Shown here: positions 1 through 64,000 of the stretch, one piece after another
How positions within the stretch are numbered: position 1 is the stretch's first letter
Layout: each line of letters opens with the position of its first letter
Sequence record: OZ035790.1
Source of the DNA: Felixounavirus LF110P4
Reading direction: 5' to 3' (one strand)
DNA length: 64,000 nt
The notes under the pieces: model-generated
What the model was told of the DNA's origin: nothing
Databases searched by the model: none
The model's input: only the letters and a program-made list of their open reading frames with translations
Made by a program: the position numbers and the translations under genes

Positions 1-854
1 CTCACTCTAATAAGACTGCTGCACATGCAAGAGGAATCTCTTTTGTGTATGGCTCAAATGGACTGGCAACATTTACCTATGCCTATGACAAAGACGGCAG
101 ATATGCTGGAGAAGCACAGATTTATACAACTGCCTTTAAACCAACCCCTTCAGATATTGGTGCATACACTAAAGCTGAAACTGACCAGAAGATTGCACAG
201 GCAGTAAGTGACTCTACAGACCTTAATAAAATCTATCCAGTAGGTATTGTAACGTGGTTTAACAGCAACGTTGACCCTAATACAGCACTTCCTGGTCTAA
301 CTTGGACGTACCTGAACAATGGTGTTGGGAGAACTATTAGAATTGCAGCAGCAAATGGTTCAGATGTTGCTACAACTGGTGGTTCAGATTCTGTGACGTT
401 AGCTGTTGGTAACTTGCCATCACACACCCATAGTTTCTCTGCTACCACTTCATCTTTTGATTATGGTACGAAGGGGACTAACAGTACGGGTGGTCACACT
501 CACTCCGTAAGTGGCACAACAAGTGCTGCTGGCAACCACGCTCACCACTTAGGTCTGCTATTAGTTAACGGTGGTGATGCTCTGTACGGGTATACAACCG
601 TTGGTAACAGTCTGCCTAGAACACTTGACTGGCTTGACAGAAGAGACAATAAATTTCCTAACACTAACACGACTGGTAACCATACACACACATGGTCTGG
701 TACTACAAGTGGTGCTGGTGACCATTCCCACTCTGTAGGTATTGGTGCTCACAGCCATACAGTTAGTGGTAACACTGGTAGTACGGGTTCTGGTTCAGCG
801 TTTAGTGTTACTAACCAGTTCTACAAGTTAATGGCTTGGGTGAGGACTGCTTAA
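1..854 (+). CDS. tail fibre protein, C-terminal part (5' end outside window)
   Basis: Frame 3 is open from the window edge; Gly/Ser/Thr-rich with repeated [20 protein letters not shown] / [20 protein letters not shown] His-x-His motifs typical of distal tail-fibre tips. Confidence 0.6.
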
Positions 855-861
855 TCCCTTG

Positions 862-890
862 TTGACTGATTGTTAAGATGGTGTTAATAT
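862..890 (+). promoter_or_regulatory. sigma70-like promoter (TTGACT-17-TAATAT)
   Basis: Consensus-like -35 and -10 hexamers with 17 bp spacer upstream of ORF 934. Confidence 0.45.
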
Positions 891-933
891 TCTTTATGGG
901 TATTCTCACCATCTTGGCTGATGAGGTGATTAA

Positions 934-1128
934 ATGCCTACAATCCTAGCAATTCTTCTAAAAAATCTAGGTAGCTTCTTCTGGAAACTCATTTTATCCC
1001 TTCTAAGTGAATACATGATTGAGAAAGTGTTCTTTAAGCTTGCAAGATACCTTGCGAGTAAAACAGACACACCTATTGATGATGAGTTCGTAGATAACTT
1101 AGAAAAAGCTTTTAAGGGGGAGAAATAA
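934..1128 (+). CDS. hypothetical protein (64 aa)
   Basis: ORF co-directional with neighbours, preceded by promoter-like site. Confidence 0.35.
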   Translation: MPTILAILLKNLGSFFWKLILSLLSEYMIEKVFFKLARYLASKTDTPIDDEFVDNLEKAFKGEK

Positions 1129-1494
1129 ATGAAGTGGCTAGAGGAAGCTTTTAAAAATAATATTGGTGCAATTGTAGTTGGTATTTTTAGTGTTATTGGG
1201 ATGTATACCACCATGCAAGTTTCGGATGGTAAGCAAGAAGTGTCTGTCACAACAAAGTTACAGCAGCTAGATAATTACAGCAAAGCTAATTACTCAGCTA
1301 TTCGTGATTTACAGTCTGACATGAGACTGATTCAGCTAGGGATGGAGAACCAGAAAGTTCAGTTAGAGAATGTTAAGGGTGAAAACGCAAAACTTACCAA
1401 AACTCTTGATAAATTCTCTGACAGTGTAAATAATCTGGCTCAATCAGTATCAGCCCTCCAAGCTATTACTGAGAAGAACACAAAAGAACACTGA
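1129..1494 (+). CDS. hypothetical membrane-anchored coiled-coil protein
   Basis: N-terminal hydrophobic helix (IGAIVVGIFSVIGMY) followed by heptad-like region; lies after the tail-fibre gene. Confidence 0.4.
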   Translation: MKWLEEAFKNNIGAIVVGIFSVIGMYTTMQVSDGKQEVSVTTKLQQLDNYSKANYSAIRDLQSDMRLIQLGMENQKVQLENVKGENAKLTKTLDKFSDSVNNLAQSVSALQAITEKNTKEH

Positions 1495-1506
1495 AAATAA
1501 AATTTT

Positions 1507-1540
1507 AAGGCTCCTTTTTACGGGAGCCTTTTTTGTTTTT
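1507..1540. terminator. bidirectional rho-independent terminator
   Basis: Hairpin AAGGCTCC...GGAGCCTT followed by T-run, between convergent ORF 1129-1494 (+) and thyA (-). Confidence 0.6.
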
Positions 1541-2438
1541 ACTTACCTACTGACAAAGGTGCTTCAATCTTTCCTGCATGTTTGTAGTTGTTGATGCCAC
1601 CAATAAAGTCACTTGCAGTAAGATGTTTAAGGTCACTTAGAGTGTTAAGCTGTACACCAATCTCAAAAGTAGGTGCATGGAACTCTTCATTGTTCATCAG
1701 TTCATAAACCTGCTTCATATGGTTCTGATAAATTTGAGTATCTCCAAAGACACCTATCAAGTATCGTGGAGTGTATCCAGTCATCTTACAAAGAACTTCT
1801 AAGATAAAGCCATAAGACGCAATATTAAACGGAAGTCCTAAAAAGGTGTCTACAGAACGCTGATACCATTGTAAGTCAACTTCACCTTCGTTAGTGATAT
1901 AAATCTGAAACAGTACATGACAAGGTGCTAAAGCCATCGAGTTAGCTGCAATATCTGCTGCATTCCAAGCATTAACAAGCATGTAGCGGTCTGTAATATC
2001 ACCCTTCATCTTCGTTACTAAGGTCTCTAACTGGTCTACAACACAACCATTATGACCTTCAAAGTTTCTCCACTGAACCCCGTAGATTCTCCCACCTGCA
2101 TCTTCTAACCAGTCTTGTTCAGAAGAATAGTTAGAGCTTAACCAGCGTTTAAAATCATCTGACCAGATAGTCCAGCGTTCCCCATCATTTTCACCCCAAG
2201 TACGGTAACGGAGTTCGCCAAGTTTATTCTCACCATTCAGGAACCATAAAGCTTCCCCGATAACTTGCCGTGTAAACACCTGTTTAGATGTTAAGAGTGG
2301 GAAACCAGTACGCATATCAAAACGAAATTGTGGTGGAGCAAATGCAGAGATAACATCTCCAGTTCGTGTAGTACGCAGTTCACCAACGGATAAAACATGG
2401 TTCAGGATATTTTTGTAACTCAAATCAGCTTGTGACAT
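1539..2438 (-). CDS. thyA: thymidylate synthase (ThyA-type)
   Basis: 299 aa; conserved ThyA motifs including active-site region ALAPCHVLFQIY and C-terminal DTQIYQNH-like segment. Confidence 0.9.
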   Translation of the reverse strand: MSQADLSYKNILNHVLSVGELRTTRTGDVISAFAPPQFRFDMRTGFPLLTSKQVFTRQVIGEALWFLNGENKLGELRYRTWGENDGERWTIWSDDFKRWLSSNYSSEQDWLEDAGGRIYGVQWRNFEGHNGCVVDQLETLVTKMKGDITDRYMLVNAWNAADIAANSMALAPCHVLFQIYITNEGEVDLQWYQRSVDTFLGLPFNIASYGFILEVLCKMTGYTPRYLIGVFGDTQIYQNHMKQVYELMNNEEFHAPTFEIGVQLNTLSDLKHLTASDFIGGINNYKHAGKIEAPLSVGK

Positions 2439-2439
2439 A

Positions 2440-2985
2440 TCAAAAGTGTCCTTTTACTTGTGGAACATAAATCTCAAAGGTTGCTTTACCATCATCTGAG
2501 GGTCTTGACTGCACCTTTGCAAATACACGGCTATCATACAGTTTATCGAAGAAGTTTTCAAAAGGTAAATGTACAGTGACCTCTTCAGTAACTTTATGGA
2601 AAACAGTATGGAACACTACATCAGCATATGGTAAAGCATTGACAAGGACACCTGCACCACCAATTACAAAGACATCTTCATCAATAGAGCTATCAAGATA
2701 CTTCAAAAATGCTCCAAAGGATTCTTTGCTGGCCTTAGCATACATTACATCATCTTTGCCAAAATCTATGCCTAAATATGGTACAGAATTTGTTAAGATT
2801 AGGTTTGCACGTTCTGGTAATGGTTTGCTACCCAGAGTCTTAAAAGTCTCATTACCCATCACTACTAAGTTGTTTTTAGTGAGTCTCTTAAACTCTTGCA
2901 TATCTTGCTTATGTCGAGGCCACGGCATACCAGTTGGAGTACCAAATTCACCGTTTTCACCACTTGCAAATATTAGCTTAATCAT
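2440..2985 (-). CDS. frd: dihydrofolate reductase
   Basis: 181 aa; GMPW substrate-binding motif near N-terminus and VIGGAGVLVNALPYADVV NADPH-binding segment; adjacent to thyA. Confidence 0.85.
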   Translation of the reverse strand: MIKLIFASGENGEFGTPTGMPWPRHKQDMQEFKRLTKNNLVVMGNETFKTLGSKPLPERANLILTNSVPYLGIDFGKDDVMYAKASKESFGAFLKYLDSSIDEDVFVIGGAGVLVNALPYADVVFHTVFHKVTEEVTVHLPFENFFDKLYDSRVFAKVQSRPSDDGKATFEIYVPQVKGHF

Positions 2986-3242
2986 TTTGTAAACCCTTTC
3001 TTAATGAACCAGTTGATGACACTCTTCACAACTTTACTACGATGGTAGATAAAATGTGGAGAGGGTTGGTATGAACCATAAGCCCAGAAAGCGATAATTT
3101 CATTACACCCTGTGCATCGGGTACTTTCTTCAGCAATATGACCGTTGACTATTTCACTTACCTCACCTTGTAAGTCTGTACACCCACAATGTGGGCATCG
3201 GATAGGTGTTCCATCAGACTCATAGCAGTGTTCAATTTTCAT
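2982..3242 (-). CDS. zinc-ribbon protein
   Basis: CPHCGC ... CTGC paired Cys motifs; start overlaps frd stop. Confidence 0.45.
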   Translation of the reverse strand: MKIEHCYESDGTPIRCPHCGCTDLQGEVSEIVNGHIAEESTRCTGCNEIIAFWAYGSYQPSPHFIYHRSKVVKSVINWFIKKGFTK

Positions 3243-3758
3243 TTACTTAACCTCAAAAACTGGCTCAAGAACCAATATAAAGTCTACACAGTCATCTTCT
3301 TCATCCAGAATACCATCAAAGTTCTTAGGAACGAAGTCGAAGAGGCTCATCACAAAGCAGTCAGAAGTGACCTTGATAGTTCCTCCCATGTTCTCTACAG
3401 TTAACACTGTACGACTTTCTTTTACCTCCCTCAGAAGATTACCCACAAAGTCATCTAAGAAGTACTTCATCAGTGACTTAAAACCTTTAGGATAATCTGT
3501 ACCAGAGTATGTTTCAATCTGAGGCACAAGCTTAACATTTATACTAGTCTTTGTTAAGAACGTGTTAGAGAACATACTATCAGGTAGTTTGCAAACAATC
3601 TTTCCAGTACCTTCATGTTCAATCTCAACAAAACCAGCTTCGTCGCCACATGTAACTATTTTAAAAGATGCTTCATTCTCATACTGTGAAGCCATAAACT
3701 TTTTAAGCATCTCTTTAAGGAAATCTGCATGAGCATCTTGTAAGTAGATATCAATCAT
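3243..3758 (-). CDS. hypothetical protein
   Basis: 171 aa ORF in minus-strand operon; no recognisable motif. Confidence 0.45.
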   Translation of the reverse strand: MIDIYLQDAHADFLKEMLKKFMASQYENEASFKIVTCGDEAGFVEIEHEGTGKIVCKLPDSMFSNTFLTKTSINVKLVPQIETYSGTDYPKGFKSLMKYFLDDFVGNLLREVKESRTVLTVENMGGTIKVTSDCFVMSLFDFVPKNFDGILDEEDDCVDFILVLEPVFEVK

Positions 3759-3771
3759 AGTTAATCACCTA

Positions 3772-4131
3772 TTATGGGAACAGACACTTAATGTCATCAT
3801 TTTTGAAAACGAAACTTGTGTAGTTGTGACCGTCAACATCCAGCCAAACAGCCTGAACATCTACACCATCAAGATTCTGGTAAAGCTCTTTGATGAAGTG
3901 GTCTTTCACAACCTGACTGCTAGTTGTTTCCAGTTTAATGTTTGAGATTGCTGAGCCTACAGCCATATAGCCCATGACACGTTTCTTCTCAGTGTGCTTA
4001 ATCTTACCATCTTTGTAAGCCATAATGAGATTGGAGAGAATCTTCACACCATAATACTTTTCAAGGTGAGTTGGTACGCCATAAAAGCCTAATGCGAAGT
4101 TTTCAGAGTGGATAATGTTTTCACGTTTCAT
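3772..4131 (-). CDS. hypothetical protein
   Basis: 119 aa ORF in minus-strand operon. Confidence 0.45.
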   Translation of the reverse strand: MKRENIIHSENFALGFYGVPTHLEKYYGVKILSNLIMAYKDGKIKHTEKKRVMGYMAVGSAISNIKLETTSSQVVKDHFIKELYQNLDGVDVQAVWLDVDGHNYTSFVFKNDDIKCLFP

Positions 4132-4132
4132 A

Positions 4133-4462
4133 TTAATCTGCCAACCTTAAATTGAAATTAACACCAAATTTTTCACATACTTCCAACATATACTCAAGGG
4201 AGACGTTACCAGTGAGATGGATTATGTTGGATACACGAGCCTGAGAGATACCACAAATTTTAGCAACTTGCTCTTGAGAAAGACCTCTGGATTTAATCTC
4301 TCTCTTAAAACGATGTGCAACGAAGTCTCTCATTTCGTCTACATCCATTGGACAAATATAACTCTCCATTTCAGCCTCTCTATCAGCCTCCCAATCATCT
4401 TGTGGGGCATAAGGGTCAAAAACCTCATTCATCTTTCTTCTTCCGTTTGCGTGAAGTGTCAA
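4133..4462 (-). CDS. helix-turn-helix DNA-binding protein
   Basis: XRE-type HTH-like segment GLSQEQVAKICGISQARVSNIIH. Confidence 0.5.
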   Translation of the reverse strand: MTLHANGRRKMNEVFDPYAPQDDWEADREAEMESYICPMDVDEMRDFVAHRFKREIKSRGLSQEQVAKICGISQARVSNIIHLTGNVSLEYMLEVCEKFGVNFNLRLAD

Positions 4463-4637
4463 TTAATGAATCTATGTTTGTAGCCCTAACCTTTTCACGT
4501 TCATCGTTAAGATAATCATCAAGAGCCTTTTCAATCTGTGAATCATCTTGACAGATGACTGTAAAGACTGTAAAGCCGTCTGTATCGTCAATTATCTTAC
4601 CATAACCGCTTCTGGGATGTAACTTTTTAAGAGCCAT
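4425..4637 (-). CDS. hypothetical protein
   Basis: 70 aa ORF, co-directional, short overlap with neighbour. Confidence 0.35.
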   Translation of the reverse strand: MALKKLHPRSGYGKIIDDTDGFTVFTVICQDDSQIEKALDDYLNDEREKVRATNIDSLIDTSRKRKKKDE

Positions 4638-4638
4638 A

Positions 4639-5022
4639 TCAGATACCTGTGCAGCTTCTGTTTTCTAAGAAATACTCAACACCATACATGGCTTTTTGCA
4701 TCAAATCTTCTTTAAACTGAATACGATGATTGAGCATAGTTTGTACATCAATATCGTCATGGTGTTTCTCTTTAATATTTGCAGATTGTAGGAAATACTC
4801 TGCAAGAACACGATACTGATAGTCAGTTACCTTATCAGTCATCTCTGTTAAAGACTCTTCAGAGATTGGTTTCAGTAGCTCACCATTAGCTAGAGCAACA
4901 CCTTTTACAATCTGGCAAGTATCTTCTGGAACACCTGACAAGTCCACATTTGGGAGTTCTGTTGCATTGACTGGTAAATTCATTGCCATAACCATTGCAG
5001 CAGCTAATAAAATCTTTTTCAT
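4639..5022 (-). CDS. secreted/periplasmic protein
   Basis: N-terminal signal peptide MKKILLAAAMVMAMNLPVNA. Confidence 0.5.
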   Translation of the reverse strand: MKKILLAAAMVMAMNLPVNATELPNVDLSGVPEDTCQIVKGVALANGELLKPISEESLTEMTDKVTDYQYRVLAEYFLQSANIKEKHHDDIDVQTMLNHRIQFKEDLMQKAMYGVEYFLENRSCTGI

Positions 5023-5039
5023 AATGACCTCAAAGTTAT

Positions 5040-5520
5040 ATTAAATTTTGTATTACATTGAGTATAAAAATAAGCTATAACACCTGACTTGTCAACAGAT
5101 TTTATAGCTTATTTGGCAGATTTTTTATAAGGCTACTGCCATCCTTCCATACCCTACCTTACCACACCTAACCATACCTAACCAAACTACACCATACAAT
5201 ACCTTATTAAAAGACCCTCTTAAAGACCTTTTAAAAAGGTAAGTCTCATTTTAATGTAGCTCCGATTAACTACCCACACCTTACCTCACCTGACCTGACC
5301 TGACCCTACCTAGCATTACCGTGCCACACCTCACTTAAAAACCCTCTTAGAAGACTCTTAAGTGATGTAATCGGATTTTAATGTAGCTCCGATTAACTAC
5401 CCGCACTTTACCAAACCTCACCCTACCCTACCAGACCTTACCTAACCGCGCCGTACCTCATTAAAAGACCCTCTTAAAGACCTTTTAAAAAGGAGCCTCC
5501 GAAGAGGCTACCTAGTCAAC
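5040..5520. repeat. repeat-rich intergenic region with conserved modules and hairpins
   Basis: C/A-rich (ACCTAACC-type) runs; modules AAAGACCCTCTTAAAGACCTTTTAAAAAGG (two copies) and hairpins with conserved loop TTTTAATGTAGC; 3' hairpin GGAGCCTCcgaaGAGGCT acts as terminator for minus-strand gene. Confidence 0.6.
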
Positions 5521-5961
5521 TTAGAAAGGTTTTCTACGTTGCTTGTTAATGTTAGCTTTCATAGCAGCTAAATGGTTTTGCTGTTCAATTAGTCGTGAAC
5601 GTTCTTGATGGCTAAGTACCATAGTGTTCACATTCTCAATCGCTTGAGTGGCTTGCTTTAAAGCACGACCAATCTTACCAGACATTTTACGTTTTGCAAT
5701 AGTTGCTTGATGCTTAGGTTCAACCACACGATAACCAACACCCATTGAAGCAACCAGATAAATCTTCTCTTCTTTAAGAAGCTTCTCAATAAACTTCTCA
5801 AGTCGATTTAAGCGTGTAAGCGCATAAGCCTTCATTTCATCTTCGTACTTAACAATGTCACCTTGATAAGTTGGCTTCACAATACCTAAGAAGGTGTCCA
5901 TCTCAGAATGTGATACAGTGTCACCGTAACTAAACTTTGCTGCTAATGCTTTTGTATTCAT
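5521..5961 (-). CDS. hypothetical protein
   Basis: 146 aa ORF, basic C-terminus. Confidence 0.45.
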   Translation of the reverse strand: MNTKALAAKFSYGDTVSHSEMDTFLGIVKPTYQGDIVKYEDEMKAYALTRLNRLEKFIEKLLKEEKIYLVASMGVGYRVVEPKHQATIAKRKMSGKIGRALKQATQAIENVNTMVLSHQERSRLIEQQNHLAAMKANINKQRRKPF

Positions 5962-5963
5962 AA

Positions 5964-6569
<606 letters not shown>

Positions 6570-6995
6570 TTAGTTGATTGTTAAGTTGTTTGTAAAGAAC
6601 CCTCAATAGAAGACTCTTTAGAAACTTGGTAGATTTTTAACGTGGCTACTACCATCCACCCACACTTTGCCATACCTCACCGCGCCTTACCCGACCTGGC
6701 TGCACCTTGCCTTGCCAAACATCACTTAAAAACCCTATGAGATACCCTATCGAGTATAATTTAAAGGCTCTTAAGTGATGTAAGTCTCATTTTAATGTAG
6801 CTGAGACTAACTACCCATACCCTACTTTACCTTGCCGTACCGTACTTTACCCGACCACACCGGACAATACTTAACCCTACCTCACCCGACCGGACATCAC
6901 TTAAAAACCCTCTTAGAAGACTCTTAAGTGATGCTGGTGAGTACCCGTTGGTCTATGCTGTTCAGTATACTCACCAAATTTTCTATGTCAACAAC
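6570..6995. repeat. second copy of repeat-rich intergenic module
   Basis: Shares CTCTTAGAAGACTCTTAAGTGATG and hairpin AGTCTCAttttaatgtagcTGAGACT plus C/A-rich tracts with region 5040-5520. Confidence 0.6.
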
Positions 6996-6997
6996 TT

Positions 6998-8137
6998 TTA
7001 TTCATAATCTCGTATAATGAGACCAACAGGGAACTGTAAAGAACCCTTACGAGTCATCTTCTGGAACTGAACCGTTAAAGGTTTCCCGATAAACTCTTCA
7101 GGATGCTCAGCAAGATACTGTTTCTTCTCATGAGTAGTCTTCCATGAGACATCTACAAAGACGTTAGGAAGAGTCTCTACAACGAACTTACCATGACCAC
7201 GTTTATCAGTCTTTACACCAGTAACTTTAAACTCTTCAGTGTGCATCTTCTTGTGCTTAATCAAGAAGTATGAACGGTGGCCACACTCATAGAAAGATTC
7301 TTCAGAGATTGAACGGTACATTGCACCTTCAAACTTAGCTTCAACCCACTTATCATGAGCTTCATCAAATTCTTCCCAAGAATTTACACGACGAGACTTA
7401 ACAGGAATAACTTTACAGCCATCTCTGAAGTCATTCAATGGTGAAGTCTCAATAATATCTCTACGCTCAGGCCACGTCTTAGTGCTGTCACAGATATCGT
7501 ACCAGTAAAACTTGAGTAAATGTCGGTCAGGATTGTCTTCATTTTTAATCATGGAGACAATATCTTCTAAGTCCAACCCGTGAGCATAGATTTCACCATC
7601 AAATTCATCAACGTCTTTATGGAGCCTCAACATTGCCATAATGTCAGGTATTAGCTCAGTAGGAATTTTATAAATAGTGTTCTCACGAGAATATGCTGTA
7701 AATACGCTGCCAATACTTAAGTGTCTTGAAATTCTACAACGGACACCATCAAGTTTTGGTTGAGCATCAGCAGGGAACTTCAGATACTTTGCATGGCTAA
7801 CCTTTGCAGCATCATGAGCAAGCTGTACACCTACCTTCTCAGTATTCTGTGCAGACTCTTTTGTGTAAGAATAACCTTTGCGGTCAACTTGCTTTTTATA
7901 CTTAGCAGCAACTTCAAAGAGGGCTTGCTGTTCAGTGTTACGCTCATTCTTTTTACCGATGTTTTTAGGTTCTGCTGTATACTCTTCAAACATCATCTTG
8001 CCATTTTCTTTACCGTAGGTTGTAATAACTTTGTCACCTACAGCAACGCATGACCAGACGTTGAAGGAACCGTCTTTATTTTGTTTGTACAGAATTGTCA
8101 TTTTTAACCTCTGAGTGATACCAAGTGTCACAAGCAT
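6998..8137 (-). CDS. ATP-dependent DNA ligase
   Basis: Nucleotidyltransferase motif I KLDGVR, motif III FDGEIY, motif IV EGAMY, motif V LIKHKK; true start may be internal Met. Confidence 0.65.
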   Translation of the reverse strand: MLVTLGITQRLKMTILYKQNKDGSFNVWSCVAVGDKVITTYGKENGKMMFEEYTAEPKNIGKKNERNTEQQALFEVAAKYKKQVDRKGYSYTKESAQNTEKVGVQLAHDAAKVSHAKYLKFPADAQPKLDGVRCRISRHLSIGSVFTAYSRENTIYKIPTELIPDIMAMLRLHKDVDEFDGEIYAHGLDLEDIVSMIKNEDNPDRHLLKFYWYDICDSTKTWPERRDIIETSPLNDFRDGCKVIPVKSRRVNSWEEFDEAHDKWVEAKFEGAMYRSISEESFYECGHRSYFLIKHKKMHTEEFKVTGVKTDKRGHGKFVVETLPNVFVDVSWKTTHEKKQYLAEHPEEFIGKPLTVQFQKMTRKGSLQFPVGLIIRDYE

Positions 8138-8294
8138 TACATGCGTAAAGCTCTAAGTCGTTTTTATCTGGTTTATGGAAACAGTTTGACCCACAACGAC
8201 ACCGGAATAACTTACCATCAACACGAAGAATGAATGTTTCAAGCTCACCATCTTCTGTAAGAACTGCGTTCTTAAATTTATCTTCTACAGTCAT
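8076..8294 (-). CDS. zinc-finger protein
   Basis: CRCGSNC ... CNAC Cys clusters. Confidence 0.4.
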   Translation of the reverse strand: MTVEDKFKNAVLTEDGELETFILRVDGKLFRCRCGSNCFHKPDKNDLELYACNACDTWYHSEVKNDNSVQTK

Positions 8295-8596
8295 TTTCTC
8301 TTACCACCAATCTCTACGTCAATAACTTGAACATCACCAGCAACATCAAACTTATGAATGATGCTTTCCACAGTGTAAGTCCAACCATCAATGCGAACCA
8401 ACTCACCTTCTCGTGGAACTATTGGATTACGTTGAGCTACGGTTGTAGTGGAGTGAACAACATCATAACAGTAGATATAGTTTACTAGAACTTCCATCTT
8501 GAGCACCTCACTCAATAACAGTAGTGTGTGATTGACCATTTTTGCCATAGCTATAAGATGTTGTTGTTTGAGAGTTTGGACACCTGACAACAACAA
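8291..8596 (-). CDS. hypothetical protein
   Basis: ORF overlaps lipoprotein gene; probable start at internal Met. Confidence 0.35.
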   Translation of the reverse strand: MLLSGVQTLKQQHLIAMAKMVNHTLLLLSEVLKMEVLVNYIYCYDVVHSTTTVAQRNPIVPREGELVRIDGWTYTVESIIHKFDVAGDVQVIDVEIGGKRK

Positions 8597-8765
8597 TGTC
8601 TCTGCTTATGGCATCACCATGTAACTTATAGACTCTGCAATCTTGCATCTCTGGTGGGAGGCTATAAGAAGCGTTTTTGTCCTCGTAAGAGGGATTACAG
8701 CCAGATAGAAAAATTACTCCAAGTGCAACCATTGCTTTCACACAACTCTCAACCTTATTGTTCAC
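8508..8765 (-). CDS. small lipoprotein
   Basis: Signal peptide with lipobox FLSGC. Confidence 0.5.
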   Translation of the reverse strand: MNNKVESCVKAMVALGVIFLSGCNPSYEDKNASYSLPPEMQDCRVYKLHGDAISRDIVVVRCPNSQTTTSYSYGKNGQSHTTVIE

Positions 8766-8897
8766 GATAGTCTACCTCTCTGTATGTTTTTAAATAGTGA
8801 GTGATGAGTTCTGGTAATTCACTACGTTTAACGTTTGAACGAAGAAGTGTCCAGTCAAAACCTTTACCAACCCTTCCCCAGAGACTGTACATTTTCT

Positions 8898-9131
8898 TCA
8901 TAGCAACTCCAGAATATCAATACGTTCACCTTTGAGTACTCCAGTACGGTCTTTTGCAATCTTACCTTCAACAATAAGAATGTGTGCAGACCTTAAAGTG
9001 TCACTGTTAAAGGCTTTTACGAACTTGCTAGGCATCACTACAATACACATCTCCTGAATCAACTCTGGAGTATAGCAGTTGTCGTGAAGTTGCTGAATAA
9101 CGTCTGCAAGTGTCATTTTTGATGTCTCCAA
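8898..9131 (-). CDS. hypothetical protein
   Basis: 77 aa ORF. Confidence 0.4.
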   Translation of the reverse strand: METSKMTLADVIQQLHDNCYTPELIQEMCIVVMPSKFVKAFNSDTLRSAHILIVEGKIAKDRTGVLKGERIDILELL

Positions 9132-9322
9132 TACTCAATGTCAATAAGTTCTTGTGCAATGCTTTTCAGATTACCTTTCAAGAAAACCTTCTCAGAACCT
9201 GAAAGAGATGAATTGTCAATTAACCTGTTCATTCTCTCAAACAACTTCTGCTTACGATTTTTGATAGTCTCCTTTGAAGCACCTTTCATCATCGCTGCAT
9301 GGGTTCTTCCACGATGGCTCAT
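9113..9322 (-). CDS. hypothetical protein
   Basis: 69 aa basic ORF. Confidence 0.4.
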   Translation of the reverse strand: MSHRGRTHAAMMKGASKETIKNRKQKLFERMNRLIDNSSLSGSEKVFLKGNLKSIAQELIDIEYWRHQK

Positions 9323-9373
9323 AAGCCCTCCTATACAAGATACAGTATAAGGTACTCTTCCCTGAGCACCTTG

Positions 9374-9889
9374 TCAACTTAGTTTTGCAAACTCTCCGTG
9401 GAGTTTCACAGCAGCTTCACAGTAAGCTTTATGGGCTTCTTCTTCCGTTGTGTATGTCCCTATATGTATAGTCTTGCCATTATGGTTAATCTGGGCTATC
9501 CACTTACCAGACTTGCTTCTACTTGTGCCTTTTAAGTTTTTTGATGTTCTAGGTTGTCTCCTGTTAGACATGTTCTGTTCTTTTGTGGCCTCTCTTAGAT
9601 TGTCCCAAGCATTATTCAAACCATCTCCATCTTTGTGGTCAATATGTTTATCAGGCCACTTACCTGTCATCCAGAACCAAGCAATTCGGTGATTACCTGT
9701 CCTGTACCCTAAAATCTGTGTGTGCATATACACACCAGACCTTGTGCGCTTAATTGCTCCAGCTTGGCTTCCAATAACCACCCTACTACTATGTGGAGGT
9801 CTGCCAATCCATGTTAAGACCCCTGTTTCGGGGTCATAATCTAACCAAGACTTTAACTGTTCATGTGTGAATCCACAATCTCTCATCAA
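9374..9889 (-). CDS. HNH homing endonuclease (HNH plus AP2-like domain)
   Basis: YDPETGVLTW N-terminal motif, HIDHKDGDGLNN HNH core, C-terminal HGEFA; paralog of ORFs at 19490 and 33197; start overlaps DNA polymerase stop. Confidence 0.75.
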   Translation of the reverse strand: MMRDCGFTHEQLKSWLDYDPETGVLTWIGRPPHSSRVVIGSQAGAIKRTRSGVYMHTQILGYRTGNHRIAWFWMTGKWPDKHIDHKDGDGLNNAWDNLREATKEQNMSNRRQPRTSKNLKGTSRSKSGKWIAQINHNGKTIHIGTYTTEEEAHKAYCEAAVKLHGEFAKLS

Positions 9890-12615
9890 TGCACCTCATA
9901 CCAGCTCTTACCAACCTTACCTGTGCCAGTTACAAGTGTCTCACTCTTCAAACCTAAATTCTTAGATGCCTGACCATACATCCAGTCAGTTATGGCTTTA
10001 ACTTCTTGAGTCATACTTTCTGGGCATTCCCAACTGTTTTCATCGTGGTATGCCAGCAAAAGCCTAGCACCAATTGCTGGTTTTCGTCCATTTAATTTTG
10101 TCAGTCCTTCTTCACATGCTCTTCTACAAGCAAGGTTAATTGCCTCATTTTGAATCTGAGCCTCCGAACCCATAAGCAAATAATTCAATAACTTATGTGG
10201 AGATTTGCACCACAACCAAGCTCCAGCAACTTTTACAAAGCCCCCTTTAGAGATTGCAGCAGTCTTACCAAACACCTCTTCAAGTGCCTTTTTAGTTGCT
10301 TTGTAGTCAGCTTCCAAATCATCCAGCAACTTCTTAATTTTAGGCAAACGGATAAAGTAAGTCTGCTTAGTCAGTGCACCTTCCTGAGTAGTTGCAGCTT
10401 TAATCGTCTTAGCAAACTTCTCATCACCTGCACCGAACAGCAGTGCATAGATACCGTTCTTAGCTTTCTTACGACCTTTGCTAATCTCATGAAGAAGGTT
10501 CTCATCCTGAGTAGCTCGACAAGTCAAGATGTCCTGCTCATCGTTCAAGCTAAAGTAAATACTGTTCAGTGTATGTGCATCAGTCCCTGAATAGACAACG
10601 TACAGGTCATTCTCAGAGTCATAGCGAAGGTACTTATCAATCTCTGGGTTGAGGTACTCATCAAAGTGTTTGCAGTAATAGCGTCTATCTTCTTGACGAA
10701 TAAACTCAATCTCTTCTTTACCTTGCGTTACCGCTTTGGTGAAGTCTTTGTCACCCATAAAGTTACAAAGGAGGACTAGCTGGGCTGAGTTCATGTCTAC
10801 AGAGACAACGTTAGTACCTTCTTCACAAATCCACACTGCCCTCATTGGTTCCCCATAGACAGCAGCACCAGACGGTACGTTTACAATACCGTACTGTGTC
10901 ATACGTCCAGTTGAAGTACCAAACACCATTGCACCAGCACTAAGGCGACCATCTGGACGAATCTGGTTCAACCAACCTTTTTCATCATCCTTTGAGTTCT
11001 CAATAGTTCTGCGTCGGTGCATCAAAGTGTAGTATTTAGCAATCTTCTGTCCAAGCTCACCTTCAATCGTATCGTAAGATGATTCAGTAAGTTTTGGTGA
11101 AGTACGGATTAAGCAAGGCTCAAGCAAATCTGTGTACTTCTTCACAGACCAGTTATGCTCAATGTACTGGACGCCTTCGTGTTCAACATAACTCAAACCA
11201 CACCGCTCAACCATTTCCTGCCACTTAGGATGCTTTGTAATCATCTTTTTATTGTCTTTGAAACGACAAACTTTGACAGGGCGACCATCAGAGTCTTTCT
11301 TGTAGTTCCAGTCATCTGGAATCCAACCAACTGATTTCAAGTAGTCTTTAACAACTGCTACCTGAGTCATACGAGAAACTTCAAACTCAATTGGTGTATA
11401 TGGTGCATCAATCAAACCTGTGTAGCGACTTGACTCAAGTTCAAAGTGGTTAACAACGTGGCTGTTATAGTACTTCACAGTTTTGACTGTTTTTACTGGC
11501 TTCCAGTCTTTGCATTTCTTACCAATCTTTGCGTTCAACTCATTGCAAATTGCACGAGCATCCTTCATTGCTACAAAGCCTTCCTTGTACTCTTCACCAG
11601 TTACAGTGTTGGTTGGTGTATAGCAATTCCTTTTTTCAATGTTAAAAATCTTTGTAGTTGGCTTACCAAATGGTTTGATTTCGTATGTCTGCATCTCGCC
11701 ATTACGTACCTGCTGACGATACTTTGTCTTAGGGTACTTGGTAATTCTTTTCAGTCCATCTGCATGACCAAATGTTTCAACATACTCATTCCAAGCTTTT
11801 GCAAACTCTTCTCCAGTGACTTTACCTTTGGTCTTAATAGTTGGAGGTAGATGCGGTTCAACTTCTGAAGCAAGTTCATTAGTCAACTTGTCAAGTTCCT
11901 TTACATGGAACTCCATAAGCTCTTTATCAGCTTTCCAACCATTGATAGCCTGTTGACTCATCCAGAAAGATGTTTCTTTAGCTCGCATGTAAGTTTCATA
12001 AGTGTCTATACCACACTTCTTAAGCTTGAGATACTCGTTATCAAGTGCCCGTTTAGTTTTGGCGTTAATACGGATATCTTCTACAACACGAGTGAAGATT
12101 TCTGCATTCCACACACCCCAATGCTCAATCTCTGGCTTACGAACACCAACACGAGCACCCCATGCAGCCAAACCATGAGCACCTTTATAACCCTTTGGAG
12201 TTGGTCTATCCATCCACTGAACACGAGACTGGATAAGAGAATCCTGAAAGTAATTACTCCACGGTTTACACTTTGGGTTATCAAAGTTCCATAAATCAGG
12301 TGCAATGTGATTAAAAACCCACCAGTCATAACCGAGACCGTTATGGATGCAAAGACGTTTTGCCTTTAACGCAAATTCAACACCTTCACGTAAACCACCC
12401 TTAATGTACTTGGTATACTTGTGACCGAGGATAGGTTCATCTGTAAAGACCCATACAGGTGGCTCTTCATCGTCAGATTTATAGTCTGCGAAAGCCATTA
12501 CGTGCACTTTAGTGAACTCAAGGAGTAAACCATCAGTTTCTGTATCACCAACTAAATGTAAGTTTTTAAAATCTACGTTTTCCATTTTTACTCCCTCTAA
12601 AATCATTAACCTCAT
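9886..12615 (-). CDS. DNA polymerase, family A (T7-like) with 3'-5' exonuclease domain
   Basis: 909 aa; exo I motif VGDTETDG, exo II HNGLGYD, C-terminal polymerase domain. Confidence 0.85.
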   Translation of the reverse strand: MRLMILEGVKMENVDFKNLHLVGDTETDGLLLEFTKVHVMAFADYKSDDEEPPVWVFTDEPILGHKYTKYIKGGLREGVEFALKAKRLCIHNGLGYDWWVFNHIAPDLWNFDNPKCKPWSNYFQDSLIQSRVQWMDRPTPKGYKGAHGLAAWGARVGVRKPEIEHWGVWNAEIFTRVVEDIRINAKTKRALDNEYLKLKKCGIDTYETYMRAKETSFWMSQQAINGWKADKELMEFHVKELDKLTNELASEVEPHLPPTIKTKGKVTGEEFAKAWNEYVETFGHADGLKRITKYPKTKYRQQVRNGEMQTYEIKPFGKPTTKIFNIEKRNCYTPTNTVTGEEYKEGFVAMKDARAICNELNAKIGKKCKDWKPVKTVKTVKYYNSHVVNHFELESSRYTGLIDAPYTPIEFEVSRMTQVAVVKDYLKSVGWIPDDWNYKKDSDGRPVKVCRFKDNKKMITKHPKWQEMVERCGLSYVEHEGVQYIEHNWSVKKYTDLLEPCLIRTSPKLTESSYDTIEGELGQKIAKYYTLMHRRRTIENSKDDEKGWLNQIRPDGRLSAGAMVFGTSTGRMTQYGIVNVPSGAAVYGEPMRAVWICEEGTNVVSVDMNSAQLVLLCNFMGDKDFTKAVTQGKEEIEFIRQEDRRYYCKHFDEYLNPEIDKYLRYDSENDLYVVYSGTDAHTLNSIYFSLNDEQDILTCRATQDENLLHEISKGRKKAKNGIYALLFGAGDEKFAKTIKAATTQEGALTKQTYFIRLPKIKKLLDDLEADYKATKKALEEVFGKTAAISKGGFVKVAGAWLWCKSPHKLLNYLLMGSEAQIQNEAINLACRRACEEGLTKLNGRKPAIGARLLLAYHDENSWECPESMTQEVKAITDWMYGQASKNLGLKSETLVTGTGKVGKSWYEVH

Positions 12616-12842
12616 ACATTACTGCAAAAAATTATAAAAAGCAAGTTGACAATGCACTTGACAAGGTGTTAATCTTTGCGAAGTGGGTTTTTACTTAAAA
12701 GGTTACTTAACAGTTTAACTATACAGATACTTTAAAACTCTTAAAAGATTATTTAATAGCTTTTAAAAAGCTTTAAAGTATAACGTATAGAATACGTTAA
12801 GATAAAAGATTAAAACTTAATAGTTACTTAAAAGAGGCTTAC

Positions 12843-13265
12843 ATGCAGAAAATGTTTGTTCACCCAGACATAGCTGACTTTGTTAGAGCTTTGCAGAAGT
12901 TGGAAGAACTTGACATTGCTGCTCAACGGGAATATGCTCACCATCACAGGAGAATGGTTGATATACAACATGAAATAGAGTTGTCTGAAAACTATGAAGA
13001 TGACTTAAAATGCTCTGTATTTGAGCATATGAAAGATGTTGCTACAGCAAGACGTAAAGCTAAAGACACAGTTGCTTTACTAGATTCTCTTAAAAAGAGG
13101 TTGCAAAGTGGTACAGACCTGTGTAATCTAGCGTCACTGATTAACGATGTTGAAACTTCTTGGGATAGGCACTATTATCCACGTTCTGAAAAGACACTTG
13201 ACTTTTCTTCATCAGAAAACTTAAAATGTTCTAGAAAGAAACTTAACCAACTGAGAGAGAAATAA
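12843..13265 (+). CDS. hypothetical protein
   Basis: 140 aa, first gene of plus-strand block. Confidence 0.45.
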   Translation: MQKMFVHPDIADFVRALQKLEELDIAAQREYAHHHRRMVDIQHEIELSENYEDDLKCSVFEHMKDVATARRKAKDTVALLDSLKKRLQSGTDLCNLASLINDVETSWDRHYYPRSEKTLDFSSSENLKCSRKKLNQLREK

Positions 13266-13266
13266 T

Positions 13267-14079
13267 ATGAATATCAATGTGGAACAGATGCTTGAAGAGA
13301 AAGGTGTTGATGAAGCATTCTTAATCAATGCCGTAGAAAGCATGGCTATGATTCTTCGTGGAAATAACTACACAGAACAGTTTATGCCTGCAAGCTACAA
13401 CTTACCTGAAGACAAGTCTGATAGTAGTGCTTTTGCAGAGCAGGTTAATATGATGCTGTGTGACAAAACGCTTGCTTTAGCATCTATCGTTGTAGGTGTC
13501 GATGCTCTTGCAGAGTTCATTTTTTATGAGATGCAGAAAAATGACTATATTGCCATGACATCTGAAGAAAAAGACTCGCTGCTGCTCTTAGATAATGATG
13601 AGCTAGTTGGCCTGTTAATTTCTTCAACGAGTGCTGTTATGGCTGCTCTTGAGAAGCGTATGAATGAGAAGTTGTCACGGTATGAAAAACTTGATTGGGG
13701 CGTAGAAGAATTAAACCCACGAATCAAAGAGATTATCCAGCAAACCAAAGCTTCTTTGGAAGAAGCTGTGAAAGATGATTATGTAGCTGGCATAGAACCA
13801 CTACAGGTGAAAGTTGCATTGATGATGCCAGCTATCTCTACGATGATGAATATCGTTGCATTAATCCAGCTTTCACAGATGATGGGTACAACCATCGAGT
13901 TCATTGAGAGTATGACTGGTGGTGTCAGTATGCAAGCAATCAATGATGTTTTGGTGAGCATTGGAGCTTCAATCATTGAAGAGAAACTGCGCATTAACTT
14001 TGGTGACGATTTTGTGAAGCAAATCGCAGCTATGGCTGAAAAAGAACACTCACAGATTACCACTGAACAACTGCACTGA
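13267..14079 (+). CDS. hypothetical protein
   Basis: 270 aa ORF. Confidence 0.45.
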   Translation: MNINVEQMLEEKGVDEAFLINAVESMAMILRGNNYTEQFMPASYNLPEDKSDSSAFAEQVNMMLCDKTLALASIVVGVDALAEFIFYEMQKNDYIAMTSEEKDSLLLLDNDELVGLLISSTSAVMAALEKRMNEKLSRYEKLDWGVEELNPRIKEIIQQTKASLEEAVKDDYVAGIEPLQVKVALMMPAISTMMNIVALIQLSQMMGTTIEFIESMTGGVSMQAINDVLVSIGASIIEEKLRINFGDDFVKQIAAMAEKEHSQITTEQLH

Positions 14080-14097
14080 GTTTTTATAAATATTACA

Positions 14098-14122
14098 AGC
14101 CTCCTTAGTTGGGGGCTTTTTA
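14098..14122 (+). terminator. putative rho-independent terminator
   Basis: Hairpin AGCCTCC...GGGGGCT followed by TTTTT. Confidence 0.45.
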
Positions 14123-14140
14123 GTAATTAAGGGAGATAGA

Positions 14141-14884
14141 ATGAGTAATATTATCGCATTTACTGGAAAGGCACGCTCTGGAAAAGACACCTCATGTTCT
14201 ATTGTGAAGAACATCTTAGAGGATGAGTACGGCTACAATGTTGCTGTAATGGCCTTTGCAGACAACCTTAAAATGTCTGCATCAAAGATATTTGACCTGA
14301 CTTGGAATGACCTGTATGGTGAAACTAAAGAGACTCCACAGGTATTTGACTTATCATATCCTGAACTGATGTTTAAAGTTACGGAAGCTATGGAGTTCAC
14401 CTTCAGAGATGAACGTTACCATATGGACTTCAAGCTTATGTCAGAGTTAACCGGACGATTAATCATGGAGCTTAAGAAGGTTGCTAAACCGACTCTATTG
14501 ACACGTCTGGGGTTTAGTAAAAAGTATAAATTCTCATCAAGACAAATTCAACAGATTTGGGGTACTGAAGTTGTCCGTAAAGTAATGGGCGACAAGTTCT
14601 GGTCTAAAGACCTTGAAAAAAGAATGGTTAGATTCCATGAAATGTGCTCACTTAGAAATCAATATGGTTTTGTCTTAATCAGTGATTTAAGATTTGACTC
14701 TGAAGCTGAATGGCTGAGTAGATTTGCACACCAAACTATTGAAGTAAAAAGAGACAATGTGGACAAAGTTTCATCACATGTTTCAGAAAATGGGATTTCT
14801 ACAAAATATGAGCGTGACATTATTCATAATAATGGTACTCTTGCAGACCTTGAGAACAAGCTAAGAGCCATCATTAAAGTTTAA
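14141..14884 (+). CDS. P-loop kinase, deoxynucleoside monophosphate kinase-like
   Basis: N-terminal IIAFTGKARSGKDT resembles Walker A of T4 gp1-type dNMP kinases. Confidence 0.5.
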   Translation: MSNIIAFTGKARSGKDTSCSIVKNILEDEYGYNVAVMAFADNLKMSASKIFDLTWNDLYGETKETPQVFDLSYPELMFKVTEAMEFTFRDERYHMDFKLMSELTGRLIMELKKVAKPTLLTRLGFSKKYKFSSRQIQQIWGTEVVRKVMGDKFWSKDLEKRMVRFHEMCSLRNQYGFVLISDLRFDSEAEWLSRFAHQTIEVKRDNVDKVSSHVSENGISTKYERDIIHNNGTLADLENKLRAIIKV

Positions 14885-14892
14885 AAGAGAGA

Positions 14893-15093
14893 ATGAAGAT
14901 GAGAGTAAAAGACAATTTTAAAGTTATTGACCACCGTTTAGTGGAACTCTCATCTCTTTCCAATGAGGTAATGATTGAACGTCTTAAGAGAGTTGAATCA
15001 CGAAGGAAAGAGATTGCAGATGAAATTCATGAACTGGACAAGATTGAAAACGGATTGAAGGCAGAACTACAACGAAGAGGTGCTAATGTCTAA
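14893..15093 (+). CDS. hypothetical protein
   Basis: 66 aa coiled-coil ORF. Confidence 0.35.
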   Translation: MKMRVKDNFKVIDHRLVELSSLSNEVMIERLKRVESRRKEIADEIHELDKIENGLKAELQRRGANV

Positions 15094-17071
15094 AGGTCGT
15101 AAATTGAAAGAGGCTGGTCAGTTTGTTGGTCATTGCGCATGTCCACGTTGTGGTTCATCAGATGCTGGTTCAATCTATCATCATGACGATGATTCTTATT
15201 CAATGACTTGCTTTAGTTGTAACAAAGGTTTCCCAGAGTGGGATTTTGATAAAGGACAAATCGTGAGCACTTATTCTACTGGTTCAGACAATAAAAACCG
15301 TACTTTCCGTGGAATGGATTTAGACGATGTAAAAGAAAACCTTGAAGCAATGGACTTAAAAGACAGGAAGATTCCTGCAAAAGTTCTTGAGCGATTGGGT
15401 ATCAAGGTTGACATTGACAGTGACGGTGAAATTGACGCACATTTCTACCCAACTTACAAACGCAATGAAGATGGCAAGCTAGAGCATGTTGGCTACCGTG
15501 TTCGGCACCGTTACCCAGAAGACCATCCAAAAGAGCACCTACGTGGTAAGTTAAAAGACTTTTCTGGTGGTGTTGGAGACATTAAAGGTGAGCTGGCAAT
15601 GTTCGGTTCATGGATTGCTCCAGAAGGTGGTAACCGTCTATTCATCTGGGAAGGTGAGATGGAATGTGCGACAGCAATCTATATGACTTCTCTTGCGATT
15701 AAAGACAAGTCTCGTCGTAAGAATTACTGTCACGTATCTGTTCCATCAGGTGCAAACATCAAGTCTATCAAAGATAACTATCAGTACATTACATCATTTG
15801 ATGAAATTTACTTGTGCTTTGATAACGATGAAGCAGGTGCTAAAGCCACTAAAGAGGCTGCTGGTATCCTACCTATTGAGAAGGTTCGTTTATTCCAGTA
15901 TCCAGAAGGTGTAAAAGACCTTAACGAATGGTGGACAAAGTTCTATAAAGAGAAAGACACAGTTCTGGAAGGATTTAAGCAGCGTATCTACAATGCACCT
16001 CGTTACTGTCCTGCTGGTATCAAGAACTTTGCAGACGGTTTTGAGGCAATGAAGAATCGTGGTCAGATTCCATTGATTCCTTTCCCAGAATCTTTCGGGG
16101 ATTTGAACAGACTGACTTATGGTGGTTACGGTTTAGGCGAGATTACGACTATTGCAGCACCATCTTCAGTAGGTAAGTCAGCTTACACTCGTGAGATGAT
16201 TTATTCAGCTTGGAAAGAGACTGAATACAACATCGGTGTAATTCCGGTAGAGGATACCTATGAAGAGTTGATGGAGATGCTCTGTGCAATCCACCTGAGC
16301 AAGCAGATTTCTGAGATTCCTTATGATGAACGAGATTGGGATGAATTAAAGGGAGCACACGCCGAGCTTTCAAAAGGTCGTCGCATTCATATCGTTGACC
16401 ATCAAGGGGCAATTGACCAAGATAACCTGCTGGAGTTTGTTGACTATCTTGTTAATAGTTTAGACTGTAAGATTATCATTCTTGACCCTATTACGTTGGC
16501 TCTGTCACGTTCTGATACGGATGAAGAAGAAGTCTTGTCTGAGTTATTGCGTCGTTGCAAACGCTACCAGTATGCGCAGGTAAACGTATGTCACGTTCGT
16601 AAGAGTGCAGGTGGTCAGAAAGCTAACTCTGAAGGTGGGGATATCTCTGAAGAGGATATCAAGGGTTCTGGTGCGTATTTCCAGATTTCCATGAATAATA
16701 TTTTGTTAATGCGTAACAAGGTTGACCCAGACCCTGTTAAGAAAAACTTGACAAAAATCAAGTTAACTAAGTGTCGTCGTCATGGTAAGTCAACAGGTAT
16801 TGCTGGTCATACTTGGTACAATCCAGATACAGGTCGTCTTATCAAAGCTTCTGGATGTGGTGTTGACATTGATGGTGCAGCAGAAAATATTCGTCAACAG
16901 TTTGGTATTGGCGAAGCTGAAGACCATTATGATGACTCTTTGCCACATTATGAGGATGAAGTGTTTGACCGTGAGACTGGTGAAGTCTATACTGAAGAGC
17001 AGCGTCAAAGCTCAACGATTCCACCTGTATTAAGTGAGGATGCAGATGACTGCCCGTTCGAAACTGAGTGA
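15080..17071 (+). CDS. DNA primase/helicase (T7 gp4-like)
   Basis: N-terminal Cys4 zinc motif (CACPRCGSSD ... CFSCNKG), TOPRIM-like region, Walker A APSSVGKS in C-terminal DnaB-like helicase domain. Confidence 0.8.
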   Translation: MLMSKGRKLKEAGQFVGHCACPRCGSSDAGSIYHHDDDSYSMTCFSCNKGFPEWDFDKGQIVSTYSTGSDNKNRTFRGMDLDDVKENLEAMDLKDRKIPAKVLERLGIKVDIDSDGEIDAHFYPTYKRNEDGKLEHVGYRVRHRYPEDHPKEHLRGKLKDFSGGVGDIKGELAMFGSWIAPEGGNRLFIWEGEMECATAIYMTSLAIKDKSRRKNYCHVSVPSGANIKSIKDNYQYITSFDEIYLCFDNDEAGAKATKEAAGILPIEKVRLFQYPEGVKDLNEWWTKFYKEKDTVLEGFKQRIYNAPRYCPAGIKNFADGFEAMKNRGQIPLIPFPESFGDLNRLTYGGYGLGEITTIAAPSSVGKSAYTREMIYSAWKETEYNIGVIPVEDTYEELMEMLCAIHLSKQISEIPYDERDWDELKGAHAELSKGRRIHIVDHQGAIDQDNLLEFVDYLVNSLDCKIIILDPITLALSRSDTDEEEVLSELLRRCKRYQYAQVNVCHVRKSAGGQKANSEGGDISEEDIKGSGAYFQISMNNILLMRNKVDPDPVKKNLTKIKLTKCRRHGKSTGIAGHTWYNPDTGRLIKASGCGVDIDGAAENIRQQFGIGEAEDHYDDSLPHYEDEVFDRETGEVYTEEQRQSSTIPPVLSEDADDCPFETE

Positions 17072-17327
17072 TAGTTATAAAAGAGAGGGGTTCACACCCT
17101 TCTTTGAAGAAAAAAGTTTAAATAAATTTCAGGAAGAGTGTTTGACAAAGATTGATAGGTTCTATAGAATGCTCTACATGAAATGTGATGGAGGTGTTGA
17201 GGTAGAAGAAAAGTTCCATCACAGCATAATCACAGTCACTATTACTACACCTAAACATAATATTGGTTGGCTGTTTGTAATAAAAGAAAATGTGTTTGAA
17301 TATCAAGTATATCGGAGAATATCATGA
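17034..17327 (+). CDS. hypothetical protein
   Basis: 97 aa ORF overlapping primase-helicase 3' end. Confidence 0.3.
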   Translation: MRMQMTARSKLSDSYKREGFTPFFEEKSLNKFQEECLTKIDRFYRMLYMKCDGGVEVEEKFHHSIITVTITTPKHNIGWLFVIKENVFEYQVYRRIS

Positions 17328-17480
17328 AACACTCTAAAGCATTTGAAAAAGTTTTTGGGGATTCCTTAAAAGCCACTGCTGGAAAACCAGCAAAATACTA
17401 TGAAGAAAAACGTGTAAGAACTGGAAAAACTGCACGTAAAGCAGCTTCTAAAGATAAGCACAACTTCCAGTAATTAGTGT

Positions 17481-17509
17481 TTGACAATAGAGTATCAACA
17501 AACTAGAAT
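17481..17509 (+). promoter_or_regulatory. sigma70-like promoter (TTGACA-17-TAGAAT)
   Basis: Hexamers with 17 bp spacer upstream of ORF 17546. Confidence 0.5.
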
Positions 17510-17545
17510 TGGTACTCTTCATAAATTGAGATAGAGGTTTAAATA

Positions 17546-18403
17546 ATGTCTAAAGTTGTTAAAATGAAAGCTCCGGTAGAGAAGTACAACGGTACTGAAC
17601 GCCAAACTCTGCGTTACCTGCTGAAAGATGTCTGGTTTTATTACCTGAACACTTCACCACGTCCGGGAAAAGGTAAATCCATTGATAAGAAATTCCCAGG
17701 AAAAGACTGTAACTACAGCGTATCAATTCTGGCAGAAGACGGTAACAAGCTCTTTAAAGAGTTTACTAAGTCTAAGAAGAACCCAGAAGGTTGGGATAAA
17801 GTTACTACTGAAGCAGTTGATGCAGATGACTTCGAAGAGAAGTTTGGTTGCAAACCACCATTTGAAGCAGACACTTACTACATCTTGAAAGTAAGTCGTG
17901 CAGCAGCTTATAAAGATGGTGCTGTGTGGACAGCTAAACAGTCATTCCCTGTAATGCTGATTGAAGAAGTAAATGGTAAACGTGTAGCTGTTAAACAGCC
18001 GATGAAGAAAATCAAAGCTCAAGCATCCGATAAACATGAAGATGACAAGAACTATGATGTAATTCATCCAGATATTGCAGTTGGTAACGGTTCTTTTGGT
18101 AGTGTGATTCTTTCTACTCACTTCTACACTTTTGAGAACAATGTTCTGACAAAACCTATTCAGGAACAGTTTATCATTGATACTCTTGTCCCTTACACTG
18201 GTGGTAATGGTGCTAACGGTGAACCTGAACTGGATGAAGATGAACTGGCTATGCTTGGTCTTGATGGTGTTGAAGATAACGGTGAAATCACTGAAGAAGA
18301 CGCAAAAGACCACAAACCTTCGAACGATTCTGATGATGGTGATGATGAAGATTTGCCAGACCCAGATGACGAAGAAGATGAAGACTTCGATACAGAAGAC
18401 TAA
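17546..18403 (+). CDS. putative single-stranded DNA-binding protein
   Basis: 285 aa with strongly acidic C-terminal tail (DDGDDEDLPDPDDEEDEDFDTED) as in T7 gp2.5-type SSBs; sits in the replication module. Confidence 0.4.
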   Translation: MSKVVKMKAPVEKYNGTERQTLRYLLKDVWFYYLNTSPRPGKGKSIDKKFPGKDCNYSVSILAEDGNKLFKEFTKSKKNPEGWDKVTTEAVDADDFEEKFGCKPPFEADTYYILKVSRAAAYKDGAVWTAKQSFPVMLIEEVNGKRVAVKQPMKKIKAQASDKHEDDKNYDVIHPDIAVGNGSFGSVILSTHFYTFENNVLTKPIQEQFIIDTLVPYTGGNGANGEPELDEDELAMLGLDGVEDNGEITEEDAKDHKPSNDSDDGDDEDLPDPDDEEDEDFDTED

Positions 18404-18420
18404 TCTCTAAAAGTTACTTT

Positions 18421-18450
18421 AAAGCCCTGTACTTAGTATGGGGCTTTTTC
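18421..18450 (+). terminator. rho-independent terminator
   Basis: Hairpin AGCCCT...GGGGCT followed by TTTTT. Confidence 0.5.
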
Positions 18451-18465
18451 ATATGGAGAGTCACA

Positions 18466-19512
18466 ATGGAGAAGTACACATTAAAAAAACTTCCCGATTC
18501 AGTTACACATGTCTTTATTGACTCTGACAGTATTGCCTATAAAGGTGCTTGTGTAGTTGAGAAAGCAAAATATAAATATGTCAATAAACTCACAGCAGAA
18601 GAATCTGAATCATTTGATAATGCAAAAGATGCTGCAAGATGGTTAGCAGACCAGAGAATCCTTGTAGAAGAGCTTGGCCTAGCATTTGATGAAGATGAAT
18701 GGGAAAGACAGACTTGGAAAGAAGCTAAGAGTGAAAAAGAAGCTATCATGGCTACTCAGCAGGTTCTTCAGGAATGGCTTAAGGTTGTTGGTAAAGAAAG
18801 AACTTGGGTAGGTTATTTAACAGAGAAAGGTGTGCATAAACATAAAGACATTAAAGGTCTTGAGCACCAATATCAAGGGAACCGTAAAGATGCTGTCACA
18901 CCAACACACTTAGTTGCTTGTCGTGAATACCTTCTGTCAAGACCAGAGTTCAAATTGATTCTTGATGGATTTGAAGCTGACTCTATCGTTATTGCTAAAG
19001 CTGAAAAGATGGGTAAAAAGGCTGCCTTAATGAGTATTGATAAAGACCTTCGCCAAGCTGAAGGGACTTACTGCATTGATATGACCTATGAAAAGTCGCC
19101 TTTGATTTTCATTGCTGATAACAACGTAGGTGAAATTTGGGATTGCCCAATAAAATCGACACCAAAAGCTAAGAAGACAGTTGGGGTAGGTTTTAAATTT
19201 CTTTGCTATCAAGCCGTGGCTGGTGATAATGCGGATAATTATTTTGGCTTAAAGGGTGTTGGCAAGGTTACTATAATGAAAGCCCTTGAAGGCAAAACCA
19301 CCTACAAAGAGTGTCTTGATGCAATTTATGAGCTTTATGCTAAGAAAGAGTCATACACTTATATCTCGTGGGATGGTCAAACAATTACCAGAACACCTTT
19401 AGAGTTAATGCAGCAACACTTTTTCTTAGCTTATCAGGAAAGAAACAAGAAAGATGATTTCACTTTTGATAAGTATGGATGGACACCAAATGTTAACCCA
19501 ACAAACTCTTAA
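18466..19512 (+). CDS. 5'-3' exonuclease / flap endonuclease (FEN family)
   Basis: Acidic metal-binding residues (FIDSDS, GFEADS) and helix-3-turn-helix region AGDNADNYFGLKGVGKVT. Confidence 0.55.
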   Translation: MEKYTLKKLPDSVTHVFIDSDSIAYKGACVVEKAKYKYVNKLTAEESESFDNAKDAARWLADQRILVEELGLAFDEDEWERQTWKEAKSEKEAIMATQQVLQEWLKVVGKERTWVGYLTEKGVHKHKDIKGLEHQYQGNRKDAVTPTHLVACREYLLSRPEFKLILDGFEADSIVIAKAEKMGKKAALMSIDKDLRQAEGTYCIDMTYEKSPLIFIADNNVGEIWDCPIKSTPKAKKTVGVGFKFLCYQAVAGDNADNYFGLKGVGKVTIMKALEGKTTYKECLDAIYELYAKKESYTYISWDGQTITRTPLELMQQHFFLAYQERNKKDDFTFDKYGWTPNVNPTNS

Positions 19513-19981
19513 AGAATACCTACACTATGACCCCGAAACAGGGGTCTTTACTTGGATTAAGAAGTCTGCTAGACACACAAAAATTGGCTCTGTTGCAGGT
19601 ACAAACTTAAGAGGGTACACCAGAATTTATTTGTTTGGTAAGGGTTATTATGCACATACTCTAGCTGTTCTGTATATGGATGGATACCTACCTGAGTGTG
19701 TTGACCATAAAAATCATGTAACACTAGACAATCGATGGGTAAATCTTAGGGCATGTACATTATCAGAGAACCAATGCAATAGGTTGCTCAATAAGAACAA
19801 TAAATCAGGTGTTAAAGGTGTGTACTACAAAAAACAGTATGGTAAGTGGTCTACACAGATAACTTTTAAGAAGAAAGTTTACTTCTTCGGAAACTATGAC
19901 ACTATTGATGAAGCAGCAGAGGTTGTAAATAGGGAACGCCAACGTTTACACAAAGAGTTTGCTAATAAAGGTGATGAATGA
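19490..19981 (+). CDS. HNH homing endonuclease (HNH plus AP2-like)
   Basis: YDPETGVFTW motif, HNH core CVDHKNHVTLDN, C-terminal HKEFA; start set at internal Met. Confidence 0.7.
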   Translation: MLTQQTLKEYLHYDPETGVFTWIKKSARHTKIGSVAGTNLRGYTRIYLFGKGYYAHTLAVLYMDGYLPECVDHKNHVTLDNRWVNLRACTLSENQCNRLLNKNNKSGVKGVYYKKQYGKWSTQITFKKKVYFFGNYDTIDEAAEVVNRERQRLHKEFANKGDE

Positions 19982-20478
19982 GAAAAATAAAAGGTTTTGG
20001 CAATTGCCCTGAATATGGACATTGGGTTTCACTATGTGGTGAAGTTGACCCAGCAAAGCACTTTGGTTTTGTCTACCTAGTATACTGCAAAAAGACCGGA
20101 CAGTACTATTTGGGTAAGAAACAGCTTAACAGTGTGACCAAAAGAAAAGTTGCTGGGAAGACTCGGAAGAAGGTAGTCACTAAGGAGAGTGATTGGATGA
20201 CTTATGAGACTTCTTCTGAGTATATTAAAAAAGATATTGAGAGCTTTGGAAAAGAATTTTTTGACTTTTACATTATCCAAACCTACTACACAAAAGGTGG
20301 CCTAGTCTATGGTGAAGCAAACCTTCAACATAAATTCGATGTAATGACAAAAAGGATTGACTCTAAGCTCAGACTCTTCTACAATGCCAACATTGCAGCA
20401 ATTAAGTTTATCACTAAAGAAACTTATGAAGATGCTGAAAAAAGAATCCATAAGGTAATGAAAGCGAATTGTGCTTGA
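19978..20478 (+). CDS. possible GIY-YIG family endonuclease
   Basis: N-terminal GFVYLVYCKKTGQYYLGKK resembles the GIY-(10 aa)-YIG motif. Confidence 0.35.
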   Translation: MRKIKGFGNCPEYGHWVSLCGEVDPAKHFGFVYLVYCKKTGQYYLGKKQLNSVTKRKVAGKTRKKVVTKESDWMTYETSSEYIKKDIESFGKEFFDFYIIQTYYTKGGLVYGEANLQHKFDVMTKRIDSKLRLFYNANIAAIKFITKETYEDAEKRIHKVMKANCA

Positions 20479-20484
20479 TAACTA

Positions 20485-20730
20485 TTGAGAGAGAATAAAA
20501 TGTTTAACAAAAGTAAAGCTGTGAGTCATGTAGCAAAGGTTGACAGCAAGATTGAAGAACTTGAGCGCATTCTTGCAAATGCCAGAGAGTCAATAATTAA
20601 AGAAGTTGAAGCTGTTGAATCTCAAATGCAACACCTAATGCTTAAACGTCAAGAGTTACGTGAGCATCTGGAATATATTGAAACACGAGAGCTAAAGGTT
20701 AACAGATTTTTAAGGAGTCCAAATGTTTAA
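20485..20730 (+). CDS. hypothetical protein
   Basis: 81 aa coiled-coil ORF. Confidence 0.4.
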   Translation: MRENKMFNKSKAVSHVAKVDSKIEELERILANARESIIKEVEAVESQMQHLMLKRQELREHLEYIETRELKVNRFLRSPNV

Positions 20731-21478
20731 CTCAAGAGAAGCAGTAAAAAACTGGAATCTTCGTTGTGGAAACACTCAAAAGCAACCTTACAGTGATGAG
20801 TATTGGGAATCTTTAAAATCCCAGTCTCTGTGTATGCTTGAAGAAGCAAAAGAGCTTGTAAAAGCAATTGAAGAGAAAGACCCCATTGAGACACTGGATG
20901 CTCAGGCAGATTTGCAATATGTTCTTGATGGTCTGATTTATCTGTCACAACATGACCATAACGGTGCTATGAAAGCTGTTTGCCATAATAATGACCTGAA
21001 GTACACAGATGACTATGAAGAAGCTTTAAAGCGTCTTGTAGATGTTGAGAAGCGTACTGGTCAAGAGTGTATCATCAGAATGTCAGTGGTTGATGGTAAA
21101 GAGTGGTATGCGATTGTCCGTGCAGCCGATGGGAAGATTATGAAGCAATCAAACCTCCCTAAAGTGCAGCTTGGTGAATACATTGTAGAGCTTGAAAGCC
21201 AAGAACTTTTTGTGGTAGTATCTGAGACATGCGTTATCTGCAAAGGTATTGTAGGTAGCTTAAAGGATTTGGGTGTAGATGGTTTTGTAGAAGTTAATCC
21301 AATTACCTCTAAAGCAGATAAAGATTTCTGTAAAGAGAATGGACTATGGATTGCAGATATTGTCTACTATGATGGTGAGCAGTTCCATGTAACCTCATAC
21401 CCGAAACTGAATTATGATGCTAATAACCTGAAGTGCTGGTTAAAAGGGGTTGGTTATAATGGATTCACAGAACATTAA
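20723..21478 (+). CDS. hypothetical protein, possible MazG-like pyrophosphohydrolase domain
   Basis: EEAKELVKAIEE ... DAQADLQYVLDGL resembles the EExxE...D motif of all-alpha NTP pyrophosphatases; weak. Confidence 0.3.
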   Translation: MFNSREAVKNWNLRCGNTQKQPYSDEYWESLKSQSLCMLEEAKELVKAIEEKDPIETLDAQADLQYVLDGLIYLSQHDHNGAMKAVCHNNDLKYTDDYEEALKRLVDVEKRTGQECIIRMSVVDGKEWYAIVRAADGKIMKQSNLPKVQLGEYIVELESQELFVVVSETCVICKGIVGSLKDLGVDGFVEVNPITSKADKDFCKENGLWIADIVYYDGEQFHVTSYPKLNYDANNLKCWLKGVGYNGFTEH

Positions 21479-21782
21479 TAAAGAGGGTGTGGCTCAGAAG
21501 AGCCACTTCTCAAACTACAATATTTCTATGACGGTGTTTATGAATGACCCGTTACTAGAAAAATATGGTGAGACTCCAGATACACTTCTGGACAATGAAC
21601 AAGTTTTAAAAGCAGTCCTGTACAAATATGGGATTGATATTGAGAAAGAGTATTCTTTTGAAATCTGCCAACACAGGAATACTTTCGGTAAAGTTGTGAT
21701 GGCTCCGCTCTTTATGGGTGTAGAAAGGACTGACTATGGTTGGCTGTATCTGAAAAGAAACTTGGAGAAATACCGTGTTTAA
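21450..21782 (+). CDS. hypothetical protein
   Basis: 110 aa ORF. Confidence 0.35.
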   Translation: MVIMDSQNINKEGVAQKSHFSNYNISMTVFMNDPLLEKYGETPDTLLDNEQVLKAVLYKYGIDIEKEYSFEICQHRNTFGKVVMAPLFMGVERTDYGWLYLKRNLEKYRV

Positions 21783-22110
21783 AGCAAAAAAGCTATCTTA
21801 TGATGATATCATTTCTGGCGCTAAATTAGGTGTTGACAGTCTCGGACAAGACGTTAAACACGGAGACACAGTGATGTACTGTGATGACCGAAGAGGAAGA
21901 AGTGCAATCTTGTTTGGAAAAGTTGTATGTAAAATACGCGGTAATTATGTTGTTTCAGATATGGATGTCAACGTCGCACAAAAGCTCAAAACAATCATGG
22001 ATAGCAAGATTTCATCATGGCTCTTAAATTGTATGCACGCATCGTCAATCACAAAGGTAAGTGATAAGTTTTACGATATGTGGCAGAATGAGCAAATTTT
22101 CAAGATTTAA
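21775..22110 (+). CDS. hypothetical protein
   Basis: 111 aa ORF. Confidence 0.4.
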   Translation: MFKAKKLSYDDIISGAKLGVDSLGQDVKHGDTVMYCDDRRGRSAILFGKVVCKIRGNYVVSDMDVNVAQKLKTIMDSKISSWLLNCMHASSITKVSDKFYDMWQNEQIFKI

Positions 22111-22115
22111 ACTAG

Positions 22116-22139
22116 GGAGCCTCTTCGGAGGCTCTTTTC
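22116..22139 (+). terminator. rho-independent terminator
   Basis: GGAGCCTCttcgGAGGCTC hairpin followed by TTTT. Confidence 0.6.
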
Positions 22140-22156
22140 ATCTGTAGGATTTAAAA

Positions 22157-24391
22157 ATGATTAAGACAATTAAAAAATCAAACGGTACAGTAGTAAGCTT
22201 TGACCCAGAAAGACTGAATAAATGGGCATCATGGGCAGATAAGCGTGGAATTATCTGGTCAGAAGTCACTATGGAAGCTATGAAACGTGTCTATGAAGGT
22301 TGCACTACAAAAGAGATGCACCAAGCCATGATTGATGTTTGTGTTGATAAACAAACTCAAGAGTACTCAGATATGGCTGGACGGCTACTTCTAGGAATTA
22401 TCTACAAAGAAGCCTTTGGAGGCTTTACTAAGGTTCCTACGCTGGTTACCTTCGTTAAAAATATGGAGAGAGCAGGACTTTGGGAGAAGATGGACTATTC
22501 TCAGGAAGAGCTTGAATACCTGCAAGGGTACATTGTGCACTCAAAAGATATCTCTTATGGTTATGCAGTCCTGAAACAGTTCAGAGACAAGTATGGTATC
22601 CGTGATATTAAAACTGGAAGACTTTTTGAGTCACCACAATTTATGTTTATGGGTATGGCTATGAAAGCCTTTGAGAAGCAACCAAAGCACCGTAGACTGC
22701 AAGATGTTATCAAGCTGTACACTTACCTATCTGACCTGAAGATTAACGCTCCTACGCCCTATTTAAACGGTTTAAGAGCAACTAAATCGGGCTATGCGTC
22801 ATGCTGTTTGATTAAGGCAAATGACACTGCTGAATCACTTGGTATTGCTGCAAAGGTTGCTTATGATATGACTACAAAGCAAGCTGGTATCGGTATGCTG
22901 ATGGAGACTCGCACTATTGGTGATGGTATCCGTCAAAACACTATCGAACACATGGGTAAACTGCCTTATTACAAGCTTGTACGTTCATCTGTAGAGGCAA
23001 ACAAACAGAAGAGTCGTGGTGGTTCAGCTAATAACTTCTACACTGCTCTAGACCCGCAGATTGAAGATTTACTGCGTTTGAAGCACCCTACAACGGTTCC
23101 TTCTAAACGTATTAATGAGATGGACTACTCATTCGGCACAAACGATTATTTCTGGCAGTGTGTTCAGTATGATACAGATTGGTTGCTATTCTCTTACAAA
23201 GATGCACCAAAACTCTATGACATGTTCTACACAGCATCTGCTGATGAGTTTGCTATGGCAGTTGGTCACGCAGTACATTCAGGAGTTAAGCACAGACGAG
23301 TCAAGGCTCGTGAAATTGCTAAGCTGTTTATTCAACAGCGTTATGCTACAGGTCGTGTGTATCCATTCTTCACTAACAATGCAAACACACATACACCATT
23401 TAAAGAACCATTGAAGATGTCAAATCTTTGTATGGAAATTGTGTTGCCAGTGTATGGTTTTGAGAAAGAGACAGACCTTTACAGAGACGATGCTGTGAAA
23501 GAGGATGGTGAGGTGGCTCTTTGCTTCCTAGCTAGTTTGGTTGCAGGGAGAATTTCAGAAGATGAATACGCTGACGTTGCTTATTATGCTCTTGCAATGG
23601 TTGACTCCGTTATTGACCTTATGGATTATCCGTATCCGTCGATGTGTAACCATGTTCAGAAGCGTCGTTCTGTTGGGATTGGCCTTACAAATGTGGCTCA
23701 TTACCTTGCGAAGAACTACGTGAACTACTCTTCACGAGCAGGTAAAACGAAACTTCATGAACTTGCAGAGATGCACTCTTACTATCTGCATGAAGCCTCG
23801 CTGAGACTTGCTAAAGAGCGTGGCGTTCCAGAGTACATGAAGTTCACTAAGTATCCTGAAGGCTGGGTTCCTCCAAAGACAGCTAACAAGAAGATTGATG
23901 AGAAGCATGATGCAAAACTGAGATATGATTGGGATGACTTAGCACAACGTATCAAAGAAAACGGTGGCATCCGAAACTCTGTACTTGAGGCTTATATGCC
24001 TAATGAGAGTTCTTCACTGGCAACTAATACGACAAATGGCTTGTACCCAATTCGTGACTTTATTTTAACTAAAAAGTCTGCAACTGGTAACGTGCTGTTT
24101 ATTGTTCCAGATTATGAAGAGTTGAAGTATGTATATGAAATTGCTTGGGGTATTGACACCTTTGACCTGATTGATTGTTATGCAATTGTTCAAAAGTTCA
24201 CTGGTCAAGCTATCTCTTCAGATTTCTATGTTGACTACGCAAAAGCTAAGAAGGTATCATTGGCTCAAGCTTTGAAGTACATGATTTATGCCAACTCGGT
24301 AGGTATGAAAACCATGTACTACCTTAACAGTCGCATTGGTGTAGGTAAATCTGCACTGCAAGATGCTTATTGCGAGGGCTGTGGTGTTTAG
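22157..24391 (+). CDS. nrdA: ribonucleotide reductase class Ia large subunit
   Basis: 744 aa; N-terminal ATP-cone, active-site NLCMEI motif. Confidence 0.9.
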   Translation: MIKTIKKSNGTVVSFDPERLNKWASWADKRGIIWSEVTMEAMKRVYEGCTTKEMHQAMIDVCVDKQTQEYSDMAGRLLLGIIYKEAFGGFTKVPTLVTFVKNMERAGLWEKMDYSQEELEYLQGYIVHSKDISYGYAVLKQFRDKYGIRDIKTGRLFESPQFMFMGMAMKAFEKQPKHRRLQDVIKLYTYLSDLKINAPTPYLNGLRATKSGYASCCLIKANDTAESLGIAAKVAYDMTTKQAGIGMLMETRTIGDGIRQNTIEHMGKLPYYKLVRSSVEANKQKSRGGSANNFYTALDPQIEDLLRLKHPTTVPSKRINEMDYSFGTNDYFWQCVQYDTDWLLFSYKDAPKLYDMFYTASADEFAMAVGHAVHSGVKHRRVKAREIAKLFIQQRYATGRVYPFFTNNANTHTPFKEPLKMSNLCMEIVLPVYGFEKETDLYRDDAVKEDGEVALCFLASLVAGRISEDEYADVAYYALAMVDSVIDLMDYPYPSMCNHVQKRRSVGIGLTNVAHYLAKNYVNYSSRAGKTKLHELAEMHSYYLHEASLRLAKERGVPEYMKFTKYPEGWVPPKTANKKIDEKHDAKLRYDWDDLAQRIKENGGIRNSVLEAYMPNESSSLATNTTNGLYPIRDFILTKKSATGNVLFIVPDYEELKYVYEIAWGIDTFDLIDCYAIVQKFTGQAISSDFYVDYAKAKKVSLAQALKYMIYANSVGMKTMYYLNSRIGVGKSALQDAYCEGCGV

Positions 24392-24446
24392 TTTTAACAA
24401 CTATGAGGGTCGTAAAAGACCCTCTAAAAATAACTTTGGAGAGACC

Positions 24447-24704
24447 ATGAAAGATTTAATAGAAAAACATGAGCGACCAATATACTTGCTCTACAAACCC
24501 CGCAAAACATTGTACTATGTGAGCAGCACAGGTATCATGATAAAGCAGAATGATGACTTATGGGTCACTGGAGCCTCTTACATCTCTACAGCAGATGGTA
24601 AAATCTACGCAAGACCTTATGAGATGTTTAACAAAGAGAATTGGGAAGTTTTAGACAGAAAACAAGCCTTAGAAATGATAAAGAAAGGAGAAATCACGCT
24701 ATGA
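24447..24704 (+). CDS. hypothetical protein
   Basis: Internal ATG with GGAGAG RBS; ATGA overlap with nrdB start. Confidence 0.4.
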   Translation: MKDLIEKHERPIYLLYKPRKTLYYVSSTGIMIKQNDDLWVTGASYISTADGKIYARPYEMFNKENWEVLDRKQALEMIKKGEITL

Positions 24705-25774
24705 TTAACCAGCACCCAATCTTTTTAGGTGGTGAGAGAAAAACTTTTGACTCACTCAATAAGCACTACCCAAAAATCTTTGAACTTTATAAACAACAAA
24801 AAGCACAAGACTGGTCAGAAGATGAGTTCCCTTTTGAACAATCACGTCTTGATTTTGAGAGTGTCCCAGCATCAATGTCAGGTGTAATGCTTGAGATTCT
24901 TAAGTGGCAATGGGAAGCAGACACTCAAGTTGCTAAGAGCTTGGCATTTGCCTTTGCACCTTTTATCTCTGATGACATTTATGCAACTGCAATTATGAAG
25001 CAGTCTGAGATTGAAAACCTACATGCTCTTACTTACTCAGAGATTGTAAGACAATGTATTAAAAACCCTGAAACAATCTTAGATGAGATTAACCAGAATG
25101 TTGCTGTGCAAGACCGATTAAAAACTGTGAATCGTGTTCTTGAAGAATTACTGGATGAAGGTATAAACTATCGTCTGAGTTATGTGCGTGACTCACTTCT
25201 GGACAAAGACCCTTTACACTTCCATAAAGTGATTCTGAAAGGTCTATTTGCAGTGACTGCACTGGAAGGAATATCTTTTATGGCATCCTTTGCATGTACT
25301 TTTGCACTTGATGCTCAAGATAAATTTCAAGGTATTGCTCAAGCTGTCCAGAAAATTATGCTTGACGAAATCCTTCACACTAAAATTGATATTGAAGTTT
25401 TAAAAGAAACTTTAAGAGATGATGAGTGGCAAAAAGCTTTCCAACAAATTCTTCCAGAGATTAAAGTAATCTTAGATGAAGTAGTTGAAAGTGAAGAGAA
25501 ATGGTCGTATTATATCTTCTCCGAAGGACGTGCTGTAGTTGGGTTAAATACAAAGCTTCTTCATGAGTGGGTTTACTATAATGCTGCCCCACTGTATGAT
25601 ATGTTTGGCATTCCCAGAGATTTTGTAGCTCCTAAAGAACCACCTTTGAAGTATATGATTAAGAAGATGGAAATTGATAAAGAGCAGAATGCTAATCAGG
25701 AGCAACAGAACGGTGCGTATTTATTGAATACTGTTGTAGATGATTTGAATAGTGGATTTTTAGAGGTTCCTTAA
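24701..25774 (+). CDS. nrdB: ribonucleotide reductase class Ia small subunit
   Basis: Ferritin-like di-iron protein; start chosen at ATG 24701 with AAAGGAG RBS. Confidence 0.85.
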   Translation: MINQHPIFLGGERKTFDSLNKHYPKIFELYKQQKAQDWSEDEFPFEQSRLDFESVPASMSGVMLEILKWQWEADTQVAKSLAFAFAPFISDDIYATAIMKQSEIENLHALTYSEIVRQCIKNPETILDEINQNVAVQDRLKTVNRVLEELLDEGINYRLSYVRDSLLDKDPLHFHKVILKGLFAVTALEGISFMASFACTFALDAQDKFQGIAQAVQKIMLDEILHTKIDIEVLKETLRDDEWQKAFQQILPEIKVILDEVVESEEKWSYYIFSEGRAVVGLNTKLLHEWVYYNAAPLYDMFGIPRDFVAPKEPPLKYMIKKMEIDKEQNANQEQQNGAYLLNTVVDDLNSGFLEVP

Positions 25775-26016
25775 TGACTTATGTAATTTACTCCAAAACT
25801 GGATGCCCTCAGTGTGAGACTGCAAAGAATTTTGCGAAAGCTCGTGGTATTGACCATGTTGTGAGAATGTTAGGGCAGGATTATGAACTGCCAGACCTGA
25901 TGGATATTGCACAGATGCCAGTTCGTCAGATGCCATTCATCATGAAAACTGACGGTCAAAACCTAAAACCTGTTGGGACGCTACAGAATTTTATGGCAGA
26001 GGTGAATAATGCTTAA
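25774..26016 (+). CDS. glutaredoxin-like protein (NrdH/Grx type)
   Basis: 80 aa with CPQC redox motif, immediately after nrdB. Confidence 0.6.
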   Translation: MTYVIYSKTGCPQCETAKNFAKARGIDHVVRMLGQDYELPDLMDIAQMPVRQMPFIMKTDGQNLKPVGTLQNFMAEVNNA

Positions 26017-26215
26017 ACGCATTTGGGAAGGTTTGGTTGTTGATGCACCAGCTATTGTGATTGGTATGCTGATTGTTAACCTATTTACTGACTTTGAACA
26101 AGGTTCATTGTTTGGAGCCATGTTACTATGGGTTATCTTCGAAATATTAGAGATACAGCTAGGCATCACTGAAAAACTAAGAAAACTCGTTTCAAAGTTT
26201 TCTAAAAAGATTTAA
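26009..26215 (+). CDS. small membrane protein
   Basis: 68 aa, hydrophobic core. Confidence 0.35.
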   Translation: MLKRIWEGLVVDAPAIVIGMLIVNLFTDFEQGSLFGAMLLWVIFEILEIQLGITEKLRKLVSKFSKKI

Positions 26216-26222
26216 AATGAAA

Positions 26223-26245
26223 GGGTCTCTTCGGAGACCTTTTTA
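26223..26245 (+). terminator. rho-independent terminator
   Basis: GGTCTCttcgGAGACC hairpin followed by TTTTT. Confidence 0.6.
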
Positions 26246-26263
26246 GCATGTAAAGGGGCAATA

Positions 26264-28408
26264 ATGAACAAAGTACAGATTATTAAAAAGAATGGCTCAC
26301 TTGAAGAACCTGATATCAAAAAAGTTTTAGCAGCAGTAACTAAGTCAGCTAACAGGGTTGGATATAAAGAACTCCCACCAGATGTTACCCAAGCTCTTGA
26401 GTCAGCATTTATGAGGATTCTGGTAAAGTCCACTAAACAGAATAATTTGCTAATTTCGGTAAATGATATTCACAGTATTGTTGAGGGTGCTTTGGCAGAA
26501 GTCAATCACGAAATCTATGAGTCTTACTCAACATATAGAAATTACCGTAAAGAAGTTGCTCAAAATTGGGATGAACTCTACCAGAAGACCAGAGATACAC
26601 TCTTCTTAGGTGACAGAGAGAATGCTAACTTTGACAGCAGTTTAATTTCTACAAAAGGTTCAATTATTCGTGGTTACCTGACTAAAGAAATCTTTAAGCA
26701 GTACCATTTAACACCAGAGGAACTTGAAGCCATTGAAAAAGGGTTTATCTATATCCACGATTTAAGAGACCTGATTTTTGGCGGCATTAACTGTTGCTTG
26801 TTTGACATTGGTAAAGTACTGAAAGGTGGCTTTGAGATGTCTGGCATCGAATACTGTGAACCGAAGTCTGTGCTGTCAGCCTTACAGGTTATTGGTGATG
26901 TAGTTCTTTCAGCAACTGCACAGCAATTTGGTGGATTTACTTTAGCAGAGATTGATAAGGTGCTTGTACCGTATGCTAAAAAGTCTCTACGCTACCATGC
27001 TGAGAAAGCAGCATCTTACGGTATTCCTAAAGAACATTACCACAATTATGTCATGGAGCAGCTACAGCTTGAATTAACTCAGGGTTTCCAGTCACTCGAA
27101 ATGAAACTAAATACTGTACCTTGTAGCCGTGGTGATTTTGCATTTACAACTTTGACATTTGGATTACTTGACTCAGATATGTCTAATGAAGACAACCGAC
27201 TGCAATACATGATTGCAAACACCATTCTTGATGTTCGCATGAATGGACAAGGTAAGAGTAAGAAGCCTGTTGTATTCCCTAAACTGGTTTATATTCATGA
27301 CCAGAAGAGACACGATGAGAATATCTGTCAAGGCCAACTGTACAGTAAAGCTATAGAGTGTTGCTCTAAAGCGATGTATCCAGATTTCTTAAGTGTATCT
27401 GGTCATGGTGCTGTAGCAGAAGCTTTTGAGCGTTCTGGCAAGGTAATCTCGCCGATGGGTTGTAGAGCCTTCTTATCTCCATATCTTAACGAGGATGGGG
27501 AAGAGTTCTACGTTGGTCGTGCTAACATTGGTGCTGTATCTTTGAACTTACCAATGATTTACCAGTATTCTAAAGAGAATGGTTTAGATTTCTGGAAAGA
27601 GCTTGATAAGTACCTAGAGATGATTCGCAACTTCCACAAGAAACGCTACGAAATGATTGCTAATATGCCAGCAAGTTCTAACCCTCTTGCGTTCACACAA
27701 GGTGGTCTGTACAAAGGAACTAAGAAACCTACTGACAAGGTTGGTTGGGATATTGTGAAGTCCTTCACAGCTTCTTTTGGTGTTACTGCGCTTGATGAGT
27801 TGTCTGTTCTTGCTGAAGGTAAACGACTTCATGAAGTTGGAAGCTATAGTTTTGCATATGATGTTCTGGCATACATTAACATGAAAACCGAAGAGTTTAA
27901 AAATGAAGATGGCTTCTTATATGCCGTCTATGGTACTCCAGCAGAATCACTATGTGGGACTCAGCTAAAACAGTTCAGAGATATGTTTGGGGTTATCAAA
28001 GGTGTTTCCGATAAGGAATACTTTACAAACAGTTTCCATATGAATGTTGTAGCAGACATCTCACCATTTGAGAAGCAGGACTTAGAAGAGCCATTCTTCC
28101 ATATCTGTAGAGGCGGTAGAATCCAGTATGTAAGAGTAGCTAACCCAGAAAACTTATCAGCACTTAAGAGCTGTATTACAAGAGGAATGTTGAAAGGTTT
28201 CTATCAGGGACTTAACTTTGACTTAGCAATCTGTGAACATTGTGGTAACAGGCCAAAGGCTGATGTTGAAGAATGTGAAGTTTGTCACTCACATGATATC
28301 TCTGTGATTAACAGGGTGTGCGGGTACTTGTCATTCACAAAAATTAAAGGTCAGTCTCGAATGAATGACGCTAAGATGGCAGAAATTAAGGATAGGGTTT
28401 CTATGTAG
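26264..28408 (+). CDS. nrdD: anaerobic ribonucleotide reductase (class III)
   Basis: 714 aa; N-terminal ATP-cone, C-terminal zinc ribbon and glycyl-radical motif RVCGYLS. Confidence 0.85.
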   Translation: MNKVQIIKKNGSLEEPDIKKVLAAVTKSANRVGYKELPPDVTQALESAFMRILVKSTKQNNLLISVNDIHSIVEGALAEVNHEIYESYSTYRNYRKEVAQNWDELYQKTRDTLFLGDRENANFDSSLISTKGSIIRGYLTKEIFKQYHLTPEELEAIEKGFIYIHDLRDLIFGGINCCLFDIGKVLKGGFEMSGIEYCEPKSVLSALQVIGDVVLSATAQQFGGFTLAEIDKVLVPYAKKSLRYHAEKAASYGIPKEHYHNYVMEQLQLELTQGFQSLEMKLNTVPCSRGDFAFTTLTFGLLDSDMSNEDNRLQYMIANTILDVRMNGQGKSKKPVVFPKLVYIHDQKRHDENICQGQLYSKAIECCSKAMYPDFLSVSGHGAVAEAFERSGKVISPMGCRAFLSPYLNEDGEEFYVGRANIGAVSLNLPMIYQYSKENGLDFWKELDKYLEMIRNFHKKRYEMIANMPASSNPLAFTQGGLYKGTKKPTDKVGWDIVKSFTASFGVTALDELSVLAEGKRLHEVGSYSFAYDVLAYINMKTEEFKNEDGFLYAVYGTPAESLCGTQLKQFRDMFGVIKGVSDKEYFTNSFHMNVVADISPFEKQDLEEPFFHICRGGRIQYVRVANPENLSALKSCITRGMLKGFYQGLNFDLAICEHCGNRPKADVEECEVCHSHDISVINRVCGYLSFTKIKGQSRMNDAKMAEIKDRVSM

Positions 28409-28415
28409 AATACAA

Positions 28416-28994
28416 ATGAATTACGAACTAATATATAATGCAATTATTAAAAAGGCACATTCTGAAAGGGGTGTGCCTCTCACATACTACAAATGTCAAG
28501 GTAAGGGTTATGAAAGACACCATATCATACCAGTATGTCTAGGTGGCGATAAAATTAGTGGAGATAACATTGCTTTACTTACACCTAGAGAGCATTATAT
28601 AGCTCATAAATTACTGGTTAAGATGTATCCAAACAATCATAAGTTATGGTTTGCATGGAGCAGGTTAGCTCATGATGGCCTAGATAGGAAAATATCATCC
28701 AGAGACTATGAAAAGGTAAGGGCTTTAAACTCGAAAGCTCTATCGATTGTGAATAAAGGTAGGGTTTTCACTGAAGAGCATCGAAGACGATTAGGAGAAG
28801 CTCAAATAGGTAATACAAAGTCAAAAGGTTGTAAAAGGTCTATGGAAACAAGGAAGAAGATGTCAGAAGCCGGAAAAAAGCCAAAGAAAAAGAAAACTTG
28901 CCCGCATTGTGGCATGACTGGTGGTGCTGGTAACATGACTCGATATCATTTTGACAATTGTAAGAAAAAAAAAATAACCTTATGTAAAACTTGA
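28416..28994 (+). CDS. HNH homing endonuclease
   Basis: HHIIPVCLGGDKISGDNIALLTPREH HNH core, basic repeat segments and C-terminal CPHCG zinc motif; inserted between nrdD and nrdG. Confidence 0.65.
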   Translation: MNYELIYNAIIKKAHSERGVPLTYYKCQGKGYERHHIIPVCLGGDKISGDNIALLTPREHYIAHKLLVKMYPNNHKLWFAWSRLAHDGLDRKISSRDYEKVRALNSKALSIVNKGRVFTEEHRRRLGEAQIGNTKSKGCKRSMETRKKMSEAGKKPKKKKTCPHCGMTGGAGNMTRYHFDNCKKKKITLCKT

Positions 28995-28998
28995 CAAG

Positions 28999-29385
28999 GT
29001 GGTGTGGGTCTTGATAGGCTTACATCACCTTTTTATTTGGAGTTACATTATGGACTTGTGGCTTTATGTAGCAGTTTGTGGGATTGTATGTCTGATAATC
29101 TTATTTATTCTTGGAATAATGCGATTTAGAGACATCATACAGTCAGATTTTTTGCCTGAGTTTGCCATGATGGTTGGAGTTATTGCACTTTGTGTCTTGG
29201 CGGTGTTCTATTCATACAAAACTGTGATATGGATGAAGTCAAACAATTGTGTAAAAACTCATCAACATCGTGAGGTTACTTATTTTGTGAGTGTACTTAG
29301 TGGGAACACCACTGTACTTGTCCCACAAACTTCTGTAGAGTATCTTTACACATGTGATAATGGTAAAACTATATGGTGGAATTAA
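28999..29385 (+). CDS. membrane protein
   Basis: Predicted transmembrane helices. Confidence 0.4.
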   Translation: MVWVLIGLHHLFIWSYIMDLWLYVAVCGIVCLIILFILGIMRFRDIIQSDFLPEFAMMVGVIALCVLAVFYSYKTVIWMKSNNCVKTHQHREVTYFVSVLSGNTTVLVPQTSVEYLYTCDNGKTIWWN

Positions 29386-29588
29386 CAATGGCAACACTCT
29401 TAAAGGTATTGACACCCACACTACACATAGTAATCTTCTTCTTTGGGGTTAGTGTTATGGTATGGGGTTTTTCAGACCCACAATGGAGTTTCTCATATCA
29501 TGGTCAGATGGATTTATGGTCATGCTTCAAACCATTTTTAGGGTTAGTCATAGCATTCAGTGCATTACCAACTAAGGTGAAATTATGA
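29373..29588 (+). CDS. small membrane protein
   Basis: 71 aa hydrophobic ORF. Confidence 0.35.
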   Translation: MVELTMATLLKVLTPTLHIVIFFFGVSVMVWGFSDPQWSFSYHGQMDLWSCFKPFLGLVIAFSALPTKVKL

Positions 29589-29980
29589 TTAAGTTGAGCC
29601 AAAAACAGTTAGAGTGGATTAAAGATTATGCCTCAGAGTGTGGCTCTTGTGAAAAGAATCACGTAAGATACTCAACATTCCACACGGTCTTCACATTGTA
29701 TATCGGCGACAATGTTCTAAGTGATTCTGTAGAAGATGGTGTAGCATTGCCTAATGAATTGCTTGACAAATTAGCTGTAGTCACTGGAACTTGGTCTGAA
29801 GAAGATGGTCACGAACTATCTGATGATGTTGTCTTCTACAGTCTTGAAAACATCATGAATCCAGAGTACATTATGCTAATGACTTGCGCACAAGATTGTG
29901 TACCATTACAAAACTTCATTAAAGAGCACTGTGAAGAATTTATTACTAAACAGGTTCCTTGTCAGGTGGTGTTTGAATGA
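29585..29980 (+). CDS. hypothetical protein
   Basis: 131 aa ORF. Confidence 0.4.
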   Translation: MIKLSQKQLEWIKDYASECGSCEKNHVRYSTFHTVFTLYIGDNVLSDSVEDGVALPNELLDKLAVVTGTWSEEDGHELSDDVVFYSLENIMNPEYIMLMTCAQDCVPLQNFIKEHCEEFITKQVPCQVVFE

Positions 29981-30276
29981 GTAAAACAATTCGAAGAAAA
30001 GGTTTAAAGAACGTTCATGGACTCTATGAGTGGAGAAATGAGGTACGTAACAGAGAAAATGCTTCAGATGTCTACTTCCATTCTGATATGATGTCCAGAA
30101 AAGGTGGCTCTTACGACTTCACAAGCCAGCCTTGTAGAGAGATTAAGAAGGCCACTAAACGTCTTACAAGAACACAAATAAGGCAGCTTTCTAAGACATC
30201 CTTCTTAGATGAAGATTTTGATATTGATAGCAAGTCTCCAAAGAAATCCGCTAAGAACACTTATATGTATTGGTGA
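29977..30276 (+). CDS. hypothetical protein
   Basis: 99 aa basic ORF. Confidence 0.4.
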   Translation: MSKTIRRKGLKNVHGLYEWRNEVRNRENASDVYFHSDMMSRKGGSYDFTSQPCREIKKATKRLTRTQIRQLSKTSFLDEDFDIDSKSPKKSAKNTYMYW

Positions 30277-30285
30277 GGTAACTAG

Positions 30286-30771
30286 ATGAATTACATGGAG
30301 ATTCGACCATTTGACACAGCTAATGGTGAAGGGGTTCGTGTAAGCCTCTTCGTAGCTGGTTGTAAGCATCACTGTGAAGGTTGCTTTAATAAGGAATCTT
30401 GGAAGTTTAATGCTGGTAAAGAGTTCACTTATGCAAACCTTTATGGCATCATTAAGTTAATGGATGATAATGCCATCAGTGGGCTGTCAATACTTGGTGG
30501 AGAACCTCTGGATGATAGAAACATTCAAGAGGTTACCAACATATGCAAACGTATTAAAACCGTTTACCCAGAAAAATCTATCTGGCTCTGGACAGGTTTT
30601 CAGTTACATGAAAAAATTCACCTTGATGTGATGAAATATGTTGACGTGGTGATTGATGGTAAGTATGATTCATCTAAACCAACAGTTAAACCGTATCGTG
30701 GTTCAGATAACCAAAACCTCTGGAGAAAAGAGTACGGATGGCAAGGTGATTGTCAGTGGAGAGCAGAGTGA
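30286..30771 (+). CDS. nrdG: anaerobic ribonucleotide reductase activating protein (radical SAM)
   Basis: CKHHCEGC radical-SAM cysteine motif near N-terminus, size about 160 aa. Confidence 0.8.
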   Translation: MNYMEIRPFDTANGEGVRVSLFVAGCKHHCEGCFNKESWKFNAGKEFTYANLYGIIKLMDDNAISGLSILGGEPLDDRNIQEVTNICKRIKTVYPEKSIWLWTGFQLHEKIHLDVMKYVDVVIDGKYDSSKPTVKPYRGSDNQNLWRKEYGWQGDCQWRAE

Positions 30772-30867
30772 TTATTCTGGCAAATGGACTAAGGTATAAC
30801 TCCAATTGGTATCACTGAAGAAGAACTTCATAAGTTCTGTATTAAACTTTAATGAGAGAGACTAAAA

Positions 30868-31134
30868 ATGGGAATTTTAGGTAATATGAAAGCTGGATTC
30901 TTAAAGGCACTGGAAAAAGCAGCAGCAATTGTTTCTATGACTGGAAAGCAGGTCGGTGTAGATGCTTCAGCGGTTGCACAGGTTCTTGCAAGCCAAATTG
31001 AACAGCAGCCTTACATCTACGTAGGACGTGGTAAAGGTGGTAAGAAACAAGCCCACCGCCAATCTGGTGCAGCAGCTATTAAACGAGCAGCTAAGAAAGC
31101 TCGTAACCGTAAACGTAACAAGAAGGTTAAATAA
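30868..31134 (+). CDS. hypothetical protein
   Basis: 88 aa with Lys/Arg-rich C-terminus. Confidence 0.4.
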   Translation: MGILGNMKAGFLKALEKAAAIVSMTGKQVGVDASAVAQVLASQIEQQPYIYVGRGKGGKKQAHRQSGAAAIKRAAKKARNRKRNKKVK

Positions 31135-31136
31135 CC

Positions 31137-31457
31137 ATGAGCAAAGTTTATAACACTCGTAAATTACAGATTTTCGTACTGTGCCAGTTTATGGCTAAAG
31201 AATGCAACTTCTACTATTGTGGTACAGGTTTTATTAGCGATGATGATGGCTCATACCTCCCATTCAAAGAAGCTGTAAAACTCTTTAATGAAGAGAAAAG
31301 CTCTAAGAAAGATATTGAAAAGGTTAAGCTAACCTACAGCAAGAAAGATAAGAAGATTATCTGCCTAGATAACTTTGTGAAAGTTACTGGAGAAGCAAAA
31401 GAGTTTATGGATGAGAGTGAGATTTCATTCACAAGCATCTTGAAAGTAGCTCAGTAA
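31137..31457 (+). CDS. hypothetical protein
   Basis: 106 aa ORF. Confidence 0.4.
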   Translation: MSKVYNTRKLQIFVLCQFMAKECNFYYCGTGFISDDDGSYLPFKEAVKLFNEEKSSKKDIEKVKLTYSKKDKKIICLDNFVKVTGEAKEFMDESEISFTSILKVAQ

Positions 31458-31508
31458 ACAGATACTATAAGGGGACTGTAAAGGTTCCCTTTTTATTTTG
31501 GAGGTAAA

Positions 31509-32024
31509 ATGTATCTGTCAAACCTGAAACGTTCGGTTGCAATGTCAGTTCTAAGACTCAGCTTTGATGAGCGTCAAGAGTTTATAGACTCCCACAAATA
31601 TGACCCTTCAAATTCTAATCACATGGTTCTTTGGAATCGTGATAACTTCCGTGAAAGAGCACTTGTCCGTTATTACCCACACTACACAATAGATAACCTG
31701 TATGAATGGTGTGTTGTGAAGAACACCATTGCAACACTGAACAATCTTTGCAGGTATACGGGTAAGCAAACATTTACATTAGGTCATCACAAACCTGTTA
31801 CAAAAGGTGGTGAACATCACTGTGCAAACTGGTTTATCCAAACTAAAGCTGATAACCAGAAGCAAGGAGATAGCCTCCTAAGTATCCCTAAGATGACCTA
31901 TGAAGAGCAAGAGAAATATATCAAAAATAATATGCCAGATGTGCTTGACAACAACTATACAGATTTGGCAATATCTCTCCTGTTGAAGTTCGAGACAGTT
32001 TATAGGGCAACTTATAATGGCTAA
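31509..32024 (+). CDS. possible HNH nuclease
   Basis: LGHHKPVTKGGEHHCANWFIQTKADNQ resembles HNH core. Confidence 0.45.
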   Translation: MYLSNLKRSVAMSVLRLSFDERQEFIDSHKYDPSNSNHMVLWNRDNFRERALVRYYPHYTIDNLYEWCVVKNTIATLNNLCRYTGKQTFTLGHHKPVTKGGEHHCANWFIQTKADNQKQGDSLLSIPKMTYEEQEKYIKNNMPDVLDNNYTDLAISLLLKFETVYRATYNG

Positions 32025-32295
32025 AGAAAAGTGGGAGATTTTAACATTAGTCAGTGAAGGAGGTAATGGTTGTGAAATGTACATGATACGTGGTCATGTT
32101 CCAGAGCCAATTGCACTTGAGATGGTAAACAACTTTACAGATGGTTCTTACAAAGACTTAGGCGAACCAACTGTCAAGCAACAATGGGTTAAACCTGTAC
32201 CAGACAGCACAGGTAACTGTAGTGTACTTTATCACGTTGTAGACCCTGCAAAATGCAAATCTGCAATGGCAGTAACAAACGTAACTTTTGATTGA
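32017..32295 (+). CDS. hypothetical protein
   Basis: 92 aa ORF. Confidence 0.4.
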   Translation: MAKEKWEILTLVSEGGNGCEMYMIRGHVPEPIALEMVNNFTDGSYKDLGEPTVKQQWVKPVPDSTGNCSVLYHVVDPAKCKSAMAVTNVTFD

Positions 32296-33188
32296 GAGAG
32301 AAAACTATGAAAACATCTATCCGTGTTACAGTTCATTCACCAACTAAAGGAACTCATGAAGAAGAGTTTAACATCATCCAATTTCCTTCTGGTGAGATTG
32401 GTGGACACTTTTCGCCAGAGTTTGTTGATTTCACTGCTTATGCAGCATCATCCATCAACAATGTGATTATGATTGTAAAAGGTTATGATAAGGACACTTT
32501 GTTTGCTGTGGCACTTGCTAAAGAAGCAATTGATGATTTAATTCCTCATGATTATGCTTTAAAGACTGTCATCTTTTACTACTTACCAAATGCACGTTAT
32601 GACCGTCACATGTTTAAAGGCGACGCAGCAGCTTTAAAGGTTTTTGCTAAACAGGTAAATGCAATGGGATTTGGTGCAGTCTGTGCAGTTGACCCTCACA
32701 GTTACGTTCCAGATAACCTGTTTAACTGCTTCCAGAGTATTCCTCAAAAGGAGATTGCAGTCCACTATGCAAATGACCCACTGGTTGATTACTTAGTAGC
32801 CCCAGATGCAGGTGCTGCTAAGAAGGTTGCAGAGACCGCTAAAGAGGTGGATAAACCATATATCACAATGTCTAAGGTGCGTAACCTTAAGACTGGTGAA
32901 ATTACTGGTATGCGAATCCTTGATGATGTTGATTTGACAGATAAAACCGTCATGATTCTGGATGATATCTGTGATGGTGGTCGAACCTTCATAGAAGCAG
33001 CTAAGCATCTTCGTGAAGCAGGTGCAAAACGTGTGGAACTCTATGTAACACATGGTATCTTCTCTAAAGATGTTGAAAACCTTCTTGACAATGGTATTGA
33101 CCACATCTACACTACAAACTCTTTAGGGGAAGCTAAAGACCGTGGTTTAACACATTATGGTCAAGTTACTGTAGCAAATTTGGACTAG
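32292..33188 (+). CDS. ribose-phosphate pyrophosphokinase-like protein (Prs family; possibly ADP-ribose pyrophosphokinase)
   Basis: Type I PRTase PRPP-binding loop VMILDDICDGGRT; about 300 aa. Confidence 0.7.
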   Translation: MREKTMKTSIRVTVHSPTKGTHEEEFNIIQFPSGEIGGHFSPEFVDFTAYAASSINNVIMIVKGYDKDTLFAVALAKEAIDDLIPHDYALKTVIFYYLPNARYDRHMFKGDAAALKVFAKQVNAMGFGAVCAVDPHSYVPDNLFNCFQSIPQKEIAVHYANDPLVDYLVAPDAGAAKKVAETAKEVDKPYITMSKVRNLKTGEITGMRILDDVDLTDKTVMILDDICDGGRTFIEAAKHLREAGAKRVELYVTHGIFSKDVENLLDNGIDHIYTTNSLGEAKDRGLTHYGQVTVANLD

Positions 33189-33196
33189 GTAACAGT

Positions 33197-33688
33197 ATGA
33201 ATAAGGGTTATTTTGAAAAATACCTAATATATGAACCAGATACAGGTTTATTAATTTGGAAAGTAACCCTTTGCAGTACCGCTATTGCTGGTAATGTGGC
33301 TGGCACAAGGTCTAAGAAGGGTTATATCCAAGTCCAGATAAATAAGAAGAGGTACTATGCACATAATATTGCATGGATTATGTCTGGGGGTGAGATACCA
33401 AGTGGATATGAGATAGACCACATAGACCTTGATAAAGCTAATAATAAGTTGGAGAACTTAAGACTTAGCACAAAGTCACAAAATCAGAGGAATAGGGGTA
33501 TACACAAGAATAATAAGACTGGTGTGAAGGGTGTAAGTTTTTGTAAACAAACAGGTCTTTACAAAGCAAGAGTCATGCTTTACCATAAAGAATACTTTTG
33601 TGGAAGATTTAAAACAGTAGAAGAAGCAAAAGAAGCTGTAATTAAAAAGCGAATAGAACTTCATGGTGAGTTTGCAAGACATAACTAA
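33197..33688 (+). CDS. HNH homing endonuclease (HNH plus AP2-like)
   Basis: YEPDTGLLIW motif, HNH core EIDHIDLDKANN, C-terminal HGEFA; lies between Prs-like and NAMPT-like genes. Confidence 0.75.
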   Translation: MNKGYFEKYLIYEPDTGLLIWKVTLCSTAIAGNVAGTRSKKGYIQVQINKKRYYAHNIAWIMSGGEIPSGYEIDHIDLDKANNKLENLRLSTKSQNQRNRGIHKNNKTGVKGVSFCKQTGLYKARVMLYHKEYFCGRFKTVEEAKEAVIKKRIELHGEFARHN

Positions 33689-33704
33689 GAGAGAGAGATA
33701 AAAT

Positions 33705-35486
33705 ATGAGTAAGTCACTTTACGCAGTACCAGCAGGTCTTAATGCAGATGCTTACAAGGCATCACATATATATCAGTATCCAGATGCTACACAGTATCTT
33801 ATGTTGAACCTGACACCACGTAGTGACAAATGGTTTAACAGCCCCTTAGCAATTGACGGTGTAGTGGCTTTTGGTATTCAACGTTTTGTTAAAGACTACC
33901 TGATAGACCACTGGAATGCCACCTTCTTTGAACGTGACAAAAAAGAAGCAATTGACGAAATCTTAGAAGTCATGAACGGTGTTCTGGGTAAAGATGCTAT
34001 TGGTCGAGAACATTGGGAAGCACTTCACGACTTAGGTTATCTACCAGTTGAAGTATACGCTGTAGAAGAAGGTACAGTTGTTCCTATGCGTGTACCAATG
34101 ATTGTCTTCCAGAATACTGTTTCAGGTTTCCATTGGGTAGCGGGGTATCTGGAAGATGCTTTCTCTGCTGAGATTTGGAAGGCTTGTACCATTGCAACTA
34201 TTGCATTGCACTACAAACGTATCTGTAAGAAGTGGTCTGACCTTACTTGTGACAACGACTTGCATTTGCCTTATCAGTGCCATGATTTTGCTATGCGTGG
34301 TATGTCCGGCTTTACCGATGACGCATTTAACGCTGTAGGCCACTTAACCAGCTTTAAAGGAACTGATAGCTTCCCTGCTGTGTATACGGCTAAACGAATC
34401 TATGGACAGTCTTACCCAATATCTGATATTGGTAGCTCTGTACCAGCCACTGAGCACTCTGTAATGTGTGCAAACATTGCTTGGGAAGGTGGTAATGAGT
34501 TGATTGAAGAAGAAAGACGCTTTAAAGGTGAGTTACAAACCTTCCGTCGTTTCTTAACAGAAACTTACCCAACTGGTATTGCAAGTATTGTTTCAGATAC
34601 TTATAACTTCTGGAGAACTGTGTCAGAAATCTTACCAGCACTCCGTAAAGAAATTATGGAACGTGATGGTAAACTGGTAATTCGCCCTGACTCTGGAGAC
34701 CCTGTACATATTGTCACAGGTTATAAAGCAATCCACTTAGAGTGTGCTAAAAAGGCTTATTACGAGCACCTAAGCAAGCTTGAAGCCAGCGACACAATGT
34801 TGAATGCTGTTCTGAACATGAAGCTTGAAAACATCAACTATGGTATTGCTGGATGGCTACTGTCAGAAGGCTACGAAATGGTTGTTGACAGAGAAGACTT
34901 TGAAGTTGCTGATACAGTGCTGTTGAAAAACGCTTATATGGTTGGTTCTGCAAACGTTGTAACACGTCCTGTAGCGGAGATTGATGGAGCTATCAAGACA
35001 CTGTATAACATCTTTGGGGGAACTATTAACTCTAAAGGGTTTAAGGTACTGGATGAGCACATCGGCCTTATCTATGGTGACTCTATCACGCTGGAACGTG
35101 CAAACGAAATCCTGAAGCGTCTGTATGAAATGGGTTTTGCAAGCTCTAACGTAGTATTTGGTGTAGGCTCTTACACTTACCAGTACATGACTCGTGACAC
35201 CTTTGCATTTGCTGTCAAAGCAACTCTTGCAAGCATTGGTGGTAAAGAGATTATGCTTGCAAAAGACCCTAAAACAGATAGTGGTGTTAAGAAATCTGCC
35301 TTTGGTGGTGTAGCACCTATGTGGGATGGTGAAAATCTGAAAGCTGTAGATGGCTATGGGTTCCAGAGCTTTGCAGATGCACTTGAACACCCAGCTTGTG
35401 CTTTACGTCTAGTCTTTAGTGACTCTGAGCAGTTCGGCTACACAACTCTTGGTGATATTCGAAATAATATTGACAAGCAGCTTTAA
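33705..35486 (+). CDS. nicotinamide phosphoribosyltransferase-like protein (NAMPT/NadV family)
   Basis: 593 aa; assignment to the NAMPT/NadV family is by recognition of the overall sequence, with no single diagnostic motif picked out. Confidence 0.7.
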   Translation: MSKSLYAVPAGLNADAYKASHIYQYPDATQYLMLNLTPRSDKWFNSPLAIDGVVAFGIQRFVKDYLIDHWNATFFERDKKEAIDEILEVMNGVLGKDAIGREHWEALHDLGYLPVEVYAVEEGTVVPMRVPMIVFQNTVSGFHWVAGYLEDAFSAEIWKACTIATIALHYKRICKKWSDLTCDNDLHLPYQCHDFAMRGMSGFTDDAFNAVGHLTSFKGTDSFPAVYTAKRIYGQSYPISDIGSSVPATEHSVMCANIAWEGGNELIEEERRFKGELQTFRRFLTETYPTGIASIVSDTYNFWRTVSEILPALRKEIMERDGKLVIRPDSGDPVHIVTGYKAIHLECAKKAYYEHLSKLEASDTMLNAVLNMKLENINYGIAGWLLSEGYEMVVDREDFEVADTVLLKNAYMVGSANVVTRPVAEIDGAIKTLYNIFGGTINSKGFKVLDEHIGLIYGDSITLERANEILKRLYEMGFASSNVVFGVGSYTYQYMTRDTFAFAVKATLASIGGKEIMLAKDPKTDSGVKKSAFGGVAPMWDGENLKAVDGYGFQSFADALEHPACALRLVFSDSEQFGYTTLGDIRNNIDKQL

Positions 35487-35500
35487 AAGTATATGATAAG

Positions 35501-35524
35501 AGGCTCCTACGGGAGCCTTTTTAA
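35501..35524 (+). terminator. rho-independent terminator
   Basis: AGGCTCCtacgGGAGCCT hairpin followed by TTTTT. Confidence 0.6.
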
Positions 35525-35539
35525 TTTCTGGAGAATGCT

Positions 35540-35884
35540 ATGGACAACCTTTCCATATGGTTTAACAAGAAACCTGTGCAACCGAAATACTTACAAGTTG
35601 CCTATACAGACATCCTTGAAGTTCTCGGTAAAGAAAAGTTTGAAAAGTTTTGTGAAGGTATCTACAATCACCACTGCCAATTTGCTACAAAAGAAGGTAT
35701 GTTTGTCATAGAACAGTTCTTTGGCAGAGACCCAGATGACTACGAAGAGATTAGCTTTGTAATGAAATACATGATAGAGTATATTGAAAATCGTGGATTC
35801 GAAGTTAATCCTGAATTTTATGAACATGAGGGTGTGCCTTTAGCAAAAGGTTTTGATGGCATACTCGTTAACTGGACTTGGTGA
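35540..35884 (+). CDS. hypothetical protein
   Basis: 114 aa ORF. Confidence 0.4.
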   Translation: MDNLSIWFNKKPVQPKYLQVAYTDILEVLGKEKFEKFCEGIYNHHCQFATKEGMFVIEQFFGRDPDDYEEISFVMKYMIEYIENRGFEVNPEFYEHEGVPLAKGFDGILVNWTW

Positions 35885-36225
35885 AAATTATGAAAATCAA
35901 AGAGATGAACATCAACATTGTCTTAGAAGAGCGTTGGGAGAACATCAAGAAACCTGAAAATGGTCATAAGTTCCTTAACAAAATCTTGGTAGCAGCTAAA
36001 GAAGAACTGACTGGAAAGGTTGCAGCAGCAATCACAATAAAGGTTTGTGTAAAAGGTCTTCCACAACATCACCAGTTTGCACTTGACGAGTTTAAAGAAA
36101 GCTTCTACAATCCAAACAAACAGATGCTTGAAAGTAACTTTGCAGTATCTACAAGTATCGTTCATGACAGAAGCTTTATCCTTTACAAAAATATGAGAGG
36201 TGAGTCATGCAAGCATATTGGATAG
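35878..36225 (+). CDS. hypothetical protein
   Basis: 115 aa ORF. Confidence 0.4.
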   Translation: MVKIMKIKEMNINIVLEERWENIKKPENGHKFLNKILVAAKEELTGKVAAAITIKVCVKGLPQHHQFALDEFKESFYNPNKQMLESNFAVSTSIVHDRSFILYKNMRGESCKHIG

Positions 36226-36383
36226 AAATTTTACTGTCACTTGGTAGTGTAGCAGTATTTGTTTACCTCCTTTGTAAGTACTTTGCAGAGCACAAAAAAT
36301 GTGACTACTGTAATGGAGAGGGGTACATAAGGGCAGGATGTTGCCCTATGTGTGGTGGTTCTGGTAAAATGTTTAATAAGTAA
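36207..36383 (+). CDS. small membrane-anchored zinc-finger protein
   Basis: 58 aa, below track threshold; N-terminal TM helix then CDYCNGEGY ... CPMCGGSGK (DnaJ-type CxxCxGxG repeats). Confidence 0.35.
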   Translation: MQAYWIEILLSLGSVAVFVYLLCKYFAEHKKCDYCNGEGYIRAGCCPMCGGSGKMFNK

Positions 36384-36411
36384 TTTAACAGTAAACTAAG
36401 AGGAAAGTATT

Positions 36412-38778
36412 ATGCGCATGGTAAACGACCACGCAGAAGTGATTAAGAGTTCAACTTCTTTAGAGACGTCTCAAGCACAGATTACAATGACACCTGAAAT
36501 GTTCAGCCTTTTGAGTTCTGGTGTATATACCTTTAAAGAGAGGGCAGTGATTCGTGAACTGTCATGTAACGCAGTAGATGCTCAGAAAGAAGCTGGAAAA
36601 GAGAACATCCCGTTCCATGTGCATTTGCCTACTCGTTTTGAGCCTTACTTTGAAGTTCGTGATTTTGGAACTGGATTGACTCATGATAAAGTTATGAGTT
36701 TGTATCTGAACTACGGAGCTTCTACGAAGAATGACTCTAATGATTACATTGGTGCAATGGGTATCGGCTCAAAGTCACCATTTGCAATTGCTCAGTCATT
36801 CACAGTATCTAGCTATGTTGATGGTGTTGTTAATAAGTACTCTGTTTATCTTGAGAATGGTATTCCTCAAGTAACTAAGCTGACAACTAACCCAACAAAA
36901 GAACCTAATGGTTTAGCTGTACGTGTGGCAGTTGCTGACCACCGTATCTCAAAGTTCTTTGAAGAAGCTGGTAATGTATACTCATACTTTGCTGTAAAAC
37001 CAGAAAGTAATATTGTGTACGACGATGTATTAGCAGATATGAACGTCATTGCCCGTGAAGAGGGTGTTTATGATGCCATGATTCATAAGCTAAGCTGGCG
37101 TTCTAGTGATAACAGGACAGAGTTTAATGTGGTGATGGGTAACATTGCCTACCCTGTTAACATGGAAGCATTACTTGGTGATGATTTCTTCAAAGTATTG
37201 CCAGAATTTTTCCGTAGGAGCGTAGACCTTGTAAACATCTACATGCCTATTGGTTCAGTTGCTATTGCAGCTTCTCGTGAAGCATTGCAGATGAATGATA
37301 CGACAAAAAATGTCATCATTGAGGCTACCAAAAAGATAACTGAAGCCATTACAAAGGATGTTATCAAGAAAGTTAATAACCAACCTACACTCATGGATGC
37401 TGCACAGGCTTATGCTGAGTTACGTTTGAACTCACGAGAGATGTTTAATGCTGTGTGTCCAAAGCTAGAGTGGGGCGGTGTTAAGCTTGATTCTCTGGAA
37501 GAAGAATTGCTAAACATTCGTCGTGGGATTATCTACGCAGAAGACGGCTCAGTCATTTATGAACGTGACGGTAAAGGTAATATTAAGGTTGATAGGAACG
37601 GAAACAACATCCCTAAAGTAGATTATCTTTATAACCCAGTTGCTTATGTCAAGTTCAACTCTTTAGAGAGTAAGATTCGTGCAACAGCACTTTCCTACAC
37701 TCAAGAGGCAAGTATGTTCAATATCTTTGGTGCAATGCGTAAAAGCCAAATTGAACAGTTTTTGTTCGTGATTAATGACCGTCGCAATAAAAACGGTACT
37801 GAGAAGACTGTAGGACGCAATCAAATCTTGCGTGGTGCATGTCGAGACTACGCTAACGAGTCAAGTCTGTTCCACAGATACAATGGTATTGTGTTTGTAT
37901 TCTCGACTGAAAAAGAGTTAGATGATTTAATCAATCTACACAAACTTGATAAAAGCTTGTTAAAGATTGTGAAAATGTCTGATAAGGAGCACCATTACCA
38001 GCGCAAAGAAGCTGTAAGGGGTGTGGTAAAACTCTGGAAAGCTGTTCCAGCAGAAGGTGTAGCTGCCTATAAAGAGGTTTCAGAGGACTTCGATACAATT
38101 GAAGAACCTCAGCTTTACATTAAGGCAGTTGGTGATACAGTTGATGGCGAATGTTTTTGCTCATCTCCAGAAGATGTAGCCAAGTCAGTTGCTAATGTTA
38201 CAGGGAAGACAGTCTATGTTTTCCGAAAAGCAAATTGGAAAAAGATACCAGAAGACTGGATTGAAGTAGATGAGAAACTCTTGAACGACAGCTTAACTGA
38301 TGTTCATTGGATTAATCATAACAGGTATATGACACGTATCTATATGAATGGTGTCCTTGACCTTACAAGCAGTTGGATTATTGCCAGAAACTTTACGTTC
38401 AATAACAGGAAGATTTCTCGTGGCTATTGCTATTCACGGGATACAAACAAAACTATCTTCCTAGAAGGAAATGAAGAGGCTGTAGAGGCAATGTTCGGTA
38501 AAATCCAATACGTTGCTGCACCATTTGCATACACTTATACCATTAGTGTATTGAAAACTTTGAAAGACTGTCTTGACAACGATACAAAGCTTTACAAGAA
38601 AATTAAGAAAGCTGGTGACCGTATGGTTATTAAGGTGACAAACTATCTTTCAAAAAGAAAACAAGAAAACTTCTTGCTTTCTCATTTAGATTGGAATAAA
38701 GTGTCACCCATCGAAGTGAGTAAGTTCTTAGGTTTTGATGTAAAATGTGTTCCAGAAGGGACTACAATTTACGATTAA
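36412..38778 (+). CDS. rIIA: rIIA-like protein (GHKL ATPase fold)
   Basis: 788 aa; Bergerat-fold motifs ELSCNAVDA (N box), DFGTG (G1), GAMGIGSKS (G2); immediately upstream of rIIB. Confidence 0.7.
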   Translation: MRMVNDHAEVIKSSTSLETSQAQITMTPEMFSLLSSGVYTFKERAVIRELSCNAVDAQKEAGKENIPFHVHLPTRFEPYFEVRDFGTGLTHDKVMSLYLNYGASTKNDSNDYIGAMGIGSKSPFAIAQSFTVSSYVDGVVNKYSVYLENGIPQVTKLTTNPTKEPNGLAVRVAVADHRISKFFEEAGNVYSYFAVKPESNIVYDDVLADMNVIAREEGVYDAMIHKLSWRSSDNRTEFNVVMGNIAYPVNMEALLGDDFFKVLPEFFRRSVDLVNIYMPIGSVAIAASREALQMNDTTKNVIIEATKKITEAITKDVIKKVNNQPTLMDAAQAYAELRLNSREMFNAVCPKLEWGGVKLDSLEEELLNIRRGIIYAEDGSVIYERDGKGNIKVDRNGNNIPKVDYLYNPVAYVKFNSLESKIRATALSYTQEASMFNIFGAMRKSQIEQFLFVINDRRNKNGTEKTVGRNQILRGACRDYANESSLFHRYNGIVFVFSTEKELDDLINLHKLDKSLLKIVKMSDKEHHYQRKEAVRGVVKLWKAVPAEGVAAYKEVSEDFDTIEEPQLYIKAVGDTVDGECFCSSPEDVAKSVANVTGKTVYVFRKANWKKIPEDWIEVDEKLLNDSLTDVHWINHNRYMTRIYMNGVLDLTSSWIIARNFTFNNRKISRGYCYSRDTNKTIFLEGNEEAVEAMFGKIQYVAAPFAYTYTISVLKTLKDCLDNDTKLYKKIKKAGDRMVIKVTNYLSKRKQENFLLSHLDWNKVSPIEVSKFLGFDVKCVPEGTTIYD

Positions 38779-38857
38779 AGTGTTTGACAAGGGGCTTCAA
38801 AGCCCCTTAAAATAGCATCACAAAATGATTTATTAACTAACAAGAGAGAGTAATAAG

Positions 38858-39967
38858 ATGACTACTAAAACTAAAGCACAGATTGACGCAGAAATTTACA
38901 AACTGGTTAAAGAAGGTAAGCTGACTAAAACAGCTATTGCACAGAAATTTAATACTTCAACCCGTTCAGTCGGTCGTGCTGTAGAGCGTCATGAAGCAAC
39001 CTTAAAAGGGAATAAGAAGGCAACTTCTACACCAGCTACGAAGACTTTGAAACAAGTTGCTAAGACCTTTAAGAAGAAAGCTGGAAAACCAGTTGAAAAG
39101 GTAGTTAAAGACGCTGTACAGAAAGCTCCAGTAAATAAACTGCACGAAGCTATGCAGAAAGATGACAAGATTGAGTACATGATTACTGGTGATTCTGTAA
39201 TTATGACTTATGGTTCAGAATCTGAAATTGTTGAGTCTACTCATCCGAACTATCAAGAGATTGTAGTTCATGTTGTGAAAGGTGAGTTCAAGAAAGCATT
39301 TGAACTGATGAACATTCGTAAGTCTATCGAAAACTTCACTCAGGGTGCTATCACAATCAAAGGCGACAAGCTATTCTACGGTGCTGTTGAGATGCGTTCT
39401 ACTCTGGTTGACCGTATTCTTCACATGATGAAGACTGGAGACAAAGGTTTTGAACGCCTTGTGATGTTCTTCGAAAAACTGATGGAAAACCCATCTAAAG
39501 ACTCTGTAGAACAACTTTGGGGCTTCGTATCTCACCTTGATGTCGAAATTGATGAGGAAGGCTACATCATTGGTTGGAAGAAAGTATCCACTCGTGAAGG
39601 CAAGCTGGTTGACTCCCACACCTACAAAGTACCTAATGATTTGGGTAACGTTGTAGAAATGCCACGTTGGATGGTTGATAATAACCGTAACGTGACTTGC
39701 TCTCAAGGTCTTCACGTTGGTGCTTGGGATTATGTTCGTTGCTTCTCAGGTGATACAATTCTGAAGGTTCGTGTCCATCCACGAGATGTTGTATCTGTTC
39801 CAACTGATTACAATGATATGAAGATGCGCTCGTCTCGTTATGAAGTTGCAGCAATCGTTGATAATCAACGTAAGGTACTGAAAGCGTGGGATGGCAAGAC
39901 TGAAGCTCTGCATGTCATCGTTGGCACTGCTGGTGAACTTATCTCTCAGCGTAAACGTGAAATCTAA
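38858..39967 (+). CDS. rIIB: rIIB protein
   Basis: Segments matching T4 rIIB: RSTLVDRIL, ENPSKDSV, MPRWMVDNNRNVTCSQGLHV, VRVHPRDVVSVPTDYNDMKMR. Confidence 0.85.
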   Translation: MTTKTKAQIDAEIYKLVKEGKLTKTAIAQKFNTSTRSVGRAVERHEATLKGNKKATSTPATKTLKQVAKTFKKKAGKPVEKVVKDAVQKAPVNKLHEAMQKDDKIEYMITGDSVIMTYGSESEIVESTHPNYQEIVVHVVKGEFKKAFELMNIRKSIENFTQGAITIKGDKLFYGAVEMRSTLVDRILHMMKTGDKGFERLVMFFEKLMENPSKDSVEQLWGFVSHLDVEIDEEGYIIGWKKVSTREGKLVDSHTYKVPNDLGNVVEMPRWMVDNNRNVTCSQGLHVGAWDYVRCFSGDTILKVRVHPRDVVSVPTDYNDMKMRSSRYEVAAIVDNQRKVLKAWDGKTEALHVIVGTAGELISQRKREI

Positions 39968-39983
39968 TAAGTAATTTCTTAAA

Positions 39984-40006
39984 AGGCTGCTTCGGCGGCC
40001 TTTTTT
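39984..40006 (+). terminator. rho-independent terminator
   Basis: GGCTGCttcgGCGGCC hairpin followed by TTTTTT. Confidence 0.6.
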
Positions 40007-40067
40007 ATTTGTATTTTGTGCAGAGTGCTGTATAATTGTTGTCACGATAAACTAAACAGGAGAACCA

Positions 40068-40616
40068 ATGAAGAAATTGATTCTAGGTTTGTGCTTAATG
40101 TTTACAGCACACTTATCTTATGCAGTTGACTGCCCAGAGCTATCAATTAGCCAAAAAGTAAACATGTTAAAAGCTTACCAGTATGGTGAGAATAACATGG
40201 GTAAAGGTTGGGGTATCACTCTAGCTGCTATAGCCTTACAAGAGTCAGAGTTAGGTCTGAAGGTAGAGAATAAAAAGACACATGATTATGGTATTTTCCA
40301 GAATCACTTGAAGACTGTTGTAAAGCGTAACAAAATTAGTCCTAATGTGGCTAAAAAGAAACTCTTAAAAGACTTTGACTATGCTGCAAAGGAAACGCAC
40401 AAAGAACTTGAATTTTGGACAAAGGTGCATGGTCAGCCAAAGTCAAAGAAGACTTTACAAAAAGTTTTAGCATCATATAATGCTGGGTATTCGTACAGAA
40501 TCCCTAAAGCTAAGAAATATTCTCAAGATGTCTATAACAACATGAAAGTCATCGCTCAATGTGAATTTGCAACAAACATTTCTAAGGTAAACCATGAAAA
40601 AATTAAGAAAGTCTGA
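40068..40616 (+). CDS. secreted lytic transglycosylase-like protein (SLT domain)
   Basis: Signal peptide MKKLILGLCLMFTAHLSYA; catalytic-type motif AIALQESELG and DYGIFQNH. Confidence 0.5.
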   Translation: MKKLILGLCLMFTAHLSYAVDCPELSISQKVNMLKAYQYGENNMGKGWGITLAAIALQESELGLKVENKKTHDYGIFQNHLKTVVKRNKISPNVAKKKLLKDFDYAAKETHKELEFWTKVHGQPKSKKTLQKVLASYNAGYSYRIPKAKKYSQDVYNNMKVIAQCEFATNISKVNHEKIKKV

Positions 40617-41289
40617 TGAAGTCCTGTGTCATGCTTATGACTTGCATCCTCATGAGTTTGGTCTTGATTCCTGTGTATGGACTCCAGAACAGTGCAGGGA
40701 TTTTGAAGACACAGCAAGAGAAGTTGTATGTTCACTTGAAGAGTTCCACACATCAGAGCCAATTGTGAATGTTGTAGATAAAGAGACTGGACAAACTATA
40801 GGGGTAAGTCGTGATAGTTTAGTCATAGTCAATAAAGACCTTGTAGAAAAAGGTAACCTCATCTTAGCAGATATTGATGGTGTTCTTACAAATTTTAATC
40901 ACGAAGATTGCTCAACGGAATTGACTGATGGGTCATTCTCACAGTACACTAATCTTCTTGACTCTGTAAGAGCAAAACCAACGTATGTTTTTAGTATTAT
41001 TGATGCAATTGCTAATCATGCTGCCATTGGACTCTTGACAGCGAGAGGTGAATCTCAGAGAATACCTACTGAGATGTTTTTAAGGCATAACATAGAGCAT
41101 GACTACATGCTTTTTATGCGTGGTTTTGGAACTAACTCTATAAGTGCAGAAAGTTTGAAAGTGAGGATGATTCAGTCTTGCATCCTGCCTTACTTTAATA
41201 TAGTATGTTTTATAGAAGACACAGAGAAGAATGTGCAGAAGGTGAACAGAATCCTTCCACACATTAAAACCATGTTAGTTAAACATTGA
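40594..41289 (+). CDS. HAD-superfamily phosphatase-like protein
   Basis: Motif I LILADIDGVLT (DxDGxT-like); weak. Confidence 0.35.
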   Translation: MKKLRKSDEVLCHAYDLHPHEFGLDSCVWTPEQCRDFEDTAREVVCSLEEFHTSEPIVNVVDKETGQTIGVSRDSLVIVNKDLVEKGNLILADIDGVLTNFNHEDCSTELTDGSFSQYTNLLDSVRAKPTYVFSIIDAIANHAAIGLLTARGESQRIPTEMFLRHNIEHDYMLFMRGFGTNSISAESLKVRMIQSCILPYFNIVCFIEDTEKNVQKVNRILPHIKTMLVKH

Positions 41290-41299
41290 GAGAAAACTT

Positions 41300-41764
41300 A
41301 TGAACAATATCATTACGGTAGCACTGGACGATACGGTAAACAAATCTGCAATAGTTCGTAAAATGATTCAAGGTAACTTTGAAGGTAAAATTTTTCGTGC
41401 TGTTAATGTAAAAGCTGATGGCAGCATTCGTGAATATCGTGCATTATTGAATGTTAAAAAACACGTAAAAGGTGCTGGTTCAACGACTGCACACAAAGAA
41501 AACCTGATGACTATCTATGATATGGGTAAGGCTTCAGAGTTAGGTGCTGAAGGTATCGTTAAAGAAGGTGCTCCGTATCGCTCTTTCAATCTGGAAACTA
41601 CTCTTATGCTTTCCTTTACAAGTGATTCTAAAACAATCACTTACCTCTTTACTGATGCTGCAACGGTATCTGCTATTAAGGATAGCACTGTCAAAGCTGG
41701 CGTAGTTGCTGCTGCAAAAGCTTCTTCGATGGCTGCGAATATCCTTGCTAAAGTCCTCGGTTAA
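41300..41764 (+). CDS. hypothetical protein
   Basis: 154 aa ORF. Confidence 0.4.
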   Translation: MNNIITVALDDTVNKSAIVRKMIQGNFEGKIFRAVNVKADGSIREYRALLNVKKHVKGAGSTTAHKENLMTIYDMGKASELGAEGIVKEGAPYRSFNLETTLMLSFTSDSKTITYLFTDAATVSAIKDSTVKAGVVAAAKASSMAANILAKVLG

Positions 41765-41775
41765 GGTTAAGATAC

Positions 41776-41798
41776 AGGCTCCTTCGGGAGCCTTTTTC
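41776..41798 (+). terminator. rho-independent terminator
   Basis: AGGCTCCttcgGGAGCCT hairpin followed by TTTTT. Confidence 0.55.
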
Positions 41799-41816
41799 AT
41801 TTTAGGAGATTGTTAA

Positions 41817-42164
41817 ATGACATTTAAAGAGTTCTGTCAAGCTACTTTCATAATTGTTTTCTTAGTTGGGGCAGGTGTCTGGGGAGGATACTCTTACAGA
41901 GACTACCAAGTTGCTGAAACTGAGCTAAACAATCAAAAGCTCATAAGTGTTGCTAAAGATGCTTATCAGGAAGGATTAGTCACACTGAGCACCAATTACA
42001 AAAATGATTTGAAAGATGTGCTTGCTAAGAATAAGCATACAAAAGAGGTACTAACATATGAAAAAACTAAGCCAGAGTTTTATAATGTTTGTGTTACTGA
42101 TAACTATGTCAGGGTGTTCAACGAACAAAGTGAGCAGTACATTCAAAAACTCCCAAGTAAGTGA
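41817..42164 (+). CDS. putative i-spanin (Rz-like)
   Basis: N-terminal TM anchor FIIVFLVGAGVWGG then periplasmic coiled-coil; a lipoprotein ORF overlaps its 3' end in another frame. Confidence 0.5.
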   Translation: MTFKEFCQATFIIVFLVGAGVWGGYSYRDYQVAETELNNQKLISVAKDAYQEGLVTLSTNYKNDLKDVLAKNKHTKEVLTYEKTKPEFYNVCVTDNYVRVFNEQSEQYIQKLPSK

Positions 42165-42327
42165 GAGTGATAAGTACACCCAAGAAGAATCACGGTATAT
42201 CATCAAAGGCAACACAGGCAGCGATGTAGCAGCAGCCCTTGAGTTCTATCGTGACGGCTTTTACCAGTGCACAATCAAAGCTAACAACCTTATTGACATG
42301 ATTTTATTAGGGAATAAGCAGCAATGA
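42058..42327 (+). CDS. putative o-spanin (Rz1-like lipoprotein)
   Basis: Lipoprotein signal with lipobox LITMSGC; gene starts inside the i-spanin gene out of frame. Confidence 0.5.
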   Translation: MKKLSQSFIMFVLLITMSGCSTNKVSSTFKNSQVSESDKYTQEESRYIIKGNTGSDVAAALEFYRDGFYQCTIKANNLIDMILLGNKQQ

Positions 42328-42593
42328 CAGAGACTCAAGACACTTTCTATGTAGAAGGTTACTTACTGTTACCACGACCAAAAGAAACTTATATGCGAAT
42401 CGACTTCTTGCCAACCATTATGGATAATGTGATGTGTCATATCTTTATGCAAGGTGTCACAGCACAACTTAAGCATGTTGGCAAAGAGTGCAAAATAAAG
42501 GTTGACACTCATCCAGAAATCAAAGAGAATCACTACACATGGTTCTTACCAGACTCTAAAGAAATCTTAGCAGTTCTCAAAACGAGGAAGTAA
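42324..42593 (+). CDS. hypothetical protein
   Basis: 89 aa ORF. Confidence 0.4.
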   Translation: MTETQDTFYVEGYLLLPRPKETYMRIDFLPTIMDNVMCHIFMQGVTAQLKHVGKECKIKVDTHPEIKENHYTWFLPDSKEILAVLKTRK

Positions 42594-42595
42594 CT

Positions 42596-42919
42596 ATGCA
42601 GATTAATGGAAGAGACTTTGTAGCTGTTTACTACGAGAAAGGTAAAGAAGTTGGTGTAGCACAAGTATCTTATGGCAATGGTAAGTGGCTATATGGAACA
42701 ATCGCAGTAGTAGGCACAAGAAGTGACACAAAGACTTTTAAAGATTGTGTTGAGCTTCTTGAAGAATCCATCCAGAATCATTGGTGTCTGATATGGATGA
42801 CTGACAATGAAGTGATGGAACGTTTCAAAAAGATTGATATCAACATTGATAGTATTGAGCATGTTGATTTATATGAACTAACCGAAAAGGTAAGCTATGA
42901 AAGCTCTAGAGGTAATTGA
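42596..42919 (+). CDS. hypothetical protein
   Basis: 107 aa ORF. Confidence 0.4.
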   Translation: MQINGRDFVAVYYEKGKEVGVAQVSYGNGKWLYGTIAVVGTRSDTKTFKDCVELLEESIQNHWCLIWMTDNEVMERFKKIDINIDSIEHVDLYELTEKVSYESSRGN

Positions 42920-43124
42920 TAAAGACACTGGAGAAGTTACATCAGCATGTGTTTTCGTTAGTAACGACACAGTGATACCATTTTACAATCTCGATAGTTT
43001 TAGTTTTACAGGGATAACTCCAGAAGAATACTTTGAAGACCTCACCTTTGCCAGAATCTCTATAGACACATTCTATAAATGCTTCTATGATGAAGGTAAA
43101 GAATTACGAGAAACTGAACTATAA
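42897..43124 (+). CDS. hypothetical protein
   Basis: 75 aa ORF. Confidence 0.35.
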   Translation: MKALEVIDKDTGEVTSACVFVSNDTVIPFYNLDSFSFTGITPEEYFEDLTFARISIDTFYKCFYDEGKELRETEL

Positions 43125-43136
43125 GGTATATATTAT

Positions 43137-43337
43137 ATGGCTGACTTCTGTAAAGACTGTTCTATCGAAATGTTCGGACGTGATACAGGTGACTTAAAAG
43201 GTCTTATCACTGAAGATGACTTTAAAGCTGGTTATGCAATGCCAGTAATCTGTGAAGGTTGTGGGTGTATCTGGGTAGACCACGAAGGGCAACGTGTAAA
43301 ACCTTCAGAAGATAAAGAATCTTGGGAGAGATGTTAA
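43137..43337 (+). CDS. zinc-ribbon protein
   Basis: CKDC ... CEGCGC Cys pairs. Confidence 0.4.
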   Translation: MADFCKDCSIEMFGRDTGDLKGLITEDDFKAGYAMPVICEGCGCIWVDHEGQRVKPSEDKESWERC

Positions 43338-44123
43338 ATGGGTATTGTAAAAATCATCAAAGGTGATATCTTTGACGCATTTGATAAAGGCAAATTTGAT
43401 ATCATTGGTCATGGTTGCAACTGTATGAATTTCATGGGTGCAGGTATTGCAGCAACTATTTCTAAGCATTATCCAAAAGTGTATGATACTGACACAGAAG
43501 TTTACCTGTTTGCAGGTGGCATTCGTCACAAACCCTGTGAAAATTTACTAGGTAATTTCTCTGTAGCACGTTTAAAACAAGGCCGTATAGCTAACCTTTA
43601 CACCCAACTTCATACTGGTAAAGATGCCCGATACAGTGCTTTAGAGTCATCTTTGAAACAGCTTAACAGATACTGTGAAGTTAACCAGTTGAAGAAAGTT
43701 GGTCTACCTATGATTGGTGCAGGTATCGGTGGACTTGACCCTCAAGCTGTCACAGTTATCATTAATCAGGTGATGAAGAGTGTAGATGTTTATCTGTATG
43801 TCTATGAAGCAAAAATGTATAATGAGTTACACTCAGGTTGGAAAAACTACTGTGAACCAGAATACTTTGCAGGTGTAGTTGTGTTCACAGATAACGCAGT
43901 TACCCTCTTCAGACGAAGAAAAGGTAAGATACATCAAAGTAACCCTCCGGTTGAAAAGATGTCTCTAAGTAACGCTCTAGTTACCCACCTGTCGAAGAGC
44001 AATCACAGAATTGCAGTAACATTTGGCAGTGATGCAGATGCTTATATCTATGCAAGAACTGATGAGGATATTGAGTTAATCTTCTCTTCACCAGAACTTA
44101 CCTTCTTAGACGCAAAGAACTAA
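43338..44123 (+). CDS. macro-domain-like protein (putative ADP-ribose binding/hydrolase)
   Basis: N-terminal KGDIFDA ... DIIGHGCNCMNFMGAGIAATI resembles the macro-domain Gly-rich ligand-binding loops; C-terminal about 130 aa unassigned. Confidence 0.45.
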   Translation: MGIVKIIKGDIFDAFDKGKFDIIGHGCNCMNFMGAGIAATISKHYPKVYDTDTEVYLFAGGIRHKPCENLLGNFSVARLKQGRIANLYTQLHTGKDARYSALESSLKQLNRYCEVNQLKKVGLPMIGAGIGGLDPQAVTVIINQVMKSVDVYLYVYEAKMYNELHSGWKNYCEPEYFAGVVVFTDNAVTLFRRRKGKIHQSNPPVEKMSLSNALVTHLSKSNHRIAVTFGSDADAYIYARTDEDIELIFSSPELTFLDAKN

Positions 44124-44189
44124 GAAACTTCGTAGTATATTCACAATAGACTAAGCCTTTCTTATCTGGTAAATTTTTCAGGTAAGGAG

Positions 44190-44370
44190 GGCTTTTTCAT
44201 TTCAGATTTGTGCAGGTAGAGTTCTGTAGAGAAATCTATAGAGAAAATTTTGAACTCCAAAGAGAAAATTCATTTTCAAACTGTGCAGGTAATCTCCAAA
44301 GGGTTTTTTCATTTTCAAAACGTGCAGAGAAAAATCAGGTCGGGCAAGAAAAATCATTTTAGAATTGTGC
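44190..44370. repeat. four dispersed copies of a TTTCATTTTCAnnnTGTGCAGGTA-like motif
   Basis: Copies near 44191, 44265, 44303 and 44349 at roughly 40-75 bp spacing. Confidence 0.55.
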
Positions 44371-44410
44371 AGGTAGGTGGGGGTAGGTGGGGGTAGGTGG
44401 GGGTAGGTGG
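44371..44410 (+). repeat. tandem 10-bp G-rich repeat (GGGTAGGTGG x4), G-quadruplex-capable
   Basis: Four perfect or near-perfect tandem units giving successive GGGGG runs separated by TAGGT. Confidence 0.7.
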
Positions 44411-44572
44411 GACTGTCGCCATTTCTCACAAGGCTACCACATCTGAAAATAAAAGTCAACAGAAAAATTTGTAGCGGATTGAAAAATAATTCTTGATTGT
44501 AGTTCTGTTTTGTGGTAGTCGCGCGCACCCGTTTCATTACAATTTTTGCAAAAAATATTTTTAAAAATTTTC

Positions 44573-44601
44573 TTGACTCTTTGAACTGGGTTATCTAATA
44601 T
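44573..44601 (+). promoter_or_regulatory. sigma70-like promoter (TTGACT-17-TAATAT) with upstream A/T tract
   Basis: Near-consensus hexamers with 17 bp spacer, AT-rich UP-like element upstream, 50 bp before ORF 44654. Confidence 0.55.
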
Positions 44602-44653
44602 TTGCATCAGACGGGGCGACAAGCTCAACAACCTTAAACTAGGAGATTCAAAA

Positions 44654-45037
44654 ATGGCATATCGTGCACCTAAATTCATCAACAAAGACAACTTTCGCAA
44701 CGCACTGGAGAAGTCACTTGATGAAAATTTTAAAGGTAACATTATCGTTGTTCACGCATTCAATTTTAAGTATGATGTAAACGGGAATAGAATCAACCAT
44801 TACACGGCAACCATGTTAGATGGTACACTTTCAAGTGAAAAAGTCGTACTAAATGCACTGGCAGGACGTGGAAAGGTATTAGTAAGATGTGATAAGAGAC
44901 GTTATCAGGGCGGTGCATATGGTTATGATGATGCTGTTTACCATCTTGAAAATATGGGCTATCAAGTAGAAAAAGCTGGAGCATCACAAATCATCGGCAG
45001 TGATGGTTATGTAACTATCTTCAAAATTAACAAATAA
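44654..45037 (+). CDS. hypothetical protein
   Basis: 127 aa; preceded by conserved leader CCTTAAACTAGGAGATTCAAAAATG. Confidence 0.45.
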   Translation: MAYRAPKFINKDNFRNALEKSLDENFKGNIIVVHAFNFKYDVNGNRINHYTATMLDGTLSSEKVVLNALAGRGKVLVRCDKRRYQGGAYGYDDAVYHLENMGYQVEKAGASQIIGSDGYVTIFKINK

Positions 45038-45124
45038 AGTACTTTACAAGGGGCTTATAGTTCGATAAAGTAAGCCCCAGATAAAGAGCTTTACCACTCA
45101 ATCCTTAAACTAGGAGATTCAAAA

Positions 45125-45667
45125 ATGAAATGTTATCACGGTACTACTCAAGAAAATTTCCTCAACCTGATTAATAACGGTGATAAACCATCAGGCGCAT
45201 GGAATTGTTCGGATATGGACGGCAATTTTTACGTGTATCCAGAAAATAAAATCTATGGCGACGATGATGAAGAGATAACATCGGAGGGCATTCAGCAAGC
45301 TCTAGGGAACGCCACTATTACGGCGGCCTTCCAGATGAAAACCCAAAATATTGTTATCTTAGAACTCGATATTCCAGATGATGAGCTAAATGATGATTAT
45401 TCTTGTGATAATATGTCGAGTGTAGCAAGTTTTACAGAGTACTTTGATGTAAACTGGATTAAAAAGGTCTATACAACAGAGTTTAACGCTATGTATTCGC
45501 CTTTTTGTCTTCCTTCACTGGATAACCCAAATATGAACTATCTTGATGAGACATTAGAACTACTTGCTAAAAGTGTTCAACAGTCGGACAGTATTCAGGT
45601 TTTTTGTGACATCATAGATACACTGACAGGAAACATTGCAGAAGAGGATTTAAAGAGCTTTTTCTAA
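45125..45667 (+). CDS. hypothetical protein
   Basis: 180 aa acidic protein; same conserved leader/RBS upstream. Confidence 0.45.
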   Translation: MKCYHGTTQENFLNLINNGDKPSGAWNCSDMDGNFYVYPENKIYGDDDEEITSEGIQQALGNATITAAFQMKTQNIVILELDIPDDELNDDYSCDNMSSVASFTEYFDVNWIKKVYTTEFNAMYSPFCLPSLDNPNMNYLDETLELLAKSVQQSDSIQVFCDIIDTLTGNIAEEDLKSFF

Positions 45668-45699
45668 AAACCTATGCAATCACCTTATAGACACTAATC

Positions 45700-45719
45700 A
45701 GCCCCTTGTAGGGGCTTTT
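45700..45719 (+). terminator. rho-independent terminator
   Basis: AGCCCCttgtaGGGGCT hairpin followed by TTT. Confidence 0.5.
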
Positions 45720-45733
45720 AGAGGGCTTAAATC

Positions 45734-45967
45734 ATGCTTACAACCGTTTACCTCATCCTTTCTATTTGTAACGGTCATTCATGCGATTTTAAAGGGCTTG
45801 AAGAGTTTACAGGAAGTAAAGAAAATGCTATTCAAGTTTGCCAGATAGCAAGGAAAGACTATCCCGCTAGTGATGATATACAATGTTACTTTAAGACAGA
45901 AGATGACGACGGAATCTATTTTGACAGTGTTGACGGTAAATATGAAATTATCATTGAAAAAGACTAG
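45734..45967 (+). CDS. hypothetical protein
   Basis: 77 aa ORF. Confidence 0.4.
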   Translation: MLTTVYLILSICNGHSCDFKGLEEFTGSKENAIQVCQIARKDYPASDDIQCYFKTEDDDGIYFDSVDGKYEIIIEKD

Positions 45968-46056
45968 ACAAGCCCAATAAAAGTCTGTAAATTGTCAATC
46001 AACGGGGAGGGAATGACCTTCCCCACTAAATAAAGTCCTAAACTGGAGTTATCAAG

Positions 46057-46320
46057 ATGGAAAACGTAGAATTAACCACACTTTTACAAATTGCAACTGA
46101 CAAAGAAGATGTAGCACTGTTTCACCGTATCGAAAGCGATTTATTCAATGGTGAAATCATCAAAGAATCTTATGAAGTTGTCGGATTCAAAGATGGTAAA
46201 GCGTTTGGCTTTTTTGACCTCGACAAAGGCAACGCTGTCACAAAGTATGATGTTGTATCTTGTGAGATTCTTACAAAATACAACGAAAAAAGGCTTGCAA
46301 CATACGCCAACATACAGTAA
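46057..46320 (+). CDS. hypothetical protein
   Basis: 87 aa; variant of the conserved leader upstream. Confidence 0.4.
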   Translation: MENVELTTLLQIATDKEDVALFHRIESDLFNGEIIKESYEVVGFKDGKAFGFFDLDKGNAVTKYDVVSCEILTKYNEKRLATYANIQ

Positions 46321-46386
46321 ATTACTAATCAACGGGAGGCGATAACCTCCCCACTAAATAAAACCCTTAAACTAGGAGATTCAAAA

Positions 46387-46635
46387 ATGGCAACTATCCG
46401 CGCTACTGTCAATGCCTATGGCTGTTATACTCTGGACGTTAAATTTGATATTGGTGGAACTGATGAGTGTTTTTCATTAGTGAAGACAGTTATCAAACAA
46501 GTTATTCCAGATTATAACCCTACTGATGACTTCTGGAAAGATGCTGTAAAAGAGGCATTAAACGACGAGCATCACTATCATTACTGGGGTGACTTGATTG
46601 TTTCCCTGTACTACAATAAACAAGGTTACAACTAA
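46387..46635 (+). CDS. hypothetical protein
   Basis: 82 aa; conserved leader CCCTTAAACTAGGAGATTCAAAAATG upstream. Confidence 0.4.
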   Translation: MATIRATVNAYGCYTLDVKFDIGGTDECFSLVKTVIKQVIPDYNPTDDFWKDAVKEALNDEHHYHYWGDLIVSLYYNKQGYN

Positions 46636-46673
46636 TCGACGCAACGGGGCTAAATAGCCCCAGATACCTCAAC

Positions 46674-46699
46674 AGCCCCTATTTAAAGGGGCTTTTTTA
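46674..46699 (+). terminator. rho-independent terminator
   Basis: AGCCCCTatttaaaGGGGCT hairpin followed by TTTTTT at end of plus-strand block. Confidence 0.6.
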
Positions 46700-48290
46700 C
46701 GTCTATTGAATCCTTATACAATCCCTTTCCAGAATCTTATCAGACCTTAAAAGCAATAACTCTATAGTCTACTCTATAACCTCTTATCAAATCAACTTAA
46801 ATAAAAGCCAATAACCCCCAGAAAGGGGATGGCCCATTTAAACGCTCTATAAAGCTCTATAACAGCCTTATCAACCTAACTTAAGGGATTGCATTAATCA
46901 ACCTTAAAAAGCTCTTTACAGGGCTTTATAGAGGCTTAAAAGAATCTTATAAGGGTGTAAGCTTATAGGCTGGTTAGTATCTTGTGAATGGTTAAACAAC
47001 CCCCTTGCTAGTCACTAAAAAGCATGTTATAGGGGCTATAAAGTTACTTCAAAGTTACGTAAAAGAGGCTATAAAGTTACGTAAATGCTAGCCCCCTTAA
47101 CATTTTCTTAACATTTTCTTAACAATTTCTTAACAAACCCTACATAGTTATGCTTGTTAGCAACTTGTTAGCACCTTGTTAAATCTCTGTTAAGACCACG
47201 TAAAAGCCTTGTAAGAGTCTTTGACATAGCCTTAAAAGCTCCTGTAAAGCCCTATAAAGAGCTATCTGTACAGTTGGGGGTAGATACTAGGGAGAGCCTT
47301 AAAAGAGCCTATAAAGAGCTATAGAGAGCTTTTAAGAGGTATGTTTAATAGTTCACTAAGAAAGGAAAGGGAACGGTAAGAAAAGAGATAGTGACCATGT
47401 TAATAGCTTGTTAAAAAGATTAAACACTTGTTAGAGGCTTGTTAATTATCTTAACAAAATAACTCTTTAAAATTAACTTGTTAGCTCTTGTTAGTCATCT
47501 GTTAAGATTCTGTAAAGCCTATTCAGCACTTGTTAGAAATCTGTTACAGCCTTGTTAGTTCTGTTAAGAATCTGTTAAGACCTTTGAAGAGTTGTTAAGA
47601 GCTTGAGAGAGTTGTTAAGAAATTGTTAAGGATATTTTAAAATTTTGCAAAGTACTTGTAAGGGAGCTGTTAAGGGCTACCAAGCAGATATACATCCTAA
47701 TCAGATATTTTTGAGTTCCTTCAAAGACCCTAAAAAATGACTTGATAGTCCTATTTTATAAAAATTTTAAGATTCTGAATAATTACCTATACAGTCTTTT
47801 AAAAATACAGGTAATAACAGGCTTAGAAGATACCTTGTTAGTACCGTGTTAGACCTTGTGAGATAAGGTCTGTAAAGATATTCCTGTTAAGTTTGTTAAA
47901 ACAGTCTATATAGAGGCTTAGTAATACCTAGTGAACACCTATAGAGGGTATCATAGCTGACATAGAGATTAAGAGGTGTATAGGAGCTTCTAAGAGGGTG
48001 TAGAGAGATGGTTAAGGTGATTGTATAGGCTGTTAAGAAGGCTTGTTAGAGGGCTAGTTAGAAGGGTTATACAGAGGGCTATTAAGACCACTAGATAGTT
48101 ACTAAGATACTATATAGTACTATATAACTATATAGAGAGTAAGATTAAGAAGGTTGTTAAGAAGGGTAGATATTTTGTTCACATATAATGGTGACCCAGA
48201 GGTTGGGACAACCGATAAAATTTTATAAAAAATATAAATTTCGTAAATTTTACTCAATAAAAAGCCCCCAATTAAGGAGGCTCTTAAGAT
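46700..48290. repeat. ORF-free iteron-rich region (about 1.6 kb)
   Basis: No ORF of 60 aa or more on either strand; more than 25 copies of TTGTTAG / CTGTTAAG-type motifs (dense 47100-47640), CTATAAAG(A)GCT and TATATAG repeats. Confidence 0.7.
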
Positions 48291-48293
48291 ATT

Positions 48294-48887
48294 TTAAATC
48301 AGTGTTTCCAGAACTGTTTTTAGGGATGACTTAGTTGTCTGATAAAAATGAGTAAATCCATTGTTGTTATCGAATATCTGCATCATGATATCATCTCCCT
48401 TGATTGGGTACACTCGGATATCATAGTGAAACCCATTAAAGACAGCAGAACCATTGCAGAATACACTAAAATCATCCACTGAGATATACTCTTCATGTCC
48501 TGTGATTTTTATACAGATACCTTTGCTCGGTCTCTTAGGGTTGATATCTTCCATCACAGACATATTCTGCCCACCAAGAGATACCATAGTGACCACTTTA
48601 CGGTTCTTCTGTTTGAAGTACATCTTAACTTTCTGTAAAGTGTCTTCATAGAACGGATAAGACCTTTCTACAAAGATTCCTTCAAGTGGCTCTTTACCAT
48701 TTTCAACTTCTCTGTTATGCCGTACTGCAAAGATAATTTGTTCGAACCAGTCAAGATTTTCTTCGGAGAGTGCTTCTCGAACATCACTCCAGTCAAGTAC
48801 TAGGTAGTTACCTTCAACTTCTTTTAAGTTATCTTTTTCCATAGCTATCACACCATTATCGTAAAACTTGGTAGGCTGGTACTGCAA
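48294..48887 (-). CDS. hypothetical protein
   Basis: 197 aa, last gene of minus-strand block. Confidence 0.45.
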   Translation of the reverse strand: MQYQPTKFYDNGVIAMEKDNLKEVEGNYLVLDWSDVREALSEENLDWFEQIIFAVRHNREVENGKEPLEGIFVERSYPFYEDTLQKVKMYFKQKNRKVVTMVSLGGQNMSVMEDINPKRPSKGICIKITGHEEYISVDDFSVFCNGSAVFNGFHYDIRVYPIKGDDIMMQIFDNNNGFTHFYQTTKSSLKTVLETLI

Positions 48888-49320
48888 ACTTGTTGCTGTT
48901 GTTCTTAATAAGGTCTTCTTCTGTTACTAAGAATGTAATCCCACATAAGTGCGTATAGTGGCTGTCATACTCAAATATTTTAAGTAAGTATTTACCATCA
49001 TGATAGACAGATTCTACTACACCTTTTGCAACAATCTTTCCAGTCTTGAAGTCTTTAAGACGGTATACATTACCAACTTTAGGGACTGTTTTCACTTCAG
49101 GTTCTTTTAGCTTCCCACCAGCTTCTACATCACCTAGTAAGTGAGAACTTTCAAACGCTACATATTGCATATAAGCTTCTGAGCATTCCCAGATAAAACA
49201 ATGTACAAGTACCTTAGCAGCATGTCTTGAGCAATTCAGCTTATCACAAATGTCATTGTACATTTCATCTTTAGTTGAGTTGTCAAGCATTGCTTTTTGA
49301 ACGACTTCTTTAATTTTCAT
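48856..49320 (-). CDS. hypothetical protein
   Basis: 154 aa ORF. Confidence 0.45.
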   Translation of the reverse strand: MKIKEVVQKAMLDNSTKDEMYNDICDKLNCSRHAAKVLVHCFIWECSEAYMQYVAFESSHLLGDVEAGGKLKEPEVKTVPKVGNVYRLKDFKTGKIVAKGVVESVYHDGKYLLKIFEYDSHYTHLCGITFLVTEEDLIKNNSNKFAVPAYQVLR

Positions 49321-49372
49321 TTCGCTACCTTCTAAGTTTCTACAAAGGGGCTATCAAGTAACCCCTAAGTTA

Positions 49373-49597
49373 TTACTCAGACTTTTCAGTCTTCTTATCG
49401 GATTTCTTACTAGTCTTCTTCTCAGCTTTCTGTTCAGGCTCCTTCTCAGAAGTTGCCTTAATAACCATATCAAGAAGCTCTGATAAGTCACTCTTCAGCA
49501 AAGTAACAGGCTGCTCGTTGTAGAAGTTTTTGTCAAGATAAACTTTGAACTCTTCTATAGAAGGAAATCCAAAAATTGGTACAGGTGTCTTAATCAT
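49373..49597 (-). CDS. hypothetical protein
   Basis: 74 aa, Lys/Glu-rich C-terminus. Confidence 0.4.
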   Translation of the reverse strand: MIKTPVPIFGFPSIEEFKVYLDKNFYNEQPVTLLKSDLSELLDMVIKATSEKEPEQKAEKKTSKKSDKKTEKSE

Positions 49598-49673
49598 TAC
49601 TTAGTCTCTCCATAGGCATCTTTTAAGATTGCCTTGTTAATCATTTCAGCGATTGCAAAACGAACACATACAG

Positions 49674-50207
49674 CTATAATTGTAGGTTGCATTCTTTACT
49701 TACCTCTTCAAGTTTAACCTCAGAGTCCTTAAGTCGTTTCTTATGAACTCTGAACCTCATTAGTGAGATGATGATACCAGCTAAAGGAACAGCATACAAG
49801 TACCAAACATCATGTACCTTTGCAGTAATCTGTGTAATGGTCAAGTCTTGAGCTATGTAGCTGATTGACGATACGGCTATCAATGTTGCTAAGAAGAACA
49901 CTAGTATCATAACAATATTCAGACAACCTCTGGCATGGTATTCATGCTTAATGCACTTGTTCTTTTCGTCAACAACCCTGTTGTAGTCGTTTGTAAAGTC
50001 TCTGTAGAAAGCTTTCAAGTATTCTTGACTGTATCCCTCAAAGCAACCTGTACCGTACCAATAATCACCACCAAAATGTGCTATGATACCGGTATCTCCA
50101 TTCGGTTTGGTTACTCTAAGAGAAGTATGATGACCAGTCTTCTGGTAATCTATTTTGTATCTTTCTTCGTAAATCATTTCCCAACCCCTCTCAATCGTTT
50201 GTTCCAC
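49674..50207 (-). CDS. membrane protein (holin candidate?)
   Basis: Two hydrophobic helices in C-terminal half followed by charged tail; holin role is speculative. Confidence 0.35.
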   Translation of the reverse strand: MEQTIERGWEMIYEERYKIDYQKTGHHTSLRVTKPNGDTGIIAHFGGDYWYGTGCFEGYSQEYLKAFYRDFTNDYNRVVDEKNKCIKHEYHARGCLNIVMILVFFLATLIAVSSISYIAQDLTITQITAKVHDVWYLYAVPLAGIIISLMRFRVHKKRLKDSEVKLEEVSKECNLQL

Positions 50208-50392
50208 TCAAGGTCAACAAGTCTTTGCAGGACTTTCCCTCTAGGTGTTACACCTTTTAAATCTGCATCGTAACAACGGTAAAAGTCACCTTCAGCGTGT
50301 TTACCATAGCATTTTCTGATACTCTGGCTTCTGCGATACTGCTCTAACAGGGATAGTTTGTAGTAATCTTCAACTGTAGTTAACTTTTTCAT
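50174..50392 (-). CDS. hypothetical protein
   Basis: 72 aa ORF. Confidence 0.35.
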   Translation of the reverse strand: MKKLTTVEDYYKLSLLEQYRRSQSIRKCYGKHAEGDFYRCYDADLKGVTPRGKVLQRLVDLEWNKRLRGVGK

Positions 50393-50934
50393 TCTTTCAC
50401 CATAGCGTTTCTGAACTGTCGTTGTGTTTCTCTTGTAATTTCGTTTGGAGTAAACCCTGCTTTTAGCATATCTCTGAAAAGAACTTCTAAATGGTTCCTT
50501 TCAATGGTGTAAATGGCATTCTGAATAGCTGTTTTGCGCTCCTTCAGGTCGCTGCTAATCTCTTCGCACTTGCTGGCAAGTTCTGTGTCAACTTTCTTAT
50601 AGACTGGCATAACATGTGCGTAGCAACCTTTATTAGTCTCCATGAAAAATTTAAAAGATTCTTCAGAGTCCTTTAGAGCAATTCCTATAAAGTTTTTGTA
50701 AGCACCTGTGAAAGATAAGGAATCAATCTCAGCAGTTGAGTATACAGTCCCTGCACATAGTCTTGCAGAAGTACTAAATGTGTGGTTTGGTGTTGTGTCA
50801 AAGTCTAAGTTCTTCAGTGGTCGGAAATATACTGTACCATTGTGCGAGATGTGTGTTACAACAGCCTCAACACTCTTTGAAGGATTCTGTTTAACATACA
50901 AAATAATTTTATCGTGTTCTTTCACTTTAGCCAT
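50389..50934 (-). CDS. hypothetical protein
   Basis: 181 aa ORF. Confidence 0.45.
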   Translation of the reverse strand: MAKVKEHDKIILYVKQNPSKSVEAVVTHISHNGTVYFRPLKNLDFDTTPNHTFSTSARLCAGTVYSTAEIDSLSFTGAYKNFIGIALKDSEESFKFFMETNKGCYAHVMPVYKKVDTELASKCEEISSDLKERKTAIQNAIYTIERNHLEVLFRDMLKAGFTPNEITRETQRQFRNAMVKE

Positions 50935-51006
50935 ATCTATTCTCCAGAAACTAAAAAGGGAACTACCTCTCGATAGCTCCCATCATAAGCAATATTGTAT
51001 ACTCGG

Positions 51007-51588
51007 TCAAGAGTATTTTTTAGGCAGCAATGCACTGCGCTTGTTACTCTCTTCACTCAATAGTGCAATGAAATCATCACTTTTACCTTTCCACGGGCTG
51101 AATGAAGGGATATGTTCGCGGATAGCCTCAATCACTGTTTTAAGTGCTGTGTTCTTCATCCACCAATCAGAATCTGCTGATGCTACCACGTAGTATCCAC
51201 CGTCATCAGTTAAAATTGGCTCTGAAATACATGGAGAAATCAAAGTGGTGATGATTGAACCATTGTTCATGTAGTATGTACGCTTCATAACCTTTTCAAG
51301 AAGCTTGTGAAGGTCACCAAACAGTGTTACAAGTTCTTTGTGGTCAATGTCTTTTTCGAGGTTTGCTCGATACTTCAATAGTGCAGCATCAACCTCTCTG
51401 TCATTGAACTTGAAATATTGAACCTCTTCAACAAGGCAAACACTGATATTGTTGACATTCATAGTCAACTTGCAAACTTTTGCAGGAGAGTTGATACTTG
51501 GTTGAAAAAGTGCAATACACCCTTCAATATTTCCAAAATGTTGTACCAGTGTTACTTGTGGAGTAATATTCTGTTGCTCTTCGGACAT
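51007..51588 (-). CDS. hypothetical protein
   Basis: 193 aa ORF. Confidence 0.45.
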   Translation of the reverse strand: MSEEQQNITPQVTLVQHFGNIEGCIALFQPSINSPAKVCKLTMNVNNISVCLVEEVQYFKFNDREVDAALLKYRANLEKDIDHKELVTLFGDLHKLLEKVMKRTYYMNNGSIITTLISPCISEPILTDDGGYYVVASADSDWWMKNTALKTVIEAIREHIPSFSPWKGKSDDFIALLSEESNKRSALLPKKYS

Positions 51589-51932
51589 TACAGTTTCCTC
51601 ATTAAATACTTTTTAAGTTGTGTGTTAGGTTTCTCAAAAACTTCTATAGAAGATATCTTGACAGATTCACCTCGCATACCAGTATGTTTGAATATGTAAT
51701 ACTCTAACATCCCTATGTACTTTGCTGGTAAGTCATGCTTGACATACACCGTTACAGAATCTTCAAATTCGACAACCTTCGTACCATCTTTGTAGTTAAA
51801 CTCTTTAGGATGGTTGTAGTTATCTATGTCGTACATTAAAAAGAGTCTTTTACGTTGTAAGTCAAGCTTATTTGTTAAAGACTCTTTGATATCTGAGAAG
51901 TTTTTGTAAACTGTGACATGGAGCTTACTCAT
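51588..51932 (-). CDS. hypothetical protein
   Basis: 114 aa ORF. Confidence 0.4.
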   Translation of the reverse strand: MSKLHVTVYKNFSDIKESLTNKLDLQRKRLFLMYDIDNYNHPKEFNYKDGTKVVEFEDSVTVYVKHDLPAKYIGMLEYYIFKHTGMRGESVKISSIEVFEKPNTQLKKYLMRKL

Positions 51933-52218
51933 CGTTAAACTCTCTGACGAAGAAATAGTTGACTTTATTATTACCTACCATAAGGTCAAAGCAGGTATTC
52001 TCAAAAGGTTTGTTGTAGGCATCATATGAAACGTATGGGTCAGATACTTGCTTAGTACTTAACTTCTTACTTGATGGGTTTAAGAGGCCACCATACAGCT
52101 TCTTGATAGCCTCTTCTACAACAGACCAGATAATTTCGTCAGTAATTTCTTCGTACAGGTCAAGTTCACGCTCTAGTGAGAAGTCACAAATAGGGAAAAC
52201 AACCTGTACTTTACTCAT
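51925..52218 (-). CDS. hypothetical protein
   Basis: 97 aa ORF. Confidence 0.4.
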   Translation of the reverse strand: MSKVQVVFPICDFSLERELDLYEEITDEIIWSVVEEAIKKLYGGLLNPSSKKLSTKQVSDPYVSYDAYNKPFENTCFDLMVGNNKVNYFFVREFNDE

Positions 52219-52625
52219 TAACGAATAACCTGTGAGACTTGAATTGCTTCAGTTACTGACAAGTCACCTACTTTCTCTTCTTTGATAAAAGTGAAGGTGA
52301 GTTCAACAGGTTCTTGCTCTTCTTGCTCTTCTTGCTCAACTGGAACACCATTAAGCTCATCAAAGATTGATTGAGTTGTCCAGTCTTCTCCACCATCTGG
52401 ATAGTGGATTACGTAGAGAGGGAACTCTGTGTTAAACCAACCAAATACAGGGCAGCCATCTTCATCATCTCGCACCCGATGAAGGGTGCTTCCAGACCCT
52501 GTAAAACGAAGGAATAAATCTCCGTTGCACTTGAATATTACTGCGTCGGCAAAACCGATGTCTTCTCGACCATCATGACCAAATGTGTCAACCTTTACTT
52601 GAATATCTCTAACATCTTTATTCAT
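52218..52625 (-). CDS. hypothetical protein
   Basis: 135 aa ORF with QEEQEEQE tract. Confidence 0.4.
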   Translation of the reverse strand: MNKDVRDIQVKVDTFGHDGREDIGFADAVIFKCNGDLFLRFTGSGSTLHRVRDDEDGCPVFGWFNTEFPLYVIHYPDGGEDWTTQSIFDELNGVPVEQEEQEEQEPVELTFTFIKEEKVGDLSVTEAIQVSQVIR

Positions 52626-53016
52626 AAAAACCTCTCTCTGCTTGTTCGATTTTTGCTCTTAAGGTTTCGCAATGCTGTAGATGGTAGTTAGCTTCTTGTT
52701 CATGTGTTGCTAACTGCCTTTCCAGAACAGATTTATAGTAACCTGCAAGTTGCTCTTTTGTCAATGGGTGCTCTGAAATAATATCAAGTCCACTTTCACC
52801 AAGAGGGTTGAATTGTCCATGTTCGTTGACATTGTAAGTCTCAAACTTGAACAGGCCATTGTTCACAGACTCAATAGGTGACAACTCAACAAGCTCTACA
52901 GTAAACCGTGTATATACCTTGTCACCTCTTGAAACCACATTGTTCCCGACAATGCGTACAAGCGAGCCATTACGAGTGTACTTAAAAGTTCCAAAGTCAC
53001 TAGCCCAAAGTTTCAT
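52618..53016 (-). CDS. hypothetical protein
   Basis: 132 aa ORF. Confidence 0.4.
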   Translation of the reverse strand: MKLWASDFGTFKYTRNGSLVRIVGNNVVSRGDKVYTRFTVELVELSPIESVNNGLFKFETYNVNEHGQFNPLGESGLDIISEHPLTKEQLAGYYKSVLERQLATHEQEANYHLQHCETLRAKIEQAERGFYE

Positions 53017-53030
53017 AGTTTTCTCCTTAG

Positions 53031-53059
53031 AAAATAAAAAAGGCTCCCGAAGGAGCCTA
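53031..53059 (-). terminator. rho-independent terminator (minus strand)
   Basis: GGCTCCcgaaGGAGCC hairpin with A-run on plus strand (T-run on minus) just downstream of lysozyme stop. Confidence 0.55.
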
Positions 53060-53067
53060 TGAAGATA

Positions 53068-53532
53068 TTACTTTGGATATAGATTGTCAAGATAAATGGC
53101 AGCTTCCATTCTACGTCTGTTTTTCAGGCCGTTTGAAGTGACCTTCTTACCTTTGACTGTAACCTTGTTCCACCATTGCATAGCTTCTGCACAACCGACC
53201 TTATTACCATCGTTGTGGCGCTTGATAAATGTAGAGTCCTGCATAGCTGTGATGCCAATGTTGTATGTTTCACTTACAAGTGCATCAAACTCGTTCTGAG
53301 AAGTTGGAACCTTGATGGATTTGTTCACTGCTGCAACGAACTTTTCAACATCTGCGAGAAGATACTGTTCAGCTTGTTCAGCGGTAATCTTCATACCCAT
53401 CTTAACAGGTTTGCCAGCAATACGGATTGTCCCGTACCCAATTGTGGGGATTCCAGCAGAATCTTCGTAAGCCTCTAGCTTAAGACCTTCAAAGAACTTA
53501 ATAGCTTCTAAACCTTTTCTTGAGAGTTGCAT
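53068..53532 (-). CDS. endolysin, T4-type lysozyme (GH24)
   Basis: 154 aa; N-terminal FEGLKLEAYEDSAGIPTIGYG matches the catalytic Glu/Asp/Thr region of T4 lysozyme. Confidence 0.85.
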   Translation of the reverse strand: MQLSRKGLEAIKFFEGLKLEAYEDSAGIPTIGYGTIRIAGKPVKMGMKITAEQAEQYLLADVEKFVAAVNKSIKVPTSQNEFDALVSETYNIGITAMQDSTFIKRHNDGNKVGCAEAMQWWNKVTVKGKKVTSNGLKNRRRMEAAIYLDNLYPK

Positions 53533-54665
53533 TATGCCCCTCCTACTGGGTTAACTGTAACTGTTGCCGCATTAGATGTTACAGAGCCACCTGCGCCAGT
53601 AACTACACAGGTGTAGCTTCCTGTATCAGCAGCGGTTGCACCTTCTTTGGTGTAAGTTGCAGTAGTTGCATCGAGGATGTCTTCCTCACCTTTCTTCCAC
53701 TGGTAACCTGTTGCACCTGTTGCCACAACATTCAGCGTTAAGGTCTCGCCTTCAGTGATTTCTTGATTGGTTGGCTGTTGAGTGATTACCGGAAGTGCAT
53801 TCACAGTAACTGTTGCTGCGTTAGATGTGACAGAGCCACCAGCACCTGTTACAACGCAAGTATATGAACCTGCATCTGCTGGTAGTGCACCAGACTTGCT
53901 ATAGGCAGCCTCTGTAGCAGAAGGAATGTCAGAGCCATCTTTCTTCCACTGGTAATCCGTTGCACCAGTTGCAGTCACTTCCAAACTGATGTTTCCACCC
54001 TCATTGATGGTCTGGCTAGAAGGTTGCTGTGTAATCACAGGCAGTGCGTTGACAGTAACTGTTGCCGCATCTGAGGTAACGCTTGTACCAGCCTCTCCAG
54101 ACACAACACAAGTATAAGAACCAGCATCAGAAGGTTCTACAGACTGTTTTGTGTAGGTTGCAGATGTGGCACTAGTGATATCCTCACCATCCTTTTTCCA
54201 TTGATATCCAGTGGCATTATTTGCAATAACGCTTAGGGTAAGTGTACCACCTTCATTTACTGTTTGATTGGTTGGTTGCTGAGTGATTGATGGTGGCTTG
54301 ATAGCATCCTTCAACTTAGCATTCAACATTGAGAACGGTTTAACTCTTGCCAGCCATTCACAATAAACTGTATCAACATCTTTACCATTGATAATTGCAT
54401 ATTGTAAGTCCATGAAGAAGTCAGAAGTTCTCATTTGAGCACCAACGCTGTAAAGCAACTCATCGCTAAATGGAACTTTGTAGTCTGGTTTGTAGTCAAA
54501 CTTCTCAACTTCTGCAATATCAGCTTCAGGCCAATATGAACTATAGGTAAGTGGTAAAATAGCCTCCTGATATGTTCTAAAATCATATCTCTTACCAACC
54601 TTTACATTTGCAACGAAGCCCTTCACAAACTCTTTGAAGTCTGGGTAAGTCTTTGCTTTAATCAT
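53532..54665 (-). CDS. Ig-like domain repeat protein (virion decoration or adhesin candidate)
   Basis: Three tandem repeats of about 85 aa, each with QQPTNQ..NEGG..L.V..TGATGYQWKKDG...AGSYTCVV; N-terminal domain paralogous to ORF 54662-55033. Confidence 0.55.
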   Translation of the reverse strand: MIKAKTYPDFKEFVKGFVANVKVGKRYDFRTYQEAILPLTYSSYWPEADIAEVEKFDYKPDYKVPFSDELLYSVGAQMRTSDFFMDLQYAIINGKDVDTVYCEWLARVKPFSMLNAKLKDAIKPPSITQQPTNQTVNEGGTLTLSVIANNATGYQWKKDGEDITSATSATYTKQSVEPSDAGSYTCVVSGEAGTSVTSDAATVTVNALPVITQQPSSQTINEGGNISLEVTATGATDYQWKKDGSDIPSATEAAYSKSGALPADAGSYTCVVTGAGGSVTSNAATVTVNALPVITQQPTNQEITEGETLTLNVVATGATGYQWKKGEEDILDATTATYTKEGATAADTGSYTCVVTGAGGSVTSNAATVTVNPVGGA

Positions 54666-55033
54666 TTCTTTTTAGCCTCTAAATGTGCGTTTAGTCTAAA
54701 ATAACCTTTGTGATGCGGAGATACATCACCAACAACAATACCTTTAACCTTATAACCTTTACCAATTACATACTGGATATCCATAAGGAATCTTCCAAGT
54801 CCAACAATATGGAACATTGGATATAATAGGTTCTCAGAATCTGGAATATTGATTTCAGGTTTGTAGGTACGCTGTTCGCTTGTTGGTGTAATATCTTCTT
54901 CAGGCCATTTGCTGAGTCTCCATGTCAAAGGTGTTGGGATAACATCATTAAGGTTGTACCTTTCACCATTTTGCACGGAATTGATATAGGATTGTAGGAA
55001 GCAATAAAAGTCTTTTGCACTCTTAGCTTTCAT
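54662..55033 (-). CDS. hypothetical protein, paralog of N-terminal domain of Ig-like protein
   Basis: Shares K(A)KxxxDF...YxxxxxxxxPL(T)...WPExDI...KPxxxxPxSxxLLY...FxMDxQYxI with the 53532-54665 product. Confidence 0.45.
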   Translation of the reverse strand: MKAKSAKDFYCFLQSYINSVQNGERYNLNDVIPTPLTWRLSKWPEEDITPTSEQRTYKPEINIPDSENLLYPMFHIVGLGRFLMDIQYVIGKGYKVKGIVVGDVSPHHKGYFRLNAHLEAKKK

Positions 55034-55080
55034 TAAATATCCTTATAAATAGTTAAAGGGGCATCAGCCCCTATTCACAC

Positions 55081-55671
55081 TTAAGCTTTGGTCTTAAGTA
55101 GGTTCTTAAGTTTTTTAAGATTCATACTCTCATCAAACTTAAAACCAAATCCATTGACATAATCAATGAACTCGGATTTCTTACTGAGTGACAATGCGTA
55201 ACTCATATCAAAGTTCTTACTTGTTTCTGCGTCTGGACTAGAGTTCACATCAAATGAAATTTCTGTAGGTTCTTGCTTACTTTTTCTCATATTGTCAACC
55301 AACAAACATGTATAGTTTGCTGGATAGAAGTTTACACTACCATCAACGTAGCTGTACTTATTATTATGGATAAGGTTTGAAAATACCTTAAGGAATGTTT
55401 CTGAGTCGTGGCAAACAAGTTTGAATTGGCTGCTCTCTCCAAGCGCAACTAATGAGTACGGACTTTCACTATCAAAGTCATAATTTGGATTCGATGCCGT
55501 CACTGTTACACGCATCAAGTTATTAGCAATAGTCTTCTGTTTAAAAGAATTTTGAACATAGTGAAGACCTCTATCACACTGATTGACTAGCTCTTTAAGT
55601 AGGTCATTTGCATATGGTGAATTAATTGATACAGAGCCATCACTATTGTAATTAAAACTTACTGTTAACAT
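55081..55671 (-). CDS. hypothetical protein
   Basis: 196 aa ORF. Confidence 0.45.
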   Translation of the reverse strand: MLTVSFNYNSDGSVSINSPYANDLLKELVNQCDRGLHYVQNSFKQKTIANNLMRVTVTASNPNYDFDSESPYSLVALGESSQFKLVCHDSETFLKVFSNLIHNNKYSYVDGSVNFYPANYTCLLVDNMRKSKQEPTEISFDVNSSPDAETSKNFDMSYALSLSKKSEFIDYVNGFGFKFDESMNLKKLKNLLKTKA

Positions 55672-55898
55672 TTTTCAGTTCTCCTGCGATTTATAATTTT
55701 GCTGCAATAGAGAAACGAAGTAAACTCACTGGAAGAAACCATTAAGTGTTGTTCACTAGATTGAGCCATTGCCCTGAAATACATTCCAGTCAAAGCATCA
55801 TAGTGACTATTCTTTCCAATTGAGGTTATATAGCCATGACTCTTTGCAGTTTGATATAAATCTATAATATCTGCGATTTCTAATTGGGAACTACACAT
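55665..55898 (-). CDS. hypothetical protein
   Basis: 77 aa ORF. Confidence 0.35.
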   Translation of the reverse strand: MCSSQLEIADIIDLYQTAKSHGYITSIGKNSHYDALTGMYFRAMAQSSEQHLMVSSSEFTSFLYCSKIINRRRTEKC

Positions 55899-56062
55899 AG
55901 ATAATCCTCTTGTCTTCTGTAATTTTGAAAGAACAGGTACAGACCAATTTCAGAGGATGAATAGTAGATTAACTCTACCCTTTTTGATTCCTTACAGTGA
56001 TTGGTATTCTTACCTTTCTTCGGTTTATTTGATTTTCTCATTAAGTCTCCTTTGTAGAACAA
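55880..56062 (-). CDS. hypothetical protein
   Basis: 60 aa basic ORF, first in minus block. Confidence 0.3.
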   Translation of the reverse strand: MFYKGDLMRKSNKPKKGKNTNHCKESKRVELIYYSSSEIGLYLFFQNYRRQEDYLCVVPN

Positions 56063-56290
56063 GGCAGACCTACAGCTTTAAGTAAGATGGTACAGTAATC
56101 CATACAACAAGTCAAGAACTATTGCAAGTTAAAAAAGTTGTTGACAAAGTACTTGACAAGGTGTAGGCTTATAAATACTTAGAAGATAACTTAAAAGGTT
56201 CCTCTAAAAAGGCTATTTAAACAGATATCTTTCTGGATATCTATCTTTTATCTTAAAAGCCTTTTAAGAGGTCTTATAAGAGGCATACCA

Positions 56291-56662
56291 ATGAAAAACA
56301 GAACAAACAAAGGCCAGTTTAAAAAAGGCCAATCTGGAAACCCATCTGGAAGACCAAAAGGCTCTCGTAACAAAAGCTCACTTGTAAAAGCTCAACTGAC
56401 CATTGATAATTCTGCTGAGTTTGCTGCAAAATTATTTGAGGCGATTGTTACAAGAGATGCCGCTAAGCTTGCAGAGTTCGGGTTAAACACAGATGATGTA
56501 ACCATCAAGAGCATGATTGAGGTCGGTAAAACCATCTTTACTCACTCAGCAGGTGAGATGAAAGCACTTGCAGCAGACACTAAGAAAACCCCTGATAATG
56601 GTGGTCAGCCACAGACAGATAACAAACCAACGTTCTCTGCTGTAGCGACTCTCAAAAAATAA
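56291..56662 (+). CDS. hypothetical protein with conserved GNPSGRPKG motif
   Basis: 123 aa; N-terminal KKGQSGNPSGRPKGS Gly/Pro/Arg-rich motif. Confidence 0.45.
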   Translation: MKNRTNKGQFKKGQSGNPSGRPKGSRNKSSLVKAQLTIDNSAEFAAKLFEAIVTRDAAKLAEFGLNTDDVTIKSMIEVGKTIFTHSAGEMKALAADTKKTPDNGGQPQTDNKPTFSAVATLKK

Positions 56663-56743
56663 TTTTAAAAGGTGTTGACAGACTCTACAAAGTTGCTCTA
56701 AAGTCTGTCACATCAAACAACAAATGAGAGAAGAGAGTAAAGT

Positions 56744-58159
56744 ATGAGCGAATTATTTAAACATGCGCACCTTCATGCAGGTCGAACTGAAAATGGTGCT
56801 GTAAACCATACTTCATCAATGTCTGCTCTTGTGGACTTTTACAAAGCTGCTGGTTCCAGCCGTAGCAATGTAGAAATCTTACCAGACTTGTTCTACAAAG
56901 CTTTGCGTGAGGATGTTGATGTTGCAGTTCGTATTTTGCTTCACATGCGAGATGTACGAGAAGGTATGGGTGAGCGTAAAGCTTTCATAACTGTTTTACT
57001 TCAAGCAATCGAAGACAAAGTTTTAGAGCCTACGCAGGTTCTTCGCATTATGGATAAGATTGCAGAACTTGGTCGTTTTGATGACTTCAAAATCTTCGTA
57101 GGTACTCGTTTCGAGACAGATGCCTTCAAACATTTAGAAGCAGCATTACTAGACCCTGCAACAGCAGGTTTGGCGGCTAAGTGGTTACCACGAGTCAAAC
57201 CACGTCATAAGCAGTTTGTAAAACGTTTCTGCAAGTTTGCCAACTTGAGTGAGAAAGAGTACCGCACACTGTTGTCTGCACTATCTGATACAGTTGAGCA
57301 AAAAATCTCTGCTAATGAGTTTGGTAAGATTGACTACAGTAAGATTCCTTCACTTGCTGCTGCACGTTACCAAAAACTGTTTAACCGTAAAGATGGAGAG
57401 CGATACAAAGCTTACATTGAATCCTTATCAAAGGGTGAGGCTAAGATTAATGCTGGTGCTGTTTACCCATACGATGTGATTAAATCTGTCAAGCATGGTA
57501 ATGCAGATGTTGCTAATGAGCAGTGGAAAGCACTACCAAACTGGATGGCAGAAGGTGAAAACATCTTGTGTATGTCTGATGTATCAAGTTCAATGTCTTG
57601 GGTGAATTTTGGCTCCATTACTGCTCTGGATATTGGTGTATCACTTGCCTTGTATGTAGCAGAACGCAATACAGGTTGCTTTAAGAATGAGTTAATGGTT
57701 TATTCAACAAACCCTCACTTCATCGAACTGAGTGGTGATTTACGAAACCGTCATCGTCAGGTGATGCGACACGTTGAATATGGCTCAACTAACTTACAAG
57801 CAGCTTTTGACCGCATTCTTGAAACAGGTAAAAGAAACAACTTGACTCAGAAAGATATGCCAAGTAAGCTTATCATCTTCTCCGATATGGAGTTCAATCA
57901 GGTTGATGGAGCTAACGGTCGTACAAACTTTGAAGCAATCCATAGTAAGTACAAAAAAGCTGGATACGAAATGCCACAACTGGTATTCTGGTACTTAGCA
58001 AACCGTAATGGGACTTGCGAAGTATCTGTTAAGGATAACGGTGTAGCAATGGTATCTGGTTTCTCTCCAGCCACTTTAAAAGCTCTACTTGGTGGTGAGA
58101 AGTTTGACCCAATCAGCGTAATGCTCAAAGCAGTAATGATTGACCGTTATATCTGGTAA
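56744..58159 (+). CDS. vWA (MIDAS) domain protein, candidate Ro60/TROVE-like RNA-binding protein
   Basis: 471 aa; helical N-terminal region of about 280 aa, then vWA-like domain with MIDAS DxSxS motif (CMSDVSSSMS) and downstream LIIFSDMEF; located directly upstream of tRNA cluster. Confidence 0.4.
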   Translation: MSELFKHAHLHAGRTENGAVNHTSSMSALVDFYKAAGSSRSNVEILPDLFYKALREDVDVAVRILLHMRDVREGMGERKAFITVLLQAIEDKVLEPTQVLRIMDKIAELGRFDDFKIFVGTRFETDAFKHLEAALLDPATAGLAAKWLPRVKPRHKQFVKRFCKFANLSEKEYRTLLSALSDTVEQKISANEFGKIDYSKIPSLAAARYQKLFNRKDGERYKAYIESLSKGEAKINAGAVYPYDVIKSVKHGNADVANEQWKALPNWMAEGENILCMSDVSSSMSWVNFGSITALDIGVSLALYVAERNTGCFKNELMVYSTNPHFIELSGDLRNRHRQVMRHVEYGSTNLQAAFDRILETGKRNNLTQKDMPSKLIIFSDMEFNQVDGANGRTNFEAIHSKYKKAGYEMPQLVFWYLANRNGTCEVSVKDNGVAMVSGFSPATLKALLGGEKFDPISVMLKAVMIDRYIW

Positions 58160-58177
58160 AAAGTTTTAAAAAGGGTA

Positions 58178-58206
58178 TTGACAATGTGTTTAATACCCTT
58201 TAATAT
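58178..58206 (+). promoter_or_regulatory. sigma70-like promoter (TTGACA-17-TAATAT)
   Basis: Consensus hexamers upstream of tRNA cluster; overlaps inverted repeat AAGGGTATT...AATACCCTT. Confidence 0.55.
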
Positions 58207-58324
58207 GTTCTACATAGAAACGAAATGAGGGCTTTTCTAAGATACTGAAAAATATTTTAAAAAAGTTCTTGACAACCACTAAAAAATAATGTTAAAGTGG
58301 TTACATAGAGTTTGAAAAGTTTAT

Positions 58325-58401
58325 CTCTGTTTAGCTCAGCTTGGTAGAGCGTTCCGTTTGGGGCGGTAAGGCCGGAGGTTCAAGTCCTCCAACAGAGACC
58401 A
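58325..58401 (+). tRNA. tRNA-Pro (anticodon UGG)
   Basis: Manual cloverleaf: acceptor CTCTGTT/AACAGAG, T-arm GGAGGttcaagtCCTCC, anticodon loop TTTGGGG, CCA encoded. Confidence 0.6.
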
Positions 58402-58408
58402 AATTAAT

Positions 58409-58486
58409 GTTCCAGTAGACAAAATGGTAAAGTCACCACTCTTTCAAAGTGGATATTTGAGGGTTCAAATCCCTTCTGGAACGCCA
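58409..58486 (+). tRNA. tRNA-Glu (UUC)
   Basis: Acceptor GTTCCAG/CTGGAAC, anticodon stem CCACT/AGTGG, loop CTTTCAA, T-loop TTCAAAT. Confidence 0.6.
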
Positions 58487-58493
58487 GTTTTGA

Positions 58494-58565
58494 CAGAAGA
58501 CCAATTACAGCAAACTTAATCTACTCATCTGAAAGTTAATCGGACAAAGAAGATATTTGGTCTGG
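58494..58565 (+). ncRNA. candidate structured RNA element 1 (bulged closing stem CAGAAGACCAA/TTGGTCTGG)
   Basis: 5' CAGAAGACCAATTACAGCAA and 3' TTGGTCTGG inverted repeat; member of a 4-copy family with covarying stem. Confidence 0.35.
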
Positions 58566-58576
58566 TCATTAAGAAT

Positions 58577-58653
58577 TGCGGGTATAGAGAAAGGGCGTCT
58601 CACATGTCTCATTAGCATGGTATCGGCAGGTTCGACTCCTGCACCCGCCTCCA
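58577..58653 (+). tRNA. tRNA with CAU anticodon (Met/fMet/Ile2 type)
   Basis: T-arm GCAGGttcgactCCTGC, acceptor TGCGGGT/ACCCGCC with 1-72 mismatch, anticodon loop CTCATTA; structure partly irregular. Confidence 0.45.
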
Positions 58654-58659
58654 AATTTA

Positions 58660-58724
58660 CAGAAGACCGTTTACAGCAATATTTATTAAGTTTTTAGCGG
58701 AAAAAATTGAAAGATACGGTCTGG
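58660..58724 (+). ncRNA. candidate structured RNA element 2
   Basis: 5' CAGAAGACCGTTTACAGCAA and 3' ACGGTCTGG; stem covaries (CGT/ACG versus CAA/TTG) relative to element 1. Confidence 0.35.
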
Positions 58725-58737
58725 TAATACTAAACAT

Positions 58738-58814
58738 GGTTAGGAAGCACATAAGGTATGTGCGGTCGCCTGTTAAGCGAATGGCACAGGGTTCGAATCC
58801 CTGACTAACCGCCA
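58738..58814 (+). tRNA. tRNA-Asn (GUU)
   Basis: D-stem GCAC/GTGC, anticodon loop CTGTTAA, T-arm CAGGGttcgaatCCCTG, CCA encoded. Confidence 0.6.
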
Positions 58815-58823
58815 AATTTAAAT

Positions 58824-58911
58824 GTGTCGTTATCCCGTAGATGGTAGCGGTGGGGACTGTAAATCCCTTGTCATTGAGACTCGGTAGGTTCGACTCCTAC
58901 ACGGCACACCA
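58824..58911 (+). tRNA. tRNA-Tyr (GUA), class II
   Basis: 88 nt with long variable arm; anticodon stem-loop GGGGActgtaaaTCCCT; T-arm GTAGGttcgactCCTAC. Confidence 0.6.
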
Positions 58912-58916
58912 ATAAA

Positions 58917-58994
58917 GGTTATGTAGTTTAATTTGGTTAAAATACTCCCCTGTCACGGGAGATGATGAGGGTTCAAATCCCTTCGTAACCGCCA
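58917..58994 (+). tRNA. tRNA-Asp (GUC)
   Basis: Anticodon stem-loop CTCCCctgtcacGGGAG; T-loop TTCAAAT; CCA encoded. Confidence 0.65.

Positions 58995-64000: not shown

Follow-up and report, generated by a model that had tools for sequence, protein, structure and literature searches.

A modular array of small accessory genes joined by two families of promoter-like hairpin linkers near the genome end of a Felixounavirus

Near its genome end, the Felixounavirus LF110P4 (sequence record OZ035790.1) carries five small open reading frames, here called A to E, which are joined by repeated promoter-hairpin-ribosome-site linkers. We consider it probable, at roughly two chances in three, that this locus is a hyperplastic accessory-gene array of an Ounavirinae phage, built like the promoter-early stem-loop (PeSL) regions of T4-like phages (Arbiol et al. 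2010, PMC2839356; Comeau et al. 2014, PMC4122927) and including promoter-bearing linkers and linker recombination. The DNA analyzed is a stretch of 64 kb from this genome (the window). In relatives the equivalent locus, which extends from a macro-domain gene to the terminal repeat, contains up to approximately 19 small genes; the gene number ranges from 5 in the window, a minimal version, to about 19 in Citrobacter phage Michonne. The array ORFs are small, variable and co-oriented, and the linkers are intergenic, each reaching from a stop codon to an ATG. All five ORFs A-E are under purifying selection. The five-gene accessory cassette proposed in an earlier, sequence-only reading of this DNA was confirmed, both in its ORFs and in the variable content of the locus among relatives.

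All features of the array lie on the plus strand. The array is entered through an A/T-rich tract followed by TTGACT-17-TAATAT (44541..44601, hexamers at 44573-44578 and 44596-44601), located by scan. A promoter had been claimed at 44573, and at the sequence level this element is indeed promoter-like; TTGACT...TA(A/G)TAT is conserved in all relatives whose sequence includes that point. ORF A (44654-45037, 127 aa, phrog_4495) follows the first copy of the leader CCTTAAACTAGGAGATTCAAAAATG (44632..44656), which comprises the Shine-Dalgarno sequence AGGAG, an 8-nt spacer and the ATG of A. Between A and B lies a Type 1 linker (45035..45127), in which a three-tier hairpin of about 20 bp (45035-45093) encloses TTTACA-17-TAAAGT (45043-45071) and is followed by leader copy 2 (45103-45127). 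ORF B (45125-45667, 180 aa, phrog_3303), with a predicted ADP-ribosyltransferase-like fold, is followed by a terminator- or attenuator-like hairpin (45700-45719, AGCCCCT-TGT-AGGGGCT plus UUUU) and by ORF C (45734-45967, 77 aa, phrog_4640), its constant downstream partner. A Type 2 linker (45965..46059) with TAGACA-17-TAAATT (45965-45993), the hairpin GGGGAGGG/CCTTCCCC (46004-46024) and a variant leader (46037-46059) leads to ORF D (46057-46320, 87 aa, phrog_7022). A second Type 2 linker (46295..46389) precedes ORF E (46387-46635, 82 aa, phrog_4559), the last gene of the array; this linker consists of TTGCAA-17-TAAATT (46295-46323), whose -35 falls within ORF D and whose -10 overlaps the stop codon of D, followed by the hairpin GGGAGG/CCTCCC (46334-46351) and then by leader copy 3 (46365-46389). 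The array end (46646..46699) contains a hairpin, GGGGCTA-AA-TAGCCCC (46646-46661), which looks like a hybrid linker remnant, and then a strong intrinsic terminator, AGCCCCT-ATTTAA-AGGGGCT plus UUUUUU (46674-46699), which equals the Felix O1 terminator t23.

The 25-nt leader CCTTAAACTAGGAGATTCAAAAATG is present in exactly three copies, at 44632, 45103 and 46365 (0 expected by chance; mean 0.00 in 100 shuffles), and a search of the whole 64 kb at up to 3 mismatches revealed no extra copies. The sequence before D, CCTAAACTGGAGTTATCAAGATG (46037-46059), is a true variant. Near-identical leaders had also been claimed for C, where the claim did not stand: AGAGGGCTTAAATCATG has only CTTAAA in common with the leader and was rejected as a variant. 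The B>C spacer contains neither a promoter-like element nor a standard leader, C having no linker of its own. In every linker, (A)GGAG is found 8-9 nt ahead of the ATG.

Two linker types recur, and each combines sigma70-like -35 and -10 boxes 17 nt apart with a covarying hairpin and the standard Shine-Dalgarno leader. Conservation was analyzed in a linker set from 12 loci (52 Type 1 and 64 Type 2 linkers, 63 distinct sequences). In Type 1, TTTACA is present in 52/52 copies and, 17 nt downstream, T1, A2 and T6 are each retained in 51/52; positions 3-5 are free to vary. In 17/17 additional Type 1 copies, from Kolesnikvirus and Mooglevirus, TTTACA-17/18-TAnnnT is preserved. Because T6 and some of the TTTACA bases fall within stems of Type 1, structure could account for part of the conservation seen there. 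The CA of TTTACA, which is unpaired, does not vary, and in the unpaired loop T33 and A34 are invariant across three genera while other loop positions drift. In Type 2, TAAATT is found in 54/58 copies and the spacing is 17 in 56/58; the -35 box occurs in five contexts (TTGCAA, the commonest with 18/58, TTGACA, TAGACA, TTGACG and TTGATT), some of them inside the upstream coding sequence. Among GenBank phages the two linker families were found at 1,375 places in 287 records and at 1,058 places in 245 records. A generic promoter scan of the window showed no enrichment over shuffles (17 found, 12.8 +/- 4.0 expected) and was for this reason not used alone as evidence. It is from these conservation patterns that we infer promoter function for the linkers. 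A literature search found no transcript 5' ends, reporter data or RNA-seq for Ounavirinae linkers and no Felix O1 transcriptomes, and an Rfam search of 44100-48300 (E<=1) returned one chance-level match at the upstream terminator and none on the linkers.

A hairpin is present after every ORF from A to E. Compared with shuffles, four spacers gave a better fold (z = -4.45 for A>B, -2.35 for C>D, -3.26 for D>E and -4.49 after E), and the fifth, B>C, had z = -0.84; the folding energy dG is -25.1 for the A>B spacer and -27.2 for the spacer at the end of the array. The Type 1 hairpin, which has about 20 bp and an internal loop of 3x3, is formed by bulged, imperfect inverted repeats; its stem GGGGCTTA/TAAGCCCC fills the promoter spacer and places the -10 in the loop and the 3' arm. 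The Type 2 hairpin is G-rich and lies ~7-10 nt downstream of the -10. The module AATCAACGGG..CCCCACTAAATAAA occurs in two copies (45997-46034 and 46327-46362; 0 expected), and the recurring modules reported earlier at 45988 and 46325 are hence real, with positions a few bases off. In the linker hairpins 96-98% of cells are paired, and the covariation score of 0.159 (0.072 in shuffles) was reached by 0/500 shuffles. Pair 19:43 changes from GC to UA in 6/6 Kolesnikvirus copies, pair 25:37 occurs as four pair types, and the lower stem has been reconstructed in the f15>f7 variant. Wobbles of the G.U type are tolerated, 17 sequences having UG and 16 having CG at pair 21:41. Such wobbles and compensatory changes in the Type 1 hairpin point to selection on RNA. 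U-tract terminators are found only after E (46674-46699, 6 U) and, weakly, after B (45700-45719, 4 U); the latter hairpin is annotated as a potential terminator in the record of phage Barry, and the B>C spacer is conserved in all B-carrying loci. The hairpins after A, C and D run into AGAUAAAG or ACUAAAUAAA, lack a U-tract and belong to the linker of the next gene. Thus every gene has a hairpin, as had been claimed, whereas the description of individual terminators was overstated, a U-tract following only two of the five. The hairpins may have a role in termination or insulation, although most lack a U-tract.

The gene content of the array differs gene by gene between relatives, Felix O1 and the window having only E in common. 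Linkers were found at the bounds of every presence/absence polymorphism, and the indel junctions lie inside linkers. In the window itself, chimeric linkers form the spacers at A|B and C|D: homology blocks between the window and its relatives overlap at 45032-45127 and 45953-46048, about 96 nt each, which is the footprint expected of linker-to-linker recombination. The A|B junction is contiguous in 0/218 GenBank relatives and the C|D junction in 2/209, and the nearest relative differs from homology block to block. These comparisons suggest that recombination between linker copies lets Felix O1-like phages gain and lose genes. The direction, deletion in the window as against insertions elsewhere, follows from the majority state. 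Linker similarity may also persist by selection for expression alone, in which case recombination would be a by-product rather than a function. We also looked for an invariant, syntenic cassette of structural proteins; content varied instead, and no protein had a known structural function.

In the model that we favor, that of a PeSL-like array, each gene (B and C as a pair) would be a plug-in expression unit behind one of two reusable linkers. In Type 1 the order would be stop codon, TTTACA, 17-nt spacer and TAnnnT -10, all within the three-tier ~20-bp hairpin, then the Shine-Dalgarno leader and ATG; in Type 2 it would be (TTGACA-like)-17-TAAATT, about 7 nt further on a short G-rich hairpin at the transcript 5' end, then the same leader. 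Host sigma70 RNA polymerase would start at each linker early in infection. On read-through RNA the hairpins could attenuate or insulate and stabilize the upstream message, the Type 2 hairpin would serve as a protective 5' stem-loop for the new message, and the common leader would provide uniform, strong translation. The linkers amount to direct repeats of nearly the same sequence, so that any two copies could recombine homologously; whole genes would thereby be deleted, inserted or swapped, and the expression signals would stay intact. The window phage would then be a minimal derivative relative to nearly all relatives, with the f6..f13/f18 block removed through exchange between two Type 1 linkers and the f3-f5 block through exchange between two Type 2 linkers. 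The payload would be small non-structural proteins expressed early or in mid-infection. In Felix O1, RT-PCR detected array genes at 5-25 min and none late, with neighbors differing in timing (PMC3185647); the gene numbers of that study were matched to our families through coordinates and reported repeat positions. Timing shows no clear relation to linker type, Type 1- and Type 2-preceded genes peaking at 5 or 25 min.

Akin to PeSLs, the window linkers are stop-to-ATG intergenic composites with an A/T-rich tract, sigma70-like -35/-10 boxes at N17 and then a Shine-Dalgarno sequence; both occur in clusters between the small ORFans of hyperplastic regions, and the indels that separate close relatives map inside them. 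The T4/PST PeSL promoter consensus is TTTACW-N17-TAYWAT (PMC4122927). The PeSL GGGG..CCCC stem-loop, positioned between the boxes or overlapping the -10, is matched by Type 1 but not by Type 2, the hairpin of which lies downstream of the -10 in the 5' UTR. In Type 1 the stem-loop is extended to the three-tier ~20-bp hairpin around the whole promoter. The window array also differs from PeSL regions in its two discrete linker classes, its exact 25-nt Shine-Dalgarno leader and its genomic setting (an Ounavirinae genome of ~86 kb, for which no middle/late programme of the T4 type is known). PeSLs act as promoters and terminators and form mini-circles; in the window linkers these properties are putative. 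The PeSL literature does not cover Ounavirinae, and no PeSL description in Felixounavirus was found; given the Felixounavirus host genome, the array would work like a PeSL region while representing a separate lineage of elements. If so, modular shuffling by way of promoter-hairpin elements extends beyond T4-like phages, suggesting convergent or ancient use. Felix O1-like phages are widely used for typing, biocontrol and therapy of Salmonella and E. coli, and isolates differ mainly in their small 'hypothetical' genes. A PeSL-like, plug-and-play array would explain how isolates diversify, predicts spontaneous deletions between any two linker copies in production stocks, and would give engineers natural landing pads that already carry expression signals.

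The T7 early region has strong host-type promoters, RNase III sites between genes 0.3-1.3 and the terminator TE. Its R-sites are neither promoters nor near-identical repeats, and its early-gene content is comparatively stable. The array has in common with it a genome-end position, a strong sigma70 promoter, irregular hairpins without U-tracts and a single strong terminator; in T7, small host-takeover or anti-defence genes lie between the hairpins, and the Type 1 hairpin may resemble R-sites. The array might be a similar operon, with one polycistronic RNA running from the promoter at 44573 to the terminator at 46674 and with hairpins acting as sites of RNA processing or stability rather than as promoters. 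Such an operon is in keeping with the single consensus-like promoter that opens the array and the single strong terminator that closes it, with the ~20-bp Type 1 hairpin and its 3x3 internal loop, for instance as an RNase III site, and with the three hairpins that lack a U-tract; hexamer conservation would then reflect constraints at the RNA level. Structure leaves unexplained, however, why the invariant loop T and A stand exactly 17 nt from TTTACA and why the unpaired CA is invariant. Moreover, the Type 2 -35/-10 geometry is conserved upstream of, and outside, the hairpin in five contexts, and Felix O1 array neighbors peak at different times. We regard the purely operonic explanation as unlikely. 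It does not exclude linker promoters, and the hairpins may act on read-through RNA too.

Morons are reportedly a feature of lambdoid and other temperate phages, as set out by Hendrix and colleagues in 2000. Like them, the array genes are single accessory genes with their own expression signals, non-essential and variably present, and the sequence-only reading had proposed independent acquisition of this type. Each gene would then have been brought in separately, through illegitimate recombination, along with a promoter and a terminator of its own, and the likeness of the flanks would be secondary. Gene-by-gene presence and absence, small ORFans and own expression signals agree with such accretion. 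Morons, however, have no conserved flanking linkers, are thought to be illegitimate arrivals and often sit in temperate late operons, expressed from the prophage. In contrast, the array genes are co-oriented in one early/middle array of a virulent phage, and instead of unrelated promoters and terminators without flanking homology they are bounded by two linker families which are reused across the array and conserved across three genera. The junctions lie inside these linkers, with ~96-nt homology overlaps and no illegitimate joints. Shared linkers and internal junctions argue for PeSL-type shuffling, and we consider moron accretion very improbable. The authors of the PeSL studies set modular shuffling apart from morons on the same grounds (Arbiol et al. 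2010, PMC2839356).

It is extremely unlikely that the palindromic linkers are DNA sites for a dedicated protein, either a regulator shutting off early promoters or a structure-specific recombinase in an integron-like array with attC-like folded sites and cassette circles: the AAAGNNCTTT half-palindromes beside the Type 1 hairpin, the AAAGAGCT-type motifs in the terminal region, the bulged, imperfect inverted repeats of Type 1 and the PeSL mini-circles of T4-like phages would suit it, but G.U-type wobble pairs favor RNA over DNA structure, homology-driven recombination suffices for the junctions, and the integron-like variant was given low weight because no integrase or recombinase was seen near the array in six annotated relatives and no attC core (GTTRRRY) in the linkers. 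Integron cassette arrays have attC sites with R/L cores, an adjacent IntI integrase and a Pc promoter. The AAAGNNCTTT half-palindromes lie on either side of the Type 1 hairpin, and motifs of the related AAAGAGCT type occupy the 1.6-kb non-coding terminal region; AAAGNNCTTT palindromes are enriched (11 matches, 3.6 expected) but dispersed over the window.

Pfam, NCBIfam and PDB sequence searches of A-E gave no informative match. Homologues of A were found only in Felixounavirus-like phages (codon-position substitutions 80/47/256), and its AF2 model (pLDDT 51.7) was too poor for a fold search. C (41/5/183) was found in 231 phage records and adjoins B in every one checked. D (33/6/178) is missing from some relatives, while E, which corresponds to Felix O1 gene 23 (Felix01p049), is present in every relative examined.

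Structure comparison was informative for B, a previously unannotated protein which, according to its model, is of ADP-ribosyltransferase (ART)-like fold with a split beta-sheet core. The family comprises 407 clusters from Ounavirinae, Pseudomonas Pakpunavirus-like, Vibrio and Pectobacterium phages and has the signature H5-G-T ... W26 ... Y36 ... D91-x-S93-C-x-N-M, with an invariant H..Y..DxSCxNM core. In the family alignment H5 is conserved in 65/66 and Y36 in 66/66 sequences, and D91 and Trp26 are invariant. The ART triad for NAD+ binding and catalysis is H-Y-E (or R-S-E), on strands 1, 2 and 5, and H5 and Y36 would suit its first two positions. E80, conserved in only 35/66, was rejected as the catalytic Glu; D91 is a candidate for the third catalytic residue. 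B was compared with the H-Y-[EDQ] side of the ART superfamily (Tpt1/KptA, Arr, DarT, PARPs) and with the phage ARTs T4 Alt/ModA/ModB and AcrIF11. Unlike these, B lacks a conserved Glu at the third catalytic position and has the invariant D-x-S-C-x-N-M loop motif and Trp26 instead, together with the constant 77-aa partner C. No curated ART family in Pfam or NCBIfam matched B, PDB profile searches with narrow (A2) and broad (A4) alignments gave no match, and a literature search found no ART description in Felixounavirus. Sub-threshold matches to PARP (PF00644) were obtained for 4/10 distant B relatives (best E 6.2e-4). Probably, B is an enzyme of the ADP-ribosyltransferase type that uses NAD+ and either works together with its neighbor C or is under the control of this neighbor. 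Its role is most likely host takeover or counter-defence, the ART-like fold fitting both. ADP-ribosylation and its reversal (DarTG, macrodomains, NADAR) are an emerging major axis of phage-host conflict, and B and C are candidates for a new phage ADP-ribosylation effector.

A bolder and unlikely extension takes the linkers as an active cassette-exchange system with PeSL-like circles, circulating counter-defence or host-takeover genes, and B-C as a new H-Y-D ADP-ribosylation module, consisting of a transferase and the 77-aa partner, that would modify a host or immune target early in infection. A factor recognizing the conserved hairpin or the AAAGNNCTTT sites would possibly help such exchange. 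A DarG-like macrodomain protein is encoded just upstream of the array, two ORFs before B, and there is perhaps an interplay between it and the B-C module.

Megablast of 44300-47100 matched 255 phage records, almost all of them Felixounavirus-type genomes of Escherichia, Salmonella, Shigella or Citrobacter phages, identifying the window as that of a Felix O1-like myovirus. Five same-strand ORFs occupy 44654-46635: A (44654-45037, 127 aa), B (45125-45667, 180 aa), C (45734-45967, 77 aa), D (46057-46320, 87 aa) and E (46387-46635, 82 aa). Each matched a PHROG family of unknown function (E-values 1e-46 to 1e-90), and third codon positions take most substitutions relative to other phages (C, 41/5/183; D, 33/6/178). 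These two lines of evidence indicate that A-E are all real genes, upholding the five small genes of the sequence-only reading. A macro-domain gene upstream of the array (43338-44123; Pfam Macro, 8e-7) has its own terminator, the Felix O1 terminator t13, while the terminator downstream of E corresponds to t23. Beyond the latter, which closes the plus-strand gene block, about 1.6 kb of repeat-rich non-coding DNA (46700-48290) precedes a block of minus-strand genes. Since the 581-bp direct terminal repeat in the annotation of phage Pr103Blw maps to 47107-47681 with 94% identity, the physical genome ends probably lie in this region, and the array is the last transcription unit before the right end.

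To compare array content, 12 loci spanning the macro-domain gene (MAC) to E were used. With f3 to f20 denoting further array gene families and brackets marking genes present or absent individually, the order is MAC, a gap of ~510 nt, [f16 f14], A, f6, [f15], f7/f8, [f17], f9, f10, f13, [f18], B, C, [f19 or f20], f3, f5, [D], E. Felix O1 carries the set f14-f15-f7-f8-f9-f10-f3-f5-E, with A, B, C and D all missing; the array of Citrobacter phage Michonne runs to 19 genes, and Kolesnikviruses of Erwinia and Hafnia follow this layout with at least 14 annotated genes. The window's five-gene array is the smallest seen. The cassette is clearly not an invariant, syntenic set of structural genes; its content is mosaic gene by gene.

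The genes are separated by linkers, stop-to-ATG spacers with a promoter-like pair, a hairpin and a Shine-Dalgarno (SD) leader, which fall into two families. Type 1 (about 87 nt) reads TAAAGTACTTTACA-A-GGGGCTTA-(loop)-TAAGCCCC-AGATAAAGAGCTTTACCACTMAATCC(T)TAAACT(A)GGAGATTCAAAAATG; the core of Type 2 (about 66 nt) reads [-35]-17 nt-TAAATT-ACnnATCAAC-GGGGAGG-loop-CCTTCCCC-ACTAAATAAAGTCC-leader. The 12 loci contain 52 Type 1 and 64 Type 2 copies. Among GenBank phages, the Type 1 query hit 1,375 places in 287 records, including 29 Erwinia phages, and the Type 2 query 1,058 places in 245 records, a genome typically holding 4-6 of each type. Linker conservation extends over three genera. In Felix O1, Whichard et al. 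(2010) listed two 'direct repeats', of 57 bp and 39 bp, without interpretation; the former is a piece of Type 1 and the latter a piece of Type 2.

Both families carry a promoter signature. TTTACA is present in all 52 Type 1 copies, and the hexamer exactly 17 nt past it keeps T1, A2 and T6 in 51/52 each, with positions 3-5 variable (TAAAGT, TATCTT, TACCTT, TAAGAT and others). Both T1 and A2 belong to the unpaired loop and are invariant across three genera while other loop positions drift; the unpaired CA of TTTACA is likewise invariant. Additional Type 1 copies from Kolesnikvirus and Mooglevirus retain TTTACA-17/18-TAnnnT in 17/17 cases. In Type 2, TAAATT is found in 54/58 copies and a -35 hexamer 17 nt upstream of it in 56/58 (TTGCAA 18, TTGACA 13, TAGACA 10, TTGACG 10, TTGATT 5); the contexts upstream of these hexamers are unrelated, and some lie within the preceding ORF. 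Conserved hexamers on either side of a free spacer are typical of promoters, and promoters are predicted at 44573-44601 for A, 45043-45071 for B (presumably also C), 45965-45993 for D and 46295-46323 for E. The first, TTGACT-17-TAATAT, matches the consensus closely, in agreement with the strong promoter noted earlier at 44573. A generic promoter scan of the region gave no enrichment over shuffles. From the conserved hexamers, we infer that every linker would act as an active early promoter. In Felix O1, RT-PCR, although crude, placed the array genes at 5-25 min, none of them late, and neighbours differ in timing, as independent early/middle promoters would allow. The chief alternative is one operon whose hairpins serve RNA processing, as in the T7 early region; it may partly coexist with independent linker promoters.

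Type 1 linker RNA would fold into a three-tier hairpin (6-bp lower stem, 5-bp middle stem, 3x3 internal loop, 9-bp top stem) with dG -25.1 kcal/mol and z -4.45 in the window. In an alignment of 34 sequences from three genera, 96.4% of cells pair, and covariation scores 0.159, a value attained by 0/500 shuffles (shuffled score 0.072); a one-column shift of the 3' partner reduced pairing to 53-56%. Pair 19:43 is U-A in 6/6 Kolesnikvirus copies and G-C in Felixounavirus and Mooglevirus, pair 25:37 occurs as four pair types, and the lower stem is rebuilt in the f15>f7 variant. Thus, the linker hairpins covary. Pair 21:41 is U-G (n = 17) or C-G (n = 16), and this tolerance of G.U suggests that selection acts on the RNA. 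Type 2 hairpins (6-8 bp, dG typically -10 to -16 kcal/mol) begin about 7-10 nt past the -10, so each would form the very 5' end of a transcript begun at its own linker. A 5'-terminal stem-loop stabilises mRNA in E. coli. In read-through RNA from upstream, either hairpin type could attenuate transcription or protect 3' ends; in the T4-like system, the stem-loop of a promoter-early stem-loop (PeSL) element cut read-through as much as rrnB T1. The hairpins presumably insulate or stabilise transcripts.

Linkers are also where arrays differ. The window's A>B spacer is a composite that begins as the usual A>f6 linker and finishes as the f13/f18>B linker; its C>D spacer likewise begins as C>f3 and finishes as f5>D. 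Whichever relative was compared by blastn, the homology blocks on the two sides share about 96 nt, spanning 45032-45127 (Type 1) and 45953-46048 (Type 2), which is the mark left by exchange between direct repeats. An uninterrupted A|B junction is present in 0/218 matching GenBank records and an uninterrupted C|D junction in 2/209 (KhF3 and LF82P2). The nearest relative varies by block: A and B-C are 97.8% identical to locus L004, D-E 98.0% to L006. Linkers also bound all other presence/absence polymorphisms (f15, f17, f18, f16-f14, f19/f20, D, f13, f5, A). The array is thus variable, with recombination junctions inside linkers, and linker-mediated exchange appears to be the selected mode of gene turnover.

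This anatomy matches, from sequence alone, that of the PeSLs of T4-like phages. These run from stop codon to ATG and comprise an A/T-rich tract, a sigma70-like promoter (T4/PST consensus TTTACW-N17-TAYWAT), a GGGG..CCCC stem-loop that lies between the boxes or overlaps the -10, and an SD at the 3' end; they cluster among ORFans in hyperplastic regions, with crossovers of indels inside the elements. The Felix O1-like array differs in belonging to another phage subfamily and in having two linker classes, Type 1 with an extended hairpin enclosing the promoter and Type 2 with the hairpin after it. The PeSL literature found does not cover Felix O1-like phages. The array would work like a PeSL region, a new member of that kind by anatomy rather than by demonstrated homology. 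The earlier label 'moron-like' is only partly right, since the PeSL authors set their elements against morons, in which the signals do not serve as the means of mobility and conserved flanks are absent.

Other details proposed from the sequence fared unevenly. The repeated leader was confirmed as a 25-mer, CCTTAAACTAGGAGATTCAAAAATG, with exactly three copies, before A, B and E, zero being expected by chance and no more occurring in 64 kb; the recurring G-rich hairpin module has two copies, one upstream of D and one upstream of E. What precedes C is not a variant of the leader, and that candidate was rejected. An intrinsic terminator after every gene was likewise rejected: only the hairpins after B (4 U) and E (6 U) resemble one. 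Within the shared leader (44632-44645, 45103-45116, 46365-46378; also in the L018-L020 spacers), a short stem would mask the SD; it covaries from genus to genus: CCT..AGG (CCTTAAACTAGGAG), CC..GG (CCTAAACTGGAG) and CCTT..AAGG (Kolesnikvirus, CCCTTATAAAGGAA). At 2-4 bp this stem is weak and may reflect chance or a translational tuning element.

Database searches with A, C, D and E gave no informative matches, and the predicted model of A is unreliable. B begins with MKCYHGTT; its AlphaFold model (28-sequence alignment) has pLDDT 82.9 and pTM 0.79. The top 27 Foldseek matches are all ADP-ribosyltransferase (ART) toxins, albeit weak (E 0.05-0.5, TM 0.33-0.40), and named BFVD matches are DarT, RNA 2'-phosphotransferase, a PARP domain and rifampin ART. 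Sequence-based searches with B gave no ART match, except for sub-threshold PARP-domain matches at the N-terminus of 4/10 distant relatives. The model thus indicates an ART-like fold. A full profile scan yielded 407 clusters (50% identity), in all of which the protein stands alone at about 175-200 aa. By tblastn, 374 phage records carry B; besides enteric Ounavirinae they comprise 79 Pseudomonas, 28 Erwinia, 23 Vibrio and 5 Pectobacterium phages. The family signature is H5 (65/66)-G-T, W26 (66/66), S29, Y36 (66/66), D91 (66/66)-x-S93 (66/66)-C-x-N-M. Because D91 is invariant and E80 is kept in only 35/66, the residues would fit an H-Y-D rather than an H-Y-E arrangement. We infer that B is catalytically active. 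C is present in 231 records, every one from enteric Ounavirinae and in essence the set that carries B, always directly downstream of B across a fixed spacer with a hairpin and UUUU and without a promoter; in Felix O1 both are missing together. A functional pair, enzyme and regulator or enzyme and antidote, is plausible. The array payload presumably serves host takeover or counter-defence.

The macro-domain gene lies just upstream of the array, two ORFs before the ART-like B. Its best NCBIfam match is the DarG antitoxin macrodomain (NF048014, E 1.6e-14, below the curated cut-off), and by analogy with phage NADAR and DarG-like factors (PMC11825919, PMC13309987) the product could be an orphan antitoxin-like counter-defence against DarTG2. 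Between this gene and the array promoter, 44367-44416 holds 3-4 tandem repeats of a G-rich, G-quadruplex-like decamer, GGTGGGGGTA, a window-specific expansion given 0-1 units in relatives. The intervals 44255-44372 and 44430-44570 hold three copies of a ~34-nt repeat, CTCCAAAG..TTCATTTTCAAA.GTGCAG, and a ~140-bp non-coding stretch that directly precedes the 44573 promoter and hardly varies among relatives; together they could form a regulatory region or small RNA.

At the other end, the first hairpin after E (46640-46665, CAACGGGGCTAAATAGCCCCAGATA) has a Type 2 5' flank and a Type 1 3' flank and looks like a decayed hybrid linker. The 46700-48290 region is dense in short direct and inverted repeats of CTTGTTAAGA and CTATAAAGAGCT types with a ~10-11-bp period, and its AAAGAGCT motif is also found in Type 1 linkers. 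Eleven copies of the half-palindrome AAAGNNCTTT are scattered over the window (3.6 +/- 1.7 expected; 0/100 shuffles reach 11), two of them flanking the Type 1 hairpin; the sites include 45036, 45083, 45652 and 46908.

Several records need care. In L003 (MW481326), array genes of 98 and 67 aa (1520-1816 and 3096-3299) carry the implausible labels 'tail sheath monomer' and 'prohead assembly scaffold protein'. Felixounavirus array sequence also appears in 'Staphylococcus phage SA1' and in a 'Campylobacter' record, so these two entries are probably chimeras or wrongly labelled; GenBank GU169904 is among the problem records. The IMG/VR contig of L004 opens with a Nextera adapter, GTGTATAAGAGACAG.

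Follow-up and report, generated by a model that had tools for sequence, protein, structure and literature searches.

The 1.6-kb gene-free gap at 46700-48290 of the 64,000-nucleotide stretch analysed here (the window) is very probably the terminal region of a Felix O1-type linear genome, present in its concatemer-junction or assembly-collapsed form. The source phage is a Felixounavirus (255 phage records match the window, 254 of them Felix O1-type), and positions 47091-47681 (591 bp) are the homolog of the mapped short direct terminal repeat (DTR) of this genus. Because this segment matches mapped DTRs, the window would represent the junction form, in which the right genome end, one DTR copy and the left genome end follow one another. 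The DTR would be short and non-permuted and would occur once at each end of the virion DNA; the DNA up to 47090 would be the subterminal part of the right end, and the DNA from 47682 the subterminal part of the left end. The DTR of the genus was mapped previously in close relatives, and the find is real, largely ordinary and known in kind.

An earlier reading of the same DNA, made from the sequence alone, had described an ORF-free, iteron-rich stretch at a junction of convergent transcription blocks, and 47091-47681 contains the "iteron" core of that description. The ORF-free stretch was confirmed: there is no ORF of at least 60 aa on either strand from 46672 to 48294, where the largest reach 45-48 aa, and no conserved ORF within 46673-48293. 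Conservation was assessed for four small ORFs of 31-45 aa (the 48-aa ORF at 48188-48334 lay outside this test set), which were intact in merely 2-8 of 23 related genomes; the small ORFs of the gap were rejected as genes, not being conserved among these 23. Some database records annotate 30-48-aa ORFs inside the gap. The convergent arrangement is likewise as proposed, with plus-strand genes ending at 46635, minus-strand genes starting at 48294, and terminator-like hairpins at both edges that point into the gap. The intrinsic terminator at the end of the rightward gene block (46674..46703, plus strand) consists of the stem-loop AGCCCCTATTTAAAGGGGCT (hairpin 46674-46693) followed by a T-run, and the one at the end of the leftward block (48255..48279, minus strand) has its hairpin at 48279-48265. 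The homologous plus-strand terminator is annotated in phage ASO1A, and the homologous minus-strand terminator in both ASO1A and Mordin. The neighbouring gene blocks would be transcribed toward the genome ends, and the terminators would halt them before the repeats. Identity as a DTR would explain why the gap, in which annotators place spurious small ORFs, is free of genes.

Among relatives, an exact repeat at both ends was found in the records PP886228, OR863361 and HQ728263 and in the experiment on UAB_Phi87. The repeats of phages D4 (PP886228, 581 bp) and SeKF_63 (OR863361, 613 bp) both map to 47091-47681, and the records of NBEco004 and H12 begin at the same base as the DTR start; the genome announcement for D4 and H12 (PP886228, PP952733) reports DTRs by PhageTerm, which also gave a 613-bp DTR for Ro111lw. 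For UAB_Phi87, PMC4837284 (Fig. S1B) prints a 608-bp DTR that was derived by run-off sequencing and from fragments sensitive to Bal31, and this DTR is the homolog of about 47099-47683. SpeI sites of UAB_Phi87 at 13014 and 19582 flank the locus, and the terminal fragments predicted from them deviate by 76 and 111 bp (within ~3%) from the published sizes of 2819 and 4322 bp, respectively. In the sister genus Kolesnikvirus, for which short DTRs have also been suggested by PhageTerm, Erwinia phage M7 (HQ728263) carries an exact 444-bp DTR at homologous positions, which starts TTAGCCAC and stops 2 nt into a box, AAGCAGATATACA, described below.

These Felixounavirus and Kolesnikvirus DTRs (UAB_Phi87 608, Ro111lw 613, D4 581, SeKF_63 613 and M7 444 bp) are homologous and syntenic. 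They share with the window the start TAGCCC..TTAACA, the end ..GGGCTACC directly followed by AAGCAGATATACA, and the length class, and differ from it at strain level only (85-93% identity). End positions vary by 2-10 nt with the method (left 47089, 47091 or 47099; right 47681 or 47683), and independent records from two genera give homologous ends within the same 2-10 nt, as expected of fixed, sequence-defined ends that are not permuted. Conservation of the boundary motifs and of the AAGCAGATATACA box is in line with sequence-defined ends. The virion ends of the window's own phage, placed by homology at 85-93% identity, probably lie at these positions, and a packaging or terminal-repeat role, one of several suggested earlier for the whole stretch, thus applies to the core 47091-47681. 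The window does not include the terminase gene. In PMC4837284 the phylogeny of terminases is reported to match the type of packaging, and TerL homology is applied in the same manner in PMC11984208.

A different candidate, the 542-bp end duplication of the UAB_Phi87 record JN225449, was rejected as the DTR. It maps to the tRNA cluster (61893-62434), and the DTR printed in the paper is the repeat region. Treating the duplication as an assembly overlap reconciles the sizes (87603 - 542 + 608 = 87669, the published size), while the record ends, if true, would predict SpeI fragments of ~1.1 kb and >9.6 kb and not of 2.8 and 4.3 kb. Many Felix O1-type records are opened at arbitrary points, and some contain assembly overlaps that resemble terminal repeats; a true terminal repeat at 47091-47681 would fix the genome map of phages that are widely used in Salmonella typing, biocontrol and therapy.

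The single DTR copy in the window starts GCCCCCTTAACATTTT and ends CTGTTAAGGGCTACC. Its left boundary motif, read from the sequence as TAGCCCCCTTAACA (47089..47102, plus strand), matches, in inverted orientation, the right boundary motif TGTTAAGGGCTACC (47668..47681, plus strand); it is kept as TAGCC.C.TT.ACA in FelixO1, ASO1A, Mordin and phiEa21-4, and the records of M7 and Roscha1 begin at it. Four 11-bp units CTTAACATTTT (minus-strand TGTTAAG) occupy the left edge (47096..47139, minus strand; units at 47098, 47109, 47120 and 47131) and were reported by Tandem Repeats Finder with period 11, 3.6 copies and 96% matches. Their copy number varies among genomes through indels of 11 or 22 bp, the window having one unit more than D4. 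Just inside the DTR ends is a perfect 19-bp inverted repeat, with its left arm (CTTAACAATTTCTTAACAA) at 47118..47136 and its right arm at 47612-47630, which scores 20, whereas shuffled sequences average 7.3 and do not exceed 12. Felixounavirus and M7 both have a significant inverted repeat that pairs the two DTR ends, with a different sequence in M7. Directed away from the four reverse units are four forward units at 11-bp spacing (CTTGTTAG, CTTGTTAA, CTGTTAAG; 47153..47195, plus strand). These are followed by a central block of CTnTAAAG type (47196..47340, plus strand; CTTAAAAG, CTGTAAAG, CTATAAAG, CTATAGAG; tandem repeats at 47293-47342) and by a non-repetitive, ~85% conserved segment (47341..47395, plus strand) that is purine-rich from ~47355 (…CTAAGAAAGGAAAGGGAACGGTAAGAAAAGAGATAGTGACC). 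The right-hand TGTTA array (47396..47681, plus strand) places 16 forward units and one reverse unit on one helix face (R = 0.84 for phase coherence at a 10.30-bp period; the null distribution has its 99th percentile at 0.66).

The right arm of the inverted repeat is part of a box conserved across genera, GTTGTTAAGAAATTGTTAAGGATATTTTAAAATTTTGCAAAG (47611..47652, plus strand). This box is nearly invariant in Felixounavirus, Mooglevirus (Mordin), Kolesnikvirus (phiEa21-4, M7) and Pectobacterium phage Arno18, is the sole part of the region matched by blastn in Mooglevirus, Kolesnikvirus and Arno18, and is a candidate terminase recognition element. Immediately outside the right DTR boundary, 29 nt after TGCAAAG, follows the AAGCAGATATACA box (47682..47694, plus strand), and the run-off end of UAB_Phi87 falls 2 nt into it. 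The same sequence and spacing recur in >30 Felixounavirus/Mooglevirus loci and two Kolesnikvirus loci, a constancy that is partly circular because the recovery search required the box itself; in an independent alignment the box is present in FelixO1, Mordin and phiEa21-4, and Arno18 has just a diverged version. A scan of viral contigs with the boundary pattern returned no relatives more distant than Felix-like and phiEa21-4-like contigs. Eight other hits were set aside as unrelated sequence matched by chance (five of the eight were inspected, and none of the five had repeat arrays).

Short repeats also occupy both flanks of the DTR. The left subterminal array (46700..47090), predicted to lie inside the right physical genome end and outside the DTR, is built of 10-11 bp units, many of them reversed (CTCTATAA, CTTTACAG, CTTTATAG, CTTAAAAG), with ~4 copies of AAAGTTACGTA at 47040-47085 and autocorrelation peaks at lags 11, 22 and 33. 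It also holds inverted copies of the central block of the DTR (46910-46942 versus 47231-47263, 82% complementary). On the other side, the DTR adjoins an AT-rich, repeat-poor segment (47695..47830; 89-92% conserved) with an imperfect hairpin, TTACCTATACAG...ATACAGGTAA. Beyond it is the right subterminal array (47831..48215, plus strand), predicted to lie inside the left physical genome end, in which the units, including CTTGTTAG, CTGTTAAG, CTATAGAG, GGCTTGTTAGAG and TACTATATAG, are nearly all forward, the period is ~11.7 bp, and indels of 12 or 24 bp occur at 48051. AT-rich patches are found at 47740-47800 and 48215-48260.

Repeat enrichment was measured for 46700-48290 against the remaining 62.4 kb of the window. 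TGTTA occurs 28 times on the plus strand and 7 times on the minus strand of the region versus 91 times elsewhere (12-fold), and the corresponding counts are 9 versus 0 for CTTGTTAG, 7 versus 3 for CTGTTAAG and 5 versus 4 for CTATAAAG. The cluster that the sequence-only reading had placed at 47100-47640 is real, 25 of the 35 TGTTA/TAACA units lying within 47098-47668, and the further blocks it named were recovered at 47228-47340 (CTATAAAG(A)GCT) and 48108-48136 (TATATAG). Its label of iterons is misleading, as the units measure 10-11 bp and not the 17-22 bp typical of iterons. Base autocorrelation over the 1.6 kb reaches 0.39, 0.34 and 0.33 at lags of 11, 22 and 32, respectively, compared with ~0.27 in coding controls. 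By a sliding-window periodicity score the gap is the strongest segment of the 64-kb window, ~6 SD above the mean, and its period of ~10.5-11 bp is seen nowhere else in the window. Intrinsic DNA curvature was rejected: in a wedge-model calculation from dinucleotide parameters, the gap averaged 11.0 versus 9.9 +/- 5.4 for the genome, with ordinary end-to-end ratios. Since this curvature is unremarkable, the periodicity is without a demonstrated physical consequence.

The elements of the region are conserved, phased and symmetrical, which speaks for a function. Of ten genomes that allowed the comparison, nine have a non-coding identity (76-91%) above that of third codon positions in the flanking genes (58-84%), and TGTTA cores are more conserved (0.93-0.97) than the spacers (0.78-0.86). 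Indels in the region are mostly of 11 or 22 bp, that is, of whole units, and multiples of three are not in excess. The TGTTA units are phase-coherent at 10.3-10.45 bp in seven genomes (the window and six other DTRs), a conservation that partly reflects shared ancestry because related genomes are not independent samples. An ORF-free stretch of 1.1-1.6 kb with ~11-bp periodicity is retained at the junction in Felixounavirus, Mordin and phiEa21-4; Arno18 has a similar ORF-free gap, with a weak periodicity nearer 12 bp. The DTR reports consulted give the DTR and its sequence without internal architecture. In the literature covered by our search we found no description of the whole-unit indels, the core-versus-spacer conservation, the ~10.4 bp TGTTA phasing, the 19-bp inverted repeat or the cross-genus box at the right boundary, and a description of the arrays or of a replication origin was looked for there and not found.

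We infer, by analogy with the T7 concatemer junction, that the gap supplies cis-acting signals for terminase cutting and packaging. In the putative cutting mechanism, replication would produce head-to-tail concatemers with one DTR per junction, and the phage terminase would recognise sequences at both DTR boundaries. The candidate signals are the inverted boundary motifs (TAGCCC..TTAACA / TGTTAAGGGCTA), the inwardly adjacent 19-bp inverted repeat, and the conserved box 47611-47652 together with AAGCAGATATACA. The terminase would then cut or nick opposite strands, one per boundary, and DNA synthesis would duplicate the DTR, leaving a copy on both daughter ends. The phased short repeats, comprising TGTTA units within the DTR and CTnTAAAG-, TATAG- and TGTTA-type units in the flanks, most likely form a one-sided array of weak binding sites, on which a small-terminase-like or other phage DNA-binding protein may assemble a packaging or end-processing nucleoprotein complex. 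Concrete cis-elements for engineering and packaging studies would be the inverted repeats of the boundaries, the cross-genus box and the phased TGTTA array.

The T7 junction has the same layout as the window: its 160-bp terminal repeat contains, and is flanked by, arrays of CCTAAAG with a period of 13 bp. The flanking arrays are known as SRL and SRR (reportedly from Dunn and Studier 1983). Common to both are a short, exact, non-permuted DTR, a non-coding junction, 7-8-bp units ending in TAAAG, and short-repeat arrays that flank and enter the terminal repeat, and site-specific terminase cuts with repeat duplication are presumed to be a common mechanism. The comparison claims no sequence homology: T7 belongs to an unrelated podovirus lineage with its own RNA polymerase. 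The period is 13 bp in T7 but ~10.5-11 bp in the window, the T7 arrays span ~0.2 kb per side as opposed to a 1.6-kb region, and the T7 junction has the promoters A0, phiOL and phiOR, whereas none was found in the gap. T7 junction processing needs a phage RNA-polymerase promoter or pause site; the gap shows no promoter excess and no T7-like element of this kind. Felix O1 encodes no RNA polymerase (PMC3185647). The 11-mer ATCTGTTACAG at 47539-47549, common to the window and the T7 junction, was rejected as a T7-like pause site; it is not conserved in UAB_Phi87 or other relatives, so the match to T7 is regarded as a coincidence. To our knowledge, the function of the T7 junction arrays is still unsettled, and a second, unrelated array system with cleaner phasing could help, an incremental rather than surprising gain.

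The phased repeats might instead be bound by a phage or host protein in a role outside packaging, such as end protection or tethering, titration of a regulator or control of DNA entry, with the arrays merely located at the termini. We consider this possible, if on the unlikely side. Conserved TGTTA cores on one helix face would fit it, and CTTAAAAG-type units are not confined to the ends, since they also occur in the 5' leaders downstream of two strong early promoters (12640-12840 and 56138-56290). Winged-helix regulators (PhoB, OmpR, CpxR) and ParR-type proteins bind tandem 10-11-bp direct repeats, and in the plasmid R1 parC/ParR centromere and in Pho boxes such repeats hold the protein on one helix face. 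The window array resembles these systems in its tandem 10-11-bp repeats, but in resemblance only: the window phage is strictly lytic, its array is much longer, and the neighbourhood has no genes of parM/parR or regulator type. The period fits a ParR/parC-type centromere, yet 0 of 10 neighbouring genes had a partition-related or informative family match. All ten flanking genes fall into PHROG families of unknown function with no significant Pfam match (the sole hit, to a domain of unknown function, was far below threshold), and neither a small terminase nor another candidate binding protein was identified among them. The binding-site array proposed earlier is still plausible from its conserved cores, helical phasing and whole-unit indels. 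The best-conserved elements lie exactly at the DTR boundaries and therefore point to end processing, against a purpose outside packaging, and junction arrays of the same type are present in T7, a short-DTR phage of unrelated lineage.

It appears improbable that slippage during replication and recombination near the ends left the flank arrays as by-products without a function, the DTR boundaries alone mattering. Copy number does shift by whole units (11 or 22 bp), and the left-flank units differ by genus, CTnTAAAG in Felixounavirus and TTCTAAG in phiEa21-4. Such by-products would not, however, account for flanks that are 86-94% conserved within the genus, above the third codon positions of the neighbouring genes, or for the retention of the periodic stretch in three lineages (Felixounavirus, Mordin and phiEa21-4). 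A replication origin in or coextensive with the gap, with the repeats as iterons for an initiator, is very improbable. Iteron origins (phage lambda ori, P1 oriR, plasmid origins) are likewise clusters of direct repeats in non-coding DNA, the gap is long and dense in repeats with the AT-rich patches noted above, which are not origin-specific, and T7 has secondary origins near its ends. Those origins, however, have a few 17-22-bp units, an initiator gene beside or around them, DnaA boxes and an unwinding element, none of which was found in the window, where 10-11-bp units extend over ~150 helical turns and no initiator-like gene adjoins the gap. Over the whole window, DnaA-box matches number 91 where 94 are expected by chance, and the region has just three hits with one mismatch. 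The GC-skew check proposed by the sequence-only reading does reveal a turning point at the gap, which is explained by convergent transcription, skew being confounded by gene orientation. The origin suggested by that reading gained no positive support. The long non-coding RNA of the same reading fared no better, and a gap encoding such an RNA or small peptides is extremely improbable. The 1.6 kb without annotated genes and the small ORFs of some records would suit this idea, but Rfam has no family match for the gap (its single hit, to the terminator, stayed below threshold with E = 0.43 and 24 bits versus a gathering score of 55), promoter-like sites number 10 versus 7.9 +/- 3.4 expected, the inward-facing terminators stop incoming transcription at both edges, the tested ORFs are poorly retained, and the indels of the region lack a triplet bias.

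Beyond the terminase-signal role preferred here, the whole 1.6 kb (~150 helical turns) could serve as a platform for a long one-sided nucleoprotein filament of a putative phage protein, which we regard as clearly unlikely. Such a filament would resemble a telomere or centromere, placed at the genome ends and the concatemer junction and organising end recognition, DTR duplication or end protection beyond a simple terminase cut site. Its protein might also read the CTTAAAAG-type units of the early-gene leaders.

A 1.75-kb query around the region at issue (46700-48290) matched 255 phage records at 60-93% identity, 254 of which were Felix O1-type myoviruses (Felixounavirus and relatives) infecting Escherichia, Salmonella, Shigella and Citrobacter. 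The closest matches were Felixounavirus LF82P9 (93%) and ASO1A (92%), with Felix O1 at 90%. The window is thus assigned, by its matches to Felix O1-type records, to a Felixounavirus genome of ~86-89 kb. The sequence-only reading had described a gene-free stretch at a convergent junction, and this was confirmed: there is no ORF of at least 60 aa between 46672 and 48294, where the largest are 45-48 aa (the 48-aa ORF is at 48188-48334), and the + strand gene block ends at 46635 while the - strand block begins at 48294. Inward-facing terminator-like hairpins flank the region on either side, and terminators are annotated at the corresponding positions in ASO1A and in the Mooglevirus Mordin. The four small ORFs tested, of 31-45 aa, were intact in just 2-8 of 23 aligned relatives, and the indels of the region showed no triplet bias. 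In several database records, small CDS for "hypothetical proteins" of 30-73 aa are annotated within the repeat arrays, such as phiEa21-4 gp32 (3804-4025 of L013, the phiEa21-4 sequence piece) and small CDS in the D4, SeKF_63 and UAB_Phi87 records; the window counterpart lies at 48120-48257. These CDS are probably spurious, since their window equivalents are not conserved as ORFs.

With a more sensitive search, several database records were found to start or stop within the region at one identical nucleotide. Both record ends were retrieved for phages D4 (PP886228) and SeKF_63 (OR863361), which carry exact repeats of 581 bp and 613 bp, respectively, at the two ends. Both repeats start with GCCCCCTTAACATTTT, end with GTTAAGGGCTACC and map to window 47091-47681. 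A 613-bp repeat has been reported from PhageTerm for the Felix O1-like phage Ro111lw, and a 608-bp repeat for UAB_Phi87 from Bal31-sensitive restriction fragments and run-off sequencing of the ends. The UAB_Phi87 sequence, printed in Supplementary Fig. S1B (PMC4837284), begins AACATTTTCTTAACAATT and ends GGGATGTTAAGGGCTACCAA, and its homolog in the window is 47099-47683. Among the roles proposed from sequence alone, that of a terminal repeat was therefore correct, as the mapped direct terminal repeats (DTRs) of relatives land on 47091-47681. Judged by homology to these mapped ends, the window shows the concatemer-junction form: right unique end, a single repeat copy and left unique end. This main identity was already known, because the DTR of the genus has been published together with its sequence, and it already serves as the opening point of several records. 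In the literature we found, there was no description of helical phasing, whole-unit indels, boundary and internal inverted repeats or a box conserved across genera; these finer features of the architecture are modest, testable additions.

In the GenBank record of UAB_Phi87 (JN225449), 542 bp are duplicated at the ends; this sequence belongs to the tRNA cluster and is equivalent to window 61893-62434. We rejected this duplication as the true DTR and attribute it to an assembly overlap, because both size arithmetic and SpeI fragments fit ends in the repeat region. The arithmetic (87603 - 542 + 608 = 87669) returns the published UAB_Phi87 size. The repeat region lies between SpeI sites at 13014 and 19582, and ends placed there predict end fragments that agree to within ~3% with the published sizes of 2819 and 4322 bp, whereas the ends as written would predict fragments of ~1.1 kb and >9.6 kb. 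The true 608-bp repeat is at 15150-15757 of the record, ~15 kb in.

Read from left to right, the region opens with the terminator that ends the rightward gene block (46674-46703). In the left sub-terminal array (46700-47090), many units are reversed and four AAAGTTACGTA units adjoin the boundary. Next come the DTR (47091-47681), the AAGCAGATATACA box (47682-47694) and an AT-rich, repeat-poor segment reaching ~47830. Forward units make up the right sub-terminal array (47831-48215), and the terminator of the leftward genes lies beyond it. Within the DTR, four reverse CTTAACATTTT units are followed by four CTTGTTAG-type units in forward orientation and then by a central block of CTnTAAAG units. 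A conserved repeat-free segment (47341-47395), purine-rich in its right-hand two-thirds from ~47355 (CTAAGAAAGGAAAGGGAACGGTAAGAAAAGAGATAGTGACC), separates this block from the right-hand TGTTA array, in which 16 units are forward and one is reversed. The two boundaries carry one motif in inverted copies, TAGCCCCCTTAACA and TGTTAAGGGCTA. Directly inside them is a perfect 19-bp inverted repeat (47118-47136 vs 47612-47630), which scores 20, whereas shuffled sequences averaged 7.3 and reached at most 12. In the Kolesnikvirus M7, an inverted repeat of different sequence (TTAACATCTCTGCAACATTCT) occupies the corresponding places, a covariation-like pattern.

An ORF-free gap of 1.1-1.6 kb is present at the same convergent junction in phiEa21-4 (Kolesnikvirus), Mordin and the Pectobacterium phage Arno18. 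In phiEa21-4 and Mordin, the gap is periodic at ~11 bp and contains TGTTA/TAACA units. The periodicity of Arno18 is weak and closer to 12 bp, and its AAGCAGATATACA box has diverged. M7 has an exact 444-bp repeat at its two record ends, starting TTAGCCAC and ending 2 nt into AAGCAGATATACA, positions homologous to the Felixounavirus boundaries. The Roscha1, Hena2 and Prophecy records start no more than 2-3 nt from the M7 start, and PhageTerm has also suggested short terminal repeats for Kolesnikvirus. TGTTAAG units within the repeat are common to Kolesnikvirus and Felixounavirus. In the left flank of phiEa21-4 (L013 2616-3170), the sub-terminal unit, repeated every 11 bp, is TTCTAAG or TTCTAAAC, so flank units diverge while the period is kept. 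The block 47611-47652 is near-invariant across four genus-level lineages. TGCAAAG lies exactly 29 nt ahead of AAGCAGATATACA in every recovered Felix-like or phiEa21-4-like locus; since the locus search demanded both elements, the fixed spacing is the sole independent result.

The dense short direct repeats seen in the initial reading were borne out, with TGTTA occurring 28 times on the + strand and 7 times on the - strand of the 1.6-kb region vs 91 times in the remaining 62.4 kb. CTTGTTAG has nine copies in the region and none in the rest of the window, and the further repeat blocks named in that reading were found as well. An ~11-bp periodicity spans the entire stretch, centre and beyond, and its sliding-window score is the strongest in the window (~6 SD over the mean). 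Spacing between neighbouring TGTTA units is mostly 11 bp, and occasional steps of 9, 10, 20 and 31 bp hold the units coherent at 10.3-10.45 bp over ~27 turns (R = 0.84 vs a null 99th percentile of 0.66). The cores thus remain on one face of B-DNA. The phasing is also found in D4, SeKF_63, UAB_Phi87, Felix O1, Mordin and the right half of M7, although these are related genomes and the seven results are not seven independent tests. Static curvature was ordinary in a wedge model. The arrays vary by whole units, as the commonest indels >4 bp are of 11 bp (15 events), 22 bp (8) and 10 bp (4).

Arrays of this kind could be functionless products of slippage, but the conservation data speak against it. 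Within the genus, 85-94% of window residues are conserved across most of the region. Overall non-coding identity is 76-91% vs 58-84% at third codon positions of flanking genes, and is the higher of the two in 9 of the 10 genomes with both measurable. Conservation is 0.93-0.97 for TGTTA cores vs 0.78-0.86 for adjoining spacers. A replication origin, also put forward from sequence, is not supported: DnaA boxes occur at chance level, no initiator gene is found among the 10 flanking genes (all of unknown function), and the skew maximum at the region follows from convergent transcription. Nor is a long non-coding RNA supported, as the region has no Rfam match and no excess of promoters. As a less favoured reading, the repeats may be a binding array serving something besides packaging; units of the CTTAAAAG type are also present in the long 5′ leaders behind the two tandem-TTGACA early promoters.

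For the terminal repeat, we propose that terminase would recognise sequence-defined sites at both DTR boundaries, as in T7-type phages. The inverted symmetry of the boundary motifs and of the internal 19-bp repeat fits one protein that meets an identical site at each edge, in opposite orientations. It could nick opposite strands ~590 bp apart, and fill-in or strand-displacement synthesis would then leave a full repeat on each daughter end, while the phased units may assemble a processing or packaging complex on one DNA face. In the T7 junction, as measured here, the repeat is 160 bp long and CCTAAAG units of 13-bp period lie beside and inside it, the same layout as in the region but in an unrelated phage. 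An 11-mer, ATCTGTTACAG (47539-47549), is identical to T7 161-171, directly after the T7 terminal repeat, a T7 sequence that includes ATCTGTT, the pause signal of class II for RNA polymerase. The match is probably a coincidence, because UAB_Phi87 does not conserve it. In UAB_Phi87, the gene next to the large terminase on its upstream side (7487-7687 of L012, the UAB_Phi87 sequence piece; outside the window) has a product of only 66 aa, acidic and helical in appearance, and the annotation includes no recognisable small terminase.

Elsewhere in the window, a tandem promoter module, TTGACAA.G.ACTTGACAAGGTGT, is common to both divergent-transcription junctions (12640-12840 and 56138-56290). Behind it comes a leader of 120-170 nt with many CTTAAAAG, CTTATAAG and CTTTTAAG units that resemble terminal-array units; the last unit of the leader overlaps the ribosome-binding site (CTTAAAAGAGGCTTACATG). 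Intergenic modules are repeated between small upstream genes (45960-46056 and 46320-46386), and in each a hairpin (CAACGGG(G)AGG...CCTCCCCAC) precedes TAAATAAA and a ribosome-binding site. The modules cross-match relatives in BLAST and are similar to repeats of 57 bp that have been reported from between genes of Felix O1. At 58325-63585, 26 tRNA genes form a cluster, every one on the + strand.

What the first reader, a model, noticed from the sequence alone, without database searches (positions are those of the whole stretch)
56744..58159. Ro60-like (TROVE + vWA) candidate protein encoded immediately upstream of the tRNA cluster
The 471 aa product has an approximately 280 aa helical N-terminal region followed by a vWA-type domain with a MIDAS motif (DVSSSMS) and a downstream FSDME segment. 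That architecture matches Ro60/Rsr RNA-binding proteins, which are known to be encoded next to tRNA-like Y RNAs in some bacteria and phages. The gene sits directly 5' of a tRNA cluster that contains Y RNA-like elements (separate findings), which makes an RNA quality-control or RNA-decoy module plausible.
Basis: partly seen in the sequence, partly recalled or inferred. Interest (0 to 1): 0.85.

Follow-up and report, generated by a model that had tools for sequence, protein, structure and literature searches.

The report
Phage Ro60-like protein with partner RNAs
This E. coli phage gene encodes a ring-shaped protein with the fold of the RNA-binding protein Ro60; the same protein in a sister phage is already known to defeat a bacterial defence system, and next to it lies a family of small RNAs that I found described nowhere and that look like its partners.

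Summary
The ORF at 56744-58159 (+) encodes 471 aa: a helical N-terminal part, then a vWA domain with an intact MIDAS motif. It ends 165 nt before a cluster of 26 tRNA genes. The window is a Felixounavirus.

This is not new for the protein. It is 98% identical to Bas63 gp130, which a 2024 preprint called Ro60-like and showed to counter the Ppl defence system.

What I found described nowhere: four unannotated RNA elements between the tRNAs (58491-59276). Each has a covarying 7-bp stem followed by UUACAGCAA. One carries a permuted tRNA-like domain arranged as in bacterial YrlA Y RNAs. The same motif lies beside DUF2828 genes in 50 of 81 loci, 99 copies on the gene strand and 2 on the other.

Most likely this is a divergent Ro60/Y-RNA-type particle used in counter-defence. 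RNA binding is inferred, not shown.

The parts
56675..56704 (+). sigma-70-like promoter (TTGACA-18-TAAAGT) of the Ro60-like gene
   Evidence: Consensus scan, 10 of 12 matches. The site count in the region is no higher than in shuffles, so this is only a plausible site. The 5' UTR here has no CAGCAA element.
56744..58159 (+). CDS of 471 aa: Ro60-fold protein of the DUF2828 + DUF7788 family, orthologue of Bas63 gp130
56744..57553 (+). N-terminal alpha-helical solenoid (residues 1 to about 270), the counterpart of the TROVE ring
57563..58108 (+). vWA domain (residues 274-455, Pfam DUF7788) with MIDAS residues D279, S281, S283, T349 and D381
   Evidence: Pfam 3.2e-43. All five residues are invariant in 58 homologues. 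hhalign places them on Ro60 D376, S378, S380, T445 and D469.
58178..58298 (+). two sigma-70-like promoters (58178-58206 and 58269-58298) ahead of the tRNA/RNA-element cluster
   Evidence: 10 of 12 matches each; consensus matches only
58491..58568 (+). E1, short Y-like RNA element between tRNA-Glu and tRNA-Met: outer 4-bp stem, AGA/G internal loop, 7-bp stem AGACCAA/UUGGUCU, then UUACAGCAA
58657..58727 (+). E2, short Y-like RNA element between tRNA-Met and tRNA-Asn
   Evidence: covariance model hit of 30.8 bits
59053..59132 (+). E3, short Y-like RNA element
59140..59276 (+). E4, long Y-like RNA element: the same basal stem and UUACAGCAA, enclosing a permuted tRNA-like domain (V-like hairpin, T arm GAAGGUUCGAUUCCUUC, 7-bp acceptor-like hairpin ACUCGGC/GUCGAGU, D arm GUGU-AAUGGUA-GCAC)
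   Evidence: The order V-T-acceptor-D is that described for YrlA (PMC4201824).
58325..63585 (+). cluster of 26 tRNA genes in which E1-E4 are embedded

Best explanation
The gene encodes a divergent Ro60-type protein: an alpha-solenoid closed into a ring by a vWA/MIDAS domain. It is the orthologue of Bas63 gp130, a Felixounavirus counter-defence factor against the Ppl system.

I infer that it works as a ribonucleoprotein, as Ro60 does with Y RNAs. Its likely partners are the small RNAs E1-E4, which would be released from the tRNA-cluster transcript by ordinary tRNA processing. The protein would recognise their constant module, a terminal 7-bp stem followed by single-stranded UUACAGCAA at the 5' side of the internal loop. 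Their variable module (absent, tRNA-like or other) would engage host RNA enzymes or act as a decoy. In many relatives a short copy of the motif sits just before the gene's ribosome-binding site, which suggests the protein also regulates its own translation.

Shown here: the predicted fold, the MIDAS residues, orthology to gp130, and the conservation, covariation and gene linkage of the RNA motif. Taken from the literature: the anti-Ppl phenotype. Inferred: RNA binding, release of the RNAs, the role of the RNAs in counter-defence, and any partner enzyme.
For: Fold:
- AlphaFold model with pLDDT 90.8 and pTM 0.90.
- The Foldseek top 12 hits are all Ro60, at E 3e-9 to 8e-7 and query-normalised TM (TMq) 0.40-0.64.
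- hhalign to 41 canonical Ro60/Rsr sequences gives probability 89% and E 2.2e-6, with the MIDAS residues in register.

Orthology:
- 460 of 471 residues are identical to bas63_0130, in the same synteny.
- Deleting gp130 gives tiny plaques on a ppl host, and this is complemented. gp130 also rescues T7 on ppl.

RNA partner:
- Four exact copies of AGAAGACCNNNTNCAGCAA occur only at 58495-59162.
- A strict descriptor (7-bp stem, 3 nt, CAGCAA, 10-170 nt, complementary strand, G) finds 99 copies on the gene strand and 2 on the other in 81 loci, against 2-7 in shuffles.
- 50 of 81 loci have a copy within 1.5 kb of the gene, up to five tandem copies within 600 nt downstream of the gene in L075.
- In the 75 distant loci, 75 of 388 CAGCAA on the gene strand have the stem, against 2 of 310 on the opposite strand and about 1% for control hexamers.
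- Every stem position shows several Watson-Crick pair types.
- All 34 covariance-model hits are on the gene strand, including some outside the training set.
- The motif stays 27-35 nt after the stop codon in seven loci with no tRNA gene within 6 kb: L009, L010, L011, L016, L019, L022, L023.
- Short copies end 10 nt or less before the Shine-Dalgarno sequence in many loci.
- 13 of 34 long forms carry a T arm against 0 of 58 short forms. In 9 of the 13 a perfect 7-bp acceptor-like hairpin follows, then a D-arm-like sequence.

Precedent: Ro60 genes have Y RNAs within 4 kb on the same strand, with a tRNA-like domain in V-T-acceptor-D order (PMC4201824). Phage phiLo Ro60 binds two upstream Y-like RNAs and host PNPase (PMC12135203).
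Against: - The Pfam TROVE model does not match at E<=1. phmmer and a family profile find no Ro60 in the PDB. hhalign aligns only the C-terminal 218 residues. The N-terminal ring is therefore supported by the predicted structure alone.
- The YrlA recognition motif GNCGAAN0-1G is not at the corresponding place, and no Rfam family matches the elements.
- gp130 alone, from a plasmid or inside T7, restores T7 growth on ppl. The phage RNAs are therefore not required for that activity, unless host RNAs substitute.
- 31 of 81 loci have no strict-descriptor copy within 1.5 kb, including a clade with Bacteroidota-type promoters.
- There is no expression or binding data for E1-E4.
- The pair counts come from sequences that were selected for pairing.
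Confidence: 0.6

Rival explanations
1. The protein is a protein-only inhibitor. It uses its vWA/MIDAS face, a classic protein-protein interaction module, to bind and block Ppl or a host factor. The Ro60-like fold is ancestry only, and the neighbouring RNAs play no part in counter-defence.
For: gp130 expressed alone rescues T7 on a ppl host, with no Bas63 RNAs present. The MIDAS residues are invariant. vWA domains are the next-best structural matches and are mostly protein binders.
Against: The full Ro60 ring fold is retained, not just the vWA domain. A covarying RNA motif tracks the gene across proteins only 38-47% identical, even where no tRNA genes are near, and often abuts its ribosome-binding site. 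That is hard to explain if the protein does not bind RNA. Canonical Ro60 also keeps a MIDAS motif.
Confidence: 0.25
2. The CAGCAA stem elements are cis-acting signals, such as processing sites of the tRNA-island transcript or a leader or terminator of the gene. They are read by host factors, not by this protein, and their linkage to the gene only reflects conserved gene order.
For: In the window they sit in tRNA spacers 4-10 nt from tRNA ends. In other loci they lie in the gene's 5' leader or just after its stop codon.
Against: Their position relative to the gene varies: upstream, downstream, or in tandem arrays of up to five within 600 nt (L075). They persist without tRNAs. They carry modular inserts, including complete tRNA-like domains. 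This is the behaviour of trans-acting small RNAs. Gene order is otherwise not conserved among these loci (against the window).
Confidence: 0.1
3. The protein is an unrelated vWA protein of virion assembly or structure, for example a MoxR-type cochaperone or tail component.
For: It lies next to a minus-strand block with an Ig-like tail or decoration protein. Some records annotate it only as 'vWFA protein'.
Against: It has its own promoter on the opposite strand from the structural block. There is no AAA+ partner nearby. Full-length Ro60 matches far exceed vWA-only matches. Its orthologue is dispensable except on a ppl host.
Confidence: 0.03

Closest known systems
Bas63 (Escherichia phage JohannRWettstein, MZ501086) gp130, from the PhageMaP preprint, bioRxiv 10.1101/2024.10.10.617714
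   Same: It is the same protein: 98% identical, 471 aa, the same neighbours (a DUF5681 gene upstream and tRNA-Pro 165 nt downstream). The preprint reports it as structurally similar to Ro60, notes that it lies directly upstream of the tRNAs, and shows it to be a counter to the Ppl defence system.
   Different: The preprint guessed that some annotated tRNA genes might be Y RNAs. Here the candidates are unannotated spacer elements E1-E4. In the Bas63 record they are partly covered by small minus-strand CDS calls. The preprint gives no RNA motif and no family-wide analysis.
Ro60/Rsr with Y RNAs (Xenopus and human Ro60, Deinococcus Rsr-Yrn1, Salmonella and Mycobacterium Rsr-YrlA/YrlB)
   Same: Ring of helical repeats closed by a vWA/MIDAS domain. 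Small RNA genes lie within a few kb on the same strand. Those RNAs have a terminal stem, a conserved single-stranded motif at the 5' side of the internal loop, and a tRNA-like domain in V-T-acceptor-D order. Long and short RNA versions exist side by side, as with YrlA and YrlB.
   Different: Only 12-16% identity and about 60 residues shorter. Pfam TROVE (PF05731) and its vWA partner (PF25045) do not match; the protein is PF11443 + PF25043. The RNA motif is WWWCAGCAA, not GNCGAAN0-1G. There is no rtcBA repair operon nearby.
Thermus phage phiLo phiRo60 with Yrl1 and Yrl2 (PMC12135203; PDB 9KOP, 9L5Y)
   Different: phiRo60 is annotated as a TROVE-domain protein. Its RNAs carry the CGAA motif and lie upstream of the gene, and binding to the RNAs and to PNPase was shown in vitro. 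None of this has been tested for the present protein.
Pfam DUF2828 / DUF7788 and PHROG 850 ('RNA-binding protein')
   Same: Full-length member: PHROG 850 at 2.5e-183, DUF7788 at 3.2e-43, DUF2828 at 6.9e-30.
   Different: These are families without a tested function. The name 'RNA-binding protein' is an annotation, not an experiment.

Membership tests
Ro60 / TROVE family (Pfam PF05731 + PF25045) | Match to the TROVE domain profile | tested here: not met
   No TROVE hit at E<=1 in Pfam-A. There are no Ro60 hits by phmmer or by the family profile against PDB sequences. Canonical Ro60/Rsr proteins carry PF05731 + PF25045.
Ro60 / TROVE family (Pfam PF05731 + PF25045) | Detectable sequence homology to Ro60 by profile-profile comparison | tested here: inconclusive
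   hhalign of the family against 41 Ro60/Rsr sequences gives probability 89% and E 2.2e-6. It covers only residues 235-452, which are the last ring helix plus the vWA domain. The N-terminal 230 residues are not aligned.
Ro60 / TROVE family (Pfam PF05731 + PF25045) | Helical-repeat ring closed by a C-terminal vWA domain (fold) | tested here: met
Ro60 / TROVE family (Pfam PF05731 + PF25045) | MIDAS motif (DxSxS, T, D) in the vWA domain | tested here: met
   D279, S281, S283, T349 and D381 are invariant in 58 homologues and align with Ro60 D376, S378, S380, T445 and D469.
Ro60 / TROVE family (Pfam PF05731 + PF25045) | Binds Y RNA and misfolded RNA | not testable with these tools
   No binding data exist for this protein or for Bas63 gp130.
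DUF2828 + DUF7788 family (PF11443 + PF25043; PHROG 850) | Profile matches above the curated cut-offs over the full length | tested here: met
   148 bits (cut-off 27.1) and 104.6 bits (cut-off 29) in Pfam. PHROG 850 covers residues 1-471 of the protein and 1-476 of the profile.
Bas63 gp130 anti-Ppl counter-defence protein | Orthology (near identity and synteny) | tested here: met
   460 of 471 residues identical, with the same flanking genes.
Bas63 gp130 anti-Ppl counter-defence protein | Counteracts Ppl in vivo | not testable with these tools
   Shown for gp130 in the preprint; inferred for this protein from 98% identity.
YrlA-type bacterial/phage Y RNA (for elements E1-E4) | Encoded within 4 kb of the Ro60-type gene on the same strand | tested here: met
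   E1-E4 lie 332-1117 nt after the stop codon on the + strand. The same holds in 50 of 81 loci. The criterion comes from PMC4201824.
YrlA-type bacterial/phage Y RNA (for elements E1-E4) | tRNA-like domain with V, T, acceptor-like and D stem-loops in that order | tested here: met
   E4 has this domain, as do long forms in L012, L017, L048, L070 and L075. E1-E3 lack it, as YrlB lacks a full domain. My test of un-permuting the domain and running ARAGORN did not discriminate: 8 of 11 shuffled controls also passed. The call therefore rests on the arms themselves.
YrlA-type bacterial/phage Y RNA (for elements E1-E4) | GNCGAAN0-1G motif near the 5' end | tested here: not met
   The conserved 5' motif is WWWCAGCAA. 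The only GGCGAAG in E4 is the 5' strand of the T stem. There is no Rfam match.

The most novel reading that the evidence does not exclude
DUF2828/DUF7788 proteins form a large clade of viral Ro60-type proteins (about 8,900 clusters at 50% identity, in phages and giant viruses) whose RNA partners I found described nowhere. Each would be paired with its own class of modular Y-like RNAs, built from a covarying stem plus CAGCAA and carrying tRNA-like or other effector domains. The resulting particle would be a general counter-defence device, with anti-Ppl activity in Felixounavirus, that also regulates its own synthesis through a copy of the motif in its mRNA leader.
Probability: 0.4. Interest if true: 0.85.

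Novelty: new variant of a known kind. Interest (0 to 1): 0.68.

Why it matters
Ro60/Y RNA particles are known from animals, about 5% of bacteria (my own knowledge, not checked here) and a few phages. What they do in phages is largely open.

This protein family is large, and by sequence it is invisible to TROVE-based surveys. Its one studied member, Bas63 gp130, defeats the uncharacterised Ppl defence system by an unknown mechanism.

A concrete, conserved candidate RNA ligand makes the mechanism directly testable, by binding assays, mutants and knockouts of 58491-59276. It would also extend the Ro60/Y RNA principle, including tRNA mimicry, to thousands of phages. As a side effect it would correct annotations, since small minus-strand ORFs are currently called over these RNAs.

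Tried and rejected
- Sequence routes to Ro60 failed. Pfam TROVE gave no hit, NCBIfam gave nothing, and phmmer and the family profile found no Ro60 in the PDB.
- hhalign with a three-sequence Ro60 profile gave only 65% probability. A 41-sequence profile raised this to 89%, still over the C-terminal part only.
- Rfam, at permissive E-values on the window and at gathering scores on 12 loci, recognises only tRNAs and tmRNA, not the elements.
- The first exact motif, AGAAGACC...GGTCTG, is confined to Felixounavirus. It had to be generalised to a stem plus CAGCAA.
- The covariance model was built from constructs with the interior deleted, so it is weak on long inserts. It gave 34 hits with default filters and none of E1-E4 in Bas63 with filters off. 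The descriptor finds all four there.
- The ARAGORN test on un-permuted tRNA-like domains looked positive, 10 of 11. Shuffled controls passed at 8 of 11, so I discarded it.
- The two halves of E4 are not recent copies of any tRNA in the cluster.
- The afdb50 fold library was unavailable.
- No supplementary files were held for either paper.
- I considered a virion or chaperone vWA role and rejected it (see rival explanations).

Full report
**Observation.** The ORF at 56744..58159 (+) is real and encodes 471 aa. DVSSSMS (residues 279-285) and FSDME (379-383) are present, and both lie in columns that are invariant across 58 homologues 40-89% identical to it. ARAGORN finds 26 tRNA genes on the same strand from 58325 to 63585, so the gene ends 165 nt before the cluster. 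The window is a Felixounavirus, a Felix O1/wV8-like E. coli phage. The region is 97-98% identical to many such phages, where the gene is annotated as 'hypothetical protein', 'vWFA protein' or 'RNA-binding protein'.

**Protein family by sequence.** Pfam gives DUF2828 (PF11443, 6.9e-30) and DUF7788 (PF25043, 3.2e-43) and no TROVE hit at E<=1. PHROGs gives phrog_850 'RNA-binding protein' over the full length at 2.5e-183, and NCBIfam gives nothing. Neither the protein nor a profile of its family finds Ro60 among PDB sequences. Canonical Ro60/Rsr proteins carry a different pair of Pfam models, PF05731 + PF25045.

I recalled the human Ro60 sequence from memory and validated it against PDB entry 9nen. 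I used it with the Xenopus and Deinococcus sequences to collect 41 canonical Ro60/Rsr proteins. Profile-profile comparison with the family of this protein gives 89% probability and E 2.2e-6, but only for residues 235-452 against human Ro60 314-537. That stretch is the last ring helix, with its (I/Y)(H/Y)P motif, plus the vWA domain. The MIDAS residues D279, S281, S283, T349 and D381 fall on Ro60 D376, S378, S380, T445 and D469.

**Fold.** An AlphaFold2 model built on the 58-sequence alignment is confident, with mean pLDDT 90.8, pTM 0.90 and no segment below 50.
- Foldseek against the PDB puts twelve Ro60/TROVE structures first: the Thermus phage phiLo protein, Xenopus, human and Deinococcus Ro60. 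E-values are 3e-9 to 8e-7, alignments span the full length, and the query-normalised TM-score (TMq) is 0.40-0.64. Only then come isolated vWA domains, at E>=1e-3.
- In the viral structure library the nearest neighbours are DUF2828/DUF7788 proteins of phages and giant viruses, followed by TROVE and 'Ro-like' phage proteins.

The protein therefore has the Ro60 architecture, but it belongs to a separate, large sequence family of 8874 50%-identity clusters at E<=1e-3. I could not inspect coordinates, so ring closure and surface charge remain unchecked.

**Prior knowledge.** A 2024 preprint (PhageMaP, bioRxiv 10.1101/2024.10.10.617714) studied the Felixounavirus Bas63. It reports the following:
- Some tRNA genes 'are possibly Y RNAs'.
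- Deleting gene 130 gives very small plaques on a host carrying the Ppl defence gene (ATPase + PHP domains), and this is complemented.
- gp130 alone, from a plasmid or inserted into T7, restores T7 growth on that host.

I located Bas63 (MZ501086). bas63_0130 is 471 aa, is 98% identical (460/471) to the window protein, and has the same neighbours.

**The RNA elements.** Reading the tRNA spacers I saw a repeated sequence. AGAAGACCNNNTNCAGCAA occurs four times exactly, only at 58495-59162. All four copies fold the same way:
- an outer 4-bp stem that differs between copies but stays paired (UGAC/GUCA, UUAC/GUAA, GAGC/GCUC);
- an AGA/G internal loop;
- a 7-bp stem;
- then single-stranded UUACAGCAA opening a variable interior.

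E1 (58491-58568) and E2 (58657-58727) fill the spacers between tRNA-Glu, tRNA-Met and tRNA-Asn to within 4-10 nt, so normal tRNA end-processing would release them. That release is an inference. E3 (59053-59132) and E4 (59140-59276) follow tRNA-Asp. The interior of E4 contains a hairpin, a canonical T arm (GAAGG-UUCGAUU-CCUUC), a 7-bp hairpin and a D arm (GUGU-AAUGGUA-GCAC). This is a tRNA opened at the anticodon and closed at the acceptor end. Chen et al. describe exactly this V-T-acceptor-D order for YrlA Y RNAs (PMC4201824).

**Is the RNA motif linked to the protein family?** I fetched 80 loci encoding relatives from IMG/VR. Five are Felixounavirus and 75 share only 38-47% identity. In L006 (47% identity) the elements recur with different but complementary stems: AGAGCAC/GUGCUCU, AGAGCAG/CUGCUCU and AGGACAC/GUGUCCU. 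I then scanned all loci with a strict descriptor: 7 paired positions, 3 nt, CAGCAA, 10-170 nt, the complementary strand, then G.
- It finds 99 copies on the gene strand and 2 on the opposite strand. Shuffled sequences give 2-7 in total.
- 50 of 81 loci have a copy within 1.5 kb of the gene, upstream or downstream, with up to five tandem copies within 600 nt downstream of the gene in L075.
- In the 75 distant loci, 75 of 388 CAGCAA on the gene strand sit in this context. The figure is 2 of 310 on the other strand and about 1% for same-composition hexamers.
- Every stem position shows several Watson-Crick pair types. Those sequences were selected for pairing, so the strand and shuffle controls are the real test.
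- A covariance model gives 34 hits at E<=1, all on the gene strand and some new.
- The motif stays next to the gene, 27-35 nt after the stop codon, in seven loci with no tRNA gene within 6 kb: L009, L010, L011, L016, L019, L022, L023. It is therefore not merely a feature of tRNA spacers.
- In many loci a short copy ends 10 nt or less before the gene's Shine-Dalgarno sequence. This is the usual layout for autoregulation by an RNA-binding protein.
- 13 of 34 long forms and 0 of 58 short forms contain a T arm. In 9 of the 13 a perfect 7-bp acceptor-like hairpin follows, then a D-arm-like sequence, for example UAGCUCAGUCUGGUAGAGCA in L075. Other long forms carry different structured inserts.
- Rfam recognises none of these elements.

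**Association with tRNA genes.** Of the 60 distant loci scanned, 25 have tRNA or tmRNA genes within 6 kb. All 177 such genes are on the gene's strand, and the cluster often starts within 20-400 nt of the stop codon. In L081 the gene sits inside a tRNA island, with four CAGCAA elements directly after it.

**Mechanism.** The best-supported reading is a divergent Ro60/Y-RNA-type particle. The protein would bind the constant stem-plus-CAGCAA module. That module occupies the same place as the CGAA motif of YrlA and of the phiLo Yrl RNAs, namely the 5' side of the internal loop above the terminal stem. The variable module would give the particle its target or partner. In phiLo the Ro60-Yrl complex binds host PNPase and slows it. 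For this phage the only known outcome is protection from Ppl.

The weak point is that gp130 alone protects T7. Either host RNAs can substitute, or the anti-Ppl activity is protein-only and the RNAs serve another role. From my own knowledge, PHP-domain enzymes include the 5'-3' exoribonuclease RNase AM, so Ppl might act on RNA rather than DNA. That is speculation.

**Verdict.** The protein's Ro60-likeness and its counter-defence role are already published for a 98% identical orthologue. The candidate partner RNA family, and its linkage to DUF2828 genes across very distant phages, appears to be new, and it makes the mechanism testable.

Noticed in passing
window 59750-59782 (+), context 59599-59903: GCAAACGACAATGTTTTTCTGGCAGTAGCTTGA reads ANDNVFLAVA-stop, which resembles a tmRNA tag (the E. 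coli tag is ANDENYALAA). Rfam gives weak hits to tmRNA_permuted (31.4 bits, gathering score 47) and tmRNA (16 bits). A strong sigma-70-like promoter lies at 59672-59700. ARAGORN calls no tmRNA, and I saw no T arm between the tag and tRNA-Arg.
   Followed up: partly
L021 8605-9054; L026 1317-1767; L031 11822-12176; L033 12119-12479; L037 12694-13067; L050 12356-12709: Phage tmRNA genes lie within a few kb of the DUF2828 gene, on the same strand, in six distant loci.
   Followed up: no
window 60125-60199 (+); L006 about 10000-10066: A tRNA-like gene that ARAGORN misses, with only a weak tRNA-Sec hit. It has acceptor UGGGACG/CGUCCCA, a normal T arm, and an anticodon arm ACGGC-CUCCAAA-ACCGU. That gives anticodon CCA (Trp), the one amino acid absent from the 26 called tRNAs. 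The D region is unusually long. The same anticodon arm is present in L006.
   Followed up: partly
window 59277-59420 (+): A 17-bp inverted repeat (TTATCTTTGTAGATAAG / CTTATCTACAAAGATAA) encloses about 110 nt between E4 and tRNA-Lys. It may be another structured RNA.
   Followed up: no
window 60975-61067 (+): The spacer between tRNA-Thr and tRNA-Val folds better than shuffles: -29.9 kcal/mol, z -2.5. It does not carry the CAGCAA motif.
   Followed up: no
window 59140-59370 (-); L088 10749-11023 (-): The 76-aa minus-strand ORF in the window, and the annotated Bas63 CDSs bas63_0137 and bas63_0138, overlap RNA elements E3 and E4. They are probably spurious gene calls.
   Followed up: partly
L007, L008, L012, L015, L025, L026, L027, L029: ARAGORN repeatedly calls unusually long (90-95 nt) tRNA-Ile(tat) genes in tRNA clusters next to the DUF2828 gene. 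They may contain introns or have long variable arms.
   Followed up: no
window 62614-63411 (+): The mechanically listed ORF starts with GTG inside tRNA-Phe (62585-62660). The PHROG 2114 match begins at residue 28, and the Bas63 homologue starts after the tRNA, so the true start is probably further downstream.
   Followed up: partly
window 56291-56662 (+): The gene immediately upstream encodes a DUF5681 protein (PHROG 4114, function unknown). The same gene sits in the same position in Bas63.
   Followed up: no
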